64,000 nt of DNA from Synechococcus sp. (GCA_047284725.1 JBJBEO010000001.1:736001-800000); one strand, 5' to 3'. Counted from the stretch's first letter, positions 1 to 64,000 are shown. Notes: generated by a model from the letters alone, not told the origin. Translations and numbers: made by a program.

Positions 1-212
1 GTAAGAACAGCAAGCGTAATCAAGACATGGTTGTGAATGCAGACGGCACCATTGATCTGTATTTCGGACCCACAGTCCCGGCCGGTCAGGAAGCGAATTG
101 GATACAGACAGTTCCAGGTAAGGGCTGGTTCGCAATCTTCCGCCTCTATGGCCCGCTGCAGCCCTGGTTCGACAAAACCTGGCAGCTCAACGACATTCAG
201 CCTCTTGGTTGA
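1..212 (+). CDS. DUF1254/DUF1214 family protein, C-terminal part (5' end outside window)
   Basis: NADGTIDLYFGP...NWIQTVPGKGWFAIFRLYGP closely matches the C-terminus of the downstream paralog. Confidence 0.85.
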   Translation, partial: KNSKRNQDMVVNADGTIDLYFGPTVPAGQEANWIQTVPGKGWFAIFRLYGPLQPWFDKTWQLNDIQPLG

Positions 213-249
213 GATTTAAATCGCCACTTCCCACTTTTTACGCTCAACT

Positions 250-1803
250 ATGACTGTTCTCAAGCACCTCCCCTCGACTGCCCTTTCCGCTTTGTTTTTG
301 GCATGTAGCGCAACTGCCCTTCATGCTGCCGATGGGAAGCCCAAGGGCTACAACACGCCAATTCCCGTTGATGTGTTGACCCCCGATACTGTTAAAACCC
401 GAATCGGCACGTTTAAGTATTTCGATGGTTTCCCCGATGATCAAACCATGCGCAAGGCCCGCCGTCAGGTGGATCTTGGGCGTGGTGTGCAGACGTTCCT
501 GAACTTCATGCCGGCAGCATCCATCGAGATGCTCTACGTCGGCCACCGTGATGGGTACGGCTTGAAGTCGAATCGCGATATCGGCTTGTTTGAGGGGCTG
601 ATGAGCTCCGAATCGCTTTGGCTCACCGGCAACACCGATACGGTGTATGCCTCAGCGTTTCTCGATCTCAGCGACGGCCCTGTCGTCGTCGAAGTGCCGG
701 AGGGCACCGGGCCAGGTACTGTCAACGACGCCTTCTTCCGCTTTGTGGTCGACATGGGCGGCCCTGGTCCAGACAAAGGTAAAGGTGGCAAGTATCTGAT
801 CCTTGGGCCCGGGCACCAAGCACCCGCCAACACCGACGGTTATTTCGTAGCGACCACCCCCAGCAAGATCAACTGGTTGATTCTTCGCGGCTTTCTTAAT
901 GAGCAAGGCAAGCCCGATACGGCGAAGTCGGCCTTCAAGACTGGTCTCAAGGTGTATCCCTTTGCGCAAAGGGCCAATCCCCCTGCCAACACGTTCACCA
1001 ACCTCACCGGTTCAGACGTGAACACGATCCACGCCAATGACTTCAAGTTCTACGAAGAACTCAATGACGTGATTCAGCGTGAGCCTTCCGCGATGTTCTC
1101 CCCTGAACTCCTCGGTATGGCTTCGGCCATTGGCATTCAAAAAGGCAAGCCTTTCAACCCTTCAAGCGACCAAAAAGCTTTGCTGACCGAGGCCGTTGCC
1201 ATTGGTAATGCCACGGCGCGCTCGATTCTGTTTGCCCCGCAAGATCCCAAGGCGTACATTTATCAGGGCAAAGCGGGCTACTGGCAAACCGGATTCCCCG
1301 GTGGCAATCACGACTATGTCGTCAATGGCGGTCAGGGTGGGCGTGACATGGATGGCCGCACCCTGTTCTTCTACCTCGCCACGGTGAACACGCCGGCGAT
1401 GGTGCTGGAACTGCCTGGCGTGGGTTCCCAGTACGCCTTCACTTCTCGGGACAGTGGCGGTGCCTATCTGGATGGGTCGAAAACCTACAAACTCAACATT
1501 CCCGCCAATCCTCCCGCCCAGCGTTTCTGGTCGTTTGTGGTCTACGACCCGCAAACCCGCTCAATGCTGCAGAGCAAGGAGATGCCTTACCCCAGCAAGA
1601 ACAACAAACGCAATCCGGAGATGGCCAAGAACGCCGACGGCAGCATTGATCTGTACTTCGGTCCGGAACCCCCTGCAGGCAAAAAAGCCAACTGGGTGAA
1701 GACGGTTCCAGGGAAGGGCTGGTTCGGCATCTTCCGTCTTTACGGCCCAGGCCAGGAGTGGTTTGACCGCACCTGGAAGTTGGGATCGATTGAACAACTT
1801 TGA
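250..1803 (+). CDS. Secreted DUF1254/DUF1214 domain protein
   Basis: Signal peptide; TGNTDTVY, FWSFVVYD and DGSIDLYFGP...FRLYGP motifs. Confidence 0.85.
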   Translation: MTVLKHLPSTALSALFLACSATALHAADGKPKGYNTPIPVDVLTPDTVKTRIGTFKYFDGFPDDQTMRKARRQVDLGRGVQTFLNFMPAASIEMLYVGHRDGYGLKSNRDIGLFEGLMSSESLWLTGNTDTVYASAFLDLSDGPVVVEVPEGTGPGTVNDAFFRFVVDMGGPGPDKGKGGKYLILGPGHQAPANTDGYFVATTPSKINWLILRGFLNEQGKPDTAKSAFKTGLKVYPFAQRANPPANTFTNLTGSDVNTIHANDFKFYEELNDVIQREPSAMFSPELLGMASAIGIQKGKPFNPSSDQKALLTEAVAIGNATARSILFAPQDPKAYIYQGKAGYWQTGFPGGNHDYVVNGGQGGRDMDGRTLFFYLATVNTPAMVLELPGVGSQYAFTSRDSGGAYLDGSKTYKLNIPANPPAQRFWSFVVYDPQTRSMLQSKEMPYPSKNNKRNPEMAKNADGSIDLYFGPEPPAGKKANWVKTVPGKGWFGIFRLYGPGQEWFDRTWKLGSIEQL

Positions 1804-1880
1804 GTCACGGGTTGAGATGGCTCTGCTCTGACGCCATACCCATGACCTGACTCTTTCGTCCTTTTTGCACTGAACTTCTG

Positions 1881-3230
1881 ATGGCTCGATCTGTTGATGT
1901 GGTTGTGATTGGTGGTGGTTTTGCCGGCATCACAGCAGCCCGTGACCTGCAAAAGCGTGGCTACGACGTGCTTGTTCTCGAAGCCCGTGATCGGCTAGGT
2001 GGGCGCACCTGGAGTGAGCATCGCAACGGCTTTCATGTGGAGTTGGGAGGCACCTGGGTGCATTGGACCCAGCCCTTCGTGTGGGCCGAGAAGGAGCGTT
2101 ACGGCCTCGAGGTTCAGGAGACACCAGGCTGTGTCGCCGAGCGGGTGGCGATCAAAATCGACGGTCAGGTTCAGGAGTTGCGGGAATCGCAGCTTGGTGA
2201 ATTTGTGGAGGGTTTTGAGCACTTTTTTGCCGAGTCAAAGGGCGTCTGGGAGCGTCCCTATGACGTGCACCACTGCTGGGATGCGGTGTGTGAACGCGAC
2301 GGCCTGACCGTCGCTGATCGTCTCAACGCCCTCGAGCTCACGCCCTTGCAGCGCACCAGCATCGGTGGATTTCTCGAGATCCTCAGCATGAACCAACCGC
2401 AGAACGCCTCCTACGTGGAGATGATGCGCTGTTGGTCGCTCACCGGTTGGAATTATGAGCTGTTCAATGACACCGCAGCCCGGTACAAGTTCACCCAAGG
2501 CACCGGTGCCTTGGTGGAGGCGATGACCAGCGACGGTGGTTTTGAGGTTTCGCTGAACACATCGGTGCGCGCTGTTCAGCAATCCAGCGATGGCGTCTGC
2601 GTCACCACGGAGTCAGGTGAGCTGGTGATTGCCAAACGTGCGGTGGTGACCGTTCCATTGAACGTGCTGCATAGCGTCGACTTTGATCCGCCCCTCTCCG
2701 AGGTGAAGTTGGAAGCCTCCCGCCTCAAACATGTCGGCGGTGGCTACAAAGTGTTTTTTGAAGTGGAGGGGGACCCCGGCGCGGTGATGACCTTGTCGCG
2801 ATCCACCGATTCACCGCTGATCGGCAGCTTCACCTACAAACGTGGTGAACAGCACTCCGTGCTGGCCGGTTTCAGTCTGGAACCCGGAGCTCTGGACAAG
2901 TCGGTGGAGGAGTGGCAAGTGGTGCTGGGGGAATTCATTCCCGGCGTGAAGTTGCTGTCCACCTTCGGACATGACTGGGGTGCAGACGATCTCTCCCGGG
3001 GGAGCTGGGCCACCTATCGGCCTGGAACCGTGGCTTGCTTCAGCGATGAACTGCCGCGTCAGGAAGGCCATGTTTTCTTTGCATCCGGAGACCATGCCCA
3101 GGGCTGGCGCGGATTCATCGAAGGAGCCATTGCCAGTGGCTCCCGCACGGCTGTAACTGTGGCCGACAGCCTGATCTCTCAGACTGCCAGCACACCGGTG
3201 GCGTCAGTCAAACAGCCAGCGCAGGCCTAA
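1881..3230 (+). CDS. Flavin monoamine oxidase family protein
   Basis: VVVIGGGFAG Rossmann motif, LEARDRLGGR, ELGGTW, C-terminal GFIEGAIASG. Confidence 0.9.
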   Translation: MARSVDVVVIGGGFAGITAARDLQKRGYDVLVLEARDRLGGRTWSEHRNGFHVELGGTWVHWTQPFVWAEKERYGLEVQETPGCVAERVAIKIDGQVQELRESQLGEFVEGFEHFFAESKGVWERPYDVHHCWDAVCERDGLTVADRLNALELTPLQRTSIGGFLEILSMNQPQNASYVEMMRCWSLTGWNYELFNDTAARYKFTQGTGALVEAMTSDGGFEVSLNTSVRAVQQSSDGVCVTTESGELVIAKRAVVTVPLNVLHSVDFDPPLSEVKLEASRLKHVGGGYKVFFEVEGDPGAVMTLSRSTDSPLIGSFTYKRGEQHSVLAGFSLEPGALDKSVEEWQVVLGEFIPGVKLLSTFGHDWGADDLSRGSWATYRPGTVACFSDELPRQEGHVFFASGDHAQGWRGFIEGAIASGSRTAVTVADSLISQTASTPVASVKQPAQA

Positions 3231-4292
3231 GTTCACGCCGCTTTGATCCACGCTGTAGGAGTTCCCACCTCCGCCGGCGTAATCAAGGCCGAAATACTTA
3301 TAGGAGAGGGAGAGCTGAGCCGAGTTGCCCAGGGCGTAGGCAATGCCTGCCTGGGCGGTTCCACTCAGATCCCGCTCTCCGCTCAGACCGAATCCGCCTG
3401 CATCGAGGTAGGCAAAGGCTTGCCAGTCTTCGCTGATGGCGTAGGTGCCAAAGACACCAATCAGTGGTTGAACCCAGGTATTGCCGTAGCTTTCCCCCGA
3501 CGCTCTCTCCAGCTCGCGGGTGAATTCCCTGCTGACGCGTCTCCCGTCAACGGACACCGTGGTATTGCTTTTCACCGTCCAGTTGGTGTGGATGTTGGCA
3601 TCGATGACGCGTGCTCCCATGAGGCCAACGAAGCTGCTGCTTCCCTTCTCCATCCGTGGTTTCTGAATCGCTCCCCCCCGGTAACGGAAGGCCAGATCGA
3701 CGATGGTTTGATTGGCTTCAACATCGAGATCAAGATCACCCTTCACGCGAATGGTGCGCTCACGCAGACCTGCCGGAAGACCGAGTCGATTGCGTAGCGG
3801 GTTGCTGGTTTCCTTGTAAACAGATGCGGACTGGCTGTCGGAAAGACTGCCGTGATAGACCCCGGCCATAAAACCAAGGCGACCGTATTCCACCTGGGCT
3901 TTAAAGGTGAGCGCCTCATCCAGTGTCTCGATCACATCGGAGAGAGGAAGACTTGTCCTTGATGTGTTGCCGTTGATGCTTGTCGTCGTGTAAGTCGTCG
4001 GCACCAGGAACGCATAGAGATCGAGGTACACGCGCCAGGCGTCTTCTTCGTCTGGTGTGGGCTCCAGTTCGATGTCGATCTCTTCGGCCTGACTGAGTAC
4101 GAGTGGAGTCGTGAAATCAGCTTCGCTTCCAACTCCAGATGAAGTGCCGACCTTTGGCTTTGCTGCGACTTCCACACTCAGGCTGCTCAGGCTTGCCAGA
4201 AGTGCCAGGGATAAAGTTCGCATCGCAGCAGACATTGAAGTGTCATCACGGTAGGGATAGCTTTGAACTTCTGCATTGGCGTTTGGTCCCAT
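3204..4292 (-). CDS. Putative outer-membrane beta-barrel protein (true start probably a downstream Met)
   Basis: Signal-like segment, alternating beta-strand pattern, C-terminal GVNLGLRWLF. Confidence 0.6.
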   Translation of the reverse strand: MGPNANAEVQSYPYRDDTSMSAAMRTLSLALLASLSSLSVEVAAKPKVGTSSGVGSEADFTTPLVLSQAEEIDIELEPTPDEEDAWRVYLDLYAFLVPTTYTTTSINGNTSRTSLPLSDVIETLDEALTFKAQVEYGRLGFMAGVYHGSLSDSQSASVYKETSNPLRNRLGLPAGLRERTIRVKGDLDLDVEANQTIVDLAFRYRGGAIQKPRMEKGSSSFVGLMGARVIDANIHTNWTVKSNTTVSVDGRRVSREFTRELERASGESYGNTWVQPLIGVFGTYAISEDWQAFAYLDAGGFGLSGERDLSGTAQAGIAYALGNSAQLSLSYKYFGLDYAGGGGNSYSVDQSGVNLGLRWLFD

Positions 4293-4563
4293 CCGTGCGA
4301 AGTTGTCGTTGACAGAACTTGTTCACTTGGCAGCCATTCGACAGCCAATCCCTGCGTCGTTCGTGTGTTTGACGTTTGTGCAACGACTGGTGTTCTCTGT
4401 TGTGATATTGCAGCGTGGATCGCTCGCTTTTGTTTCTTGATGTTTTGTTTCTGGTCTTGAGTGTTCAGATTTGCCGGGTTGGTGGTTTTTTGTGTTTCAA
4501 GCTTGTGGTGATGAATCAATTTTTGAACCATCAGCGTAAGCTTGTTCGGCTGAAGTTTTTGTA

Positions 4564-5412
4564 ATGACTGATCGGCAAGGGCGCATGGTGCTCGTCCCTG
4601 GAGGTGAGTATCGCGTTGGCTCCGACTCTTTTTATCCAGAGGAGACGCCCGTCCGCTCCATTCAGGTGGATCCTTTTTTGCTTGATGTGGCACCGGTCAC
4701 AAATGCCGATTTTGCTCGCTTTGTTGCTGAGACTGGTTATCTCACAGTGTCTGAAAAGCTTCCGGATCCTGATCTATATCCCAACCTGCCACAGGAGGAG
4801 CAATGCCCGGAATCCGCGGTGTTCATTCCTCCTCCGATCAGTGTGGATCGCAGTCAACCTCTTTCTTGGTGGGCATTGGTTGAAGGTGCGGATTGGCGTC
4901 ACCCGCAGGGGCCTGCGACTGATATCAAGAACCTCCAGGACCACCCCGTGGTGCATCTTGCCTACGAGGATGCCGTGGCCTATGCCCAGTGGGCGGGGAA
5001 ACGCCTGCCAACCGCGGATGAATGGGAAGTGGCGGCACGTGGTGGTTTGGTCGAGCAGGACTATGCCTGGGGCTCTGAAATGACCCCAGGTGGCCAGTGG
5101 TTGGCCAATGTCTGGCAAGGGCCCTTCCCCTGGATCAATGAGCAGAGCGATGGCTGGTTCTGGACGTCGCCTGTCGGCAGCTTCCCGGCCAATGGCTACG
5201 GCTTGGTCGACATGTGTGGCAACGTCTGGGAATGGACGTCGACGTTGTTTCCAGTCCCCAAAGGTGAACAGGAACGACGGATCATCAAGGGTGGGTCGTT
5301 TCTGTGTGCGGAAAATTACTGCCACCGGTTCCGCCCGGCTGCACTGATGGGCCAGACGACGGACACTGCCACCTGTCACATGGGCTTTCGCTGCGCATCG
5401 GATTCATTGTGA
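4564..5412 (+). CDS. Formylglycine-generating enzyme (sulfatase-modifying factor)
   Basis: RLPTADEWE, NGYGLVDMCGNVWEW, KGGSFLCAENYC, GFRC motifs. Confidence 0.92.
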   Translation: MTDRQGRMVLVPGGEYRVGSDSFYPEETPVRSIQVDPFLLDVAPVTNADFARFVAETGYLTVSEKLPDPDLYPNLPQEEQCPESAVFIPPPISVDRSQPLSWWALVEGADWRHPQGPATDIKNLQDHPVVHLAYEDAVAYAQWAGKRLPTADEWEVAARGGLVEQDYAWGSEMTPGGQWLANVWQGPFPWINEQSDGWFWTSPVGSFPANGYGLVDMCGNVWEWTSTLFPVPKGEQERRIIKGGSFLCAENYCHRFRPAALMGQTTDTATCHMGFRCASDSL

Positions 5413-5844
5413 GCGCTGTTGCCGTTGATCGATGATCATCAACACGCCCAGAACAAGGTGGAGGCAAGCGGCCGCCCACACCACCAGGCCCCCAGAGATC
5501 GCCTTGGTGATCAGAGCGAACAGGAGCACAGACGCAAAACTGTTGTAGATCGCCAGTCCTCGTTGCGCGGATCGCGGGCAGGGTTTGCTTGTGCAAGACA
5601 CCCCGAGTCCAAGGAGGGCCAGCCCATAGAGCTGAGCCAAGGGACGCTCTGCTCCACTGACATCAGTTTGAAACAGCAGTTGGATCATCAGCCCCGGTAA
5701 GCACAGCAGCGTGATGCCGGTGATCAGCTCAACAGCAGCGGCGATGCGATATAGACGGCGTCGAGGGAGCATGGCTGGTCGACCTGTTGTGGTTGCTCGT
5801 TGTTTAGCGACAGAAAAACGTTTGGATTGATCCCAATGGTGCAC
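5404..5844 (-). CDS. Small membrane protein, about four TM segments (start uncertain)
   Basis: Four hydrophobic stretches in the ORF. Confidence 0.6.
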   Translation of the reverse strand: MHHWDQSKRFSVAKQRATTTGRPAMLPRRRLYRIAAAVELITGITLLCLPGLMIQLLFQTDVSGAERPLAQLYGLALLGLGVSCTSKPCPRSAQRGLAIYNSFASVLLFALITKAISGGLVVWAAACLHLVLGVLMIIDQRQQRSQ

Positions 5845-5931
5845 GGTTGGTTGATGTTGTCACTCATAACGTCAACCCCTGGCTAACGAAGAGGAAGTTC
5901 CAAGGCCTCGTTGCCTCATCAAGGTCACGCC

Positions 5932-8352
5932 ATGTCTGATCCGATTAAGTTGCCTCGCTTGCTTCGCCGCCTGGCCGTGGGTAGCGGTTTGTTGCTGGCG
6001 ACCAGTGTGTCGATTGCCGGCGTGACCCAAGGCCAAGCACAGGCGCGTGAATTTGATCGGACGAAACTCCCGATTGCGGAACCAAGGCCTGAAAAGGTCA
6101 CCAAGGTGCTTCCTTCCGAGGTTCCGTTGCCCCCACAGTGGGAGGTGACGGCACCAGCCGGTGCCCCCAACGTGGTGATCATCCTTCTCGACGATGTCGG
6201 TTATGCAGCACCCTCCGCCTTTGGTGGGGTGGTGAACATGCCGACGGCGGAAAAGCTCGCCCAGAATGGCCTTCGCTACAACCGGTTTCACACCACTGCT
6301 CTGTGTGCGCCGACACGTGCGGCGTTGAAGTCCGGACGCAACCACCACAAGGTCAACACAGGTTCGATTCCGGAGATTGCCACGGGCTATGCGGGCAACT
6401 CCACGGTGGTTCCGGATTATGCCGTCCCGGTTGCAGAAATCCTCAGACTCAACGGCTACAACACAGCGGCTTTCGGCAAATGGCATGAAACCCCGGGCCG
6501 TGAGACCACGGCAGCTGGTCCCCAGACCCGCTGGCCAACGCGGCAGGGATTCGAGAAGTTCTATGGCTTCGTGGGTGCCGAAGACAACATGTGGGAACCC
6601 ACCATTCACGATGGTGTCACCGTTGTCGATGCACCGCAGAAAGATCGGTATCACTTCACCGAAGATATGACCGACCAGGCGATCGGCTGGGTGCGCCAGC
6701 AGAAGGCCATCAAGCCAGACAAGCCATTTTTCATCTATTACTCCTCAGCCGGTGCACACTCCCCGCATCATGTGGGTCAGGAATGGATTGCCAAATACAG
6801 AGGCAAGTTTGATGAAGGCTGGGATGTTCTGCGGGCACGTAATCTTGAGAATCAGATCAAGGCAGGTGTTGTTCCTCCAGGCACGCAGATGGCGAAGGCA
6901 CCAGATAGTGTGCCGAAATGGGATAGTCTCACGCCTCAACAGCAGCGAATCTATGCCCGTCAGGCAGAAGTTTTTGCTGCTTTTACTGAGCACTCTGATC
7001 ACGAAGCAGGACGTTTGATTCAAGCCATCGATGACCTTGGTGAGCTTGACAACACGTTGGTGATTTATGTCACGGGTGACAATGGTGCCAGTGTTGAAGG
7101 GGATATGAGCGGTCATTGGAACTGGAATCATTTCCTCAACGGTGTTGAAGAAACCCCGGATGAGCAGGAAGCGAAACTGGATGAATGGGGTGGACCGACC
7201 ACTTATCCCATGTATCACCTCGGCTGGGCGATCGCCTTCAATTCACCCTTTGCTCTCTCCAAGCAGGTGGCCGGTGATTTCGGTGGAACGCGCAATGGCA
7301 CGGTGATCCACTGGCCTGAGCGCATCCGGCAGGGTGGTGGCATTCGCACGCAATTTTCGCATGTGAATGATGTGGCTCCCACGATTCTCGAGGCGGCCAG
7401 GCTGCCGATGCCCTCCATGATCAATGGCATCCCGCAGATTCCAATGCAAGGCACCAGCCTTCTCTATACATTCGATAATCCAGGTGCAAAAGAAAGGCAT
7501 AATACGCAGTATTTTGAGATCATTGGCAACCGCGGTATCTATCACAATGGTTGGATGGCGCGGACAACAATCATGTATCCCTGGATGGCGCCGAATCGAA
7601 TGAACTCGGTTGCGGCCGATGATGGTTGGCAGCTCTATGACACGACGGTTGATTTCAGTCTTTCCAATGACCTTGCGGAACAATATCCTGATCGACTTGA
7701 AGCGATGAAGGCGAAGTTCATGGAGGAGGCGATTGAGAATCAGGTGTTGCCCCTGGACGACCGTCTGCTTGAGCGTCTGGTGCCGTCTGTCGCTGGTCGA
7801 CCGACACTGTTAGGTGACCGGACGTCCATGGACTTGTATCCCTATGCCTGGAACATGGTTGAAGACTCGATCATCAATGTGAAGAACGTGTCGAATAGTG
7901 TGACGGCCTATGTTGATGTGAAAGGGGGTGATGAAGATGGTGTGATCTTCTCCCAGGGTGGTCGATTTGGGGGTTGGTCCCTTTACGTTGAAAACAACAA
8001 GCCCTCTTACACTTACAACTACATGGGAGAGCTGTTTACGTTCACGAGTTCTAAGTCATTGCCTGCAGGTCAGTCCGAAATTCGCTTTGAGCTCGACTAT
8101 GACGGCGGTGGTGTTGGAAAGGGTGCTGATGTTCGGATGAAACTGAATGGGGAGGTGGTCGCTGAGGGTCGCTTGGAGAAGACGATTGCCTCACGTTTCT
8201 CCATTGATGAAGGCGCCGATGTCGGTCTTGATCGAGGCTCGGCTGTCACTGTTAAAACCATTGGCCCTCGGCGTTACAGCGCCTATGGAGGTCAGATCAA
8301 CAAGGTGACGATTCAGATCTACCCCAAAGACACGGATGTTGCGCTGAAGTGA
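5932..8352 (+). CDS. Arylsulfatase (type I, Cys-type), exported
   Basis: PNVVIILLDDVG, CAPTRAALKSG (CxPxR), FGKWH, GDNG; N-terminal signal with RR. Confidence 0.93.
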   Translation: MSDPIKLPRLLRRLAVGSGLLLATSVSIAGVTQGQAQAREFDRTKLPIAEPRPEKVTKVLPSEVPLPPQWEVTAPAGAPNVVIILLDDVGYAAPSAFGGVVNMPTAEKLAQNGLRYNRFHTTALCAPTRAALKSGRNHHKVNTGSIPEIATGYAGNSTVVPDYAVPVAEILRLNGYNTAAFGKWHETPGRETTAAGPQTRWPTRQGFEKFYGFVGAEDNMWEPTIHDGVTVVDAPQKDRYHFTEDMTDQAIGWVRQQKAIKPDKPFFIYYSSAGAHSPHHVGQEWIAKYRGKFDEGWDVLRARNLENQIKAGVVPPGTQMAKAPDSVPKWDSLTPQQQRIYARQAEVFAAFTEHSDHEAGRLIQAIDDLGELDNTLVIYVTGDNGASVEGDMSGHWNWNHFLNGVEETPDEQEAKLDEWGGPTTYPMYHLGWAIAFNSPFALSKQVAGDFGGTRNGTVIHWPERIRQGGGIRTQFSHVNDVAPTILEAARLPMPSMINGIPQIPMQGTSLLYTFDNPGAKERHNTQYFEIIGNRGIYHNGWMARTTIMYPWMAPNRMNSVAADDGWQLYDTTVDFSLSNDLAEQYPDRLEAMKAKFMEEAIENQVLPLDDRLLERLVPSVAGRPTLLGDRTSMDLYPYAWNMVEDSIINVKNVSNSVTAYVDVKGGDEDGVIFSQGGRFGGWSLYVENNKPSYTYNYMGELFTFTSSKSLPAGQSEIRFELDYDGGGVGKGADVRMKLNGEVVAEGRLEKTIASRFSIDEGADVGLDRGSAVTVKTIGPRRYSAYGGQINKVTIQIYPKDTDVALK

Positions 8353-8603
8353 TCTGACCGATTCCCGCACCAAGCATTCAGGTGGCTGCAAGTTGTAGCC
8401 ACCTTTTTTGTTGGCGAAGGGAAAGCCCTCATCCGCTGATCACCGTCGCAGCTTCTGCCGTTGGAGAGCTTGTCCAAGAACGGTCTGGCTGGTCTCAGTC
8501 TTGAGTTCTGACTGCAAACCTGTACAGCCGGAAGGTTCTGGTGCTGGGCTTCTCGGGGATTCGAGGACTTGTTTTCCGCTCTAGTTTTGTTTCTTCAACG
8601 GAG

Positions 8604-9638
8604 TTAAGTCAGCGAGTTTATCAGTGTTGCACGGGGTGTTTCGTCGAAATGAGTCCTGTAGGCCCTTGCGAAGTGCCCGCGGCTGCGGAATCCGCAGTGT
8701 TCGGAGATATCGGAAACGGTGTAAAGCGCATGTTGCTGCCTGGCCTCAGGAGATCGCAGCAGGGTGTGAACTTGTTGCAGGCGAATGGTGCGTAGCAGTT
8801 CCATGGGTCCACAAGCGAAATTGTCTTTCGTGCCGAGGATCAGGGTGCGTCTTGACGTGTAGAGCTGCTCACAGATTTGATCGAGGCTTGCATGGGACCC
8901 AAGGTTAAGGGTGCTCCATCGCACCAATTCACGGACTAATTCATTGCGTTTGGATAGGACAAAAGGGGTAAAATAATTGCTGCGACTCTGGAGACTTTCG
9001 ATGATTGCGGTGAAAAGAGTTTGAGCACTCAAGACATTGTTCCGTAGGGTGAGAGGAGGGTTTTCTATCAGTGCTTGAATGTGTTGGCATAGGTTTTTGT
9101 GTCTGTCCGGATCGAGGCTGAGGCTGTTGCTGGCCAGCAGAGGCTCGATCAAATGTTCATGGCCAGTCTTGGTGAGGAGGTTGTTGAAGCGTCTGGCGCT
9201 GCTGATGGCGATCAGGCTTACAGATCCAGCGCTTAGTTGGAAGTGTGATTCCCTCAGATTTTGGTTGAAGCCGTACAGCCCGAATGGGTCAAAAGACTGA
9301 CATTGCACGCGGTGATCTTTGCTATTTCCAGTGCATTCCAGGCAAAAACTGATGCAGTCTTCTCCTCGATTGCCATTCAGCAACAGCACTTGATTGGTGC
9401 TGATCTTCAGCAGGCTGATCCCCTCAAGATGCAGAACACTGAAGTGACCCTGTAGTGGCCCTGAGCTCAGCTGCACCACATAAAAGTCTTTGCCCAGACC
9501 TTTCAGGCATTGGGCCAATTCACAGGCGCTAACAAATGATGTGTTGGTCTTCGTGACGACGGCCCTTGGGCCTGCCGTTGAAGTCTGGGAAGCTGTGTCA
9601 AGAGCAGTTTGCGCTGAAGAGAGATGGTGATGCATCAC
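8604..9638 (-). CDS. AraC family transcriptional regulator
   Basis: C-terminal double HTH: TVSDISEHCGFRSRGHFARAYRTHFDETP. Confidence 0.88.
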   Translation of the reverse strand: MMHHHLSSAQTALDTASQTSTAGPRAVVTKTNTSFVSACELAQCLKGLGKDFYVVQLSSGPLQGHFSVLHLEGISLLKISTNQVLLLNGNRGEDCISFCLECTGNSKDHRVQCQSFDPFGLYGFNQNLRESHFQLSAGSVSLIAISSARRFNNLLTKTGHEHLIEPLLASNSLSLDPDRHKNLCQHIQALIENPPLTLRNNVLSAQTLFTAIIESLQSRSNYFTPFVLSKRNELVRELVRWSTLNLGSHASLDQICEQLYTSRRTLILGTKDNFACGPMELLRTIRLQQVHTLLRSPEARQQHALYTVSDISEHCGFRSRGHFARAYRTHFDETPRATLINSLT

Positions 9639-9716
9639 TGGCCTTGCACTCCATCCCTCTAAACACTGACTTGCAAGCTAGGCATAAACTCACTGCTGTA
9701 ATCGTTCGGTTTTATT

Positions 9717-10862
9717 TTGAAGTCAAAAGGTGGTCGGTTGGATCGAGGATCATCCTCTCGCCTGATCGATCGTCTCGTGGCTGGGTCTTGTCTCAGACCG
9801 TCCGTGGTGTTCACGGCAATGGGTGATGGACCTGTCTCGTGGCGCCGCTTGGTTGTGGCGGCTCAATTGGTGTTGCCCGGACTGTTTCTGGAGCCGTTGG
9901 CCTGGTGTCAGGATTTGCTTCTCTACCGCAAGCTGCGGTCTCTTCAGGTACCCGATGACCCTGTGGTGATCGTGGGGCACTGGCGCAGTGGTACGACGTT
10001 GTTGCACCAACTGTTGGCGGCCGATCCGGCGATGGCCACAGCGCGCAACAGTTTGACGATCGCGCCTCAGGTTGCGGTGCTGCTCAAGCCCCTGCTGGTG
10101 CCGCTGTTGCAGCGGTTGATGACGCCCATTCGCCCCATCGACGCTGTGGCCTGGGGTGCCATGGATCCTCAGGAAGATGAAATCGGCCTGGCCAGGCTCA
10201 CCTGCGACACGAACATGGCCGGTGTGGCGTTCCCGCATCAATATCGACGGAATTTCCGCTGTCGGGTATTGCAGTCGACCCCGAGCTTGGAGCGGCAGCT
10301 GCATCATTTCAGCCAGCTCACCTGGCTCCACGATGGGGCAGGGAAACGACGTCTGCTCATCAAGAATCCCGCTCACACGGCCCGCATGCCGCTTTTGTTG
10401 ACACTGTTCCCCCGGGCCAAGGTTGTGTTGTTGAAGCGAGATCCGATGGATTCGGTTCGCTCCTTGGTGCAGGTCAAGCAGTGTTTGGCTGATCTGGTCG
10501 CTCTTCAAGCCCCGCTGGATGAGGTCACTCAGGTGGAGGAAACAGCAGAAGCGCACCGATTGTTGATGAGAGCCTTCAATGCCTCACGCCATTTGATTCC
10601 GCCTGGTCAGCTGGTGGAGGTTGATTACAAGGATCTGTTGGCGAATCCGTTGAGAACAGTCGAGAACATTTATCAACGTCTGGAACTGGGTGGTTGGTCG
10701 CAAGCTCATGCATCCGTGGCCCGTTGCGCTGCATCGGCAGCTCATTACCGTCCACGACCTGTGCATCTCAGTGATGAGGCGGAAGCACGCCTGCAGGAGC
10801 TGATGCAACCTGCAGGCGCAGGAGCGGTTACTCGCCGAAGGCCACCTGGCAGGCGGCATTGA
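9717..10862 (+). CDS. Sulfotransferase family protein (start uncertain)
   Basis: PAPS-binding IVGHWRSGTTLL, LIKNPAH, KRDP motifs. Confidence 0.85.
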   Translation: MKSKGGRLDRGSSSRLIDRLVAGSCLRPSVVFTAMGDGPVSWRRLVVAAQLVLPGLFLEPLAWCQDLLLYRKLRSLQVPDDPVVIVGHWRSGTTLLHQLLAADPAMATARNSLTIAPQVAVLLKPLLVPLLQRLMTPIRPIDAVAWGAMDPQEDEIGLARLTCDTNMAGVAFPHQYRRNFRCRVLQSTPSLERQLHHFSQLTWLHDGAGKRRLLIKNPAHTARMPLLLTLFPRAKVVLLKRDPMDSVRSLVQVKQCLADLVALQAPLDEVTQVEETAEAHRLLMRAFNASRHLIPPGQLVEVDYKDLLANPLRTVENIYQRLELGGWSQAHASVARCAASAAHYRPRPVHLSDEAEARLQELMQPAGAGAVTRRRPPGRRH

Positions 10863-11880
10863 GCAGCTGCGCTTCATTGCTGTCGCGCGGTGTGTCTCCA
10901 TTGATGGTGCCTTGGCGGCAGTTGGCTGAGAAGCGCACGCTTTCGTAGCCGTTGTCGGCTTCGAAGGTGATCACGTCGCCACTCGCGGTCACGCTCGGGT
11001 AGTAGAGCGAGTAATCCGAGCTAGGCACGACGATATAGCTCACCTGGTTGGACTGCGCTGAGTTCACCAGGCTGTTGATGACCCCGAAGGTGGCCATGCC
11101 AGCCAGACCCCAGGCTGCTGCCTTTCCGGGATACCAGCCCCAGTTGTTCCAGTAGGAACCGCCATACCAGCCATAGTTCCAGGGGCGATTGTTGTACCAA
11201 CCGCTGTTGCTGTACCAGCCCCTGCCATAGCGGTCCCAGTTGTTAACGGCCTTCCGGTAGGTGTCGTTGCGGTTGTTGACTCGGTTGTTACGTCCGTCCT
11301 GGCGGATGTCGGTGCGGTTGGTGCGATCGTTCTGGCGAGTGCTCTGACGCGAATCACGGCTGCCTTGCCGATTGGTCTGGTTGGTTTGGCGGTTGGACTG
11401 GCGTGACCCCTGATTGCTCTGGCGAGTGCTTTGACGCGAATCTCGGCTGCCCTGCCGATTGGTCTGGTTGGTTTGGCGGCTGGTTTGCCGCGATCCTTGA
11501 TTGGATTGGCGTGTACTGCTGCGAGACCCGCTGTTCCGGGAACTGCCACTCCGTGACCCGCTGCTGCGGGAGCCACTGCCGCTGTGGGAGCTGAAGCCGG
11601 TTCGTCCACCACTGGAGCCTCCGCGGGAGCTGCTGCGAGACCCGCTGCTGCGAGACCCCGAACTCCTTGATCCACTGCTACGTGATCCACCACCCCGGGA
11701 ACCACCACCCCGGGAACCACCACCTCGGGAACCACCTCCCCGCTGGGCCAATTCGATTTCGGTGTTGGCGGCTGTGGGAGTGACTGCGCTGGTGGCCATC
11801 GCTGCCAACCCCGCTGTTGGTTGCAGGCTCAGCAGCAGGCTGATGAAGCCGGCAACAGGTTTTGCATGGTTCTTGTTCAT
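10828..11880 (-). CDS. Exported low-complexity Gly/Ser/Arg- and Trp/Tyr/Asn-rich protein
   Basis: ATG at 11880 overlaps upstream stop (ATGA); signal peptide, GGGSR/SSGSR repeats, two 29-aa repeats, small C-terminal domain with 2 Cys. Confidence 0.75.
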   Translation of the reverse strand: MNKNHAKPVAGFISLLLSLQPTAGLAAMATSAVTPTAANTEIELAQRGGGSRGGGSRGGGSRGGGSRSSGSRSSGSRSSGSRSSSRGGSSGGRTGFSSHSGSGSRSSGSRSGSSRNSGSRSSTRQSNQGSRQTSRQTNQTNRQGSRDSRQSTRQSNQGSRQSNRQTNQTNRQGSRDSRQSTRQNDRTNRTDIRQDGRNNRVNNRNDTYRKAVNNWDRYGRGWYSNSGWYNNRPWNYGWYGGSYWNNWGWYPGKAAAWGLAGMATFGVINSLVNSAQSNQVSYIVVPSSDYSLYYPSVTASGDVITFEADNGYESVRFSANCRQGTINGDTPRDSNEAQLLNAACQVAFGE

Positions 11881-12377
11881 CGCTTGAGTGCCTCCATCAG
11901 TCGCTTGCAACCGTTGTCGAAGCAGGCCACCTCCACGCGGCCATTGCTCCCGAAGGCCATCCCGGCCTTGGTGCGCCCTTGCATGGCATCCCCACTGTTC
12001 ACCAGTACGTCGGCCAGGAAGGTGGGATTGTTGACACAGAACGCTCGGTTGTTGAAGCAGAGCTCCTGGTCTTGAAAATCGATCGTCGCGTTTTTCACGG
12101 AGGCCCAAGCTGCTCCTGCTGCCTTTTGGCCTTCGATGCGCACGTAGGGCGAGTCAATCACGCGATAGGACACGGTGCGTCCGCCGAAGCTGTGGCGGTA
12201 TTCAGTGGTGTCGTCAACATTCACTGCTGTGACTGTGCAGGCGAAGGGTTCGGCCGTGCCAGTGCTGCAGGTGGTATCGAGCCTGTAGAGCTCTTCGGCC
12301 TGAAGGGAAGGAGCGTGAACGATTCCGCCGATCAAGAGCAGACCCAACAGCAACCTGCACCGTTGTGGTGTGGTCAT
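11877..12377 (-). CDS. Secreted hypothetical protein
   Basis: Signal peptide, six Cys in the mature part, translational coupling to next gene. Confidence 0.7.
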   Translation of the reverse strand: MTTPQRCRLLLGLLLIGGIVHAPSLQAEELYRLDTTCSTGTAEPFACTVTAVNVDDTTEYRHSFGGRTVSYRVIDSPYVRIEGQKAAGAAWASVKNATIDFQDQELCFNNRAFCVNNPTFLADVLVNSGDAMQGRTKAGMAFGSNGRVEVACFDNGCKRLMEALKR

Positions 12378-12459
12378 AGGGATGAGGATTGATGCAGAGA
12401 TGGAGGGTGGAATGCCTCCGTTCTTGCAAGATGGCCAGAGGCTGAAACATCGTCAGTAG

Positions 12460-12738
12460 ATGTGCACAGATGGGATCAAGCATCGGCGTGAACGGTTGCA
12501 TGAGCTGCTGCTCGCCTTGATCGAGCAGCAGGCTGATCTCGAATTGATGGATGCCGATGGCCCCACCGGATTCACCGTCAGTGGGGCCAGTGATGCTGCT
12601 GCCGATGCAGCCCGCTGGATGGAGCGCAACCGCAGGGTGTTGCAGCGTTATCAGTCGTTGGTGCGTACAGCCGTCACCCTGGATGCGTTGCTCGATGCTG
12701 AGACCACAGCAGGACCTGAGGTCAATGAGTCGTTCTGA
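12460..12738 (+). CDS. Hypothetical protein
   Basis: 92-aa helical ORF filling the intergenic space with typical codon usage. Confidence 0.6.
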   Translation: MCTDGIKHRRERLHELLLALIEQQADLELMDADGPTGFTVSGASDAAADAARWMERNRRVLQRYQSLVRTAVTLDALLDAETTAGPEVNESF

Positions 12739-12843
12739 TCGTTCTGGCATGGGTTGATCAACACCGGCGGTTCGCTCACCTTCACCAGCACCAAAAGCTG
12801 CGGCGAGTCTGTGAAGGCCGACCTCCCTGCCCAGGGGTCGGCC

Positions 12844-14418
12844 TCAGTCCTCTTCCTGATGCAGCAGTTGTTGTTCACGGCCAATGATCAGCAACAGCAG
12901 GCTGAGGGCCAGCAGTAATCCGGTGAGGCTTGCCATCAGAAGCATCGTGCCGGCGAGGCCCTGGCTGTAGGCCCCTCGCAACACCGTCAGCATCGGCTCG
13001 ACATCCGAGGCCGGTAACGCGATCGGACTGTTGCGCAGAAATAAATGCACCATCTGGTCGAGTTGGGGACTCGTCTCAGCGCCAAGTCCTGCCAGTTGCA
13101 GTCGGGTCTGCAGGTCGTTGAAGCCCAGGCCGCGGATCATCGTGCCGCTGATGGCCAGCCCGAAGGCAAACCCCAGCTGGCCGCTGGTGGTGCGGAAGGC
13201 CAGCACTGAGCCAAAGCAATCGTCTGGTGCCTCCTGCACGAACAGGGACGACTGGGGTACAGCCACAAAGGCCAGCCCGACTCCCGACAGAACGAGCGCT
13301 GGCAACAGGTGCCAATAGGGGGTGTGGACCTGCACGATCGCGACCAGCGCCAGCCCGATGGTGAGAGTCAGGCTGCCCCAGGCCATCAGCACCAGAGTGC
13401 GTCGCCCCGGTGCCATCCAGCGGCCTGCCAGGATCCCGGCCAGGCCGAAGCAGAGCAGAAACGGCAGCTGGCCCAAGGCCACGGAGCTGGTGCTGTATCC
13501 CTGCACCAGTTGCCAGAAGTTGCTGGTCTGCAGCTGCAGCACGGCTTGGGCCACGTTCCAGCCGAGGCCGTTCACCACCGCGGCGGCGAAAAAGCCCCTC
13601 AGGTAAAGCCTGGGGGGGAAGATCGGGGTGGTGCAGCCTCGCTCCCAGGCGATGTGGAGGCCGTACAGCAGAAGCCCGAGGACGCTTGGCAGCCAGAAGG
13701 CCGGGCTGCGCAATCCCGTTGCGGCATGGTTGATGCCATAGAGAAACAGCACCACCGCAGAGGCGATCGTGAGTAGCCCCAGTCCATCGGGCCGCAGACG
13801 GCGATTGGCCGGAATCGAGGGCAGCAGCACAGGTAGGAGCGGCAGGCTGATCACGCAGATCAGGGGCACCAGGCCCATGGCCAGGCGCCAGTGCAGGGTG
13901 GCCATCCAGCCGCCGAGCAGGGAACCGATGATGAAGGCCACCACGATCAGCAGATTCCAGAGCCCAAGAGCGGCATTGAGTTGATGGGGGCGGCTCACGG
14001 CTCGCACGCTCGCAAAGGTGCTGGTGAGTACCGAGCCCAGAGCGATCCCCGTGAGCGCCCTGCCCAGTAGGAAGACATTCGCTGCAGGGGCCAGCATGGA
14101 GAGCAGGTTGCCCGCAAGGGCCAGTAGCAGTGAGGCAGCGAGGATTCTGCGCCTGCCGTAGCGATCCCCGAGAAAGCCCATCACCAGCACCGTGGCGGCC
14201 TGAGCCAGGGTGGAGACGCTGGCCGCCAGCGCCAGCGTTGCCCCTTCCATGTGCAGGTTGGCGCTGGCATTCACCAGGGCGATGTTCGCCACGCTGGGAT
14301 CGATCAGCTGCAGGCCTGCCAGGAGTCCCAGATAGGGCACCGCCAGGGGCGAGATGCCGTTGGGATTGGAACAGGTGTGGCCCATCTCAATGCATCGCCC
14401 GTTTCCATCCAACGTCAT
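12844..14418 (-). CDS. MFS transporter (DHA2-like)
   Basis: GFLGDRYGRRR motif A; about 14 hydrophobic segments. Confidence 0.88.
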   Translation of the reverse strand: MTLDGNGRCIEMGHTCSNPNGISPLAVPYLGLLAGLQLIDPSVANIALVNASANLHMEGATLALAASVSTLAQAATVLVMGFLGDRYGRRRILAASLLLALAGNLLSMLAPAANVFLLGRALTGIALGSVLTSTFASVRAVSRPHQLNAALGLWNLLIVVAFIIGSLLGGWMATLHWRLAMGLVPLICVISLPLLPVLLPSIPANRRLRPDGLGLLTIASAVVLFLYGINHAATGLRSPAFWLPSVLGLLLYGLHIAWERGCTTPIFPPRLYLRGFFAAAVVNGLGWNVAQAVLQLQTSNFWQLVQGYSTSSVALGQLPFLLCFGLAGILAGRWMAPGRRTLVLMAWGSLTLTIGLALVAIVQVHTPYWHLLPALVLSGVGLAFVAVPQSSLFVQEAPDDCFGSVLAFRTTSGQLGFAFGLAISGTMIRGLGFNDLQTRLQLAGLGAETSPQLDQMVHLFLRNSPIALPASDVEPMLTVLRGAYSQGLAGTMLLMASLTGLLLALSLLLLIIGREQQLLHQEED

Positions 14419-14647
14419 GGCTGGGAGCCTTGAGTGCCGTACTGCCTCAGATCATGGAGAGGGTTGCGACAGGACATGACTCTGCTGAGGAGTGGAAAGA
14501 TTCCGTCATCGGTTGATCATTTTTGAGGTGCATTCGTGCTGTTGCTTTTGCCAATAATGAGGTGCGTGTTGATTGTTGATGGATGGTCAACTGCAATCTC
14601 CAGAATGGCTTGATTTTGCAGATTGATTGTTCAATCAGAACAGTGCT

Positions 14648-17600
14648 ATGACTGACTTTATTGGTGGCGGAACCATTGTTTCCGTCAATCCTGCTGATGC
14701 TGATATCAGTGGATTTGACCCGCTCCGTGATGTGCTGGATTTCGGCGACATCTCAGTGCATGGCCTGATTCTTGGCTCACTTCCTGATGGCACGGCGGCC
14801 ATCGTTAATCCCTGGGGTGATCCTCCCCAATATCAGGCCCTCACTGGGGTGAGCTGGGCGGATCTCTCGCTGGATAATTTCGGCATCGTGGGGAACGAGC
14901 ACCTACGGCAAGACATTGGTGCCGTGTTGTCGTGGGAGCAGGGGATTGGTGATCGTGATCCCAACACGATTTATGTGCGCTCCCATGAATATGGGGTGCA
15001 TGAGGTGATTGAAAACTTCGATCCCACCACCCAGAAACTGAGTTTTCTGTATGTGGGCACCCGAGAGCGCCTGTCGGTCACCGATACGGCCGAGGGGCTG
15101 TTGATTCAATTCGAGCCCTCAGGCCAGAGCCTCTTGCTGGTGGGCATCCAGCGCAGCGATTTGATTGGTGCCAATCTCGAGTTTCACCACGATCAGGTGG
15201 TGGAAGACAGCCTCGAGGTGCCGTTTGGGTTCACCGCCGATCAAGTGACCCTGGTGAGCCGCGAGGGGTTGGTGACACCCGCGGCACCGTTGGGTGAGAG
15301 CACCGACGGTTTCCAGGAAAGGGCCGGCGAATGGGTGCATCCTGATGCGGTGGTGGCTGACGGTGCCAGCAGCGATGACTCCACGCACGACCACTCCACC
15401 CATGACCATGCCATGCACGATCACGGCATGGCAGATGGCGACACGGGCACTGAGTCTGCTGCTGAAACGCCTGCGGCACCGTCTACGGGTGCGATTCAGC
15501 TGAGCGTGAGCGGCAGCCTCTACTGGGGTGGCATGAGTGGCGTGCTCACCCTGAAGAACACCTCGGCGAATGCCATCGATGGCTGGCAGGTGAGTTTTCT
15601 GACCAGTCAGAGCAATGTGCGCTTCTGGTCGGCCAACGCCAGCGCAGTGGATCAGGGCGATGGCACGGTGCTGGTGACGCTTCAACCTGTCGATTGGAAT
15701 GCGTCGATTGCCGCCGGCGGCAGCATCAGCCTTGATTTCAACGCCGACAGCGTGGGCCTGCCCAACAGCGGCAGCCTCACGGATGCACTGTTTTTTGCCG
15801 GCAGCAGCCTTGTTGAACCAGAGCTTGCTCCGGAACCCGAACCCACACCTGCACCTGAACTAGAGACCGAGCCCGAGCCGCAACCGGCAGCTGTGCTGGT
15901 GGAAGCCACGGTCACCGACCACTGGAATGGCACCTTCGCTGGCAATCTCACCGTCACCAACGCGGGCTCGCAGGCACTGGATGCAGGGTGGTCGGTGAGC
16001 TTCCTGAGTGATTACGCCCTCAAGCAGGTCAGCAATTTCAGCCTTCGTCAGGAGCAACAAAGCGACGGCCGCTATCGCGTCACCCTCTCGGCGCCGAGCT
16101 GGTCTGCGGGTCAGGCCTTGGCGTCCGGCAGCAGCCTCAGTTCCTATTACCAGGGCAGCGGCGATCTCAGTGGCGCAACATCACTGAGCTTCGACACGGG
16201 CGATGCGACGGCTCCTGCAGAGCCGGCATTTCCCACAGACCCTGGTGAGATCACCGATCCCGGGGAAACAACCGAGCCGGTTGAGCCGAAAGAGCCCGAA
16301 AGCTCAACAGATCCTGCTGAACCAACGGATTCAACGGATCCGACGGGTCCCAGTGATCCCATTGATCCAATCGACCCATCGCCCTCACCCGATCCATCCC
16401 CCTCCAGCGATGGCCTGCGGGTGGTGGGTTACTTCGAAGAGTGGGGCATTTATGGCCGCGACTTCCGCGTCGCCGATGTGGATGCCAGCAAGCTCACCCA
16501 CCTCAACTACAGCTTCTTCGGGGTGGATGACAGCGGCGACCTGTTCATCCATGACGCCTGGGCGGCCACCGACAAACGCTTCACCGCTGATCAGCAGGTG
16601 AGCCGCACCTTCTCTGCCAGCGAATGGAGTGGTCTCGATGCGGCCTATCGCGACGGTCTCGTGAATGGGGGTGATTTCGCGCGCACTACAGCAGCTGATG
16701 GGTCCGTCACCCTCACCGGCCTTCCGGTGGGGTGGGATGCCCCCAATGCCGAGGCGGGCAACCTGCGCCAGCTGGATCTGCTCAAGCAACTCAATCCTCA
16801 CCTCAACATCGGCTTTGCCCTGGGGGGCTGGACGCTCTCCGGTGCGTTCAGCCTGGCCTTCGATGATGCCGCTGGCCGGGAGGCGTTCGCCAACAGCGTG
16901 ATCGATACCCTCAGCCGGTATGACGTTTTCAACACCGTCGATTTCGACTGGGAGTACCCGGGTGGTGGTGGACTGGGCAGCAATGCGGTGAGCGATCAGG
17001 ACGGTGCCAATTTCGCCCTCACCCTGCAACTGCTCGACCAGAAGCTGGACACCTTCCAGCGGCAGACCGGCCGCGAGGTGGAGATCTCCATCGCCACCGC
17101 CGGTGGCGCCGACAAGCTGGCCAACCTCAACCTTGAGGGGATCGACCCCTACGTCGACTTCTACAACGTGATGACCTACGACTTCCACGGCGGGTGGGAG
17201 TCGCAGACCGGCCACCAGGCCGCCATGACCGGCGATGCGGGGGGCTACGACGTGCTCACCGCCATCGATCAGTTCCGCCAGGCGGATGTGGATCTCAGCA
17301 AGGTGGTGCTTGGTGCTCCGGCTTACACCCGCGCCTGGGGTGGCGTGCAAGACGGGGGCACCTACGGCTACCAGCAGGCGGGGGATTCCTCGCAGGCCGC
17401 CGGGTCATTTGAAGCCGGCAGCTACGACGTGAAGGATCTACTCACCGGCGTGGAGAACGCCGACCTGCAGCTGTTCTGGGATGACACCGCCAAAGCGGCG
17501 TTTGTCTACGACTCCGTCAGTGGTCTTTGGAGCTCGATTGAAACCGCAGCCACCGTGGCCGGTAAAGCGGCCTATGTGCAGGAGGCGGGGCTGGGCGGTT

Positions 17601-17779
17601 TGATGTTCTGGGCCTTGTCCAACGACGCCGAGGGGGATCAGAGCCTGGTGGATGCCGCCTTTGATGGCCTGTTGGGCGGTGAATCCCTGGAGGCGATCGT
17701 GGCGCGAGCCAACTCCTTTGATCAGGTGATCGGTGGTGATGGTCAGTTCACCCTGAGCGATTTCACCAATCTGGCCTGA
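14648..17779 (+). CDS. chiA: Multi-domain chitinase: N-terminal domain, two CBM2-like domains, Pro-rich linkers, GH18 catalytic domain
   Basis: VVGYFEEWGIYGR, LTHLNYSF, ALGGWT, DFDWEYP (DxDxE), NVMTYDFHG, GLGGLMFW. Confidence 0.9.
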   Translation: MTDFIGGGTIVSVNPADADISGFDPLRDVLDFGDISVHGLILGSLPDGTAAIVNPWGDPPQYQALTGVSWADLSLDNFGIVGNEHLRQDIGAVLSWEQGIGDRDPNTIYVRSHEYGVHEVIENFDPTTQKLSFLYVGTRERLSVTDTAEGLLIQFEPSGQSLLLVGIQRSDLIGANLEFHHDQVVEDSLEVPFGFTADQVTLVSREGLVTPAAPLGESTDGFQERAGEWVHPDAVVADGASSDDSTHDHSTHDHAMHDHGMADGDTGTESAAETPAAPSTGAIQLSVSGSLYWGGMSGVLTLKNTSANAIDGWQVSFLTSQSNVRFWSANASAVDQGDGTVLVTLQPVDWNASIAAGGSISLDFNADSVGLPNSGSLTDALFFAGSSLVEPELAPEPEPTPAPELETEPEPQPAAVLVEATVTDHWNGTFAGNLTVTNAGSQALDAGWSVSFLSDYALKQVSNFSLRQEQQSDGRYRVTLSAPSWSAGQALASGSSLSSYYQGSGDLSGATSLSFDTGDATAPAEPAFPTDPGEITDPGETTEPVEPKEPESSTDPAEPTDSTDPTGPSDPIDPIDPSPSPDPSPSSDGLRVVGYFEEWGIYGRDFRVADVDASKLTHLNYSFFGVDDSGDLFIHDAWAATDKRFTADQQVSRTFSASEWSGLDAAYRDGLVNGGDFARTTAADGSVTLTGLPVGWDAPNAEAGNLRQLDLLKQLNPHLNIGFALGGWTLSGAFSLAFDDAAGREAFANSVIDTLSRYDVFNTVDFDWEYPGGGGLGSNAVSDQDGANFALTLQLLDQKLDTFQRQTGREVEISIATAGGADKLANLNLEGIDPYVDFYNVMTYDFHGGWESQTGHQAAMTGDAGGYDVLTAIDQFRQADVDLSKVVLGAPAYTRAWGGVQDGGTYGYQQAGDSSQAAGSFEAGSYDVKDLLTGVENADLQLFWDDTAKAAFVYDSVSGLWSSIETAATVAGKAAYVQEAGLGGLMFWALSNDAEGDQSLVDAAFDGLLGGESLEAIVARANSFDQVIGGDGQFTLSDFTNLA

Positions 17780-17854
17780 GCGGCGATTGTCGATGGTGGC
17801 CCCTCTGGTGCTTCCGCTCAGCTCTGGCAATCTGGGCGGACTCTCGGCCCCTGC

Positions 17855-20353
17855 ATGGCTCCGCTCGGTCTTTCGCGTTTGAAATCCCTGCTGGGCCGCA
17901 GCAACAGTGCCAAGCGTTGGCGACTGCCGGAGGCGTGCTGGAGCCGGCCTTTCGGCCTGGGCTGGGACAAGCCCTACACGGTGCGCTACGCCAGCAACCT
18001 TGATGATGGCCCCAACCACGGCATGCCCCTGGGGGGCTTTGGGGCCGGATGCATCGGCCGGGCGCCCGACGGCAACATCAACCTCTGGCACCTCGATGGT
18101 GGGGAGCACTGGTTTGGCGTGCTGCCCGATTGCCAGTTCGCTTTGTTTGAAAGCAATGGCAGCAGGTCCCGGGCCCATGCCCTGGCGGTGAATCCCGGTG
18201 CCGATGCCTCTCGCCCTGACTCCGGCGAACCGCTCACGGCCTGGGAGTGGTACCCAGCCAGCACTCCCGAGCGCAGCACTGGCACCTATGCCGCCCGCTA
18301 TCCCCTCAGCTGGACGAACTATGAAGGCGTCTATGACTCCGAGGTGCGTTGTGAGGCCTTCAGTCCGATCCTCCCTGGCGATTACCAGCGCACCAGCTAC
18401 CCGGTGGCGGTGTTCGTGTGGACTCTGCGCAATCCCACCAACCAGCCCCTGGATCTGTCGCTGCTGCTCAGCTGGCGCAACACCATCGGCTGGTTCACCA
18501 ACACCGACGCATCAGCTGAGGTGCATTTCCGTGACGACGGCAGCCCGGAGCACAACTACGCCCCGGCGATCGGCCAAACCACTGGCCAATGGAACCGCTG
18601 GATCGATGACGGCGACCTCAAAGGTGTGGTGCTCGCAGGCAACGTCTCCAACCCCGTTGCCGAAGGCGAGGGCCAGTGGTGCATCGCCACCACCGAGCAG
18701 CCGGGGGTGAAAATCCAGCGCTGCAGCCGCTGGAATCCCAGTGGCGATGGCAGTGAGTTGTGGAACAGCTTCAGCGCCGATGGCTCCATCCCCGAGAGCA
18801 ACAACGACCGCAAGAGCGGAGCCAATGATCCGCTCAGTGCTGCTCTGGCGGTGCAATGTCAGTTGGCGCCGGGCCAGAGCGTGGAGATTCCCGTGGTGAT
18901 CAGCTGGGATCTTCCGGTGACGGCGTTTGCCACCGGTAGTCAGGCCCTGCGCCGCTATACGGATTTCTTTGGCACAGGAGGGGATCAGGCCGTGGCGATT
19001 GCTGCGGAAGCCCTGCGTGATTGGACGAGCTGGAAGGAGCAGATCGAGGCCTGGCAGCAGCCCGTGCTGGCGCGCACCGAGTGGCCCGAGTCGCTGCGCA
19101 TGGCGCTGTTCAACGAGCTCTACGACCTCTGCAGTGGTGGCAGCCTCTGGAGTGCGGCAACACCGGAGGATCCCCACGGTCGCTTCGGGGTGTTGGAGTG
19201 CCTCGACTACGCCTGGTATGAAAGCCTCGATGTGCGCCTCTATGGCTCCTTTGCCCTGCTGCAGTTGTGGCCGGAGCTCGACAAGGCCGTGCTGCGCAGC
19301 TTTGCCCGGGCGATTCCGGCAGCTGATTCCACCCAGCGGCCGATCGGTTGGTATTTCACCCAGGGGAAGGGCCGTGTTGAAGCTGACCGCAAGGTGAAAG
19401 GGGCCACTCCTCATGATCTGGGGGCCCCTAACGAAATCCCCTGGGATGCCACCAATTACACGGCCTATCAGGATTGCAACCTCTGGAAAGACCTGGGCAG
19501 CGATTACGTGTTGCAGGTCTGGCGCACCTTCAAGCTGGCGCCCAGTGGGGAAGACGTGCGTTTTCTGGCCGATTGCTGGCCATCAGCAGTGGAAGCGCTC
19601 CGCTATCTGAAGACGTTTGATGTGAACGACGACGGCCTGCCGGACAACGGCGGTGCTCCAGATCAAACCTTTGATGACTGGCCGCTGAAAGGGGTGAGTG
19701 CCTACTGCGGTGCGCTTTGGATTGCCGCATTGGAGGCGGCTTTGGCGATCGGACAGACCCTCCAGTTGAAAACCGGCCTGGATACGTCGACGGAGCAGCG
19801 CGAGTTCAGCGGTTGGCTCGAGCAGTCGCGTCGCCATTTCGATCGGTTGCTCTGGAACGGCGAGTACTACGACATCGATGCAGAGAGCGGCACACCGGTG
19901 GTGATGGCTGACCAACTTTGTGGCGATTTCTATGCCCGCTTGCTGGGGCTGGAGCCGGTGGTGAGTGAGGCCAACAGTCGCAGCACCCTGAAGGCTGTGA
20001 AGGAAGCCTGCTTTGAGCGGTTTGAAGGCGGCAGGCTGGGTGTCGCCAATGGTCTACGACGCGACGGCACGCCACTGGATCCCAAGGGCACCCATCCTCT
20101 CGAAGTGTGGACGGGGATCAACTTCGGCATCGCCAGCTATTACCGCCTCATGGGTGAGGACCAAACAGCCGAGGCCATCTGTTCTGCTGTGGTGAATCAG
20201 GTGTACGACGGTGGTTTGCAGTTCCGCACGCCGGAGGCGATCACGGCGGTGACGACCTTCAGGGCCTGCCATTACCTGAGGGCGATGGCGATCTGGGGGT
20301 TGTGGGCGACCCATACCGATTGGCAGAGGATCCCGGGGGCCGAGCGGGCCTGA
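17855..20353 (+). CDS. GH116 family glycosyl hydrolase (GBA2-like)
   Basis: GMPLGGFGAGCIGR, YESLDV, PHDLG, PDQTFDDW, DQLCG, FRTPEA motifs. Confidence 0.9.
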   Translation: MAPLGLSRLKSLLGRSNSAKRWRLPEACWSRPFGLGWDKPYTVRYASNLDDGPNHGMPLGGFGAGCIGRAPDGNINLWHLDGGEHWFGVLPDCQFALFESNGSRSRAHALAVNPGADASRPDSGEPLTAWEWYPASTPERSTGTYAARYPLSWTNYEGVYDSEVRCEAFSPILPGDYQRTSYPVAVFVWTLRNPTNQPLDLSLLLSWRNTIGWFTNTDASAEVHFRDDGSPEHNYAPAIGQTTGQWNRWIDDGDLKGVVLAGNVSNPVAEGEGQWCIATTEQPGVKIQRCSRWNPSGDGSELWNSFSADGSIPESNNDRKSGANDPLSAALAVQCQLAPGQSVEIPVVISWDLPVTAFATGSQALRRYTDFFGTGGDQAVAIAAEALRDWTSWKEQIEAWQQPVLARTEWPESLRMALFNELYDLCSGGSLWSAATPEDPHGRFGVLECLDYAWYESLDVRLYGSFALLQLWPELDKAVLRSFARAIPAADSTQRPIGWYFTQGKGRVEADRKVKGATPHDLGAPNEIPWDATNYTAYQDCNLWKDLGSDYVLQVWRTFKLAPSGEDVRFLADCWPSAVEALRYLKTFDVNDDGLPDNGGAPDQTFDDWPLKGVSAYCGALWIAALEAALAIGQTLQLKTGLDTSTEQREFSGWLEQSRRHFDRLLWNGEYYDIDAESGTPVVMADQLCGDFYARLLGLEPVVSEANSRSTLKAVKEACFERFEGGRLGVANGLRRDGTPLDPKGTHPLEVWTGINFGIASYYRLMGEDQTAEAICSAVVNQVYDGGLQFRTPEAITAVTTFRACHYLRAMAIWGLWATHTDWQRIPGAERA

Positions 20354-20423
20354 CCGTCCAGGCCTGATTCACGGAGCTCTCGCTTCAGGGAGCCGCAGCA
20401 CCGATGATGGGAGCACTTCTTGG

Positions 20424-20930
20424 TTGTGCTGGATGGGTCTTCTGCCTCGCCTGCTGTTGTCTGCTCTGGCGGCCGTGTTGCTGCTGCTGGTGACCCCCGG
20501 CGTTGCCGTCGCCCAGTTGCACGAGCATCAAGATGACACTGGTGCGCCGATGGTGCGCAGCCTTGAGAGCCTGCGTGACCTCGACTACCAGAGTTGGCAG
20601 GCGGTGGCCTATCGAACCGGGGAACCTGGTAATCCTGTGGTGCTGCGCATTGTTGGCTATCCAGGCAAGGTGCGCCTCGATCACCCCACGGATTTGGTGG
20701 TGCAAGCCGGTGTGAAGGAATGGATCCTGCCGGACATCACACTGGAGAACAAGGCTCTGGCCCGCGACAGTCGCGATGCGGCGGCTGAATTCTCCCTGGA
20801 TCCGCTGCTCAACGACCTTCACAACAAGCGCCCCCTGCGCCTGTTCCTCCCAGGGGTGCTGAATGAGTTGCCTGTGCCCCCGTTTGTGGTGGGTGAATGG
20901 CGGCAGGTGCAGACGGAGCCCCTGGGGTGA
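20424..20930 (+). CDS. DUF3122-like secreted cyanobacterial protein
   Basis: Signal peptide; RSLESLRD..WQAVAY, LRIVGYPG, VVGEW. Confidence 0.75.
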   Translation: MCWMGLLPRLLLSALAAVLLLLVTPGVAVAQLHEHQDDTGAPMVRSLESLRDLDYQSWQAVAYRTGEPGNPVVLRIVGYPGKVRLDHPTDLVVQAGVKEWILPDITLENKALARDSRDAAAEFSLDPLLNDLHNKRPLRLFLPGVLNELPVPPFVVGEWRQVQTEPLG

Positions 20931-22066
20931 TGGCCGCTGCCGCTGAACAGCGCTGGATTCCATGGATGCGCCGGGCCCTTCAACTGGCGGCCCTGGCTGA
21001 AGGCCGCACCAGCCCCAACCCCCTGGTGGGTGCTGTGGTTGTCGATGCCTCTGGACGTCTCGTTGGCGAGGGGTTCCATGCCCGCGCCGGTCAGCCCCAT
21101 GCCGAGGTGGGGGCTCTGGCACAGGCCGGCGAAGCCGCCCGCGGCGGCACGATCGTGGTCACCCTGGAGCCCTGTTGCCACCACGGCCGCACCCCCCCTT
21201 GCACCGAGGCGGTGATCAACGCAGGCATCCGGAGGGTCGTGGTGGCGCTCACGGATCCCGATCCCCGGGTGGCTGGCGGGGGGATGCAACGTCTCCGCGA
21301 CGCCGGCCTTGAGGTGATCACCGGTGTGCTCGAAGCGGAAGCTGGCCATCAGAACCGCGCCTTTGTGCATCGGGTGCAGACCGGTCGGCCCTGGGGCGTG
21401 CTCAAGTGGGCGATGAGTCTGGATGGCCGCACAGCGTTGGCCAATGGGGCCAGCCAATGGATCAGTGGTCCGCTGGCACGGAGTTGGGTGCACGCGCTTC
21501 GAGCCGGATGTGACGCGGTGATCGTGGGGGGAGGCACCGTGCGTGCCGATAACCCTTTGCTCACCAGTCGCGGGCAGCGGGATCCGGAGCCGCTGCGGGT
21601 GGTGCTCAGCCGCAGCCTCGTTCTGCCTGAGCTGGCCCAGCTCTGGGACCAAACGCTCGCCCCCACCCTGGTGGCCCATGGTCCGGTCGTGGAGAGTCCA
21701 GCAGTGGATGCTTCAGCGGCGTCTGCTCGGCTGACGGCGTTGCAGCAACGCGGTGTCGGTGTGCAGCAGCTCGCGCGCAGTGAGCCAGATGCCCTGCTCA
21801 TGGATCTGGCCGGCCGTGGTTGCAATCGGGTGCTGTGGGAGTGTGGGCCGTCGCTGGCGGCCGCGGCGCTGCAGCAGGGCTGCGTGCAGGAGCTGGCGGT
21901 GGTGATCGCCCCCAAATTGATGGGCGGCACCCTGGCCCGTACACCCCTTGGCGATCTGGGTCTGACCGCGATGGATCAGCTGACGACGCTGTCTTTTGCT
22001 GCGGCGCAGCAGTTGGGGGATGACCTGTTGCTGCGGACCCTGCTCGGGTCCGAACGCATCGGTTGA
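20930..22066 (+). CDS. ribD: Riboflavin biosynthesis bifunctional deaminase/reductase
   Basis: PNPLVGAV, HAE, TLEPCCHHGRTPPC, KWAMSLDG. Confidence 0.95.
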   Translation: MAAAAEQRWIPWMRRALQLAALAEGRTSPNPLVGAVVVDASGRLVGEGFHARAGQPHAEVGALAQAGEAARGGTIVVTLEPCCHHGRTPPCTEAVINAGIRRVVVALTDPDPRVAGGGMQRLRDAGLEVITGVLEAEAGHQNRAFVHRVQTGRPWGVLKWAMSLDGRTALANGASQWISGPLARSWVHALRAGCDAVIVGGGTVRADNPLLTSRGQRDPEPLRVVLSRSLVLPELAQLWDQTLAPTLVAHGPVVESPAVDASAASARLTALQQRGVGVQQLARSEPDALLMDLAGRGCNRVLWECGPSLAAAALQQGCVQELAVVIAPKLMGGTLARTPLGDLGLTAMDQLTTLSFAAAQQLGDDLLLRTLLGSERIG

Positions 22067-22093
22067 GGGTCTGACCGCTGGCCGGTCTGAGCC

Positions 22094-22657
22094 GTGGCGC
22101 TGATGATGAGGTTCAGCAGCATGACGGCGATGACGTGGACCTATCTCTTCTGCCTGATCGCCGGTGGCGTGTTGATCACCCTCTCGATCGCCGGGGAAGT
22201 CGATGGCGATCTGGATGCGGCTGCCGGCATCGCTGAAGGGGGCCATGCCGCGGTGTTGTTCAGCACCTCGTTCTGGTCGTTCGGCCTTGCTGGTTTCGGC
22301 TTGTGTGGTTTGTTGCTGCAGTTGTTCCAGGGTTCGACTTCATCCCTCTTCACCTTGCCGTTGGCTCTGTTGCTGGGGGTTGGTCTGGGCTGGGCCGCCG
22401 CCGCCACGTTGCGTGTTCTCGCTCGGCGTGATGCCAATACGGTGGTGCAGGCCAACGATGTCATTGGATTGGAAGCGGCGGTGACGCTGCCGCTTACCGC
22501 AACACAGCGCGGCTTCGTCGAATTCTCCGTGCGCGGCAGCCTGCTGCGCCGCGCGGCCCGCAGTGCATCACGGCCTTTGGCCCGCGGCGAACGGGTGGTG
22601 ATCCTCCGCCTTGAGGGCAACACCTTGATCGTGGATCCCCTCGAGATGGCCGACTGA
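22094..22657 (+). CDS. NfeD-like membrane protein
   Basis: TM helices plus C-terminal OB-fold-like segment (GERVVILRLEGNTLIV); directly upstream of flotillins. Confidence 0.8.
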   Translation: MALMMRFSSMTAMTWTYLFCLIAGGVLITLSIAGEVDGDLDAAAGIAEGGHAAVLFSTSFWSFGLAGFGLCGLLLQLFQGSTSSLFTLPLALLLGVGLGWAAAATLRVLARRDANTVVQANDVIGLEAAVTLPLTATQRGFVEFSVRGSLLRRAARSASRPLARGERVVILRLEGNTLIVDPLEMAD

Positions 22658-22697
22658 CTGCAGCCTTGCTAGGGGAAGACAAGTCGCAGCGATACGC

Positions 22698-24020
22698 ATG
22701 CAGCGCAGCTTGGCAACGGAGCCGACGCCGCTCCTGGCCCAGCGAACTTCCAACAATGACGCCGCTGGTGTGGTGGTGTCGATCGGCGCCACCGTGTTTG
22801 TGGTGATCGTGGCGCTCACCCTGATCAGCCGTTGGATGATTCGCATCTGCCGGCCCAATGAAATGTTGGTGGTGACCGGGTCCAAATCCAATCAAGGCGG
22901 CCAGGGTGTGAAGGGCTACCGGGTTGTTGCGAATGGCGGCTGCACCTTCGTGAAGCCGATTCTGGAAACAGCACGGCGCATGGATGTGACCTTGCTGCCG
23001 GTGTTGGTGGAGGTGACGAATGCCTATTCCAAAGGCGGAACGCCACTCAATATCCAGGCGATCGCCAATGTGAAGGTCAGTACGGATCCATCGGTGCGCA
23101 ACAACGCCATTGAACGCTTCCTCGGGCGCGACACCAAGGAAATCGTGCAGGTCGCCAAGGAAAACCTTGAGGGCAACCTGCGCAGCGTGCTCGCTCAGCT
23201 CACCCCCGAGCAGGTGAATGAAGACCGCCTGCGTTTCGCGGAACAGATCGCCGATGAAGTGGGGGAAGATCTGCGACGCCTTGGCTTGCAGCTCGACACC
23301 CTCAAAATCCAGAGCGTCTTCGACGACGTTGACTATCTCAATTCGATCAGTCGCCGGCGCGTCGCCCAGATCGTTCGCGATGCGGAGATCGCTGAGGCTG
23401 AGGCGATCGGCCAGGCCGAACGGATTGAGGCGGAAATGGAAGAGGTGGCTGAGGTGGTGCGCACGGAAGCCGAAACCGTGGTGCTGGAGAAAGACAACGA
23501 CGTGCGCACCAAGGTGGCGCAAATGGAGAAGGAGGCCCGATCAGAGGAGGAACGCACCGAAGCGGCCGAACTGGAGGCCCGTGCCAAGGCTGAACAGCAA
23601 TTGCAGAAGGTTCGGGCTGAGCTCGAACGCCTCCGCCTCAAAGCAGAAGCCGTGCTGCCCTCCCAGGCGCAGCAGAAAGCACAGGAGTTGCGGGCCCGTG
23701 GCCGTGCGGCAGCCACCGCCGAAGACGTGAAGGCCAGCGCTCTGGTGAATGATCTGCTCACCCAGGTGTGGGAAGACGCCGGCAGCACAGCTGAGCTGGT
23801 GTTTCTGCTGCAGCAGATCGAAATGGTGTTGCAGCAGGCCACGCGTTTGCCAGGTCAGCTGCAGCTCAAGCGCATCACGGCTCTGGATGGGAACGATGCG
23901 TCCAGCCTGGCCAGCCTCGTGGCCGTGAACCACAAGGTGGTGCGCCAGTTCTTTGAGCAGGTCAAGGAGATCCTTGGCGTCGATCTGCTCGGCACCTTGT
24001 CGTCTACCGGAGTGAACTGA
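22698..24020 (+). CDS. Flotillin/SPFH domain protein
   Basis: N-terminal TM, SPFH domain (LEGNLRSVLAQLTPEQVNEDR), AEA-rich coiled coil. Confidence 0.9.
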   Translation: MQRSLATEPTPLLAQRTSNNDAAGVVVSIGATVFVVIVALTLISRWMIRICRPNEMLVVTGSKSNQGGQGVKGYRVVANGGCTFVKPILETARRMDVTLLPVLVEVTNAYSKGGTPLNIQAIANVKVSTDPSVRNNAIERFLGRDTKEIVQVAKENLEGNLRSVLAQLTPEQVNEDRLRFAEQIADEVGEDLRRLGLQLDTLKIQSVFDDVDYLNSISRRRVAQIVRDAEIAEAEAIGQAERIEAEMEEVAEVVRTEAETVVLEKDNDVRTKVAQMEKEARSEEERTEAAELEARAKAEQQLQKVRAELERLRLKAEAVLPSQAQQKAQELRARGRAAATAEDVKASALVNDLLTQVWEDAGSTAELVFLLQQIEMVLQQATRLPGQLQLKRITALDGNDASSLASLVAVNHKVVRQFFEQVKEILGVDLLGTLSSTGVN

Positions 24021-25303
24021 TGTTTTTTGCGGTTGGAATCACCGGCGCTGCCGGTCTCTGGGCCTTTGTGGTGCTGCTCAGGCAGCTGTACTTCATCTGC
24101 CAGCCCAGTGAAGTGCTGATCTTTGCGGGCCTCAGCCGCACCACCGGCGATGGTCGCAAGGTGGGCTACCGGACCGTGCGCGGTGGCAGCGCCCTGCGCA
24201 TTCCTGTGCTGGAGGACGTGATGCGTCTCGATCTCAGCAACATGATCATCGAGCTCCGGGTGGAGAACGCCTACTCCAAGGGAGGCATCCCGCTCAATGT
24301 GGCCGGGGTGGCCAACATCAAGATTTCCGGCGATGAGCCCGGGATCCACAACGCGATCGAACGGCTGATCGGCAAGACCCAGGACGAGATCCGTCACATC
24401 GCCAAGGAAACGCTTGAGGGCAACCTGCGCGGCGTGATGGCCAGCCTCACCCCTGAGCAGCTCAATGAAGACAAGGTCACCTTTGCTCGCACCCTGCTGG
24501 AGGAGGCGGAAGACGATCTGCAGAAGCTTGGGCTGGTGCTCGACACCCTGCAGATTCAGAACATCTCCGATGACGTGCGCTATCTGGACTCGATCGGACG
24601 CAAGCAGCTGGTGGAACTGAAGCGCGATTCACGCATCGCCGAAGCGGAGGCCACGTCCCAGTCGGCGGTGAAACAGGCTGAAAACGCGAGGATCACCAGC
24701 CTGCGGCGGCTCGACAAGGAGCTGGCGGTGGCCACGGCGAATGCCCAGAAACGGATCAAGGATGCCCTCACACGCCGCGATGCCCTCGTGGCCGAGGTGG
24801 AGGCGAAAGTGGGCGCCGAACTGGCCCGGGCGGAAGCCGAACTGCCGGTGCAGCAGGAACGGATCAAACAGGTGACTCAACAACTCGAGGCCGATGTGAT
24901 CGCTCCGGCGGAATCGGAATGCCAGACGATGATGGCGGAGGCCAAAGGTGCGGCCGCCTCGATCGTGGAACAGGGTCGTTCCCAGGCCGAAGGCCTTCAG
25001 GATCTGGTGACCTCGCTCAAACGCAGCGGCTCCGATGCCAAGCGGCTCTTCCTGCTCCAGAAACTGGAGCCTCTGCTCACGATGCTCAGCGACACCGTGC
25101 AGCCGATTGAAGTGGAAGAGGTGGCGCTGATCGGTGAGCGGGACGGGCAGATGAACCTGTCCATTGCCACCTTGCTGCGTCAGCTGCAGGACAGCACCGG
25201 GTTGCGTTTCAACGGTGCCTCAGGAGCATCGGCGCAGGGGCGATCAGCCGCGTCCTCTGAGGTGATCCCCATGGATCCCGGCACCGACATCGATCCCGGT
25301 TGA
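24020..25303 (+). CDS. Flotillin/SPFH domain protein, second paralog
   Basis: LEGNLRGVMASLTPEQLNEDK; start overlaps the previous stop. Confidence 0.9.
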   Translation: MFFAVGITGAAGLWAFVVLLRQLYFICQPSEVLIFAGLSRTTGDGRKVGYRTVRGGSALRIPVLEDVMRLDLSNMIIELRVENAYSKGGIPLNVAGVANIKISGDEPGIHNAIERLIGKTQDEIRHIAKETLEGNLRGVMASLTPEQLNEDKVTFARTLLEEAEDDLQKLGLVLDTLQIQNISDDVRYLDSIGRKQLVELKRDSRIAEAEATSQSAVKQAENARITSLRRLDKELAVATANAQKRIKDALTRRDALVAEVEAKVGAELARAEAELPVQQERIKQVTQQLEADVIAPAESECQTMMAEAKGAAASIVEQGRSQAEGLQDLVTSLKRSGSDAKRLFLLQKLEPLLTMLSDTVQPIEVEEVALIGERDGQMNLSIATLLRQLQDSTGLRFNGASGASAQGRSAASSEVIPMDPGTDIDPG

Positions 25304-25324
25304 GCTGTCGGGGAGGGAGATGTC

Positions 25325-26119
25325 TCACCAGTCGTGGCTGCCGTCGTCGACGCGTTCTTCCTGGTGCTGCTTTTCCTCCACATCGCCGGTGTAGCGGCTG
25401 ATCAGCACCCCCATCACCACCGCCAGGTACAAAGGGCCAATGATGCTGGTGGTCACGGCCAGCATCCGCGAGAGGGGCAACATCGGGTTGATGTCGCCAA
25501 AGCCGACGGTGGTGAGGCAGACGAAAGCGAAGTAGTTGAGGCGGGCAAACACGGGCGCCGACTCCAGCACGCTGGTGTCGCCGCCCGTGAGGGACTGGAG
25601 AGGGACGTCGAGAGGTTCAAAGCTGTTGGGTTGGATGGTTTCGACGGCACTCATCACCAGGCCAGCCGTGAGCCCCAGCAGCAGATAACCAGCGGCTGCG
25701 CCCATCAGCATCGACCGGCTGACGCGCCGCTCGCTCGCCAGGCTTTCCACCAGGCGCAGCACACTCCAGCCCACCAGCACACTCCAGCTCAGTACCAGTG
25801 GCATGCCGGTGCTGGTCCATTTGACGGGTGTCATCACCCAGATCAACTGGCTGGTCAGGGCGACCACGGCCAGCAACTGGTAAAGCTTGTCGCGCCAGGT
25901 GGGTCGGCCCGTGTGCACGCGCACCAGCTGGGTGAGCACCAGGGCAATCAGGGAATAGCCCAGAGACCCCAGCCACCCCATCGAGGGGAACGCGAAACTC
26001 GTGAGCATCAAAATGCAGAGAGCCAGCAGCAGCTCATACACGCCCTCTCGGGTGGTTGATGCTCTTTGCGGGAACAACCGCCTCATCCTTGTTGCCTGCA
26101 GCCACGCTGAGGATGCCAA
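25325..26119 (-). CDS. Potassium channel family protein
   Basis: YFAFVCLTTVGFGD pore signature. Confidence 0.88.
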   Translation of the reverse strand: MASSAWLQATRMRRLFPQRASTTREGVYELLLALCILMLTSFAFPSMGWLGSLGYSLIALVLTQLVRVHTGRPTWRDKLYQLLAVVALTSQLIWVMTPVKWTSTGMPLVLSWSVLVGWSVLRLVESLASERRVSRSMLMGAAAGYLLLGLTAGLVMSAVETIQPNSFEPLDVPLQSLTGGDTSVLESAPVFARLNYFAFVCLTTVGFGDINPMLPLSRMLAVTTSIIGPLYLAVVMGVLISRYTGDVEEKQHQEERVDDGSHDW

Positions 26120-26277
26120 CGATGACCGGCATCAGCGACCCTTCCTCGACCGATTGTCGTTTCCGCGGAGCTCCTTGGCAGTGACTCCCAGCGGCAGGCG
26201 TTCGGTTCTCCCCCCCGCCCCAGCAAACGCCAGCCAGACGCTCGCCTTAGCTTGGTTGTTCAATCGGACCAGCTGCC

Positions 26278-28143
26278 ATGCCGATTCGCGAGGACGACAA
26301 TCAGCCGAACAGGCGGTTCGGAATCATCAACGTGGTGTTGATCGGTTTCGGAGTGTTGCTGCTGCTCAGCAGCTTCCTGCCCAACCAGGGAATGCAGCAG
26401 GTTCCTCGGGTTCCTTATTCCCTGTTCATTGATCAGGTGAACGATGGCGCGGTGAAGCGGGCCTTCATCACGCAGGATCAGATTCGCTACGAGCTCAGCG
26501 CTCCTGAGGAAGGAGCGCCGGCGGTGCTGGCGACAACGCCGATCTTCGATATGGATCTGCCTCAGCGCCTGGAGAACAAGGGCGTTGAGTTCGCTGCTGC
26601 GCCGCCGAAGAAGCCCAATATCTTCACCACCATTCTCAGCTGGGTGGTGCCTCCCCTGATCTTCATCCTGGTCCTCCAGTTCTTTGCTCGTCGCTCCATG
26701 GGTGCTGGTGGTGCTCAGGGTGCGCTCAACTTCACCAAGAGCAAAGCCAAGGTGTATGTGCCCGACGAGCAGTCGCGCATCACCTTTGCGGATGTGGCCG
26801 GTGTGGATGAGGCCAAAGATGAGCTCACCGAAATCGTCGATTTCCTCAAGTCATCGGAGCGTTACACCGAGATCGGTGCTCGCATCCCGAAGGGTGTTCT
26901 GCTTGTTGGACCTCCCGGCACGGGCAAAACCCTGCTGTCCAAGGCTGTGGCAGGTGAAGCAGGCGTTCCCTTCTTCATCATCAGCGGCTCTGAATTCGTG
27001 GAGCTGTTCGTTGGCGCCGGTGCTGCCCGTGTTCGCGATCTGTTCGAGCAGGCCAAGAAAAACGCGCCCTGCATCATTTTCATTGACGAACTCGACGCGA
27101 TCGGCAAGAGCCGTTCGGGGTCGATGGGTGTGGTCGGCGGCAACGACGAACGCGAGCAGACCCTCAATCAGCTGCTCACCGAAATGGACGGCTTCGCCTC
27201 CAAAGACAAACCAGTGATCGTGCTGGCAGCCACCAACCAGCCCGAGGTGCTGGATGCGGCGTTGCTACGTCCTGGCCGCTTCGACCGTCAGGTGCTGGTG
27301 GACCGTCCGGATCTGTCCGGCCGTAAAACCATCCTGGAGATCTACGCCAACAAGGTGAAGCTGGCTGAGGGTGTTGACCTTGATGGCATCGCCCAGGCCA
27401 CCAGTGGCTTTGCTGGTGCTGATCTAGCCAACCTCGTCAATGAAGCAGCCCTGCTTGCCGCCCGTGCCAAGCGCACCAAGGTGGAACAGCAGGACCTCAG
27501 CGAAGCGATCGAGCGTGTGGTCGCTGGTCTTGAGAAGAAGAGTCGCGTGTTGCAAGACGATGAGAAGAAGGTGGTGGCGTATCACGAGGTCGGTCACGCC
27601 ATCGTTGGTCACCTGATGCCCGGCGGCAGCAAGGTGGCGAAGATCTCGATCGTGCCCCGGGGCATGAGTGCCCTTGGCTACACACTGCAGCTGCCGACCG
27701 AAGAGCGCTTCCTCAATTCCCGCGAAGATCTACAAGGTCAGATCGCCACCCTGCTGGGCGGACGCTCCGCTGAGGAAATCGTCTTCGGCAAGATCACAAC
27801 GGGAGCCGCCAATGATCTGCAGCGTGCCACCGACATTGCTGAACAGATGGTGGGTACCTATGGCATGAGTGACACGCTCGGTCCACTTGCTTACGACAAG
27901 CAGGGTGGTGGTCGTTTCCTCGGCGGTGGCAACAACCCTCGCCGCACCGTCAGTGACGCCACGGCTCAGGCGATCGATAAGGAAGTGCGTGGACTGGTGG
28001 ACAGTGCCCACGATCAGGCCCTCAACATCCTTCGCCACAACATGGCTTTGCTGGAAACCATCTCCCAGAAAATCCTTGAGAAGGAGGTGATTGAGGGCGA
28101 CGAGCTCAAGGACATGCTGGCCGCCAGCGTGATGCCCGGCTGA
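26278..28143 (+). CDS. ftsH: ATP-dependent zinc metalloprotease FtsH
   Basis: [29 protein letters not shown]. Confidence 0.97.
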
Positions 28144-28218
28144 TTCGTCCCTGATTGACGCAGGCCCCCTTGACGGAATGGGGGCCGATCCTCGATAAAA
28201 CTCCTTTGAAAGCCATTC

Positions 28219-29175
28219 ATGGTTTCCCTCGCTCAGGGTGTTGCTGCCGTTCTTTCTCCTCTGAGCGGCAAGAATTATCTGTCGTCTGAAGACGCGAGCG
28301 CTGACCAGACCGCCGCGTTGCTCGATCTGGCCCGGCAGCTGAAAAGCGGTGAGCGTCGGATCGATCTCGGCAATCGGGTGTTGGGTCTGATCTTCACCAA
28401 GGCCTCCACGCGTACGCGTGTCAGCTTCCAGGTGGCGATGGCCCGTCTTGGCGGACAGACCGTGGATCTCAATCCCCAGGTCACGCAACTGGGGCGTGGT
28501 GAGCCTTTGGAAGACACCGCACGGGTGCTGAGCCGTTTCTGTGATGCCCTGGCAATTCGCACCTTCGCCCAGCAGGAACTGGTGGATTACGCCCACTGGG
28601 CGACGATCCCGGTGATCAATGCGCTCACCGATCTGGAACATCCCTGCCAAGCCCTCGCTGACTTCCTCACCATGCAGGAGGCCTTCGGTGATCTGCAGGG
28701 ACAAACCCTGGCGTATGTGGGTGATGGCAACAACGTCGCCCACTCCTTGATGATCTGTGGCGCCCTTCTGGGGGTGAATGTGCGCATCGGCTGTCCGGAT
28801 GGGTTTGAGCCTCTTCCCGGCGTGCTCGAGCAGGCCCAGCGTCTTGCCGTCGGTGGTGCCCAGATCTCCGTGACCAGCGACCCTGTGGCCGCCGTGCGCG
28901 GTGCTCAGGCGCTCTACACAGATGTATGGGCGTCGATGGGACAGGAGCAGGAGCAGGCGGAGCGGGAGAAGGCGTTCCAAGGCTTCTGCCTGGATGAAGC
29001 CTTGCTGGCGGAAGCTGATTCCCGCGCCATCGTGTTGCACTGTCTGCCTGCCCATCGCGGTGAGGAGATCAGCCCAGGGGTGATGGAAGGGCCCTCCAGC
29101 CGTATCTTTGATCAGGCTGAAAACCGTCTGCATGCCCAGCAGGCCTTGTTGGCAGCCTTGATGGGCGGTCTTTGA
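28219..29175 (+). CDS. argF: Ornithine carbamoyltransferase
   Basis: STRTR, HPCQ, HCLP, QAENR motifs. Confidence 0.97.
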   Translation: MVSLAQGVAAVLSPLSGKNYLSSEDASADQTAALLDLARQLKSGERRIDLGNRVLGLIFTKASTRTRVSFQVAMARLGGQTVDLNPQVTQLGRGEPLEDTARVLSRFCDALAIRTFAQQELVDYAHWATIPVINALTDLEHPCQALADFLTMQEAFGDLQGQTLAYVGDGNNVAHSLMICGALLGVNVRIGCPDGFEPLPGVLEQAQRLAVGGAQISVTSDPVAAVRGAQALYTDVWASMGQEQEQAEREKAFQGFCLDEALLAEADSRAIVLHCLPAHRGEEISPGVMEGPSSRIFDQAENRLHAQQALLAALMGGL

Positions 29176-29187
29176 GGCTCGCTGGGC

Positions 29188-29946
29188 GTGGACGTCGGTT
29201 GCCTGGCGAGCCCTTTGCCGATCTCCTTCAGCGGGGGGCCGGTCACGGTGGTCCTAGTGCATGGCTTCACAGGCTCTCCCGCCGAACTGCGGCTTCTGGC
29301 TGAGGCTTGCCATCAGCAGGGCTTTGCCGTGGAGGTGCCACTGCTTGATGGCCATGGCACGGTGCTTGACGATCTGGTGCCGATGAAGCCACAGCGCTGG
29401 ATCGATCAGCTCGATGCGGTGATTCGCACTCAACTTCAGAGAGGGCAGCAGGTGGTGCTTGGGGGGCTGTCGATGGGCTCGATCCTGGCCTTGCAGGCAT
29501 CGATGCGCTGGCCTGAGATTCAAGGCCTGATGCTCTATGCCCCACCCATCGGCAGTCGAGACCTGCGGCGTTTTTTGGCACCACTGCTCACGCGACTGGT
29601 CACCTCTGTGGCCAAGCCCCCCAGTGATTACGTGGATCCCAGCACGGCTGACCGCCTCTGGGCGTACGACCGTTATCCCGTGATCTGCAGCAGTCTGGTG
29701 TTGCAGATGATTGCCAGGGTGAGAAGAGAACTGCGCAGTGTGACCTCGCCGATGCTGGTGATTGCCAGTCACCGCGACAACGTGGTGAGCGCCAGAGGCG
29801 TGGACTTGTTGCTGCAGCGGGTGTCATCTCCCGTGAAGCAGGTGCTGTGGTTGGAGCGCAGCAGCCATGCCGTCACGGCGGATGGGGAGTGGAGGTTGGT
29901 GTGCGAGCGCAGCCTGTCGTTTCTTGACTCCCTCCAGTTGGGTTGA
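29188..29946 (+). CDS. Alpha/beta-hydrolase (carboxylesterase-like)
   Basis: VHGFTGS and GLSMG nucleophile elbow. Confidence 0.88.
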   Translation: MDVGCLASPLPISFSGGPVTVVLVHGFTGSPAELRLLAEACHQQGFAVEVPLLDGHGTVLDDLVPMKPQRWIDQLDAVIRTQLQRGQQVVLGGLSMGSILALQASMRWPEIQGLMLYAPPIGSRDLRRFLAPLLTRLVTSVAKPPSDYVDPSTADRLWAYDRYPVICSSLVLQMIARVRRELRSVTSPMLVIASHRDNVVSARGVDLLLQRVSSPVKQVLWLERSSHAVTADGEWRLVCERSLSFLDSLQLG

Positions 29947-30020
29947 TCACGACTGCACGGGGTCTGCCGCTGCTGTTGCTTCATTCCGCTGAGGGGGTCT
30001 TGCAAAGGCGTCGACCCACA

Positions 30021-30034
30021 GGTACATATGTATT
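30021..30034 (+). promoter_or_regulatory. Probable cyanobacterial LexA box upstream of lexA
   Basis: GGTACATATGTATT, one mismatch to RGTAC-N3-DGTWCB, about 20 bp before the lexA start. Confidence 0.65.
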
Positions 30035-30054
30035 GACTGACGCGTTCAACGCCG

Positions 30055-30672
30055 GTGCCTGCTGGAACTCCCGAGCCCCTCACCCCTGCGCAGCAGGAGC
30101 TATATGACTGGTTGGCTGATTTCATCGGCGCCAATCAACACAGTCCTTCGATTCGCCAGATGATGCAGGCCATGGGCCTGCGTTCCCCGGCCCCGGTGCA
30201 GAGCCGCTTGCGTCATCTTCAGCAGAAGGGTTGGATCACCTGGCAGGAGGGGCAGGCCCGTACCCTTCAGTTGCTTGGAGGTTTGGCCTCTGGCATCCCA
30301 GTGCTGGGGGCTGTTGCCGCTGGTGGTTTGGTGGAAACCTTCGATGATGTGCAGGAGCGGCTGGATTTGGCTCCGGTGCTGGAGACCCAGGGCCTGTTCG
30401 CGCTCACGGTGAATGGTGACTCCATGGTGGATGCCCATATCGCTGATGGAGACGTGGTGTTAATGGAACCGGTGCTGGAAGCATCGCGACTTCGGGAAGG
30501 CACGATTGTGAGTGCCCTGGTGCCTGGCAGTGGCACCACGCTCAAGCACTTCCACCGCGGCAAGGGATTGATCCGCCTTGAAGCGGCGAATCCTGCCTAT
30601 GAACCGCTTGAGTTGCCGGCCGATCAGGTGCAGGTGCAGGGCAAGCTGGTGGCGGTGTGGCGTCAGGTGTAA
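30055..30672 (+). CDS. lexA: SOS repressor LexA
   Basis: N-terminal wHTH (PSIRQM), VAAG cleavage site, GDSM serine, TLKHF lysine. Confidence 0.95.
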   Translation: MPAGTPEPLTPAQQELYDWLADFIGANQHSPSIRQMMQAMGLRSPAPVQSRLRHLQQKGWITWQEGQARTLQLLGGLASGIPVLGAVAAGGLVETFDDVQERLDLAPVLETQGLFALTVNGDSMVDAHIADGDVVLMEPVLEASRLREGTIVSALVPGSGTTLKHFHRGKGLIRLEAANPAYEPLELPADQVQVQGKLVAVWRQV

Positions 30673-30751
30673 CAGCCTCCCGGGGAAGCGCACCCGCCGG
30701 TGTAAGGTATTCAGGTCGAAGGCCAAGCCTGAGGGTGTTGCCGACGATCAT

Positions 30752-30824
30752 GGGGCCATAGCTCAGCTGGTAGAGCACCTGCATGGCATGCAGGGGGTCA
30801 GGAGTTCGAGTCTCCTTGGCTCCA
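30752..30824 (+). tRNA. tRNA-Ala (GGC)
   Basis: GGGGCCATAGCTCAGCTGG...; anticodon arm CCTGC-ATGGCAT-GCAGG; GTTCGAG T-loop; ends TGGCTCCA. Confidence 0.97.
30778..30824 (+). repeat. attL core (47 bp, within tRNA-Ala)
   Basis: cctgcatggcatgcagggggtcaggagttcgagtctccttggctcca, identical to 57007-57053. Confidence 0.95.
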
Positions 30825-30919
30825 TTCTTAAAAGCCCAGTTAACCACTGGTTTTTTGGCGGCTTCAAGACCGCTTTTTTGTTGTCCGACTACGGCTGGCT
30901 ATGGCCTGTTAGGGCTGTT

Positions 30920-30941
30920 CTGCTCTAAATCCTGCTCTAAA
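30920..30941 (+). repeat. Tandem CTGCTCTAAA repeats, putative integrase arm-type sites (left)
   Basis: Copies at 30920 and 30932 (12-bp period); same pair found near attR. Confidence 0.75.
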
Positions 30942-30966
30942 ACTGCTTCAGAGCACGACGCCTGAA

Positions 30967-32235
30967 ATGCCTGCCCAGAAGTGGGAAAAGACCCTTCGTC
31001 AGCAGATCAGGGACAACCACGGCAATGGTTGGAACGTCATTGCTCAGAGCGGCAAGACCAAGCTCACTCGCCGGTATGAAGACGGCAGCAAAAGCGCCAA
31101 GGTGCTTCCAATCGAATGGAAAGCAACCAACAGCGTCGAGATCCTCAATGCCGTCACAAGGTGCCGTGAGCTTTGTGAAAGCAGGAACATCAGCCTTGCT
31201 GAGGCAGTCCGTTTGGACACAGAGACGCTTTCTGTCCCTGATGACCACAACGGCACTGCCAACCAAGGTTGGCCAGCTGTTGTTGAGGAGTACCTAGCCA
31301 CCAAGCAAGGTCGCCGCAGCACGACGCTTGCTGACCTCAGAACACGTCTGAAGCGTGTTTTGAGGTGTATGGAAAGCAGACCAAAGCCACGCGATTCAAG
31401 GGCGCTTCTTAAGCGGTTTGCGGAACTGCACTTCACCGACATGGCACCAGGTGGCCAGGGTCGAAAACGGAACCTTGGTGATGCCTGCGCCTTTTTGACT
31501 TACGCAGTCAACAAAGCTGGTGCGCCACAGCGTTGGTTGCCGCCAGAAAAGGCGTTCATCAATGAGCTGATCGGTGTTGCCGCTACATCTACAGAGGAAC
31601 GCTTAACGCCTCCCGTAAAACCTGCAGACCTTGCTGCGTTGCTTGATCAAATGGAAGCCGATGGTCGTCATGACCTTCGACTTGCTGTTGGTCTTGTCGC
31701 GCTGTTTGGTCTTCGACCAGCTGAGCTGGCCGTGTTGAAAGTCAAGGGCGACAAGCTCTATTGCGGCCACGTCAAACGCAATGCAGCAACGCTGGCGCAG
31801 AAAGCAAAGCCACCTAGACGTTGCTTGCCATTGGACATCGCTGGCCGTGAAGGCGAAGGCAAGCGTCTACTGCAGCTGTATTCATCCGGGTTGGTGAAGT
31901 TGCCTGCAGCTGTGTTGAACGAAATCAGCAAGGTCGACTCCAAAGGGACTTTTCAGGAAGTCGGCCATGCGTTTGGTCAGCTGCTGAAGCGTTATGAGCC
32001 TTGGAAAAATTTGGTTCGTGCGAATGAAGGCGTTACGCCTTATTCGTTGAGGCATTCATGGGCATGGCGCTGCCACGTTTGCTCAAATAATGCTTTGCAC
32101 GTTCGGCAAGCAGCTGCGCTTATGGGTCATACCGTCGCAGTTCATCTGAAGAATTACGGCACGTGGGTTGATGAAGCCAGTCTGGAAGCGGCTGTTGAGC
32201 GATACAACGAAGGTTTGGTCCCTGTTAATCAGTGA
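30967..32235 (+). CDS. Tyrosine recombinase/integrase
   Basis: FGLRPAEL (R), YSLRHSWA (xxRH), MGHT...Y catalytic residues; adjacent to tRNA. Confidence 0.92.
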   Translation: MPAQKWEKTLRQQIRDNHGNGWNVIAQSGKTKLTRRYEDGSKSAKVLPIEWKATNSVEILNAVTRCRELCESRNISLAEAVRLDTETLSVPDDHNGTANQGWPAVVEEYLATKQGRRSTTLADLRTRLKRVLRCMESRPKPRDSRALLKRFAELHFTDMAPGGQGRKRNLGDACAFLTYAVNKAGAPQRWLPPEKAFINELIGVAATSTEERLTPPVKPADLAALLDQMEADGRHDLRLAVGLVALFGLRPAELAVLKVKGDKLYCGHVKRNAATLAQKAKPPRRCLPLDIAGREGEGKRLLQLYSSGLVKLPAAVLNEISKVDSKGTFQEVGHAFGQLLKRYEPWKNLVRANEGVTPYSLRHSWAWRCHVCSNNALHVRQAAALMGHTVAVHLKNYGTWVDEASLEAAVERYNEGLVPVNQ

Positions 32236-32416
32236 AGCTGAGAAATGGCATACCGCTATTTGTCAACGTGTCACGCCGCTTTGCTGAAGCGTGCTGTGGT
32301 TGGCCGTCGCAGATCGTCTTGTTATATTCTCAGTATCACATCTCACGGACAACGTCACAGTGATCCTGTGACCCCGTGAACAGCTTTTCCCAAGGCTGGA
32401 CCGATTCGCTTCTACG

Positions 32417-32755
32417 TTGCGTCTAACGGGGTGGAACTTCAATCGTTCATCCTTTGCTCTGTCAATGAGTCGAACTGCGTCGAAACTGAAAAAAGCTCGG
32501 GGAAAGCAAGCCAGGCAGGTTAACGGTCACGATGTTGACTTCCGTTACCCAGCAGGGGGTTTAGACGCTGAAGAGATTGGCCAAAATCTGTTGAAGCTCA
32601 AGGAACAGCACGGTGATCCTGTCTTTGATTTCAGCAATTACAAGCCATACGTCCGGCTGATTGCGCAGTGCATGGGGCTTAAACAGGAAGGTCTCCCGTG
32701 TTGTTACGGACCCCAGATGCCGCAAAGCATCTCCAAGTCAGTGAAAGCTACCTAA
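32417..32755 (+). CDS. Hypothetical protein of the element core module (likely start at 32465)
   Basis: ORF between integrase and excisionase on the same strand. Confidence 0.45.
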   Translation: MRLTGWNFNRSSFALSMSRTASKLKKARGKQARQVNGHDVDFRYPAGGLDAEEIGQNLLKLKEQHGDPVFDFSNYKPYVRLIAQCMGLKQEGLPCCYGPQMPQSISKSVKAT

Positions 32756-32925
32756 AGCGTCTCAGAGATTCCCACGGCGGCTTTTTAGTCGGCGGGGAAC
32801 ATTACTTCTTGGGTGCGAGTTCTAACGCCAGCATCCGCTGGGACGTTGATCTCATCCAGAAAGAACTCCATAAGCGTGGTCGCATCCAACGCGAAGCAGT
32901 CCAACTGCTTAAGGAGTTGGTCTGA
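32698..32925 (+). CDS. Excisionase-like HTH protein
   Basis: LRTPDAAKHLQVSESYLKRLR HTH followed by GEHYF...IRWDV. Confidence 0.75.
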   Translation: MLLRTPDAAKHLQVSESYLKRLRDSHGGFLVGGEHYFLGASSNASIRWDVDLIQKELHKRGRIQREAVQLLKELV

Positions 32926-32966
32926 TGACTTCTTGCACCGTCGGAGAAATTAACAAAGCATAAAAA

Positions 32967-33677
32967 ATGACTGCCCAAAAATTGAGCAGCCAAGAGGCCC
33001 GTGTTCCCTCAAGGCTAAGTGAAACCCTGCTAGGTAGGCAGGGTGTCAGTGCACCCAAATCAACTGATACAACTAGTAGGTCTAGACCTACAAAACCGCG
33101 TTTAGGTCAGTTTTTAGAGCAGAAGCTGACCAGATCAGGACGTAAGACCCCATGCGCTTGTGGTCGCGTCAAAGACGGTGACTGCCGCTTCAGCGACAAC
33201 ACACTGTTCTGCCACAACAGCCCGCTGCAGGACCAATTCCGGTGGCGTGGTCAAACGTGGTTCTTGCATCGCACCAACTGCGGCCATACGGGCGCTTGCA
33301 ACCTCTACAAGCCATGGCCGCCAGCAGATCAACGCCGTTGCCATAGGCCATCGGCAAAACGCCATGTCAGCACTAGATGGCGACGGCTCTTGCCTCAGTT
33401 CATTTCTGAATGGCGGGAGGCAATGGCGTGCCCTGAATTTGAACTGTGCAGTCCCGATGAGCTGCGCCACTACTTCAAGGCCATTTACCGGGCGGAATAC
33501 AAGGGCGAACAGCTGTTGCCGCTGTTGGTTGATGCCGCCAGGCACAACCCCCAATACCGGCAGTTTGTCATCGCTGTGCAGCACAAGCTCAAGACCTTGC
33601 GATACCAACGCCGTGACGTTGATTGCTTCCGCAAAAACGATCTCGGCTGTCCTGAACTCAACGGGTGGCTGTCATGA
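32967..33677 (+). CDS. Cys-rich protein, possible primase-type zinc-binding domain
   Basis: PCACGRVKDGDCR...LFCH motif; coupled to the AAA gene. Confidence 0.55.
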   Translation: MTAQKLSSQEARVPSRLSETLLGRQGVSAPKSTDTTSRSRPTKPRLGQFLEQKLTRSGRKTPCACGRVKDGDCRFSDNTLFCHNSPLQDQFRWRGQTWFLHRTNCGHTGACNLYKPWPPADQRRCHRPSAKRHVSTRWRRLLPQFISEWREAMACPEFELCSPDELRHYFKAIYRAEYKGEQLLPLLVDAARHNPQYRQFVIAVQHKLKTLRYQRRDVDCFRKNDLGCPELNGWLS

Positions 33678-34693
33678 GCGAATACGACTTCAACCCTCTT
33701 GATGACCTGATTGACAAAGGTGCTCAGGGGTGTGTGCACGAACTAGGAAAAATCTGGCGAGTGTTCCTGATTGCTGTCAGCGGCATTGTTCTGCTGGCCG
33801 CTGAACGTGGCACCGGCAAGACCACGTTCGTTAATCGGTTCCTTGAGGCGATCCAAGAAGGCTTTGACTTCCTAGGTGCGTTCAAGGTCACCAAGGGCAG
33901 GTGCCTGTTGATCCAAGGTGATGAGCCCAAAGAGCATGCTCAAGCCGTCTACAGGCAGCAAGAACTAAAGCAGAACTGGGATGTCATCTACCCGAAGGAG
34001 CCATTCCCAGTTGAATTGCTCCTGAAGGCCATTGAGTCAAAGCAGTACGACGCAATCTGCATCGACTCTTTGACCACTGTTCTATGCAGTGAGAGCAGGC
34101 GGACGGTTGATTCAGAACTGGTCGACCTGCTTTACGAGTTGAACAAGGCGGCAGTTGATGCTGGCGTCTTGATCCTTATGACTGCCCACCTCATCAAGGC
34201 TCCAAAAGACGGCAATGGCGTTCGGCAGCGCCGCCAAACAGTTCAGTGGGATGACATCGCTGGCCTTGGAACCATCAGTGCAGCAGTTCAAGACTGCTGG
34301 GGTTTAGCTCCAGCAGGTCAGTACTTCAGCCTGCATGCCCTGGGCAAACGGAACATCAAAGAGGGCACCAAATGGTTGCTGGATCGTGAGGCTGAATCCT
34401 TTGACTGGTGGTTGATTGACGATCAAGACCAGCAGCTACCCGAGGAACGACAACTGCTTTCAGATCAGATCCTGAGCCATGTCAAACAACATGGCTACTG
34501 CTCGATTGCTGACCTCACTAAGGCCACTAGAGCTGATGCGGAATACATCCGCGTTTGCTGTGTTGACCTGTTCACGCAGGGCAAGCTGCAGCGCCACAAG
34601 AGGAAGTCAAATGAGGATCCCCCAAAGCGGGGCAGACCTGCCTTCCTATACGGCGTTGGTGATTTTTCCTGTATTACGCACACAGGCCCCTGA
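33665..34693 (+). CDS. RecA-like AAA ATPase (RepA/helicase-like) with C-terminal wHTH
   Basis: Walker A AERGTGKT, Walker B ICIDS, LMTAH; C-terminal RGRPAFLY wing. Confidence 0.8.
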   Translation: MAVMSEYDFNPLDDLIDKGAQGCVHELGKIWRVFLIAVSGIVLLAAERGTGKTTFVNRFLEAIQEGFDFLGAFKVTKGRCLLIQGDEPKEHAQAVYRQQELKQNWDVIYPKEPFPVELLLKAIESKQYDAICIDSLTTVLCSESRRTVDSELVDLLYELNKAAVDAGVLILMTAHLIKAPKDGNGVRQRRQTVQWDDIAGLGTISAAVQDCWGLAPAGQYFSLHALGKRNIKEGTKWLLDREAESFDWWLIDDQDQQLPEERQLLSDQILSHVKQHGYCSIADLTKATRADAEYIRVCCVDLFTQGKLQRHKRKSNEDPPKRGRPAFLYGVGDFSCITHTGP

Positions 34694-34758
34694 ACGACTG
34701 TTCCGTACATCGGTGGTGAAGACGATCCGGCATGGGGTCCACGTCCGGAGGTCATCTA

Positions 34759-35073
34759 ATGGCCAGGCGTACCAAAGCTGAAATCGATCACATCAAGCTC
34801 TCCATCTACAGGCTATGTGAGCGGTATCGCCCCATGACCGTGCGGCAGTTGTTTTATGCACTGACCGTTGAACAGGTCATCCCCAAAACTGAGGGTGGCT
34901 ACAAGAACATCGTTTGCCGCCTCACTAAAGAGATGCGGCTTGCTGGTGAGCTGCCTTGGCACTGGCTTGCTGACCACACCCGTTGGATGCGTAAGCCAGA
35001 CACCTACGGCAGTCTTCATGACTGCTTGGAACAAGCTCAGCTCGCTTACAGACGGGCTGCTGCCATGACTTAA
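34759..35073 (+). pseudogene. Probably truncated Topo VI-A/Toprim-associated protein (N-terminal part only)
   Basis: GGAGGT SD; MTVRQLFYAL...Y...RLAGELPWHWLADHTR motif; stops just after YRR. Confidence 0.6.
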
Positions 35074-35296
35074 GAGATCAAGAGCAACTGCTACGCGGTC
35101 GTTAGGGCGCGAATTCATCGCTCACCTCCGAGCACCACAGATGGAGCCATAGCTCGCGTTGAGTAAGGACCAAGCCGACCGCAAGTAGTGGCACTAATAC
35201 AGAGATGCCTCCCGGATCGATTTCCGCAGTACGACAAAGAGCGCGGGCAGCGTGCTGTAAGCATGTATCACCTAAGCCGCCTATCGGTTGCTATCT

Positions 35297-36331
35297 CTAA
35301 TGATAGCGAAGGTGATTATTCTCGTAATTCTTCTGAAGCTGCGTGAGCCTTACGGTCAGGCTGTTGAATCGCTCCATTGCGCGGTTGTTTGACGAGTCAA
35401 ATAGATCACCTCTGATTTCTGAGCTGTACTGCAAGAAATGCTTTGGCTCACATCCATTTCGACCTTGCCAGCTATGAAAGTCACTATGGATCGAAGATTC
35501 GATAACAAGAATATTGTCATGAAAGTCAGCAAGGTCAGGGCGATTCGATTTATCAAACAAATGATGCCCATCCAGGCTCAGCTCCCGACCACGGGCTTTC
35601 TTTTTCCCCGTGACTTGGCAAGTATCCCTCGCCGCACGCTTCGCTTTCGCGACTGCCTTGTCGATTCGCAGTGGCGCAGCCTCAAGTCTCTTGATTTCTG
35701 TTTTAAAGCAATCCTCAACCACCTCCCCAACGGCACCCACCCAGGCTTTTCTCGCTTTGGTAATGCTTGAGTTGTGGCTCATGTCTACAGCCATACTGGC
35801 GAGACCTTTTTGGCTCCAGATCTTTTCCCCCTCGTCGCTGAGTAGAAAGTGTTTTTCTATCTCAAGCCCTTCTTCCCCATCAAGCAACCCTGTGTGACAG
35901 AGTCTTTCGATTGAGTTATTGATGCCTCGTCCATTTGTCTGCAGAATATTGATGCAGGTCTTTCTACTGACAAATCCTAATTCTCCGCGAACTGCAAGCA
36001 ACGAGCCTGTCTCAATCAGCTCTTGAGTAATGCGCCTTGAGACAAGCATTTGCTTGCGACGGCGACGACGATGCGTCAAAGCCTCTGCAACTAGCTTGAT
36101 TAACCCTGGCGTATTTCGGTCAAAGTATTCAGCCAGTGCTTCCACGCCTTCTTCGTAAAACCGGCGCTCGCGATACTCCCCTGAACGCGTGGTGAACTCA
36201 AAGTGCTCTCCTTCGTTTAGCTCCCACTCGTCTTTGTCATCAGAATCAAAGAAATCGATGGTCTTGTAAAGCGTATCGATTCGCTTCCCAAGAATCTTGG
36301 CGGTTTCCTTGTCGGTCAATAGGTCGCGCAT
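35297..36331 (-). CDS. HNH endonuclease domain protein with duplicated N-terminal DNA-binding-like modules
   Basis: CQVTG...LDGHHLF...DNILVI...IHSDFH; strong AGGAGGT SD. Confidence 0.7.
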   Translation of the reverse strand: MRDLLTDKETAKILGKRIDTLYKTIDFFDSDDKDEWELNEGEHFEFTTRSGEYRERRFYEEGVEALAEYFDRNTPGLIKLVAEALTHRRRRRKQMLVSRRITQELIETGSLLAVRGELGFVSRKTCINILQTNGRGINNSIERLCHTGLLDGEEGLEIEKHFLLSDEGEKIWSQKGLASMAVDMSHNSSITKARKAWVGAVGEVVEDCFKTEIKRLEAAPLRIDKAVAKAKRAARDTCQVTGKKKARGRELSLDGHHLFDKSNRPDLADFHDNILVIESSIHSDFHSWQGRNGCEPKHFLQYSSEIRGDLFDSSNNRAMERFNSLTVRLTQLQKNYENNHLRYH

Positions 36332-36343
36332 GGAATTACCTCC

Positions 36344-36946
36344 TCAATTCATTAATGCAAGGACTGAATCACGCATCTTCTGAAGCCTCGCGAAGACTCT
36401 TGGATCCCCTCCCGCATCAGGATGGTGCACCTTGACTAGATCCCTAAAAGAAGCTTTCACGTCTTCGGCTGTTGCCTTCTTAGGGTCTAGACCAAAGACA
36501 TGCCAAGGGCGGAAGTTTTCGAGGACGTCGATGCCGTTTATGCATGTTGGACCGCTCTTGTTCCTTTCATCCTCTGGAACGGCGACCCACCTTCTATAGA
36601 GTTTTATCCAGTCATCCTTGGTCTTAAGACTGAATTCTTCGCCAGTCATCGACATCATAAAGGTCTTATTATTTCTCAGCTCTGTCGCGTTCTTGCAGTC
36701 AAACTTGTCAAGAACTGCCTTTTTGGCTGTGGTCATAGTCATTGCTTTTGCCTTTGGTTTCGGCGGTTCTTTGAAGGCAGACCCATTAACTCTCTCGGCA
36801 AATGCGAGCAATGCATTATGAGTTATCGATCCCGATTGAAGCAGGTCTTGAATCAGAAGCTCCACTTCTGGCTTGGTCAGCTTTTTGGCTCGTGCTGCAG
36901 CCACAGGGAACTCCACGCTTACTCCTAAGGTAAAAAAAGAAGGCAT
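36344..36946 (-). CDS. Protein with C-terminal J-domain
   Basis: PWHVFGL...DVKASFRDLVKVHHPDAGGD (HPD motif). Confidence 0.85.
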   Translation of the reverse strand: MPSFFTLGVSVEFPVAAARAKKLTKPEVELLIQDLLQSGSITHNALLAFAERVNGSAFKEPPKPKAKAMTMTTAKKAVLDKFDCKNATELRNNKTFMMSMTGEEFSLKTKDDWIKLYRRWVAVPEDERNKSGPTCINGIDVLENFRPWHVFGLDPKKATAEDVKASFRDLVKVHHPDAGGDPRVFARLQKMRDSVLALMN

Positions 36947-37168
36947 TAGAGCTGAGCAGCTTTAGATTGATCTAATTTTTTTTGTTACATCAACCCAACG
37001 TCCTGGCGAGTCCAATATCCATCACGACCTCTATTTACGACATGCCTAATTCAATCAAGCAAAGCCATTGGTCGCCTAACAGACAATCAAGCCTAGATGG
37101 TATTAGTAGCAATAACGATTACGCGATACCAGCTCTCGGCTTGACGTAATTACCGTTACGGCAAGTGC

Positions 37169-37209
37169 TCAGCGCCGCCAGCTGAATGGTGTTGATGACG
37201 CACTCAGCC
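37169..37209 (-). pseudogene. 3'-end remnant 1 of terS-like gene
   Basis: Encodes (G)LSASSTPFSWRR-stop versus GLSTTSTPRGWRR-stop in the full copy at 51911. Confidence 0.65.
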
Positions 37210-37704
37210 TTTCAACTTCTGATCCTCTGACACATTTGACTGCAGCGCCATCAATCGTCTCACGCTCACAACCCGCTGGCCATTGCTCTGGATCCGTCCT
37301 GCAGCAACCCAAACCGGTGCAGCTGGACCGTTGTAAACCTCGCTCGCGCTGCCATCGCCATTGATCCGCAGCACCAACAGATGATCAGATTCTGGCTCCC
37401 TCCCACGCAGGAAGATCTTATTCCCCTCAACTGTGGCTTTGATTTCTACTGACCGGTCGGTGGCCTTGTGGTGAGCATCGATGCCCTTAGTGCTGGCCGT
37501 GGTCAGTTCCAAGCCATATCGAGCTGCAGCGACGGCCTCGCCAATACTTCCCACTAGATGACCATCCGGGGTGAAGTGACGACCAGGTGCTGCAGCCTCA
37601 AGGGCCTTGATGATCTTGAACAGCTCTGGCACCAACCGCAGCACTTCTCTTGCGTCAATTGGAGCCATCAGAAAGCCTCTGCAGTGGTCTTCAACATCCC
37701 TCAC
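37204..37704 (-). CDS. PD-(D/E)XK nuclease-like protein (DUF6998-like)
   Basis: FTPDGHLVGSIGE...GIDA...VEIKAT. Confidence 0.7.
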   Translation of the reverse strand: MRDVEDHCRGFLMAPIDAREVLRLVPELFKIIKALEAAAPGRHFTPDGHLVGSIGEAVAAARYGLELTTASTKGIDAHHKATDRSVEIKATVEGNKIFLRGREPESDHLLVLRINGDGSASEVYNGPAAPVWVAAGRIQSNGQRVVSVRRLMALQSNVSEDQKLKG

Positions 37705-37897
37705 ACCTGGATAGCCGCAATGCCCTCAACTCCGAGGCACGTATTTACGGAACGGGTGGCTTGGCTTGTCCGCATGCCTGCCGCGCTCGCAAGCAATCAA
37801 ATCAAGTCAGAAAAGTGAGCGCATCAGAACAAATAGCAGCCTTTTCAATTCTACAACCTCAGCAAAGACATGCGGAATTAAAAGGTTTACGATCTAA

Positions 37898-38806
37898 TTA
37901 AACTAAAATGGTCTTCATTTTCGCCTCAACGGAGTCAACCAAAGAGGCAATTCGACCTATAAGCTCAAAACAATCTCCAGCAGTCAAATTAATTGGTTTT
38001 CCTTGCTTGTCAAAGCCAGCCCTATGGACACAATCATTGCGAATATCGAGACTGCGGAACCAACTCCCTCTCTCCTTGTGTTCGCCATACACATTGATAT
38101 GAGCAACAGCAGAAAACATCTTGTCAATTTTGTCAATACGATGAAAAACTATACCTTCTAAAGCCTTATCCACCCTACCCGGGATGAGCACCTTTTTCTT
38201 GTATTCATCCTGAAGCCTCTTCAGGCTTAGCTCATCAGCCTTGCCACTTAACACCATATCGACACACTCTTTTTGCATGCCATCATTTACATAGCCTCCT
38301 TGATGAAGAGCAAGCTTCACCTTTGCTTCATCGTTAGACAACACATAATGCTTGAAAACAGATTCCAAATAACCCTCTAATATCGCAAAAGCCGAAACAA
38401 AACAGCTGCGGAAAAGAGCCTGCTGAAGCTCCGCATTTCTGGACAGAGGCGAATTATCACGCAGACCAAGCAAATCCTTTACCGAATCCAGCTGCTTCAA
38501 CACGTCTAAACGGCGAGGAGAATTATCACGAAACCAATCAACATCATCATCCCAAGGCTCACACCATTCAATGTCATCTTGATCGACTCCCGGGATGGAG
38601 CAGTAAAGATGATAATAGTCATTGCATATTTCTATAGCAAACTCTCGACCACAGTCAGGACAAAGAAGAGAATCCTCGGAATAGCTTTGAGAATCTTGCA
38701 GCTTTTCCGCAGAGAAGTTAGGAGAGGGAACATCGAGAGAACCCTGAATTAGAGAGTTGCAACTCGCACAATGAAAATGAATGGTGGAACGCAAGCTCAA
38801 GAACAA
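37898..38806 (-). CDS. Zn-ribbon plus HEPN domain protein (putative RNase)
   Basis: CASC and CPDC pairs; ILEGYL and RNDCVH (RxxxxH). Confidence 0.7.
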   Translation of the reverse strand: MFLSLRSTIHFHCASCNSLIQGSLDVPSPNFSAEKLQDSQSYSEDSLLCPDCGREFAIEICNDYYHLYCSIPGVDQDDIEWCEPWDDDVDWFRDNSPRRLDVLKQLDSVKDLLGLRDNSPLSRNAELQQALFRSCFVSAFAILEGYLESVFKHYVLSNDEAKVKLALHQGGYVNDGMQKECVDMVLSGKADELSLKRLQDEYKKKVLIPGRVDKALEGIVFHRIDKIDKMFSAVAHINVYGEHKERGSWFRSLDIRNDCVHRAGFDKQGKPINLTAGDCFELIGRIASLVDSVEAKMKTILV

Positions 38807-38843
38807 TCCCCCCTAATTCACTGCAATAAAACATTCAAGACAA

Positions 38844-39524
38844 TCAATCAATTGACCCAAGACGGGCCCGCTCTTTAGAGGCCATACCAGGATTTAACTC
38901 TGCCCACTTCTTCATTCCAGGATTGGCATCCAAATACGCGTCATAGCTACATCCATAAGATTTAATCCTAAAGTCACATTTTGGACCCTCTCTACGCTCT
39001 CGTGCCGCTATCTCTGAAGGACTCTCCCACCCTGCAGGCGGTTTTTGACATGTGCTGTTGTAACCAACTTCGGGCTCCCCGGGAGGGCATTCAGGATTAA
39101 TAGAGGCTCTCGCATTTCCTTGTAATTGCATCACACCAGCTCCATACCAAAAAGATCCCTTGCAGCCCCAATCGGCCTTGCCAGCAACACGCTGATCGTG
39201 CCCAGTGTCAAAACCCAGCCCTGTTGCAGTGTTGTAGACACACCTGACTTCCATGCAATTTCCGCCACCAACGTAAGCGAAGCCTGACGGGCACTGATTG
39301 CCTTCTGCTAAATCAGCACCCTGAGAATGAATTTCTCGGATAGTAGTCGTATTAGCATTTCCCTTCATAGCCCTTACACATCCGGCATAATCTTTTGCCT
39401 CAATGCAAAGTTTATGGATTTTTGGGTCAACCTGAGCATAAGCAGGTATCCCAAAGCACATGATTTGGATAAAGAGAATGACTCGCTTCATCGACAGGGC
39501 CAAGTTCTGACTTGCATCCTCCAT
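38844..39524 (-). CDS. Secreted Cys-rich hypothetical protein
   Basis: Signal peptide; HKLCIEAKDYAGCV; multiple Cys. Confidence 0.7.
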   Translation of the reverse strand: MEDASQNLALSMKRVILFIQIMCFGIPAYAQVDPKIHKLCIEAKDYAGCVRAMKGNANTTTIREIHSQGADLAEGNQCPSGFAYVGGGNCMEVRCVYNTATGLGFDTGHDQRVAGKADWGCKGSFWYGAGVMQLQGNARASINPECPPGEPEVGYNSTCQKPPAGWESPSEIAARERREGPKCDFRIKSYGCSYDAYLDANPGMKKWAELNPGMASKERARLGSID

Positions 39525-39554
39525 TATGTTCCCAGGAGCTCTGCCGAAAAGTAT

Positions 39555-39723
39555 TCAGCGCCGCCGCCCCCGTGGCGTTGCCGTCGTGCTCAGCCCACAC
39601 AGGATCGACAGTTCTCTGATGGCACCGACGACAGCGGCAGGCTGCCCACGCTTTGCAGCATCACCCGCCGTCTTTTCAGTATCTGAATCGACAAGCGATC
39701 AAGTCCTAGTGATCAAACGGCTG
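39555..39723 (-). pseudogene. 3'-end remnant 2 of terS-like gene (frameshifted)
   Basis: TAGDAAKRGQPAAVVGAIRELSILCGLSTTATPRGRRR-stop. Confidence 0.85.
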
Positions 39724-40101
39724 CTCCCCCTAGCGGCAATGCTGCTTGCCAGTTGCACTGCTGCTGCTGGCCCGTACCCCGAGGTGCAGATTGCTCGTTG
39801 CTACGACGGCGATACCTGCACCAGCACCACCGGAGAGAAGATCCGGCTGGCGTGCATCGACACGCCAGAGCTACAAGGGCGAAATGCTGATCCAATTCCA
39901 GCGAAAGCTGCACGGGACTATCTGCGTGGCTACCTGAAAGGGAAGACCATCACCATCCGCCGCATCGATACCGATCGCTATGGCCGCACCGTGGCGGAGC
40001 TGTTTGCGGACGGGGTGAATGTCCAGCAACAGTTGGATGCGAGCGGGCATGCAGAGGTCTACCACCGTTACGCCAAACAGTGCCCATGGACAAATCACTG
40101 A
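39709..40101 (+). CDS. Thermonuclease (SNase-like) lipoprotein
   Basis: Lipobox LASC; YDGDT, IRLACIDTPE, DRYGRTVA. Confidence 0.88.
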   Translation: MIKRLLPLAAMLLASCTAAAGPYPEVQIARCYDGDTCTSTTGEKIRLACIDTPELQGRNADPIPAKAARDYLRGYLKGKTITIRRIDTDRYGRTVAELFADGVNVQQQLDASGHAEVYHRYAKQCPWTNH

Positions 40102-40281
40102 TCCGCACCACACTCGCTGCCATCGCATCCACGGCTGCGCTCCTTGCAGTCAGCGAACCGATGGATCCACCAGTGGCCCAGGCCGACACCGTGAGAGGAG
40201 GGCTCTGCTAGCTGCTATGACTTGAAACATCTGGCCTCTTCGGTGAAAAAGATTTATTTTGTATATAGCGGTCACTCCAAA

Positions 40282-41565
40282 TCAAGCAAGACGATCAATT
40301 TGATATGCAACCTCACCACTCTCACGATTAATTATCTTGAGCTGGGCTGAGAGCTGAAGTCTTTCTAAGCATTGACTAATTTCTGACTCACTGACAGGAA
40401 TGATGGAAATCAGCTCAATTCTTGAAATTGCCTCGTCCGGAGAATTGAGAGCCGCCTTTATGATTTCTTTCCTAACCCTTTCTTCTGAGTATTCACCAGT
40501 GTCAACGATAGCGCTGGCAACATATGTGTGCTGACTCGTGGAATGATCAATATTGACTGACTTGTCGTGATAGTCACCGGAAACCGTGAGGCTTTCCTTC
40601 ATCGCCATCACTTCATTGGTAATCATTTGCTCGTCATAGATTGTTGATGAACCACCTTCCCTCTGCGATCCATAATAAGTCCTCGAAAGTTCTTGATAAA
40701 GATTCAGGGCGGTAACAGGCAGTCGAATCTTGTCGGCCATGTCCTGCAAAGCCTGTCTTTCGTTGGCAATAAAATCTAACAAGCCTTGCCATTCTGGATG
40801 ATGACTAGGCGTGTAACCAGGGAGGCCAACGCCTCCATTTTCAATACTTAGGCCAGAAGCAACCTCAGCTTTGTCACTCTCAAAAGCCAAATAATCTTCT
40901 CCTGGAGAGACTAGATCAATCACTTCTCTAACCATCTGAGCATACTCTTTAAAAAGGTTAATTGATCTGCCCTTGTTCAATAGTATCTCTTTCCGCTTGC
41001 TTGCCACCTCAGCCCCCTTTCTCTGGGCTTTTGACTTCGCCTCTTCAAGCTTCTTCTCAGCCTCATCTCTTTTTTTGTTTAGCAAATCTTCTGACTCAAG
41101 CCTATAAGCCCTTTCCAACTTTCTTTTTTCCCGAAGATAGAATTCTTCTAAGCCAAGAACAGGAAACACTCGCACCTTCAACAAATTAGTATAGCTAAAG
41201 AGCAGCAAAGCTATAAAAATAAGAAAGATAATTGCAACAAATGAAGAGATAAAAAAGTCTTGCGCAAAAGGCATTATTCCTACTGCAAAAGCCAAAAAAC
41301 GCCAAAGCGTGAAAATGGAAAGGATGAGAAATGTCCCGGAGGCAATAAAAAACCTAGTTGATACACTATTTGACATATTCCTGATTTCGCGAATGGTCCT
41401 ATCTAGGGTCTCAATTTTTTCTTCTGTAGTTTGATTTGCATAACGCTCTGCCTCAAGATTTCGCAGTGCTACTTGCTCAATTTTTTTCGCTTGCTTTGCG
41501 TGGGAATAGCGAGCAAAGCTGTTGATTTGTGCCTTGCTTGGGAGAAGGGTTAAGTCGACTTCCAT
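40282..41565 (-). CDS. Membrane protein with coiled coil and C-terminal wHTH-like domain
   Basis: Two TM helices, K/E-rich coil, ISRIELISII...ISQCLERL...VAY tail; AT-rich. Confidence 0.65.
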   Translation of the reverse strand: MEVDLTLLPSKAQINSFARYSHAKQAKKIEQVALRNLEAERYANQTTEEKIETLDRTIREIRNMSNSVSTRFFIASGTFLILSIFTLWRFLAFAVGIMPFAQDFFISSFVAIIFLIFIALLLFSYTNLLKVRVFPVLGLEEFYLREKRKLERAYRLESEDLLNKKRDEAEKKLEEAKSKAQRKGAEVASKRKEILLNKGRSINLFKEYAQMVREVIDLVSPGEDYLAFESDKAEVASGLSIENGGVGLPGYTPSHHPEWQGLLDFIANERQALQDMADKIRLPVTALNLYQELSRTYYGSQREGGSSTIYDEQMITNEVMAMKESLTVSGDYHDKSVNIDHSTSQHTYVASAIVDTGEYSEERVRKEIIKAALNSPDEAISRIELISIIPVSESEISQCLERLQLSAQLKIINRESGEVAYQIDRLA

Positions 41566-41713
41566 TCTCTAAGACTGCTAATTTTTTTGATGCCTATTAA
41601 GAATTGTAGCTGCAAATAATTAAATCTTCAACCTCACGTAACGATCTGACAGTCATTTCGCTATTCCTGGTGTGGATTCCTCTCGGCCTACTAAGACAGC
41701 TCTTGCCCCACGC

Positions 41714-42019
41714 TTACGACTTGGTTCTGATCACCAGCATGGCAATGACTGGGAAGCTAACCCCGACGCTTCCGATCACGACCGCCAGGTGTTTCAACCC
41801 CTCGGTTGTCTTGTTTGCGCGCCAGAGACTGAATAATCCCAGAACAAATGCCGTGGGGCTCCCATAGACCCAGAATGCGACCAGGTTTAACCCTCTGCCG
41901 AATCCTTCTCCCGATGGACGCATCACGATCAGGGTGATGTAAAGCGCAGCAATAGCGAGTGCTAATCCAAGAATCCATTGTTCACGCAGTAGCTTTCTGA
42001 GCATTGGTATCGACAGCAA
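41714..42019 (-). CDS. Small 3-TM membrane protein
   Basis: Three hydrophobic segments. Confidence 0.55.
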   Translation of the reverse strand: MLSIPMLRKLLREQWILGLALAIAALYITLIVMRPSGEGFGRGLNLVAFWVYGSPTAFVLGLFSLWRANKTTEGLKHLAVVIGSVGVSFPVIAMLVIRTKS

Positions 42020-42093
42020 GAAGGATGTCTATGCCAAACCATAGGAAGATTGAGCTTACAAAATGAATATTTGATTGAAGATACCTGAAAGAA

Positions 42094-42582
42094 TCAACAA
42101 GCTTGTCTTACTAAACTTCTTTCGGCTTCCCACTTAGGCTGAAAAGCTGGCTCCCACCATGAGCCCTGTTTTTTTAATACTCCTTGATAATTTTTAAGCA
42201 TGTAGTTTGTAGGGCGTATCATGCTTGTAGGGCGATATATCCTGAAATCTGCAGTAAGCACGTCGCCGTCGTTGTATATGAGCTTTGCATTCGCAATCTT
42301 TAATCCAGGTGGGGTGCTTTCGCTGATTTGAAGAATAGTCGCGGTATCAATAATGTCTGGCACGACTTGAGGAGAAGGCATCTTGTAGACGGGCGAAGGA
42401 GCTGCTGGCACTTGTGTCAAGGGAGGCTTGCTTGAAGGTGGATTTGTTGCAGTGGGGTTGTTGATCGTTACAGCGCAGCCAGTTGCAAGGAAGATGATGG
42501 TTGGTGTGGAAAGCAGTATTGGTTTCATTCGGCCTTCAGCATCGCGAAGTTGCATCTTCCTTCTCGCAGGGATTAATGTCAA
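42094..42582 (-). CDS. Putative lipoprotein (likely start MKPILL)
   Basis: Lipobox-like LATGC followed by Pro-rich linker. Confidence 0.55.
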   Translation of the reverse strand: MTLIPARRKMQLRDAEGRMKPILLSTPTIIFLATGCAVTINNPTATNPPSSKPPLTQVPAAPSPVYKMPSPQVVPDIIDTATILQISESTPPGLKIANAKLIYNDGDVLTADFRIYRPTSMIRPTNYMLKNYQGVLKKQGSWWEPAFQPKWEAERSLVRQAC

Positions 42583-42725
42583 CTTTTTACATGGGCTTTG
42601 GCTCCTTTACTAATCACAATTTCTGAAGCTCTATTAGGTGTCGATCAGCCTGGGCGTGCTTTCGGTGGCCGTCAGTAGTTTCTGCACCCACCCCATAAGC
42701 TGGCCGGCATCAGACCAGTAGGGGT

Positions 42726-43781
42726 ATGCGCCGCCTTTCAGCACTGCTTACAGCCTTGATGCTGCCAACCGCGCAGCCACTGCTGCTGGGTGCGGTGGCA
42801 TCAACTGCTGTTGTGGTCTCGCAAGTACCTGCCCAGGCGCAAAGCGCAGAAGCGGTCGCTCAGATTGCTCAAGCGATCACAGTGCGCATTGAAGGTGCCA
42901 CGCAGGGCTCAGGCGTCCTGGTGAAGCGTGAGGGCAATCGCTACACGGTGCTGACCGCCTGGCATGTGGTGAGCGGGCAACGAGCAGGAGAAGAGCTGGA
43001 CATCTATACCCCTGATGGGCAGCGCCATTCGGTTGAGCCAGGCAGCATCCAACGCTTGGGGCAGGTGGACATGGCGGTGCTGAGCTTTGTCAGCTCAGGC
43101 TCTTATGAGCTGGCACGGGTTGGTGATGTCGGTAGTGTCAAAAGCGGTGGACCGATTTATGTCTCGGGCTTTCCCCTGTCGACGTCATCGGTGCCGAGTC
43201 GTATTTTTCGCTTTTTGAAAGGCGACGTGATTGCTAACGCAACAGTTGCCATTCCCAATGGATACCAGCTTCTGTATTCCAACCCGACGCTGCCTGGGAT
43301 GAGCGGAGGTGCGGTGCTGAATGGTCAAGGGCAGCTTGTTGGTATTCATGGTCAGGGGGAGACCGACATCAATTTGACAGAGCAGCAGGGCGTAGCTGTC
43401 AAGACAGGCACTAATCAGGCAGTGCCGACGACGTATTACAACCAGCTGCTTTCAAATTCCGTTGTTGTTTCCTCCTCATCCCAATCAAGAGGTGCTGACA
43501 ATTATCTAGTACAAGCAAAGGTTTTATTGGGCCTTAGAGGGCGAGAGAAAGAAGTCGTTAGGCTTTCCAGCCAAGCCCTAGCCATGCAAGAAAGTGCAGA
43601 AGCATTTCTATATCGTGCTAATGCTAAAGCAGCCTTGGGAGAAAATCAAGGTGCTACTTCTGACTACGAAAAAGCAATTTTAATAAACCCGCGATACTCA
43701 GCGCCTCGTTATCGTCTAAGACTTCACAAAAGCCGCAAGCGCTTTATCCAAAAACAATGGGACGCGCTTCCTGGTTATTGA
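42726..43781 (+). CDS. Trypsin-like serine protease with C-terminal TPR
   Basis: GSGV, LTAWHVV, DMAVL, PGMSGGAV; TPR-like tail. Confidence 0.88.
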   Translation: MRRLSALLTALMLPTAQPLLLGAVASTAVVVSQVPAQAQSAEAVAQIAQAITVRIEGATQGSGVLVKREGNRYTVLTAWHVVSGQRAGEELDIYTPDGQRHSVEPGSIQRLGQVDMAVLSFVSSGSYELARVGDVGSVKSGGPIYVSGFPLSTSSVPSRIFRFLKGDVIANATVAIPNGYQLLYSNPTLPGMSGGAVLNGQGQLVGIHGQGETDINLTEQQGVAVKTGTNQAVPTTYYNQLLSNSVVVSSSSQSRGADNYLVQAKVLLGLRGREKEVVRLSSQALAMQESAEAFLYRANAKAALGENQGATSDYEKAILINPRYSAPRYRLRLHKSRKRFIQKQWDALPGY

Positions 43782-43872
43782 GGGTAATTCAAGAATGTTT
43801 TCGGTATTAATTTCAAAAAAGTATGAGTACTAAATTGTCCTTTGTGTTGGGTAGCCCGTCGTGAGGTGGATA

Positions 43873-43948
43873 CGCCACCGCAACGCCATCGAGGCTTGGC
43901 AGGCGATGCTCAAGACCGGCTGGCAGCGATGCCCTCCACGCTGGGGCT
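43873..43948 (+). pseudogene. 3'-end remnant of a DUF1651-type gene
   Basis: RHRNAIEAWQAMLKTGWQRCPPRWG matches RHNAIEAWQTMLKSGWVRC of 58761-59045. Confidence 0.75.
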
Positions 43949-44316
43949 CAAAAAAGCATCCGTAGATGAGGCTGCGGATCACGACTGACCGTGGGGGCAG
44001 TAATCAGTAAATCCTGCAGCCCCTGGGCGCCAGATACTGGTTCACCGTTGCCTAGCTCTTCGACCAGAATTGGCTGACAGAAAGCCATTGCTGCATGGAA
44101 CCCATCACCTACCTGGTCATTGTCTGGGCAACCTATGGGGCCCACAGAACAACGGCAGCGATGGAGTCGATTCCCCAGTCATCACTGAAACAGTGTCAGT
44201 CCAATGTGGAACTAATCCAGGAGTGGCAGCCCAAAGCGAGCGCGCGTTGCATTGAAGGCGTCAGATAGGGAGGAGGAGGACCCACGCAGATCAGAGGAGC
44301 ATCAAGGCAAAAGAGA

Positions 44317-44731
44317 AGGCCGCCCTTCCCGATGGAAAGACGGCCTATCTCGCTCGTTTACGCATGGTTCAACCCATCACTGCAGAAGAGAGATGAGGGT
44401 CGAAGCTGCTGGTTAGAGGCGCCCTGGGGCCATTTGCTCTAGGTGTTGGGTCGTTTTCTCCGAGGGCACCTGAAGCGGTGCAAGTGGAGCGTCGATTGGC
44501 GTGGCGTCCCTTTACGTGCCTACCCAAGGACCAACCCAGGTCGTTTTTGAGACTGTTGGAGCAGGGGCCAGAAAGTCAGCGTGCTTCTTGCTTTTGCTCT
44601 GGTGGAGTATCGGCCGTCATTGGCGCCTCCGATTTCGGTGACCACACTCTCCACCCGCTACGCCGAACTGCCTACCCGTTGTCTTGCTCATTGCCTTCAG
44701 ATCGGAATCCACCGACACTGAGACCGGCGTG
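44317..44731 (+). ncRNA. Putative large structured ncRNA, copy A
   Basis: Homologous to 49770-50233 with compensatory base changes and a 93-nt identical 3' block. Confidence 0.65.
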
Positions 44732-44763
44732 GCTAAGGAAGAGGACACCCTGACGGGGAAACT

Positions 44764-44853
44764 TCAACGCCGCCAACCCCGTGGCGTTGCCGTCGTGCTC
44801 AACCCGCACAGAATCGTCAGCTCTGCAACAGCACCGACAACAGCGGCAGGCTG
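44764..44853 (-). pseudogene. 3'-end remnant 3 of terS-like gene
   Basis: QPAAVVGAVAELTILCGLSTTATPRGWRR-stop. Confidence 0.85.
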
Positions 44854-45065
44854 CTGCTCTGTATCCACTCAAGTAGCAAGGCAAAGCAGCAAGACGTAGC
44901 CCACTTACGAGCCGCAGAAGCTCAGCGTCAGATGGGGTTTTTTCCTGGCTTTACTTGTCAGAGCCCGACAGCGGACCCAGCACCAACGCCTGGGTGAAGA
45001 AAGGGTTGAACACCTGCGCTAGAGATGTTCCACACACCTTCGAAACAGCAGTTCGCCCGATGTGG

Positions 45066-45257
45066 ATGCGACCCCTCTTGTTGGCAATAGCACTGATCGC
45101 GACAGGTTCTGCAGCTTTGGCTCAGACCTGCAAGTCGTTCAGCAACTGCGAGGAAGCTGTCGAGTCACTCCGATCCGGCAACTCAAGGCTTGATCGCGAT
45201 AAAGACGGCGTTCCCTGTGAGTCTCTGTGCGGAAAGAACGGCGAGAACATGCGTTGA
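45066..45257 (+). CDS. Secreted Excalibur calcium-binding domain protein
   Basis: Signal peptide; CKSFSNCEEA...LDRDKDGVPCE. Confidence 0.85.
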   Translation: MRPLLLAIALIATGSAALAQTCKSFSNCEEAVESLRSGNSRLDRDKDGVPCESLCGKNGENMR

Positions 45258-45868
45258 GACGGGCTTGCTGTTTGCTGCTCTGGAGTTTCGCTGCAGTACC
45301 GGTCCATGCGGCGACTGTGGTCTCTGTCGGTGATGGGGACACCATCAGAGTTCGTGAGGGTGGCAGGGCCATCACGATTCGTTTGGCCTGCATCGACGCT
45401 CCAGAGACGTCTCAGAGTCCTTACGGCATGCGTTCTCGCTTGGCACTGAGTCGGCTGCTCCCCATCGGTTCTGAGGTGTCCTTGCGTGCACAAACAGTGG
45501 ATCGCTACGGCAGAACTGTGGCTGAGCTTCTGAACTCCCGTGGAAATATCAACCAGCGGATGGTGGGCAGTGGCCAGGCATTCGTGTATCGCAAGTACCT
45601 GGAGAAGTGCGACGCAAGGCAGTACCTCTCCCTGGAACGCCAGGCTCGAAACACGGGCGTTGGCGTGTGGTCAATCGGCCCCTCAGGCATCACCCGCCCA
45701 TGGGACCACAGGCGGTCTCGCCGGGGTGGCAAGCAGAGGACTGGTTCGTCTCGCCGATGGCGTTGTGCAGACATCGGCTCATGGCAGCAAGCACAGCGAC
45801 TTCTGATCCAAGGCCATGCATACCTCGATGGTGACGGCGATGGTGAAGCGTGCGAATCGCTCCGGTGA
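45254..45868 (+). CDS. Thermonuclease (SNase-like) with C-terminal Excalibur domain
   Basis: VGDGDT, IRLACIDAPE, DRYGRTVA, LDGDGDGEACE. Confidence 0.88.
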   Translation: MRRACCLLLWSFAAVPVHAATVVSVGDGDTIRVREGGRAITIRLACIDAPETSQSPYGMRSRLALSRLLPIGSEVSLRAQTVDRYGRTVAELLNSRGNINQRMVGSGQAFVYRKYLEKCDARQYLSLERQARNTGVGVWSIGPSGITRPWDHRRSRRGGKQRTGSSRRWRCADIGSWQQAQRLLIQGHAYLDGDGDGEACESLR

Positions 45869-46194
45869 GTTGCTCTGCCATGTAGAAGGGCGGGAGTTAC
45901 CCGCCCTGGCGCCAAACCCCGTCTTAAGGAAGCGGTTCTGTAGGCGTCTGTATTCGTTCTAAATGTCCGCTAAGTGCATTGCAACTGGTAGATCTACCTG
46001 TTTGCATCTCGTGATGATGCAATAGAAAACCGAGCTGCCTGATCAACACCCTTTGAAGCAGGGAGAAGGGCGGCTGCTGAACGAACGACAGTAGTGATAC
46101 TGAAGATCATATGAGAATAGGGAAGCCTGGTGACTTGTGCTGATGCATGGGCCAAAGGCACCGGTAACAATAAAGTTAGCCGCTAAAAAGAGAG

Positions 46195-46434
46195 ATGCCA
46201 ATGTTTCTTGATGTTCACCCGATGAAGCCTTTCACAGCAGATCAACTCAACTCTCTTCAGAATGCGCCTGCAGACGAGTTTGGTGTTACTCATCACGATA
46301 TCCTGTACAGCGAAGAAGATGATCGCATTTACTGCATCCTGAATGCTCCCAGCGCTAAGGCAGTTCACCAGCACCATCAAAAGGCCGGAATTACCTGTGA
46401 CTGGGTGCAAGAAGTAAGCTCAACTCGCCTATGA
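46195..46434 (+). CDS. DUF4242/SCO4226-like small metal-binding protein
   Basis: MPMFLDVH...YCILNAPSAKAVHQHH...CDWVQEV. Confidence 0.8.
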   Translation: MPMFLDVHPMKPFTADQLNSLQNAPADEFGVTHHDILYSEEDDRIYCILNAPSAKAVHQHHQKAGITCDWVQEVSSTRL

Positions 46435-46637
46435 CTCGGTCAGAACAACTAATAGATATATCAGCCATTTACTGTCTTATTATTTCTGTACTTTTTGCTC
46501 TGCTGATTTCTGATGCTGTCGCTTATCGGGCTAGGATGCTCAGTTAACTTCCTTTGCCCGAATTTGATCTACAACGCCCCCGTAAGACAGGGGGCTTTTT
46601 TGCGCATCTGGAGAATCTCGGTCAACCAGGACCTGAC

Positions 46638-46776
46638 CCTCAGCACGATCAATGTCCCCGCCTAGGGGTATCGATCCCTTATGGATCGGGAGTTGAGTCC
46701 TTTTGTGGGGCTCTTGGCGAGAGAACGAGAGCCCCATGGAGCACTTGCCCTCTTCCTTCCGGGGGCTGGTGCTCTC
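46638..46776 (+). ncRNA. Three-hairpin repeated motif, copy 1
   Basis: AATGTCCCC..TAGGGGTATCGA..GGGAGTTGA shared with 47060 and 53864; covarying stems. Confidence 0.55.
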
Positions 46777-46857
46777 ATGCGAGCAAACGTCCTCGTTAGG
46801 GGGTATCTGCAATGGAGATCGCTGTCCCAAGTTGGACGCAAGGCAAGGGAGGTGTAA

Positions 46858-47088
46858 ATGACCCTGATCTCTAAAGGAAAAACAGACGACAGTTGCATCG
46901 GCAGGACGTGCCTGAAATGGTCTCCAGATGGGTCTCTATCAGATTTCGACAAGGACTTACTAGTGAGGCGACTTTGCGCATCTGATCCAGAGTTTTCTAA
47001 ATCAGATGCATGCCGAATCCATCAATTTGATGATCTTTCTCAGGCTCTCAACACGGCTCCCTCAATACAGATCAATGTCCCCACTTAG
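46858..47088 (+). CDS. Small hypothetical protein
   Basis: GGAGGT SD; 76-aa ORF lying between two motif copies. Confidence 0.55.
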   Translation: MTLISKGKTDDSCIGRTCLKWSPDGSLSDFDKDLLVRRLCASDPEFSKSDACRIHQFDDLSQALNTAPSIQINVPT

Positions 47089-47197
47089 GGGTATCGATCC
47101 CTCATGAGTCGGGAGTTGAATTCACCTGTGGGGGCTTGACGGCATAGAGGGGTCCCACAGAGCACCGGCCTCTTCGCCTAAGGGGGCTGGTGCTCTC
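47060..47197 (+). ncRNA. Three-hairpin repeated motif, copy 2
   Basis: CTGTGGG/CCCACAG and AGAGCACCGGCCTCTT/AAGGGGGCTGGTGCTCT stems. Confidence 0.55.
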
Positions 47198-47275
47198 CTG
47201 CGCAGAAATCAACCAATCCCCTTCAACGCTGATCGCAGCAACAACAGATCACCCGCAGCGATCTCAACCGGTGCA

Positions 47276-47599
47276 TCAGGTGCCGTCCACGGTGAGATCC
47301 CACCCATCGTGACCTTGGCCCTGCCGATCGCGGTTGTAGTAACCCTCAATCCAGAATGCCAGATCGCTCTGCAGCTGTTTGGGATCGAGCAACTCCTTGC
47401 GGCTGTCGTCCAGGGCGAATTCGATCTTGAGAGTGGAGAAGAAGCTCTCCACCACTGCGTTATTCCAGCAGCAGCCCTTGGCTGACATGCTGCAGCTGAT
47501 CTTGTGCTTTTCCAGCAGCTCTCTGTAGTCGGTTGTTCTGTACTGGCTTCCTTGATCGGTATGGATGAGCAGTTGGTCAGGTGTGACCTGGCTGGCCAA
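47276..47599 (-). pseudogene. IS3-family transposase fragment
   Basis: IHTDQGSQY...SMSAKGCCWNNAVVESFFSTLK...YYN. Confidence 0.88.
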
Positions 47600-47716
47600 G
47601 GGCTCGGTTGAGGGCCTCGATCACAGGCTGGAGCCGCCGCCATCTCAAGCAGTGAGCGGGTTTTCAAGCGCGGCCGCTCTTCCTAAGGTTCGGGAGAGCG
47701 GCCTGTCTATTGCCTG

Positions 47717-48619
47717 GTGTCTCTGCGAGCTCGTTTCATTCCCATCCTGATCGGAGTGGCTGCCCTATGCGGCAGTTCGGCTGTCGCCCAGGTCCTGAAG
47801 ATGGACTACCAAAACAACCGCATGAGCGGTTCGTTGCGCAGCGGCGCCGTGGAGGTCAACGTGGAACAGCAGCGGCGGATCAACGAGTCCGGATCGAATG
47901 TGCTCCAGCCGGTGGCTGTCGTTCGTGTGAATGGCAACGAGGTCGGTCGGCTCGTTGGCGCCGAGAAATGGGGTGGCAGTCCAGCTGCGGTGGTTCAGAT
48001 CGCAGAAATGGATCCGGAGAACCCTTACCCCGAAGTTCTGCTCTCTTCCTTCACCGGAGGTGCGCACTGCTGCAATCAGATCCAGGTGCTCACCAGCGAT
48101 CGCAGCGGGCTGACCTGGCAAGAGGTGACACTCGGGCCTTTCGACGGGGGTGAGTCACCAGCAGAGGACCCGTTGCGGAATGGCCGCTTCCTGATCGTCG
48201 ATGTCGACAACCGGTTCCTCTATCGCTTTGCCTGCTATGCCTGCAGCACCGCACCTGCCCGCATCTGGCAGCTGCAGGGCAATGCATTCGTGGATGTGTC
48301 CCATCGGCTTGAGTTCACACCACTTCATCGCCGCAACCTGCAGCGCATGGCCGACTGGTTCCAACAGAAGAACCCTGGGTCGCCGAATGGATTTCTGGCC
48401 GGTTACGTCGCCAACAAGGCGCTGGTGGGCGAGCTGTATGACGGCTGGGATCGCATGACCCAGCGCTACGACTCCTCAGACTGGGGGTTGAAGGAGTGCA
48501 AGGGCGACCTGGATAACAACGGCAAGTGCCGCTGGGAAATCGTCTACAGCTCTTTCCCGGAAGCCTTGCGGGCCTTTCTGATCGACACTGGTTACATCAA
48601 GCCAACCGGTGAGCAGTAG
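47717..48619 (+). CDS. Secreted hypothetical protein
   Basis: Signal peptide; FTGGAHCC motif; 300 aa. Confidence 0.75.
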   Translation: MSLRARFIPILIGVAALCGSSAVAQVLKMDYQNNRMSGSLRSGAVEVNVEQQRRINESGSNVLQPVAVVRVNGNEVGRLVGAEKWGGSPAAVVQIAEMDPENPYPEVLLSSFTGGAHCCNQIQVLTSDRSGLTWQEVTLGPFDGGESPAEDPLRNGRFLIVDVDNRFLYRFACYACSTAPARIWQLQGNAFVDVSHRLEFTPLHRRNLQRMADWFQQKNPGSPNGFLAGYVANKALVGELYDGWDRMTQRYDSSDWGLKECKGDLDNNGKCRWEIVYSSFPEALRAFLIDTGYIKPTGEQ

Positions 48620-48973
48620 CCCTGCACAGCAACAGTCCTACGAGGACGAAGCCAGCCCTTTGATGCAAGCCGAGTGACAGTCGCAACCCCATTACGACCG
48701 TTACTTGCGTCAAGCCGGTGAGGGCTCACTGACCTGTTGATCCACAACCGCGCGCCGTCTGCACCATGTGAACTCGGACGTATCAGCTCCCCCACCAGGG
48801 GACTTTTTTTGGGGTTTTTCGATGAAGTGGATGCTGCTTCTGGTGCTGGTGGTGATTGGCGTCGGGACCCTGATGGGGACGACGGCGCCGCCGATGCTGT
48901 GAGCTGACCTAAGCGGGCTTATGGCAGCCATCGCCACATCGGTTACGCCGCTTTTGCCGCGATGCTGTGAAAT

Positions 48974-49186
48974 GTGCCGTTTGAAAGGCAGAGAATGACC
49001 AACAGCACTCCAAACCTCGTTGCCTGGCTGGTTGAATACAGAAAGTATTTAATCCTCGTCGCCGATGGTGCCAACGATGAGGCTGCACTTCTAAAGCAAG
49101 AAATTGAGGAGGGTCTCAATTGGGTTGAACTGACTTGGGCTGACCTTGAATTTGCAAATGATTCTGATCAGTCTCTGCGCCATTGA
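48974..49186 (+). CDS. Small acidic hypothetical protein
   Basis: 70-aa helical ORF. Confidence 0.5.
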   Translation: MPFERQRMTNSTPNLVAWLVEYRKYLILVADGANDEAALLKQEIEEGLNWVELTWADLEFANDSDQSLRH

Positions 49187-49569
49187 TCATCCCGTCCGTG
49201 TGTTGGCACGCCTGTGGCGTTGAATCTGGTGAAGTACGGGAATCCGATCGGCGGCTCAAAGCAATACGTCCGTAGACCGTTCAAAGATTTTGCTCAGTTA
49301 TGACAATCGATCTGTCAGGCGGCGCCCCCATCGGCTCGTTCATCTTTGAAGGCAAGCACGCACCTTTCCGTGCTCTCGCCTGTCCATTGCACGCCATAAC
49401 AACGGGCTCAGAGGAATCTCCTTTAGATTCAGCTCAAAGCCGCCGCGCCCGCCGCGCTTGAAGATTCTCTAGTTGACGTAACTCCTATTTCGTCAAGTGA
49501 GGGCTCACTGGCATTCGATGCACGCACGATTCTTGTGTCTACGTTGCGAGGGTCGTCCTCTTCAGGGAC

Positions 49570-49737
49570 ATGGGATTCGACGGAGTAGACAAGACAGACC
49601 GGTTCATCATTGCCGCCAAGCGACGTGCCGAAGCTGCATTGCATGAAACGTCTCCAAAGCTGACGGCACTTGAGAAAGCGATGTGGCTCAAGTTGAAGCG
49701 AGGTGAACGCCCCTGCAAAAACAGCAAGGCTTCCTAG
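49570..49737 (+). CDS. Small hypothetical protein (55 aa, below ORF-track cutoff)
   Basis: MGFDGVDKTDRFIIAAKRRAEAALHETSPKLTALEKAMWLKLKRGERPCKNSKAS; purine-rich leader. Confidence 0.5.
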   Translation: MGFDGVDKTDRFIIAAKRRAEAALHETSPKLTALEKAMWLKLKRGERPCKNSKAS

Positions 49738-49769
49738 GTAACTGCTCACCTGCACTTCAACAAAGTAGG

Positions 49770-50233
49770 AGGCCGCCCCTCCCTAGTGGAAAGACGGCCT
49801 ACCTCGCTCGTTTGTGCATAGCAATCGACCTAATCAGTGATGCTGTATCCGTGAAGCGTGGTTGCTTACCGAAGAACAGTGAACTGAAAGAAGAAGGTCG
49901 AAGCGACTTGGCTATGGCATCCCTGGGGCCATGACGTCCAAGTGTGTGGCGTTGTATCCCCGGGTCACCTTTCGCGCGGTGATGTGGGGTGTCGATTGAC
50001 GTGGCGTACAGCTAAGTGCCTGCCAAAAGACCGTGCCTCACGGGTGGGTGGAAACTGTTGGAGCAGGGGCCAGAAAGTCAGTCTGCTTCTGCAATCTGGT
50101 TGGGTGGAGTGTCGACTGTCATCAGCGCCTCCGATCTCGATGACCACACTCTCCACCCGCTACGCCGAACTGCCTACCCGTTGTCTTGCTCATTGCCTTC
50201 AGATCGGAATCCACCGACACTGAGACCGGCGTG
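49770..50233 (+). ncRNA. Putative large structured ncRNA, copy B
   Basis: Homologous to 44317-44731, with an extra ~45 nt inserted inside one stem. Confidence 0.65.
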
Positions 50234-50472
50234 CCGAGGGTCAGCTGGAACGCAGCCGTGACAACTCACGTGACGCCCTGATCACCTGGTGTCTGTCATC
50301 TGAGAATTCGATCACGGCCTCCAAGTCAGCCATTTGCTGAGCATTTCCATATCTCGCAACTCACCAGCAGCATTAGATTCTTCCGATATCTCAGCAACTA
50401 GTATTTTCACTAGCTTCTTTCGATCAGTGCTAGGCACCGTAGATTTGTCCAAAGCCGTCTCTAGCTGAATCC

Positions 50473-50667
50473 GTGGAGCTATTCTTCGCTCTTGGTATCC
50501 CTGCCATTTTATTGATCGGGAGCGCGTTTCTCTTGGCTAATGGGAATGGTCAGTTACGGACAAAGCTTCTGCGTTTTGCAACCAGTGGACCACTATCTCA
50601 GGCATGGAATTTTGGCATCATCTTCATGGTCGTTGTCTCGATCATTGTTTACGTAGCTAGACGATGA
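50473..50667 (+). CDS. Small 2-TM membrane protein
   Basis: Two hydrophobic segments. Confidence 0.5.
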   Translation: MELFFALGIPAILLIGSAFLLANGNGQLRTKLLRFATSGPLSQAWNFGIIFMVVVSIIVYVARR

Positions 50668-50737
50668 TGCTGCTGAATTAGGTCTTGACGTTTTGCACTC
50701 TGTTCGGCATAAATGGCATAACGATATCGGCTGTTCA

Positions 50738-51106
50738 ATGCTTACTGGTACTGAACTCTTGGCTAAGGTCAAAGACCTTGGTGACGTCTCCAAATCCGAC
50801 TTGGCTACTGCCTGTGGCTACGTGTCGGACAAAAAGGATGGTGGCCAGAGGGTCAACTTCACAGCCTTTTATGAGGCCCTCCTGAACGCCAAAGGAATTG
50901 ACCTTGGATCTGGTGGTGGTGCCGGTCTTGGCAAAGGCGGAAGAAAGCTGTCCTACACAGCCAAGGTGCAGGGAAACGGGAATCTGCTGATCGGCAAGGC
51001 GTATACCGCAATGCTGGATCTGACTCCCGGTGACGAATTCGATATCAAACTCGGCAAGAAGGCAATCCGTCTGATCCCTGTTGGGGGTACTGAAGAGGAG
51101 GAGTGA
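50738..51106 (+). CDS. cyAbrB family transcriptional regulator
   Basis: MLTGTELLAKVK...ACGY...FYEALLNAKG...VQGNGNLLIGKAYT...GDEFDIKLG. Confidence 0.92.
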   Translation: MLTGTELLAKVKDLGDVSKSDLATACGYVSDKKDGGQRVNFTAFYEALLNAKGIDLGSGGGAGLGKGGRKLSYTAKVQGNGNLLIGKAYTAMLDLTPGDEFDIKLGKKAIRLIPVGGTEEEE

Positions 51107-51318
51107 CTTCCAAAGTCACCTTTCATCCCTGTTGGTGGCGCTGACTGAGACTCAGGAGGCCAACCGAACCTTTCCTGACGGTTCTCCTACTCCTCAATTC
51201 GATTCGTCTGATCGAAGGTGGATGAGTCGAGTCATGAGGGCACATGACCTCTGAGGAGTGGGAACTCTCAGGGGTCTTTTTTTGCATCCCTGTTAGTGGC
51301 GCTGAAGAGGAGGAGTGA
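51074..51318 (+). repeat. Three copies of the cyAbrB 3' end
   Basis: ATCCCTGTT..GG..CTGA at 51074, 51125 and 51286; copies 1 and 3 both end GAAGAGGAGGAGTGA. Confidence 0.8.
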
Positions 51319-51910
51319 GTTAGACCTTTACCGGAGGAACACATCCGTATGAGAGGTGCTTTGTCGGCACCTCTTTTTTTCGGGTCTCCTATTGTCCCTT
51401 TTCGAGTTTTGTCTCACTGATAAGACTAACCTGTCCTTCCTTTTCGACCGCCACGTTTTTCAAGCTTCCTCCTTAGTCTGCGCCCAGAATGGGCTTTTCA
51501 ATGATCAATGTTGGTTATGCCACTCTGAAATGGTGGAAGGAACGCATTGATCAATTAACCAGTCAAGGGCTTCGAGAAGAGGCATTTGCCCTTTATTTGG
51601 AATTCACGTCAGACGGTTGCGAGCTTTAGAACTCCTTCCTGAGACGAGGGTGTTTTGCCCCAGGCTCTCGATGCATGAAAAATTTGAGAGAGGGGTAAAT
51701 GGCGTCTCAACATCTCCTGTTTCTGGAGCGGGTCAAGTCCCAAGCTTTTTAATACTCCAAGAGGGTAGGGCGCCATCGATGCATTGAAGAGAGCACCCTC
51801 TGACCGCCAATCAGAGGGCTTTTCAATGGCCGCGCAGAATCAGAACAACGCCCAAGCTGCCATTTTTTGCACGTCCACCTGCAGGCGGAGGCGTTCTTAC
51901 TCGGCAATCC

Positions 51911-52258
51911 TCACCGCCGCCAACCCCGTGGCGTTGATGTCGTGCTCAAGCCACACAAATTCGACAGTTCCCTGACGGCGCCAACGACAGCAGCAGGTTG
52001 CCCACGTCTTGCGGCATCACCCGCTGTCTCCTGCAACGTATGAACAGCCCAAGCCACCAGGTCCTTGCGATCAAGCGGCTGAACGTCAGCACGGATTTGT
52101 TCCCATGCACGGGCTAGGAGCCTGTGACACTGCCGCTGACTCAATCCCCATTCGTCTGCCGCAAACCTGACGGCGGTGCTGTTGCTGCTGCCGCTAAGGA
52201 TCATTGCCTTGAGAGTTGCGACCCTGTCAGCGATCTGTTTGTTGGTGGATCGGGGCAT
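51911..52258 (-). CDS. Small terminase-like HTH protein
   Basis: EWGLSQRQCHRLLARAWEQI...DRKDLVA; resembles 55955-56275; terS assignment inferred from element context. Confidence 0.6.
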   Translation of the reverse strand: MPRSTNKQIADRVATLKAMILSGSSNSTAVRFAADEWGLSQRQCHRLLARAWEQIRADVQPLDRKDLVAWAVHTLQETAGDAARRGQPAAVVGAVRELSNLCGLSTTSTPRGWRR

Positions 52259-52562
52259 CGCACTCGGTTAGTTGAACTTGAACGGTCAGCTCGCGCAGTG
52301 TTGTCCTCATCGCAGCGGCAAACAGGATGATCAGATCAGGTAGCAGCTCAGGGAAGGTGCCTTGCTGTTTGGCTGATTCAGCAGTGTCGGCACACCCTTA
52401 ACCAGTCTGGTGAGTGCCGCGGCCAACCAGTGCGTGAGCTGAAGCAGTGCCAGTTTCTACCGACTGGCAAAACACGAAAACCCTCTGTTTCTCAATCACT
52501 AGTGAGGGCGGACTGCACAAATGCCCCTTTCCCTGACCCAAGGGTGACAAGCCACCACAAAC

Positions 52563-52877
52563 TTATTGGCATTGATCGCTTACATGATCAGCGGCTTCTT
52601 TGTCGCCAAGATAAGATGCTTTTCTCCAGTCTGAACAGGCGCCATTTAGATCTCCGTCCATTTCCTTTGCGATTCCGCGATTGTAGTAAGCATCACCATC
52701 CCGCGGATCAATCTTTATGGCCTTATCACAATCAGCAATTGCCCCCTGATAATCAGTTAATAAATACCTAACAGCACAACCAAGGACATATTTGTCAGCC
52801 GTAGAATAACCACAACCGGTCGATCCAATCGCTAGCACAGGCAGCAAAAAAGCAATAGCAGTATTCCTGTAAGGCAT
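52563..52877 (-). CDS. TPR-repeat lipoprotein-like protein
   Basis: DYQGAIADCDKAIKIDP..AYYNRG..GACSDWRKA. Confidence 0.8.
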   Translation of the reverse strand: MPYRNTAIAFLLPVLAIGSTGCGYSTADKYVLGCAVRYLLTDYQGAIADCDKAIKIDPRDGDAYYNRGIAKEMDGDLNGACSDWRKASYLGDKEAADHVSDQCQ

Positions 52878-53057
52878 TTAAGGGGGTGTTCACCTCCATC
52901 AAGATAGGAGGGCGGCACTTCGTCCCTAAGTCGCGGCTTTGCCGCGGCCAACTAGCGGATGAGTTGAGTGGTCTGAATCGCACCACCCGTGAGACGATGG
53001 ATGTATCAACAGGGCATCGTCTCTCGCGCCGGTTGATCACCACAGCATTCACAACCA

Positions 53058-53198
53058 ATGACCAGCGCCGATCGAGTGGTGGTCCTCTACGAGCTCTACA
53101 CGAAGCTCGATGAGTTGATCACCGCTGAGGAGATGGAGGCGTATCCATTCCTCGAACACCTGGCCGACTTAAATGAAGACCTGGAGGGCGACGCCTGA
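53058..53198 (+). CDS. Small acidic hypothetical protein (46 aa)
   Basis: MTSADRVVVLYELYTKLDELITAEEMEAYPFLEHLADLNEDLEGDA; preceded by hairpin GAGACGATG/CATCGTCTC. Confidence 0.45.
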   Translation: MTSADRVVVLYELYTKLDELITAEEMEAYPFLEHLADLNEDLEGDA

Positions 53199-53362
53199 TC
53201 TCTCACCCCTGTGCACTGTCCTGGCTGGCGATCCTGATCACACTTCCAGTGATCGTGCTCGCCTGGGCCTGCGAATCGAAATCACAACAGATCCGTTGAT
53301 GGCGCTTATGTGGTCAGACCTGGGCTACCGTCGCCGCTCCTTGTTTTGGAAATATTTATGCT

Positions 53363-53773
53363 TTATTGATTGTTAGGGCATGGAAAACGTCTTCTGTTTA
53401 TAGGCACAAGTTTCCTCTCCATGTCACTCAGCAATTCATCGGAATAGTTTAGCTTGCAAGACAAGCAGCCCCTTTCGGACGCTAATTGTTTTGCTCTCTG
53501 GAACAAGAGAACATCATTTTTGTATGCGGATGGATCTTCTTTTGCCCATTCCTTATTTTGCTCTACATGGGTGATTGCTATGGCAAGTACATCTATTCCA
53601 CCGTATTCATAGTTTTTGCAATAAATGTCTGCATATGTTTCTGATCCGCTTCTTACGTATTCCTCGTCGATTAAGTTGGCGCTTGCTTCAGTGTGCAGGC
53701 TTGATGAAGTGAATATTGAAATTAGCGAAAAAATAAGAAGCGGTCTTTTCACGAGGGCGACTCGACTATGCAA
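53363..53773 (-). CDS. Secreted hypothetical protein
   Basis: Signal-like N-terminus, AT-rich 136-aa ORF. Confidence 0.55.
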   Translation of the reverse strand: MHSRVALVKRPLLIFSLISIFTSSSLHTEASANLIDEEYVRSGSETYADIYCKNYEYGGIDVLAIAITHVEQNKEWAKEDPSAYKNDVLLFQRAKQLASERGCLSCKLNYSDELLSDMERKLVPINRRRFPCPNNQ

Positions 53774-53863
53774 ATTTTACAAATGGATGCAGGTCATTGT
53801 TGGTCTCCGACCTAAAACCTAGTCAAGTGTGGTTTTTGGTTTGGTTGAGCATGGAACAGCAAA

Positions 53864-53982
53864 CCTCAACACGATTAATGTCCCCACCTAGGGGTATCGA
53901 TTCCTCATGGATCGGGAGTTGAATCCGCTGGCGGGGCTTTGACGGCACGGAGGGATCCCACAGAGCACCTGCCTTTTCGCCC
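53864..53982 (+). ncRNA. Three-hairpin repeated motif, copy 3 (3'-truncated)
   Basis: Matches copy 2 as far as the 5' arm of hairpin 3. Confidence 0.5.
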
Positions 53983-54037
53983 AATGATGTTGAGTGTTAA
54001 CATCATTTACAAGTATGTTTAATTCTAAATCAAAAGC

Positions 54038-54355
54038 ATGCTCAATGCCTCTGTTGTTGTTTGCTCAATTGGAATTGCTTTTAATTTTTTTATTCAGCTT
54101 TTTTTGAATGGCTTGGTCCTTATTTCTCCTTGTGATATGCCTTGGATGGAAGGATATGGCGATGATTGTTGGTCTACTAGCGGGATTATGATATTTCATC
54201 ATCTTGCATGCTCTGTCGCCCTATTTGTCTCAGGCTTAGCGGGCTCGCTTTTGCTCCTCAAGAGCACAAGGCGCGAGAAATCCTCCTATGCAATTTGTAG
54301 TGCTGTTTTATTTGGATCTTTTGTCCAACTAATTAATGCATTGATGTATTTTTGA
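54038..54355 (+). CDS. Small membrane protein
   Basis: Three hydrophobic segments. Confidence 0.5.
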   Translation: MLNASVVVCSIGIAFNFFIQLFLNGLVLISPCDMPWMEGYGDDCWSTSGIMIFHHLACSVALFVSGLAGSLLLLKSTRREKSSYAICSAVLFGSFVQLINALMYF

Positions 54356-54655
54356 TCTAATAGTGTCTTTTGTGATTTTGCAGGATTGACCTTATGATCT
54401 CGATGTTCTTTTGATCTCCATCGCCTACATCCCCCACCGATGCTTAGAGCTGAGCTAAAAGCCCACTAGCGGCTCAGCCAAGGTGGCCCGATCAAAGAGC
54501 CAGTACATGTACTTCTTCCGCTAAGCCTACACCCGTAGATTGACCAAGTAATATCTATTCTTTGCCTGCAAGCAGTTGCGCGGAACTTCAGTGTGTTGAG
54601 GGAGGATCTGCTGAAACTATATAAATCCATGCTATAAATAGATTTTTATTGTTGA

Positions 54656-55024
54656 ATGACTGCAACAATTGAGGTCACAGCCCTGACACCAGAATCGTTC
54701 GAGTCTTTAAAAATACGAGAAGGCATCATGCTAGAGGGAGAGACAGTCACCGTCTCCTACAAAGGCATTAGAGACATGCTAATTCTCACCAACAAAAGAT
54801 TGCTGCTTGTCGACAAGCAAGGATTGACGGGGAAAAAGCAAAAATACTTGTCAATCCCCCTTGACAAAATCAATGCATTTTCTGTTGAGACTGGTGGTAC
54901 ATTGGATTTCGATTGTGATATTGACATTTACGTCTCTGGGATGGGCTATGTGCATGCAGAAATAATGAGACCCACTAAAAATATGGATCCGCTTGTGGAC
55001 GCCCTAAACGATCTTCTCTTTTAA
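54656..55024 (+). CDS. Bacterial PH domain protein
   Basis: RDMLILTNKRLLLVDKQGLTGKK...SIP...FSVETGGTLD. Confidence 0.85.
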   Translation: MTATIEVTALTPESFESLKIREGIMLEGETVTVSYKGIRDMLILTNKRLLLVDKQGLTGKKQKYLSIPLDKINAFSVETGGTLDFDCDIDIYVSGMGYVHAEIMRPTKNMDPLVDALNDLLF

Positions 55025-55584
55025 ATCTAAATATCGTCGAACAAAAAAGAACGTTACTCACCATTTGGAGCATAAGTCTGTCAAGTACGTCACCTTTTTT
55101 GTTCGACAGCTTTGCGGCGAATGATCGCCTCCAATGGTGATTCGGGCCTTTGGTTCAGCTCTTTGAGTGCGTAGCAGTCTGAAGGTGCGGCTTTCAGCGC
55201 AACTAGCACACCACAAGCAGTCTCACGAATCTGGACACAGCACAACGCTGCATTGGACACTTGTTAGCGCAGCAGTCTCAACCCTTGAGACAGATGAACT
55301 CAGTCATGGCAGGCATAACTGGCACGCCATGTCCTGCGTATCTGTGTATCAAGCAAGGCATCCACTCTGCTGGGGAATCTTCCAGTTCCATTTCGGACCT
55401 GCGTGAAACCGCTGCTCTGGTCAACTTGCCGGGGGGAGGGCGAGACCCTAACTACATCCAGCTAACTAGCGTCTTGACATCTGAGGCAAGGGCTTGGGCT
55501 CATTCTGTTTTCATGCTCGCCTCAGTTTTTTCTCAGCAAGCTGACAGAATGACATGAAATCATAAGCACTGATTCTTTTTAAGA

Positions 55585-55806
55585 ATGCCTCTAGAGCCAA
55601 ACGGTCTGAACGATACAGTTGAAAGAATTGGAGGCAAAATCCTCTTCCAAATCACTGACGAAGAAGGCCGCCAATCCATGGGTAATGGCAATAGCAATTA
55701 CATTGCTACGGACATCTTGGCAGACCAAGTCCTTGGCGTAACTACCACCCTCGTGGAAGCAAACAAATTTGTTGACGAATTTGTTGATCCCCTCGGTTTG
55801 GCCTGA
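55585..55806 (+). CDS. Small hypothetical protein
   Basis: 73-aa ORF followed by an intrinsic terminator. Confidence 0.55.
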   Translation: MPLEPNGLNDTVERIGGKILFQITDEEGRQSMGNGNSNYIATDILADQVLGVTTTLVEANKFVDEFVDPLGLA

Positions 55807-55826
55807 AAAGTCATTAGTCACTTGTC

Positions 55827-55856
55827 AAGACCTGTCTCAATGTCAGGTCTTTTTTT
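55827..55856 (+). terminator. Rho-independent terminator
   Basis: AAGACCTG/CAGGTCTT stem plus T-run. Confidence 0.6.
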
Positions 55857-55954
55857 ATGTCATAATTCCTTTGCTCTTAAGGGTTTGAGACGCACGTGTA
55901 GATGGTATTTGGCATCAATGCCTATGCTTGACAGCTTGATGGATCTCGGCCTAC

Positions 55955-56275
55955 TCACTTGAGCACCTGTGCCAACTCACACTGAAGCCTGATTGTCCCA
56001 ATCATTGCGGAATGGTTTTCACGCTTGGCTGATTTCATGAGCACGTCTTCAAGTTGGAAGAGTTTGCGAGCCATGAACTCTTTTCTATCTTCATCGACAG
56101 CTTCTTTGATCGCATCCTTTGCTTTACGGATAAGGAGGTCAACGCCACCGCGTTTCAGCCCCCACTCTGTTCGTCCGTGTTCAAGCAATCCAGGGCGTTG
56201 CACACCGTTAGCGATCATGTAGACAAACTGTTGAACGCGGAGTTCAGTCTCGGCTTGAGTGGCTTTTCTTCCCAT
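55955..56275 (-). CDS. Second small terminase-like HTH protein
   Basis: EWGLKRGGVDLLIRKAKDAI...DRKEFMA; same pattern as 51911-52258. Confidence 0.6.
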   Translation of the reverse strand: MGRKATQAETELRVQQFVYMIANGVQRPGLLEHGRTEWGLKRGGVDLLIRKAKDAIKEAVDEDRKEFMARKLFQLEDVLMKSAKRENHSAMIGTIRLQCELAQVLK

Positions 56276-56545
56276 GGATTCATTCTGCCAAGGGTTTAAT
56301 GTCCGATGAGCCCATTTCATTCTTCAAGCTTTGGCCCTTAAGTAGACGGCTGATATGTAGTTAATAAGCGCATCGTGACGAGCAGTCACGCAAAGCTAAT
56401 GGCAACCACTAATGGATCCAGCAAATCCTTCAGCTTGGAACTGCTTCAGCAATGCACTGCCAACAACATGGATGGGGATCGTGTCTTCTGACTACTCAAC
56501 AGCAGGACTAGCGATTAACACTATTCTACAGAAGTTCGTTCGCAT

Positions 56546-56860
56546 TTAATACGAAGGGGAAGCAACATGGTCGATTGACTTATTTGATTTGATGCATTCT
56601 TCGGCCCAGTCCGGATTCCTTATCAGTTCATCCACTTCTTCTATTCCCGTTGAAGATATCACTTTACCGCTTAATTCTAACTCGTGAATCATGGATCTTG
56701 CCCTGCAGGGATCAAAGCGACTGACTGTCCTAGAGTCTTCGATCCAGGCGGCAATAAACCAGATTGGGGTGGCGATGACAACGCTGCAGGCGGCGATGAC
56801 AAAGCCCTTGGTGGTCGTGTCCATGTAGTCCAGTCTGCCCGGTCCTGATGCGAGTGTCAC
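56546..56860 (-). CDS. Small hypothetical protein with N-terminal TM
   Basis: MDTTTKGFVIAACSVVIATPIWF leader. Confidence 0.5.
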   Translation of the reverse strand: MTLASGPGRLDYMDTTTKGFVIAACSVVIATPIWFIAAWIEDSRTVSRFDPCRARSMIHELELSGKVISSTGIEEVDELIRNPDWAEECIKSNKSIDHVASPSY

Positions 56861-56929
56861 ATCTCGCCTTCGTCTGACTAGGTCCGAACGTGCCTAAGTT
56901 TGCAGGCTCTAGGCGCCGCTAGAACGAGC

Positions 56930-56972
56930 CTGCTCTAAAAACTGCTCTAAAAAATTAATACTTTTGCTCTAA
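56930..56972 (+). repeat. CTGCTCTAAA repeats, putative integrase arm-type sites (right)
   Basis: Copies at 56930, 56942 and partial at 56965. Confidence 0.75.
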
Positions 56973-57006
56973 GCTAGTTGCGCCAATGGGTTTGAGCCAA
57001 AGATTG

Positions 57007-57053
57007 CCTGCATGGCATGCAGGGGGTCAGGAGTTCGAGTCTCCTTGGCTCCA
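57007..57053 (+). repeat. attR (duplicated tRNA-Ala 3' 47 bp)
   Basis: Identical to 30778-30824; lacks the tRNA 5' half. Confidence 0.95.
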
Positions 57054-57430
57054 CTAGGTTTTTAACCAGTGGGACATCCCTGACAGATCAAAACCGTGAG
57101 AGCGGGTGTCGCAACAGGGCATCTACCCTCAGGGCACGTTCTACGGCACTTGGTTCAGCTTCCAGACCAGCGACCCGTGGTGAAACGCCTCCATCGAGAC
57201 GTCTTGGAAGACCCGAAGGCGTAGGGATCCATCGGCTCGCAAAACAACCTCAACTCACCCACCAGCACCGTGAAAGCAGTTCTGGATGTGTTCTCCTTCG
57301 AGAATGAATCAAAATGTGGACGATTTTGAACACGTGAACCCAGATCAGATGCTGAAGCATTGGTCTTGGCACCCTGAGGTGTTGCACGATCACGATTAAG
57401 GGTCGTTAGCAGACACAGGCTTAAACTCAG

Positions 57431-57742
57431 TTGGATGCAACCAAAAGGACGATGAAAATCAGCACTCTTGCAGTTGCTGGCGCTATAGCAGTCTTCTCGA
57501 TCGCTTTCCCAAAAAGTGCCGAGGCAGAAACCTATGAATTTTGGTACGCATATCAGGCTGGAGGATTAGCCATGCTGTGTGACCTGCACATGAATGGGAT
57601 TATTTCGACGAACACTCTCAAGCAAGCGAAAAGCAATTTCACGAAACCTAGTCTCAATGTCCCTAAAGCAGCCACAAGAGATGCCATCAAGGTGATCCTG
57701 AACTATGAAGACTTCAAGAATTGCCCCATCAGCAGCCCCTGA
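57431..57742 (+). CDS. Secreted hypothetical protein
   Basis: Signal peptide MKISTLAVAG...AEA; two Cys. Confidence 0.6.
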   Translation: MDATKRTMKISTLAVAGAIAVFSIAFPKSAEAETYEFWYAYQAGGLAMLCDLHMNGIISTNTLKQAKSNFTKPSLNVPKAATRDAIKVILNYEDFKNCPISSP

Positions 57743-57825
57743 TCAATCGTCTGCCGGCATCAAAGACTGACTCCTGCCAGGTTCCGCGATCGGAGGGGTA
57801 GGAAGCCTCCCGGTCTCAGGTTCCC

Positions 57826-58686
57826 TTGCCTTGGCAGAACTGCTGGGAGAGGGTTCAATCAATTGAAGCGGTCGCATGGGTCGACCACGCACCAGTATTC
57901 CCCTCATTTGCCGGTAATCCCATGGTCAAGCCTTTGCCGCCTTCTCGGAAGAGGGTGCGCAAGTCTTTCTCTCCTGTTCTGATCGCGATCCTCACCGCTC
58001 TCCCCCTTGTCGTGCTGGCCGGCCTGCATGCGCTCTTGCTCATCATGGCGTGGCTCGGCTCAAGCATGAAAAGTGCAAATGGTGGTGAAGTCGGGTTGAT
58101 GAGCTGGGTCTTGTTAGCACTCGCAACAGGGACCACAGTCGCCTCTGCAGGGGCCGCAGTCGTTGGTGTGCTGTTGGCTCCACGGCGCCCACGCGTCAAC
58201 TCTTGGCGTTCCCTTGGCATCGGCTGGTGTCTTTTGGCGGTGTCCGTGATTTCGACCATCGCAATGTTCACAATTGATTCAATTCGGAATGCTCAGCTAG
58301 GTCGTGAGCTCGATCAGCGCTATGCACCGAAGCGTCTGGCCGAGAACCGCGACCTACTTGACAGCGCGCTGATCAAAGCAGAGTGTGCGGATGGGGTCAC
58401 ATTGACCCTTAATCGCAAGGTTTTCAGTGATGGTGACAGCGTGATGAGTGTTAGAGCCATTCCAGCTGATCGCAGCCGCCAAAATGACATCCTTGTCATC
58501 CTGGGTAGCGACTCCAAAGTGTTGGCTGCAGTTTTGGCGACAGACCGATCCGATCTGGAAACCTACAAAGCACGGGGACTTCAATCTGAGCCCTACAAAT
58601 CGCAGGGTCTGCGCTCATGCCAACTGAAAATCGATGCAATGCTCACGGAGCTTGAATCGTTCGTTCAGTCCCACTCACAACCATAA
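57826..58686 (+). CDS. Membrane hypothetical protein (start uncertain)
   Basis: Three TM segments followed by a soluble domain. Confidence 0.6.
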   Translation: MPWQNCWERVQSIEAVAWVDHAPVFPSFAGNPMVKPLPPSRKRVRKSFSPVLIAILTALPLVVLAGLHALLLIMAWLGSSMKSANGGEVGLMSWVLLALATGTTVASAGAAVVGVLLAPRRPRVNSWRSLGIGWCLLAVSVISTIAMFTIDSIRNAQLGRELDQRYAPKRLAENRDLLDSALIKAECADGVTLTLNRKVFSDGDSVMSVRAIPADRSRQNDILVILGSDSKVLAAVLATDRSDLETYKARGLQSEPYKSQGLRSCQLKIDAMLTELESFVQSHSQP

Positions 58687-58760
58687 GATCGCTGCACTCG
58701 ACACCTGATTGGGCTTAGAAAATAAGCTGCATTGGAATCCACCACTGCGTCCAACACCAA

Positions 58761-59045
58761 TCAGTGCAGGAGTTGATCCTGCAAGTCAGCTCCTGCTGGT
58801 GAACATCTGACCCAGCCGCTCTTGAGCATCGTCTGCCACGCCTCGATGGCGTTATGCCGGAGCATCCGCCGTACGACGGGCCGCCCACCACCACGCAGCG
58901 GCCTGGTCTCGATCTCAACCCATTGGGCATGGGCTGAGGCCAACGCATTCCGGAAGCAGACCACCAGCTGCTCCTGTTCATTCAGAAGCCACCCTTCCCC
59001 GTTTTTCTGCGGGTGGGGCTCAGGGTGCTGGCTCTTGCGTTCCAA
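58761..59045 (-). CDS. DUF1651-type protein
   Basis: EGWL...F...RRMLRHNAIEAWQTMLKSGW. Confidence 0.75.
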   Translation of the reverse strand: MERKSQHPEPHPQKNGEGWLLNEQEQLVVCFRNALASAHAQWVEIETRPLRGGGRPVVRRMLRHNAIEAWQTMLKSGWVRCSPAGADLQDQLLH

Positions 59046-59631
59046 TCGATTCGAACTCGCCGGTCTCGCTCCTCTTTTAACGGCTCCGGAATGCGCTCAG
59101 CGTTCAAACCTCTGCGCGGGCATTCCGTCCTTAAAGAGGAAAAGGCTGGAGTCGGCTTCTGCCCTGCTCAGCTGCCTAGAACGCAAAATGCCAGCTCATG
59201 CTCCAAACCTGGACGTTGCCCCGAGGACGGTCGAAAGTCGCAGGCGAACACCTCGGCCTTGCTGGCTGCCGCCAGGGAGCAGGGGCGAGCGCGGTGCGGT
59301 TCATGGGGATCGGTTGTCGGTGGCTTTAAAAGGAGGACATTTGTTGTGCCCAATCTGAGGATGCTTAGAGTCATTTTCACCAATCATGGTGATGGCCAGT
59401 TTGGATCACTCCTTTTCTCTTGCATCGACTCGTTCCCCGAGCATTTACTGATGCAAAGGTTGGATTTTCTGTTTGCTCTGGAAAAGCCGATGAAATCAAA
59501 ATAGTCCGTATTGATGGCTGTTCATACAAGATGGCGATGTCTTCTAACCCATCCTTACTGATTGCAATTCTCCCTGATGCAGTTGTCTTCACGCCTTTAG
59601 ACGTTTTTGTTGTCGGTGGCCAAAGAGATGA

Positions 59632-59952
59632 TCAGCGACAGGCAACTTTGATCCATTCTTCGCCAACTGACTTGGGTTTGTAGGAAGCCCATGTCTGGTC
59701 AGCATTGAGATATGACTTGTTCTTGCAGTCAAACGGTTGGATCCATTCATTTAAAGAGCCATCAGGCTCAATGGTGATCATTTGGGTATAGATTTTGTTG
59801 CCTTGTTTCGCCACTTTTTTCATGAAATGCATCTCGCCGTCAACGGATTGATTGACGAATTCAAATCCGGCTGGGAGGTCAGGAATCGCAGAAGCGGGGG
59901 TCATGGAAGCCATCAGGCCGAGGACAGGAGCAAAGACGATGCGATCAATCAT
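59632..59952 (-). CDS. Secreted hypothetical protein
   Basis: Signal peptide; FDC...VAC Cys pair. Confidence 0.6.
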   Translation of the reverse strand: MIDRIVFAPVLGLMASMTPASAIPDLPAGFEFVNQSVDGEMHFMKKVAKQGNKIYTQMITIEPDGSLNEWIQPFDCKNKSYLNADQTWASYKPKSVGEEWIKVACR

Positions 59953-60339
59953 TGTCTGTGCGGTAGCTTGAGAATCGTTATTTTACGCGTTGGCTTACAA
60001 AGCAGGAGCTGGTGGCACCAGTCGTTCAGGCCACGTCTTCACCAGTTTGAACAAGAGCGAAGGCGAAAAGAGGCTGTGGATCCTTCGTTCGGTGTTCGTT
60101 GGGGGAAACTCGATCACTTCGGAATGATCGAAGACTGTGCAAATTGCAGCGACGACGGTCGCAGGGTGACTTCCCCATTGAGGACATTGGTTGTGCCTCA
60201 AGGTCTTCAATGCACTCTGTGAAGTCTTGGTGCCTTGGCGATGCCGCTAAGGCTGTGACTCCATTTGGTGTTTTCGAAAGCTATTTCAAGCCTGTGCGGA
60301 ACTGAGCTGTCTCACTGCAGCCGTCGTGTTGTGCTTGCG

Positions 60340-60516
60340 TCAGAGCCCCTGGCTCTGACGCAGAATCCAGGCCGAAGCAGCTTGCTGTTGCTTCCAGGCT
60401 AAGAGAAGGTCTTTGGCGATACTGCGCAGTGCTTGCGGATCGTCCGAGTTGTCAATTTCGCGTGAGAACTTCTCGATCTCAAATTTCTGGCCCAGAGTCA
60501 GAGCGATCGGGTCCAT
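60340..60516 (-). CDS. NblA-like small protein
   Basis: MDPIALTLGQKFEIEKFSREID...LRSIAKDLLLAW, resembling the NblA L(T/S)LEQxF pattern. Confidence 0.55.
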   Translation of the reverse strand: MDPIALTLGQKFEIEKFSREIDNSDDPQALRSIAKDLLLAWKQQQAASAWILRQSQGL

Positions 60517-61575
60517 TAGCTTGTTGCTGCGTAAGCAGAACCTACTCTGGAAATTTCGCTGCAGCAAATTAAAAACGTCGTGATTGCAACCGATTGGGCG
60601 CAAACATGATCAGCTCAATACATTGCTGGCATTACAGAACATTGCCTAACGCTGCTGATCGTTCGTATCGCAAGGGCTTATGGGCTTAGAAAGTGCTGAC
60701 ATGACTGGATCGGATGCATTTTTCCTGGGAGAAACATCTGCAATTGTCCCGAAATGTAGCGGTTGCGTCAGACGAGAATCAGGGTTTCGCTCTCGCCCTC
60801 ATGGGCATCGCCTTGACGCTTCTTGCCAACGATTTGCTGGCTCATGAAACGCAAGCGGCACCGTTGTCGTCGTTCCAGGCCTGAACGAACGCAGTCGCGG
60901 GTCTTGAGTGATTTGACCAACAAGGCAGCAATATTGGTGGAAGGGGGGATGAGCAGTTCATTCACCTCATCGCTCTGGATCGTTGGAAGCCTCGAAGTGA
61001 TGGAGCCACGAGCAGGCTTGATCGCTTTCGTCAGAGGCCTAGGGGTGCCACGGTTCCGACATGCCGACCAGTCGCTTCGCTTTCCGGTAGCTCTCGTTCA
61101 TGGCTCGTATGTGGCCTTCCATGCATTTGTCGTAAGCCTTCAGTTCAAGGCTTAGAGCTTCTTCTTTGCTTGCAGGTGCCAAGTCATTGGCGTTGGCCTT
61201 CTCGCGCTTCATCCATAAATCGCTGAGGATCCGATGATGGCTTGTGTGCGCAGATGTGCATGGGCGATTGTGACTGGCCGAACGCTCTTCATCTTTTCTT
61301 CATCGGTTTTGTGTCGTAGCGGTTTGGTTTTGTGATTCGTCGTGCAAAGTCTCTCGCTTTCGCGTTTGTTTTTGCTGACAGCAATGTTTGCGTCTTGTGA
61401 TCAGGTGTTGAGGCCTTGGATGGGATTGGCTCAAACGTCTCGCTGCACGTTGTGATCATTCCTGGCTCGAGTGCAAGGGGTATGGCGACATTGGGCTTCA
61501 GGATGGGGCGACAATCCAGCCGATTTGTATCCCTGCGAACGACCGCGAAGTCAACAAGTCATATATGAAGAGCTT

Positions 61576-61589
61576 GTAGCATTTGCTAC
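61576..61589 (+). promoter_or_regulatory. NtcA binding site
   Basis: GTA-GCATTTGC-TAC fits GTA-N8-TAC exactly, directly before the riboswitch. Confidence 0.75.
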
Positions 61590-61592
61590 CGA

Positions 61593-61656
61593 CGTTCACC
61601 TCCTCGTCGGGGAGGCGCAGTTCGATTCAGGCCATGGAACGGGGACCTGAACTTGC
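61593..61656 (+). promoter_or_regulatory. Glutamine riboswitch (Downstream-peptide class)
   Basis: CGTTCACCTC...GAGGCGCAGTTCGATTCAGGCCATGGAACGGGGACCTGAACTTG upstream of a YRG-motif peptide. Confidence 0.85.
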
Positions 61657-61671
61657 TTCGAGGAACCTTCA

Positions 61672-61833
61672 ATGACTCTGACCTATCGCGGGCAGCAGTA
61701 CGCACAGCACAGCACTTCAACTGCTGGCAATGTTCAACTCACCTATCGCGGTCAGCACTACGGCCAACACAAGGCTGCAGTGACGAAAACGCATCATGTG
61801 GGCACCTACCGCGGTGCTCGCTTCTCCAAGTGA
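61672..61833 (+). CDS. DUF4278 family peptide (53 aa)
   Basis: MTLTYRGQQY...LTYRGQHY...GTYRGARFSK; GAGG SD. Confidence 0.85.
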   Translation: MTLTYRGQQYAQHSTSTAGNVQLTYRGQHYGQHKAAVTKTHHVGTYRGARFSK

Positions 61834-61854
61834 TCACCCATCAGTGATGCGATC

Positions 61855-61878
61855 AGCCCCGCTTCGGCGGGGCTTTTT
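61855..61878 (+). terminator. Rho-independent terminator
   Basis: AGCCCCGC-TTCG-GCGGGGCT followed by a T-run. Confidence 0.85.
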
Positions 61879-62012
61879 CGTGGGCAACCAATCCCTCAGG
61901 TGTCGTCAGTCACTCCTGTCCCATCCATCCGCTCAGGTCTGACTTGATCAGTGCAGTCTGAACGGCTTCAGCCGTTCAGACTGCTCCGCAAGGTTGTCGC
62001 TCTGAATCGTCA

Positions 62013-63281
62013 ATGCCTCTCAAGCGTCAGGACAGGCTCACGCTCCAGGGTCTTCTGCAGGCCCTGGGCCCTGGCATTCTTCTGGCGGCAGCAGCGATTG
62101 GTGGCTCCCACCTGGTGGCGTCAACCCAGGCCGGTGCTTTGTATGGCTTGGGTCTCCTCGGGCTGCTGCTGCTCGCCAATCTGTTCAAGTACCCCTTCCT
62201 CCTGGTGGGCAGTCGTTTTACGGCTGTGACCGGACGGAGTCTTCTGGAGGGTTACGTCCGGCACCGTCCCTGGTATCTGCCTCTTTATCTTCTGATCACG
62301 CTGAGCACGGGTGTCGCCAACATCGCCGCTGTCGTGCTGCTCGCTGGCAGCCTTGCCACAGCCTTTCTTCCTTGGGCGGCGGGCCCCCTGGCCCTCCTGC
62401 TCCTCACAATCTGTCTGCTGATCCTGCTGCTGGGCCAGTATCGAACCCTGGATCGACTGAGCAAGGTTGTGGTCAGTCTTCTGGTGCTCTGCACGGTCGC
62501 TGCCACTGCAGTTGCGTTGGTGCGTGGACCCTCTGTCAGCGATCTGAGCGTTCTGTTCACGCCCTCTCCCTGGACGCTGGCCTCCCTTCCTTTTGTCGTG
62601 GCACTCCTGGGCTGGATGCCCTGTCCTCTTGATCTATCGGCCTGGTCTTCGTTGTGGATTTATGCACGCGAGCAGGACTCGGGTCACCACAGCACCCCTG
62701 CTGAAGTCGAGGCCGACTTCAAGATCGGTTATGCCGCCACCGTGTTGATGGCTGTGTTGTTCCTCGTTCTCGGTGCGTGGGTGATGCACGGAACGGGAAC
62801 GATATTCTCTCCGCAGGGAGCGGCCTTCTCCCAGCAACTGATTGAGCTTTATACAGCGACTCTGGGCTCATGGGCCTATCCCCTGATTGCCTTCACGGCC
62901 TTCATCACAATGTTCAGCACAGCGCTCACGTGTCTGGATGGCTATCCCCGCTCCGCTTCTGCTGCGCTGCGTCTCTGGCAAGGCCATGAGGGCAGGGCTG
63001 TTCTCAACGCTGCCAGTCAGAGGCTCTGGATCTTGATCCATTTCGGACTGGCGGCCATGGTTCTGGCCTGGTGGAGCGGTTCGATGGGGTCTCTGGTGAC
63101 ATCGGCGATGTGGATTTCCTTCCTGACCACGCCCGTGCTGGCTTGGATGAATCTTCAGGTGATGCAAAGCTCGCAGGTGCCCCCCGAAGACAGATTCGGC
63201 CCGGGTCTGCGTCTGACGGCCTGGACAGGGCTCGGCTTCTTGACGTCGTTGGTTGTGTTGTTCCTGATGACACGACTCTGA
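62013..63281 (+). CDS. NRAMP-like divalent metal transporter
   Basis: LGPGILLAAAAIGGSHLV, GWMP, TMFST..LDGYPR; about 11 TM segments. Confidence 0.8.
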   Translation: MPLKRQDRLTLQGLLQALGPGILLAAAAIGGSHLVASTQAGALYGLGLLGLLLLANLFKYPFLLVGSRFTAVTGRSLLEGYVRHRPWYLPLYLLITLSTGVANIAAVVLLAGSLATAFLPWAAGPLALLLLTICLLILLLGQYRTLDRLSKVVVSLLVLCTVAATAVALVRGPSVSDLSVLFTPSPWTLASLPFVVALLGWMPCPLDLSAWSSLWIYAREQDSGHHSTPAEVEADFKIGYAATVLMAVLFLVLGAWVMHGTGTIFSPQGAAFSQQLIELYTATLGSWAYPLIAFTAFITMFSTALTCLDGYPRSASAALRLWQGHEGRAVLNAASQRLWILIHFGLAAMVLAWWSGSMGSLVTSAMWISFLTTPVLAWMNLQVMQSSQVPPEDRFGPGLRLTAWTGLGFLTSLVVLFLMTRL

Positions 63282-63739
63282 GCAGAGTCATCGTTGTCAT
63301 GTCAAACAGGCTTTTGATGGGTCGCAATCCATGCTCTGGCTCAAGCAGCTTCCCCAAGTCGCGAGCTGTCTCTGAAGTCCGCAGCTTCCCAGTCAGCCAG
63401 TTGTTCGAAAAGCTCCTCTGCTTCCTTGTGCCTGCCAAGACGACTTAATTCTTTGATCTTTCGTATGGCAGCTCTCTTCTCTCGACGTGATAGGGGCACG
63501 ACAATGGGAGAAACTTCACCGGTTTTCTCTCACTCCGCAATCCATGTCATCGTTGGCGTGGACGCTCTTTTGATTGGTGAATCCTGGGCGCAGCTCTCCT
63601 GCGAATGCCCGGCTTGGTCAGTCTTTCTCCATGTTGACCGTGAACATTGTCTTGGCGAGGTGATGACACCTGATCGCAAGCTGATCAAGCTCTGGCCAGC
63701 GTCCTCCGGCAAAATTGTTCAGTGCAGAGTGTGGCTGGG

Positions 63740-64000
63740 ATGATTCGCACGACGCTCACCGCCCTCGCGTTGCTTGGCCTTCTGGCTCCTGCTCAGGCCA
63801 GCGTCTATGCCGAGCAGCAGAAGGACGGCTCGTGGAAAGTCAGTCGTTACGACGACGGGGACCCAACGGTGAGCGTCACCTACCGAGACCAAGGGGGGAC
63901 CGAGCCTTTGATTGACTTCAGCGAACGCGCTGAATATCCCGGTGGTCTGTGGCTGATCGGCACCACGGTGCAGATGACGAACAATGAGTGGCGGGGCTAT
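63740..64000 (+). CDS. Secreted hypothetical protein (runs off window end)
   Basis: MIRTTLTALALLGLLAPAQA signal peptide; frame open to the end. Confidence 0.6.
   Translation, partial: MIRTTLTALALLGLLAPAQASVYAEQQKDGSWKVSRYDDGDPTVSVTYRDQGGTEPLIDFSERAEYPGGLWLIGTTVQMTNNEWRGY

Follow-up and report, generated by a model that had tools for sequence, protein, structure and literature searches.

The two diverged copies of a structured element that lie at 44317-44731 (copy A) and 49770-50233 (copy B) of a 64,000-nt stretch of Synechococcus sp. DNA (the window) are, with high probability, paralogous yfr103 genes, as judged by matching them to the published descriptions of Yfr103. Their RNA is read from the minus strand and the family to which it belongs is already known. 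The discovery of a new RNA family, to which the original prediction had pointed, does not stand; what does stand is that the copies represent a large RNA family that is structured, transcribed on its own and supported by real covariation, without an Rfam assignment, although it fits the published Yfr103 and is in that sense not unassigned. In some of the ocean's most numerous photosynthetic cells, no other transcript is reported to be as abundant as Yfr103 (Hou et al., 2016, PMC5069720). To its description the sequences add covariation counts that support both strand and structure, a 5' frame of 13-14 codons conserved at the codon level, reduced homologs from genomes that are AT-rich and 1.6-1.7 Mb in size, and copies in tRNA- and tmRNA-linked islands. 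The question of Yfr103 function is thereby made easier to attack, by way of a covariance model (R1), the strand, the covarying structure, the reduced AT-rich homologs and the micro-frame. Within a family that is itself known, the coding frame is the testable lead: if it is true, an RNA treated so far as non-coding is translated.

Agreement with the published Yfr103

In marine Synechococcus, Yfr103 is reported to exceed all other 'non-coding' transcripts in abundance, with an enigmatic function (Hou et al., 2016, PMC5069720, where Voigt et al., 2014 is cited for it), and it is described as ranking high among transcripts both in culture and in the sea. According to that account, one Synechococcus strain carries seven paralogs of 290-328 nt that together make up 55.2% of its mdRNA-Seq reads, homologs are known from marine Synechococcus and low-light Prochlorococcus, the structure is conserved, and an imperfect palindrome lies at -29 to -58 from the start; its Table_S2 gives pairs of transcription start and other end of 291, 292 and 326 nt. 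Copies A and B are assigned to this family because size, copy number, extreme abundance, host range and the upstream palindrome agree. With the conserved structure this makes six described features, and the agreement is with descriptions rather than with the sequence of a named locus.

Copy A measures 291-293 nt from its inferred start (~44639) to the abundant end at 44347, and ~331 nt including the terminator, within the published size class. The source genome holds seven full core matches and one partial copy (H). In RNA libraries its contigs are far deeper than those of neighbouring genes, which is a contig-based and rough measure of abundance. Conserved structure is borne out by the covariation counts on model R1, and the palindromic motif of copy A would occupy roughly -31 to -56 relative to the inferred start, compared with the published -29 to -58. 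As to host range, 154 of the 201 genomes covered in the host's family contain a match, as do, in a class-wide sample, 8 of 9 genomes of that family, with a single match, weak and probably false, among 141 genomes of other families; 44 of 47 exact-word matches fall in Synechococcus, Prochlorococcus or Prochlorococcaceae records. This distribution is in agreement with the published one. Downstream of the terminator no gene stands in a fixed context, which is a further likeness, and no difference from the published Yfr103 was seen in any feature tested.

The comparison with Rfam that had been suggested for these copies, with Cyano-2 among the families to check, gave no family match to A or B at the gathering score. 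At that score Rfam 15, on either strand, places only a tRNA and a Glutamine-II riboswitch in the window, both of them elsewhere. A relaxed search returned four chance-level matches: three fall between A and B, and the fourth, of ctRNA_p42d to 44307-44350, overlaps the terminator hairpin of copy A (18.1 bits where the cut-off is 50, E 4.8). The Cyano-2 RNA motif (RF01702), also a structured RNA of Synechococcus-type cyanobacteria with unknown function, was rejected: it has no match in 44000-50600 at E up to 10, and its best match in the whole genome, at an unrelated place, reaches 14.4 bits against a gathering cut-off of 40. RNAs of the 6S type are abundant, highly structured and protein-binding, and act in trans without a coding partner gene; Yfr103 differs from them in being multi-copy, in its fold and in giving no Rfam match to 6S. 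Model R1 finds the family where Rfam finds none, and could keep annotation pipelines, and those who read such sequences later, from flagging repeats of this kind again as novel.

Strand, gene layout and covarying structure

The original prediction held that G-U pairs favour folding of the plus strand. It is the minus strand that is read, because in the well-registered helices (92 distinct sequences) the minus reading gives 195 G-U against 44 A-C, because the single-sequence fold of copy A on that strand is matched by none of 100 shuffles (z -3.26) while the plus strand folds no better than chance (z -0.48, 28/100 shuffles as good), and because the terminator-like sites of A and B lie on the minus strand only. 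Distant family members also have their T-run on the minus strand only. Adapter-bearing contig ends show one orientation in both X1 and X2, with the proviso that contigs give strand and transcript ends without certainty. Exact-match contigs over 44347-44626 reach depths of 1197-1331 (X1) and 1266-1489 (X2), with 0 differing letters, against 2-8 on the flanking genes; both sets are labelled 'RNA? (probably DNA)', but a 200- to 500-fold excess over the neighbours is hard to explain as DNA. In environmental RNA libraries the summed bin depth is ~420,000 (X4) and 140,000-160,000 (X6). The statement that the plus strand holds no credible long ORF was correct, as the one plus frame left open by both copies is interrupted by single-base indels between them.

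The two copies are colinear homologs with 82% mean column identity in a pairwise alignment, as had been noted, and share a run of 93 identical columns (44639-44731 in A, 50141-50233 in B) that is also recovered as a repeat. This run had been taken for a 3' RNA domain closed by ACGCCG/CGGCGT; on the transcribed strand it lies upstream of the inferred start and is probably not an RNA domain but the promoter and operator region. In copy A the upstream region (44640-44731, minus strand, base-for-base equal to B) is placed from the published distance between palindrome and start and from motif spacing, and includes at 44670-44695 the imperfect palindrome of GCAAT half-site pattern, a probable transcription-factor site. 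The corresponding region of copy B is 50142-50233, with its palindrome at ~50172-50197. Among 93 distinct upstream regions, 50 carry a GCAAT-N12-16-ATTGC-like motif, which in 37 of the 50 stands 39-41 nt before GGAG; copies A and B have a degenerate right half-site. Transcription of copy A would start near 44639, giving a transcribed region (44309-44639) that ends after the terminator tail and an abundant form that ends at 44347.

Read from 5' to 3', each gene carries an imperfect palindrome (probably bound by a repressor or an activator), then a weak -10-like element and a putative start ~10 nt before GGAGG, followed by the frame of 13-14 codons, a core of ~190 nt with many helices, a variable hairpin, a AAACGAGCGAG box and a rho-independent terminator. 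On the minus strand of copy A the GGAGG ribosome-binding site, read directly from the sequence, is at 44626-44630 and is followed by a micro-frame of 14 codons and stop at 44576-44620 (MTADTPPEQKQEAR). The covarying core at 44398-44591 is matched by R1 with 179 bits (E 1.9e-50) and closed by the helix GAAGC/GCUUC, and the end of the micro-frame makes up its first 16 bases. The 3' domain, defined by alignment at 44347-44397, consists of the variable-length hairpin and the conserved box, and the terminator at 44309-44346 is a 13-pair hairpin (44346-44317) followed by TCTCTTTTGC. Copy B, on the same strand, has GGAGG at 50128-50132 (again read directly), the micro-frame MTVDTPPNQIAEAD with its stop at 50078-50122, the core at 49896-50093 (149.2 bits, E 7.3e-42), a 3' domain at 49801-49895 with the stem GACCU/AGGUC and a variable hairpin that is 42 nt longer, and a terminator at 49762-49800 (hairpin 49800-49770, then CCTACTTTGT). 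The extra bases of B, earlier put at ~45 nt, correspond to gaps of 33 and 9 columns in A and lie, as had been claimed, inside a stem, one whose length varies throughout the family. Extra copies of the terminator end adjoin some yfr103 elements.

The deeper alignment that the original prediction had called for shows strong covariation. The 196-position core model R1 has 98 matches in 97 loci, in which 90.0% of cells are paired; shuffles give 82.4 +/- 0.3, and slid controls no more than 43.5%. Both sides change in 24 of 45 pairs, and there are 333 doubly changed cells against 90.9 +/- 13.2 in shuffles (0/500 as high), although the sequences are mutually related and cell counts of this kind overstate the number of independent events. 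Helices 3 and 12 were added by hand and are poorly registered, with 71% and 60% of their cells paired. Three of the four compensatory stems first proposed from A and B alone prove to be real helices of the family: GCACC/GGTGC and TCACC/GGTGA form helix 13 (GC 90, UA 2), TTGGGT/ACCCAA and TGGCG/TGCCA belong to helices 7-8, and CTCC/GGAG and CCCC/GGGG to helix 12. The fourth, GTCATT/GGTGAC, falls away, as it would join the start codon to bases that are probably at or before the transcription start. Outside the core, the closing stem of the 3' domain covaries (GACCC/GGGUU, GACCU/AGGUC, GACCUU/GAGGUC) and, in 16 of the 29 distinct sequences, reaches 5 bp or more. The core also contains invariant unpaired stretches, such as CUGCUCCAACAG.

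A short frame at the 5' end

Of 90 distinct 5' regions, 89 combine a GGAG-type site with a start codon (ATG in 80, TTG in 9) and a frame of the D[TS][PL]P type, the start codon standing 9-16 nt from the first G of the site. The frame has 13-14 codons in 78 of the 89 and follows the pattern M-T-x-D-T-P-P-E/Q-x-x-x-E/G-A-x-stop; length differences ahead of the D-T-P-P motif amount to 3 nt and stay in frame. Earlier stops cut it to 6-10 codons in 10 of the 89, including four of the seven copies of the source genome (C, D, E and F); only the first 7-8 codons can matter. Conservation is at the level of the codon: on a tree of the core from which the frame columns were removed, the four D-T-P-P codons show 49 codon changes with 11 amino-acid changes, the other 38 being silent, compared with 84 codon changes and 70 amino-acid changes in the three flanking codons. 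The AT-rich reduced homologs keep GGAGG and a frame MIDSLPEISE-stop in which the bases are largely different. In the literature searched, the ribosome-binding site and the frame of 13-14 codons (M-T-A-D-T-P-P-E...) of Yfr103 were not found in print. Taken together, these patterns tip the balance slightly towards the micro-frame being translated.

It seems reasonably probable, on the comparative evidence, that A and B are Yfr103 genes for a dual-function RNA with a translated frame and a folded core that acts in trans. Ribosomes would load at the 5' end and translate the short frame, the D-T-P-P part of which would be selected at the protein level. Helices P1 and P1b, which close the core, take their 5' strands from the final codons and stop of the frame (GAA GCN NNC UGA), and a terminating ribosome would cover the 5' strand of P2 too. 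As the end of the frame lies within the closing helices, it is proposed that translation and the folded core exclude each other, so that a given Yfr103 RNA would be either a translated message or a folded, stable and abundant particle. In favour of coupling, codon 11 alternates between E and G (GAA/GGA) with a compensating change on the other side of helix P1 (AU 60, GC 28). Action of the folded form in trans may involve a bound protein or pairing through the invariant CUCCAACAG stretch. That translation and fold are functionally coupled is a tentative suggestion. Equally speculative is the fuller proposal in which Yfr103 yields a D-T-P-P(E) peptide of 13-14 residues, kept by purifying selection from AT-rich Prochlorococcus-like to Cyanobium-like genomes, ribosomes possibly pause at the two prolines, and ribosome traffic picks between the message and the folded trans-acting particle.

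Yfr103 would resemble dual-function RNAs, which encode a small protein and also work as RNA, such as AzuCR (PMC8915982; review PMC12612679), in having a short frame within an abundant structured RNA and an overlap of coding and structural parts. Its frame is shorter, at 13-14 codons, and lies at the extreme 5' end. This likeness may point to a mode of working and does not imply membership.

Alternative readings

Yfr103 may instead be purely non-coding, an abundant regulatory or structural RNA only, in which GGAGG-AUG-...-UGA is a by-product of constraints at the RNA level such as a protein- or ribosome-binding site or the pairing of GGAG with ACUCC, to which it is complementary as read from copy A. 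This we regard as unlikely, although it would agree with the published view of an ncRNA of enigmatic function (PMC5069720), with the visible dictation of the C-terminal half of the frame by helix P1 and with the earlier stops in 10 of 89 frames. It would also agree with an abundant adapter-bearing end at 44626, between GGAG and AUG, since a molecule starting there is without a ribosome-binding site. It does not readily account for a period-three pattern of change in which D-T-P-P codons change mostly silently (38/49) and neighbouring codons mostly change the amino acid, for length differences that stay in frame, for AT-rich homologs that keep D-S-L-P-E with different bases or for a properly spaced start codon in 89 of 90 regions. 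The converse, that Yfr103 is chiefly a micropeptide messenger with the 190-nt structured part as a stabilising 3' UTR of no action of its own, appears improbable. The frame is selected at the codon level, and a terminator ends the transcript with no downstream gene in a fixed context, but the conservation and covariation of the core go far beyond the need of a stabiliser (24 of 45 pairs, and the invariant unpaired CUGCUCCAACAG) and frames of 6-10 codons are tolerated.

The original prediction took A and B for a new structured RNA of the plus strand, or for a structured single-stranded DNA signal, that integrative elements carry as cargo; this reading is now very improbable. The setting of some copies and the lack of an Rfam match are consistent with it: A, B and C lie in low-GC islands beside a tRNA or tmRNA gene, A and B within a 26-kb island that has an integrase-like gene and, at its borders, a tRNA gene and a 47-nt repeat of the tRNA 3' end, and C in low-GC DNA 7.7 kb from the tmRNA gene. 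However, the other four of the seven full copies are in DNA of normal G+C and the family is matched in 154 of 201 genomes, which argues against integrative-element cargo specifically. No match was found among 50,697 phage records, and none of three viral-contig word matches is a match of model R1. Furthermore, the plus strand folds no more stably than its shuffles, a reading on that strand turns wobble pairs into A-C mismatches, neither copy has a plus-strand terminator and the family has already been published; a single-stranded DNA signal is needed to explain nothing that was seen. A dispersed DNA repeat, whether recombination substrate or decayed mobile element, without RNA function of its own would be in keeping with the multiple copies, with the identity of E and F over ~350 nt, with the 93-nt segment shared by A and B, which suggests gene conversion, and with the partial copy H and the extra terminator ends beside some elements. 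The chance of this is nevertheless extremely small, as no associated terminal inverted repeats or transposase were found, compensatory covariation extends across genera, and the elements have their own promoter and terminator and a very high RNA abundance.

Two copies of an RNA gene read from the minus strand

The elements at 44317-44731 (copy A) and 49770-50233 (copy B) of the window, which corresponds to positions 736001-800000 of a 2.58 Mb single-contig genome, are colinear homologues with a mean column identity of 82% and share, as predicted, a run of 93 identical columns (44639-44731 in A, 50141-50233 in B). The 42 extra bases of B are split over two alignment gaps and lie in the loop of a variable-length hairpin 3' of the core. 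The original prediction took the elements for plus-strand RNAs, and here all tests favour the minus strand. The minus-strand fold of copy A has a z-score of -3.26, which none of 100 shuffles equalled; the plus-strand fold has a z-score of -0.48, equalled by 28 of 100. A terminator search identified terminator-like sites in A and B on the minus strand only, with a 13-pair hairpin at 44346-44317 followed by TCTCTTTTGC in copy A and a hairpin at 49800-49770 followed by CCTACTTTGT in copy B; in two distant members of the family (L033 and L036) a T-run also follows the hairpin on this strand alone. In a model-based alignment of the family, the minus reading of all 45 pairs gives 224 G-U and 136 A-C combinations, or 195 and 44 when helices 3 and 12, two hand-added helices, are left out of the count because they are poorly registered. 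This excess of G-U argues for a minus-strand RNA, since a plus-strand RNA would be expected to give the opposite.

The predicted unit is therefore an entire gene viewed from the wrong side. In copy A the minus strand carries a promoter and operator region (44640-44731), the RNA itself (44347-44639, its start being placed as described below) and the terminator (44317-44346), and what had been described as an identical 3' domain of the RNA is DNA upstream of the inferred start. The transcribed parts of A and B differ by approximately 20% although this upstream segment is identical, which suggests, from the sequences, a gene conversion or recombination event with its breakpoint at the transcription start. 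The original observation was thus largely right and correctly recognised the kind of element, a structured RNA, but it was mistaken as to the strand, the nature of the identical segment and the novelty of the family.

The elements fit, by description rather than by the sequence of a named locus, six features of the published RNA Yfr103. Hou et al., 2016 (PMC5069720) describe one marine Synechococcus strain with seven ncRNA paralogues, 290-328 nt long, that together account for 55.2% of its mdRNA-Seq reads. According to the same study, homologues occur in low-light Prochlorococcus as well as in many marine Synechococcus, the predicted structure is strongly conserved and an imperfect palindrome is conserved at -29 to -58; the name follows Voigt et al., 2014, the function is called enigmatic, and pairs of transcription start and other end in Table_S2 of the same source are 291, 292 and 326 nt apart. 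In our set a motif resembling GCAAT-N12-16-ATTGC is present in 50 of 93 distinct upstream regions and lies 39-41 nt before GGAG in 37 of those 50. Because of the published palindrome distance and this spacing, the start of copy A would lie approximately 10 nt before GGAGG, near 44639. The palindrome of copy A (44670-44695) would then span about -31 to -56, and the distance from this start to the abundant RNA end at 44347 would be approximately 293 nt. Yfr103 is already known and is absent from Rfam.

Expression was assessed in four public runs available as assembled contigs, from which strand and level are imprecise. In X1 and X2, cDNA libraries from one study, contigs that match the window exactly span 44347-44569 (depth 1331) and 44348-44573 (depth 1489), while contigs of the flanking genes have depths of 2-8. 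In X4 and X6, environmental RNA from another study, the summed depth over both elements is approximately 420,000 and 140,000-160,000, and that between the copies (44708-49474) is 0-21, rising to approximately 200 in the bin that lies immediately upstream of copy B. Contigs of X1 and X2 end at 44347 and 44626 in letters that we take to be adapters, found in a single orientation, which would indicate a minus-strand RNA provided that the common dUTP protocol was used. The 44626 end falls between the GGAG and the AUG and the 44347 end just before the terminator hairpin; these ends may be processing sites, leaving a stable RNA of approximately 280 nt that lacks the ribosome-binding site and the terminator, or alternatively may be assembly breaks. 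Adapter-bearing or sharp contig ends were also seen in copy B at 50040 and 50090 in two RNA libraries.

Core structure and distribution of the family

A first covariation scan on a MAFFT alignment gave a weak signal because variable stems were misaligned, and it was superseded by a model-based alignment. Thirty-one core domains aligned in minus orientation (A2) gave 36 pairs in RNAalifold, 16 of them with compensatory changes. From this domain a covariance model, R1, of 196 positions and 45 pairs, including the two helices added by hand, found 98 matches in 97 loci. It has only two matches in the window, both in minus orientation (44398-44591 and 49896-50093). Among 92 distinct rows, which are related so that counts overstate independent events, 90.0% of cells form a standard pair (82.4 +/- 0.3% when shuffled, at most 43.5% in slid controls). 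The covariation that had been anticipated is evident: 333 cells are changed on both sides, compared with 90.9 +/- 13.2 when shuffled (0 of 500 as high) and at most 76 in slid controls, and both-side changes affect 24 of the 45 pairs. Several pairs switch between at least two pair types across subfamilies, such as columns 97/230 (CG 33, UA 33, GC 5) and 105/222 (GC 33, AU 28). Downstream of the core, the closing stem of the variable-length hairpin covaries (GACCC/GGGUU, GACCU/AGGUC, GACCUU/GAGGUC) and is 5 bp or longer in 16 of the 29 distinct sequences. Three of the four compensatory stems originally proposed are helices of the family structure; the fourth was not confirmed. The pairing of GGAGGCGCC with GGCGCCUCU in the MFE fold of copy A was not adopted because copy B and others lack the partner.

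A search of the whole window on both strands against Rfam, which had been recommended, gave no match to A or B at gathering score; the only matches were a tRNA (30752-30824) and a Glutamine-II riboswitch (Downstream-peptide motif; 61590-61651, plus strand, 69 bits), the latter lying beyond the low-GC island that contains A and B. With E values up to 10, the region 44000-50600 gave four chance-level matches, none of them relevant: ctRNA_p42d (18.1 bits against a cut-off of 50, E 4.8) overlaps the copy A terminator hairpin at 44307-44350, and the other three fall between the copies. Cyano-2, suggested as a candidate, has no match reaching its cut-off of 40 in the whole genome, the best (14.4 bits) being at an unrelated place. 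Rfam likewise supports none of tmRNA, RNase P, 6S, SRP or cobalamin riboswitch as the identity of the element. A blastn search of phage records gave no matches to the element, and three exact 17-mer matches in IMG/VR, none confirmed by R1 and one within a long open frame, were taken as chance.

This genome has seven full copies (A and B, with C-G outside the window) and one partial copy. In a DNA search of the same family, 154 of 201 genomes had a match, as did 105 of the 131 that are at least 90% complete and 55 of 64 genera, the best conserved portion being approximately 90 nt of the core. An exact core 25-mer was found at 47 places in the genome collection, 44 of them in records titled Synechococcus, Prochlorococcus or Prochlorococcaceae and three in differently labelled metagenome bins. 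These three (L114, L122 and L145) lie on contigs of bins labelled Salipiger or 'uncultured proteobacterium' and are probably on misplaced picocyanobacterial contigs. Among 150 genomes sampled from the class, the covariance model matched eight of nine in the window's family and one of 141 in other families; the latter match (23.8 bits) lies in GC-rich, coding-like DNA and was taken as false. In one genus with AT-rich genomes of 1.6-1.7 Mb, blastn had matched 0 of 7 genomes, but R1 found reduced homologues in 3 of 3, one per genome (L150-L152 in G102, G073 and G018). These have a 150-nt core without one branch and a G+C content of 32%, and retain the palindrome, the terminator, the GGAGG site and a frame (MIDSLPEISE*) with largely different bases. 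The Prochlorococcus hosts given by Hou et al., 2016 (PMC5069720) are low-light only.

Copies are often paired 1.6-9 kb apart, and one genome has a tandem array of three with 450-nt spacing; such arrangements were noted at G080:C1:2267990-2269258 and in G191, G066, G004, G122, G166, G032 and G045. The terminator end alone is duplicated approximately 300 nt from some elements (L012, L013), and the partial copy of this genome (H, at 1466.9 kb) consists of the 3' end only.

A conserved micro-frame overlapping the core

A GGAGG site on the minus strand precedes a short frame, with 9-16 nt from the first G to the start codon. In copy A this frame is at 44620-44576 (MTADTPPEQKQEAR*) and in copy B at 50122-50078 (MTVDTPPNQIAEAD*). 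A GGAG-type site, a start codon and a D[TS][PL]P-type frame are present in 89 of 90 distinct 5' regions, with ATG in 80 and TTG in nine; 78 frames have 13-14 codons, ten have 6-10 and one has 20. Length differences 5' of the motif are of 3 nt, so that the frame is kept. When changes were counted on a tree of 95 rows built from core columns only, with the columns of the frame excluded, the four codons of D-T-P-P showed 49 codon changes and 11 amino-acid changes; the three adjacent codons showed 84 and 70. The codon pattern is clear, as is the architecture, and we regard this codon-selected micro-frame as the part worth pursuing. In the literature searched, no publication mentioning a coding frame within Yfr103 was found and the name occurred in one paper only; the small-protein and ribosome-profiling literature gave no relevant title. 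The accessible parts of a NAR 2026 survey of 202 cyanobacterial genomes (PMC12873609) and of an ISME J 2020 paper (PMC7368042) contain no treatment of the RNA.

Earlier stops shorten 10 of the 89 frames, including four of the seven copies of this genome (C, D, E and F, 10 codons each). This disfavours a full-length functional peptide; at most the first 7-8 codons would be needed. The main rival explanation, that the RNA is purely non-coding and the frame a by-product, could accommodate such shortened frames; set against the scarcity of amino-acid changes in D-T-P-P, we consider it rather unlikely. A plus-strand frame ('LLEQGPESQ...GGVSAVI'), open in several copies, was rejected because copies differ in length by single bases and stops occur in others.

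The end of the micro-frame and its stop (GAA GCN NNC UGA) form the 5' strands of two core helices, P1 (GAAGC/GCUUC) and P1b (CUG/CAG), and P1 compensates for an alternation of E and G at codon 11 (AU 60, GC 28). A ribosome at the stop would have to open P1 and P1b and would also cover the 5' strand of a further helix, P2. For this reason we propose that the RNA has a dual function, such that translation would preclude the folded core and vice versa; translation, the switch and any target in trans are what we infer here.

Genomic setting of the copies

Copies A and B lie within a 26-kb island of low G+C (30752-57053; 0.44-0.58 compared with about 0.60-0.65 around it), bounded by a tRNA gene, tRNA-Ala according to aragorn, and a 47-nt perfect repeat of its 3' end (30778-30824 and 57007-57053). 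The island carries an integrase-like gene (30967-32235, phrog_1) and also encodes an AAA_25-type ATPase, a topoisomerase-like small protein, a HEPN RiboL-PSP-like protein, DUF6998, two SNase/Excalibur nucleases, an AbrB-like regulator and a bPH protein. The island resembles a tRNA-targeting integrative element. The proposal that the RNA is cargo of such elements is half right: A, B and C, the last of these 7.7 kb from the tmRNA gene, are in low-GC DNA, but D, E, F and G are in DNA of normal G+C.

A 119-nt repeat is present in three copies of 70-83% identity (39555-39673, 44764-44882 and 51911-52029) and corresponds to the 3' portion of a minus-strand gene of 115 codons (51911-52258, weak phrog_34910). 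The gene has a nearly identical copy immediately upstream of Yfr103 copy C (371 kb) and a decayed remnant upstream of copy A, and a second phrog_34910 homologue is at 55955-56320. Small frames with Nif11-type leader-like sequence, for example LMALDQLKAFLVRMQDDASIKQ..., lie just upstream of copy G (about 1.72 Mb). A prochlorosin- or Nif11-type leader was rejected as an identity for the element, the other copies having no such neighbour; the frames near copy G may themselves represent a prochlorosin-type precursor cluster.
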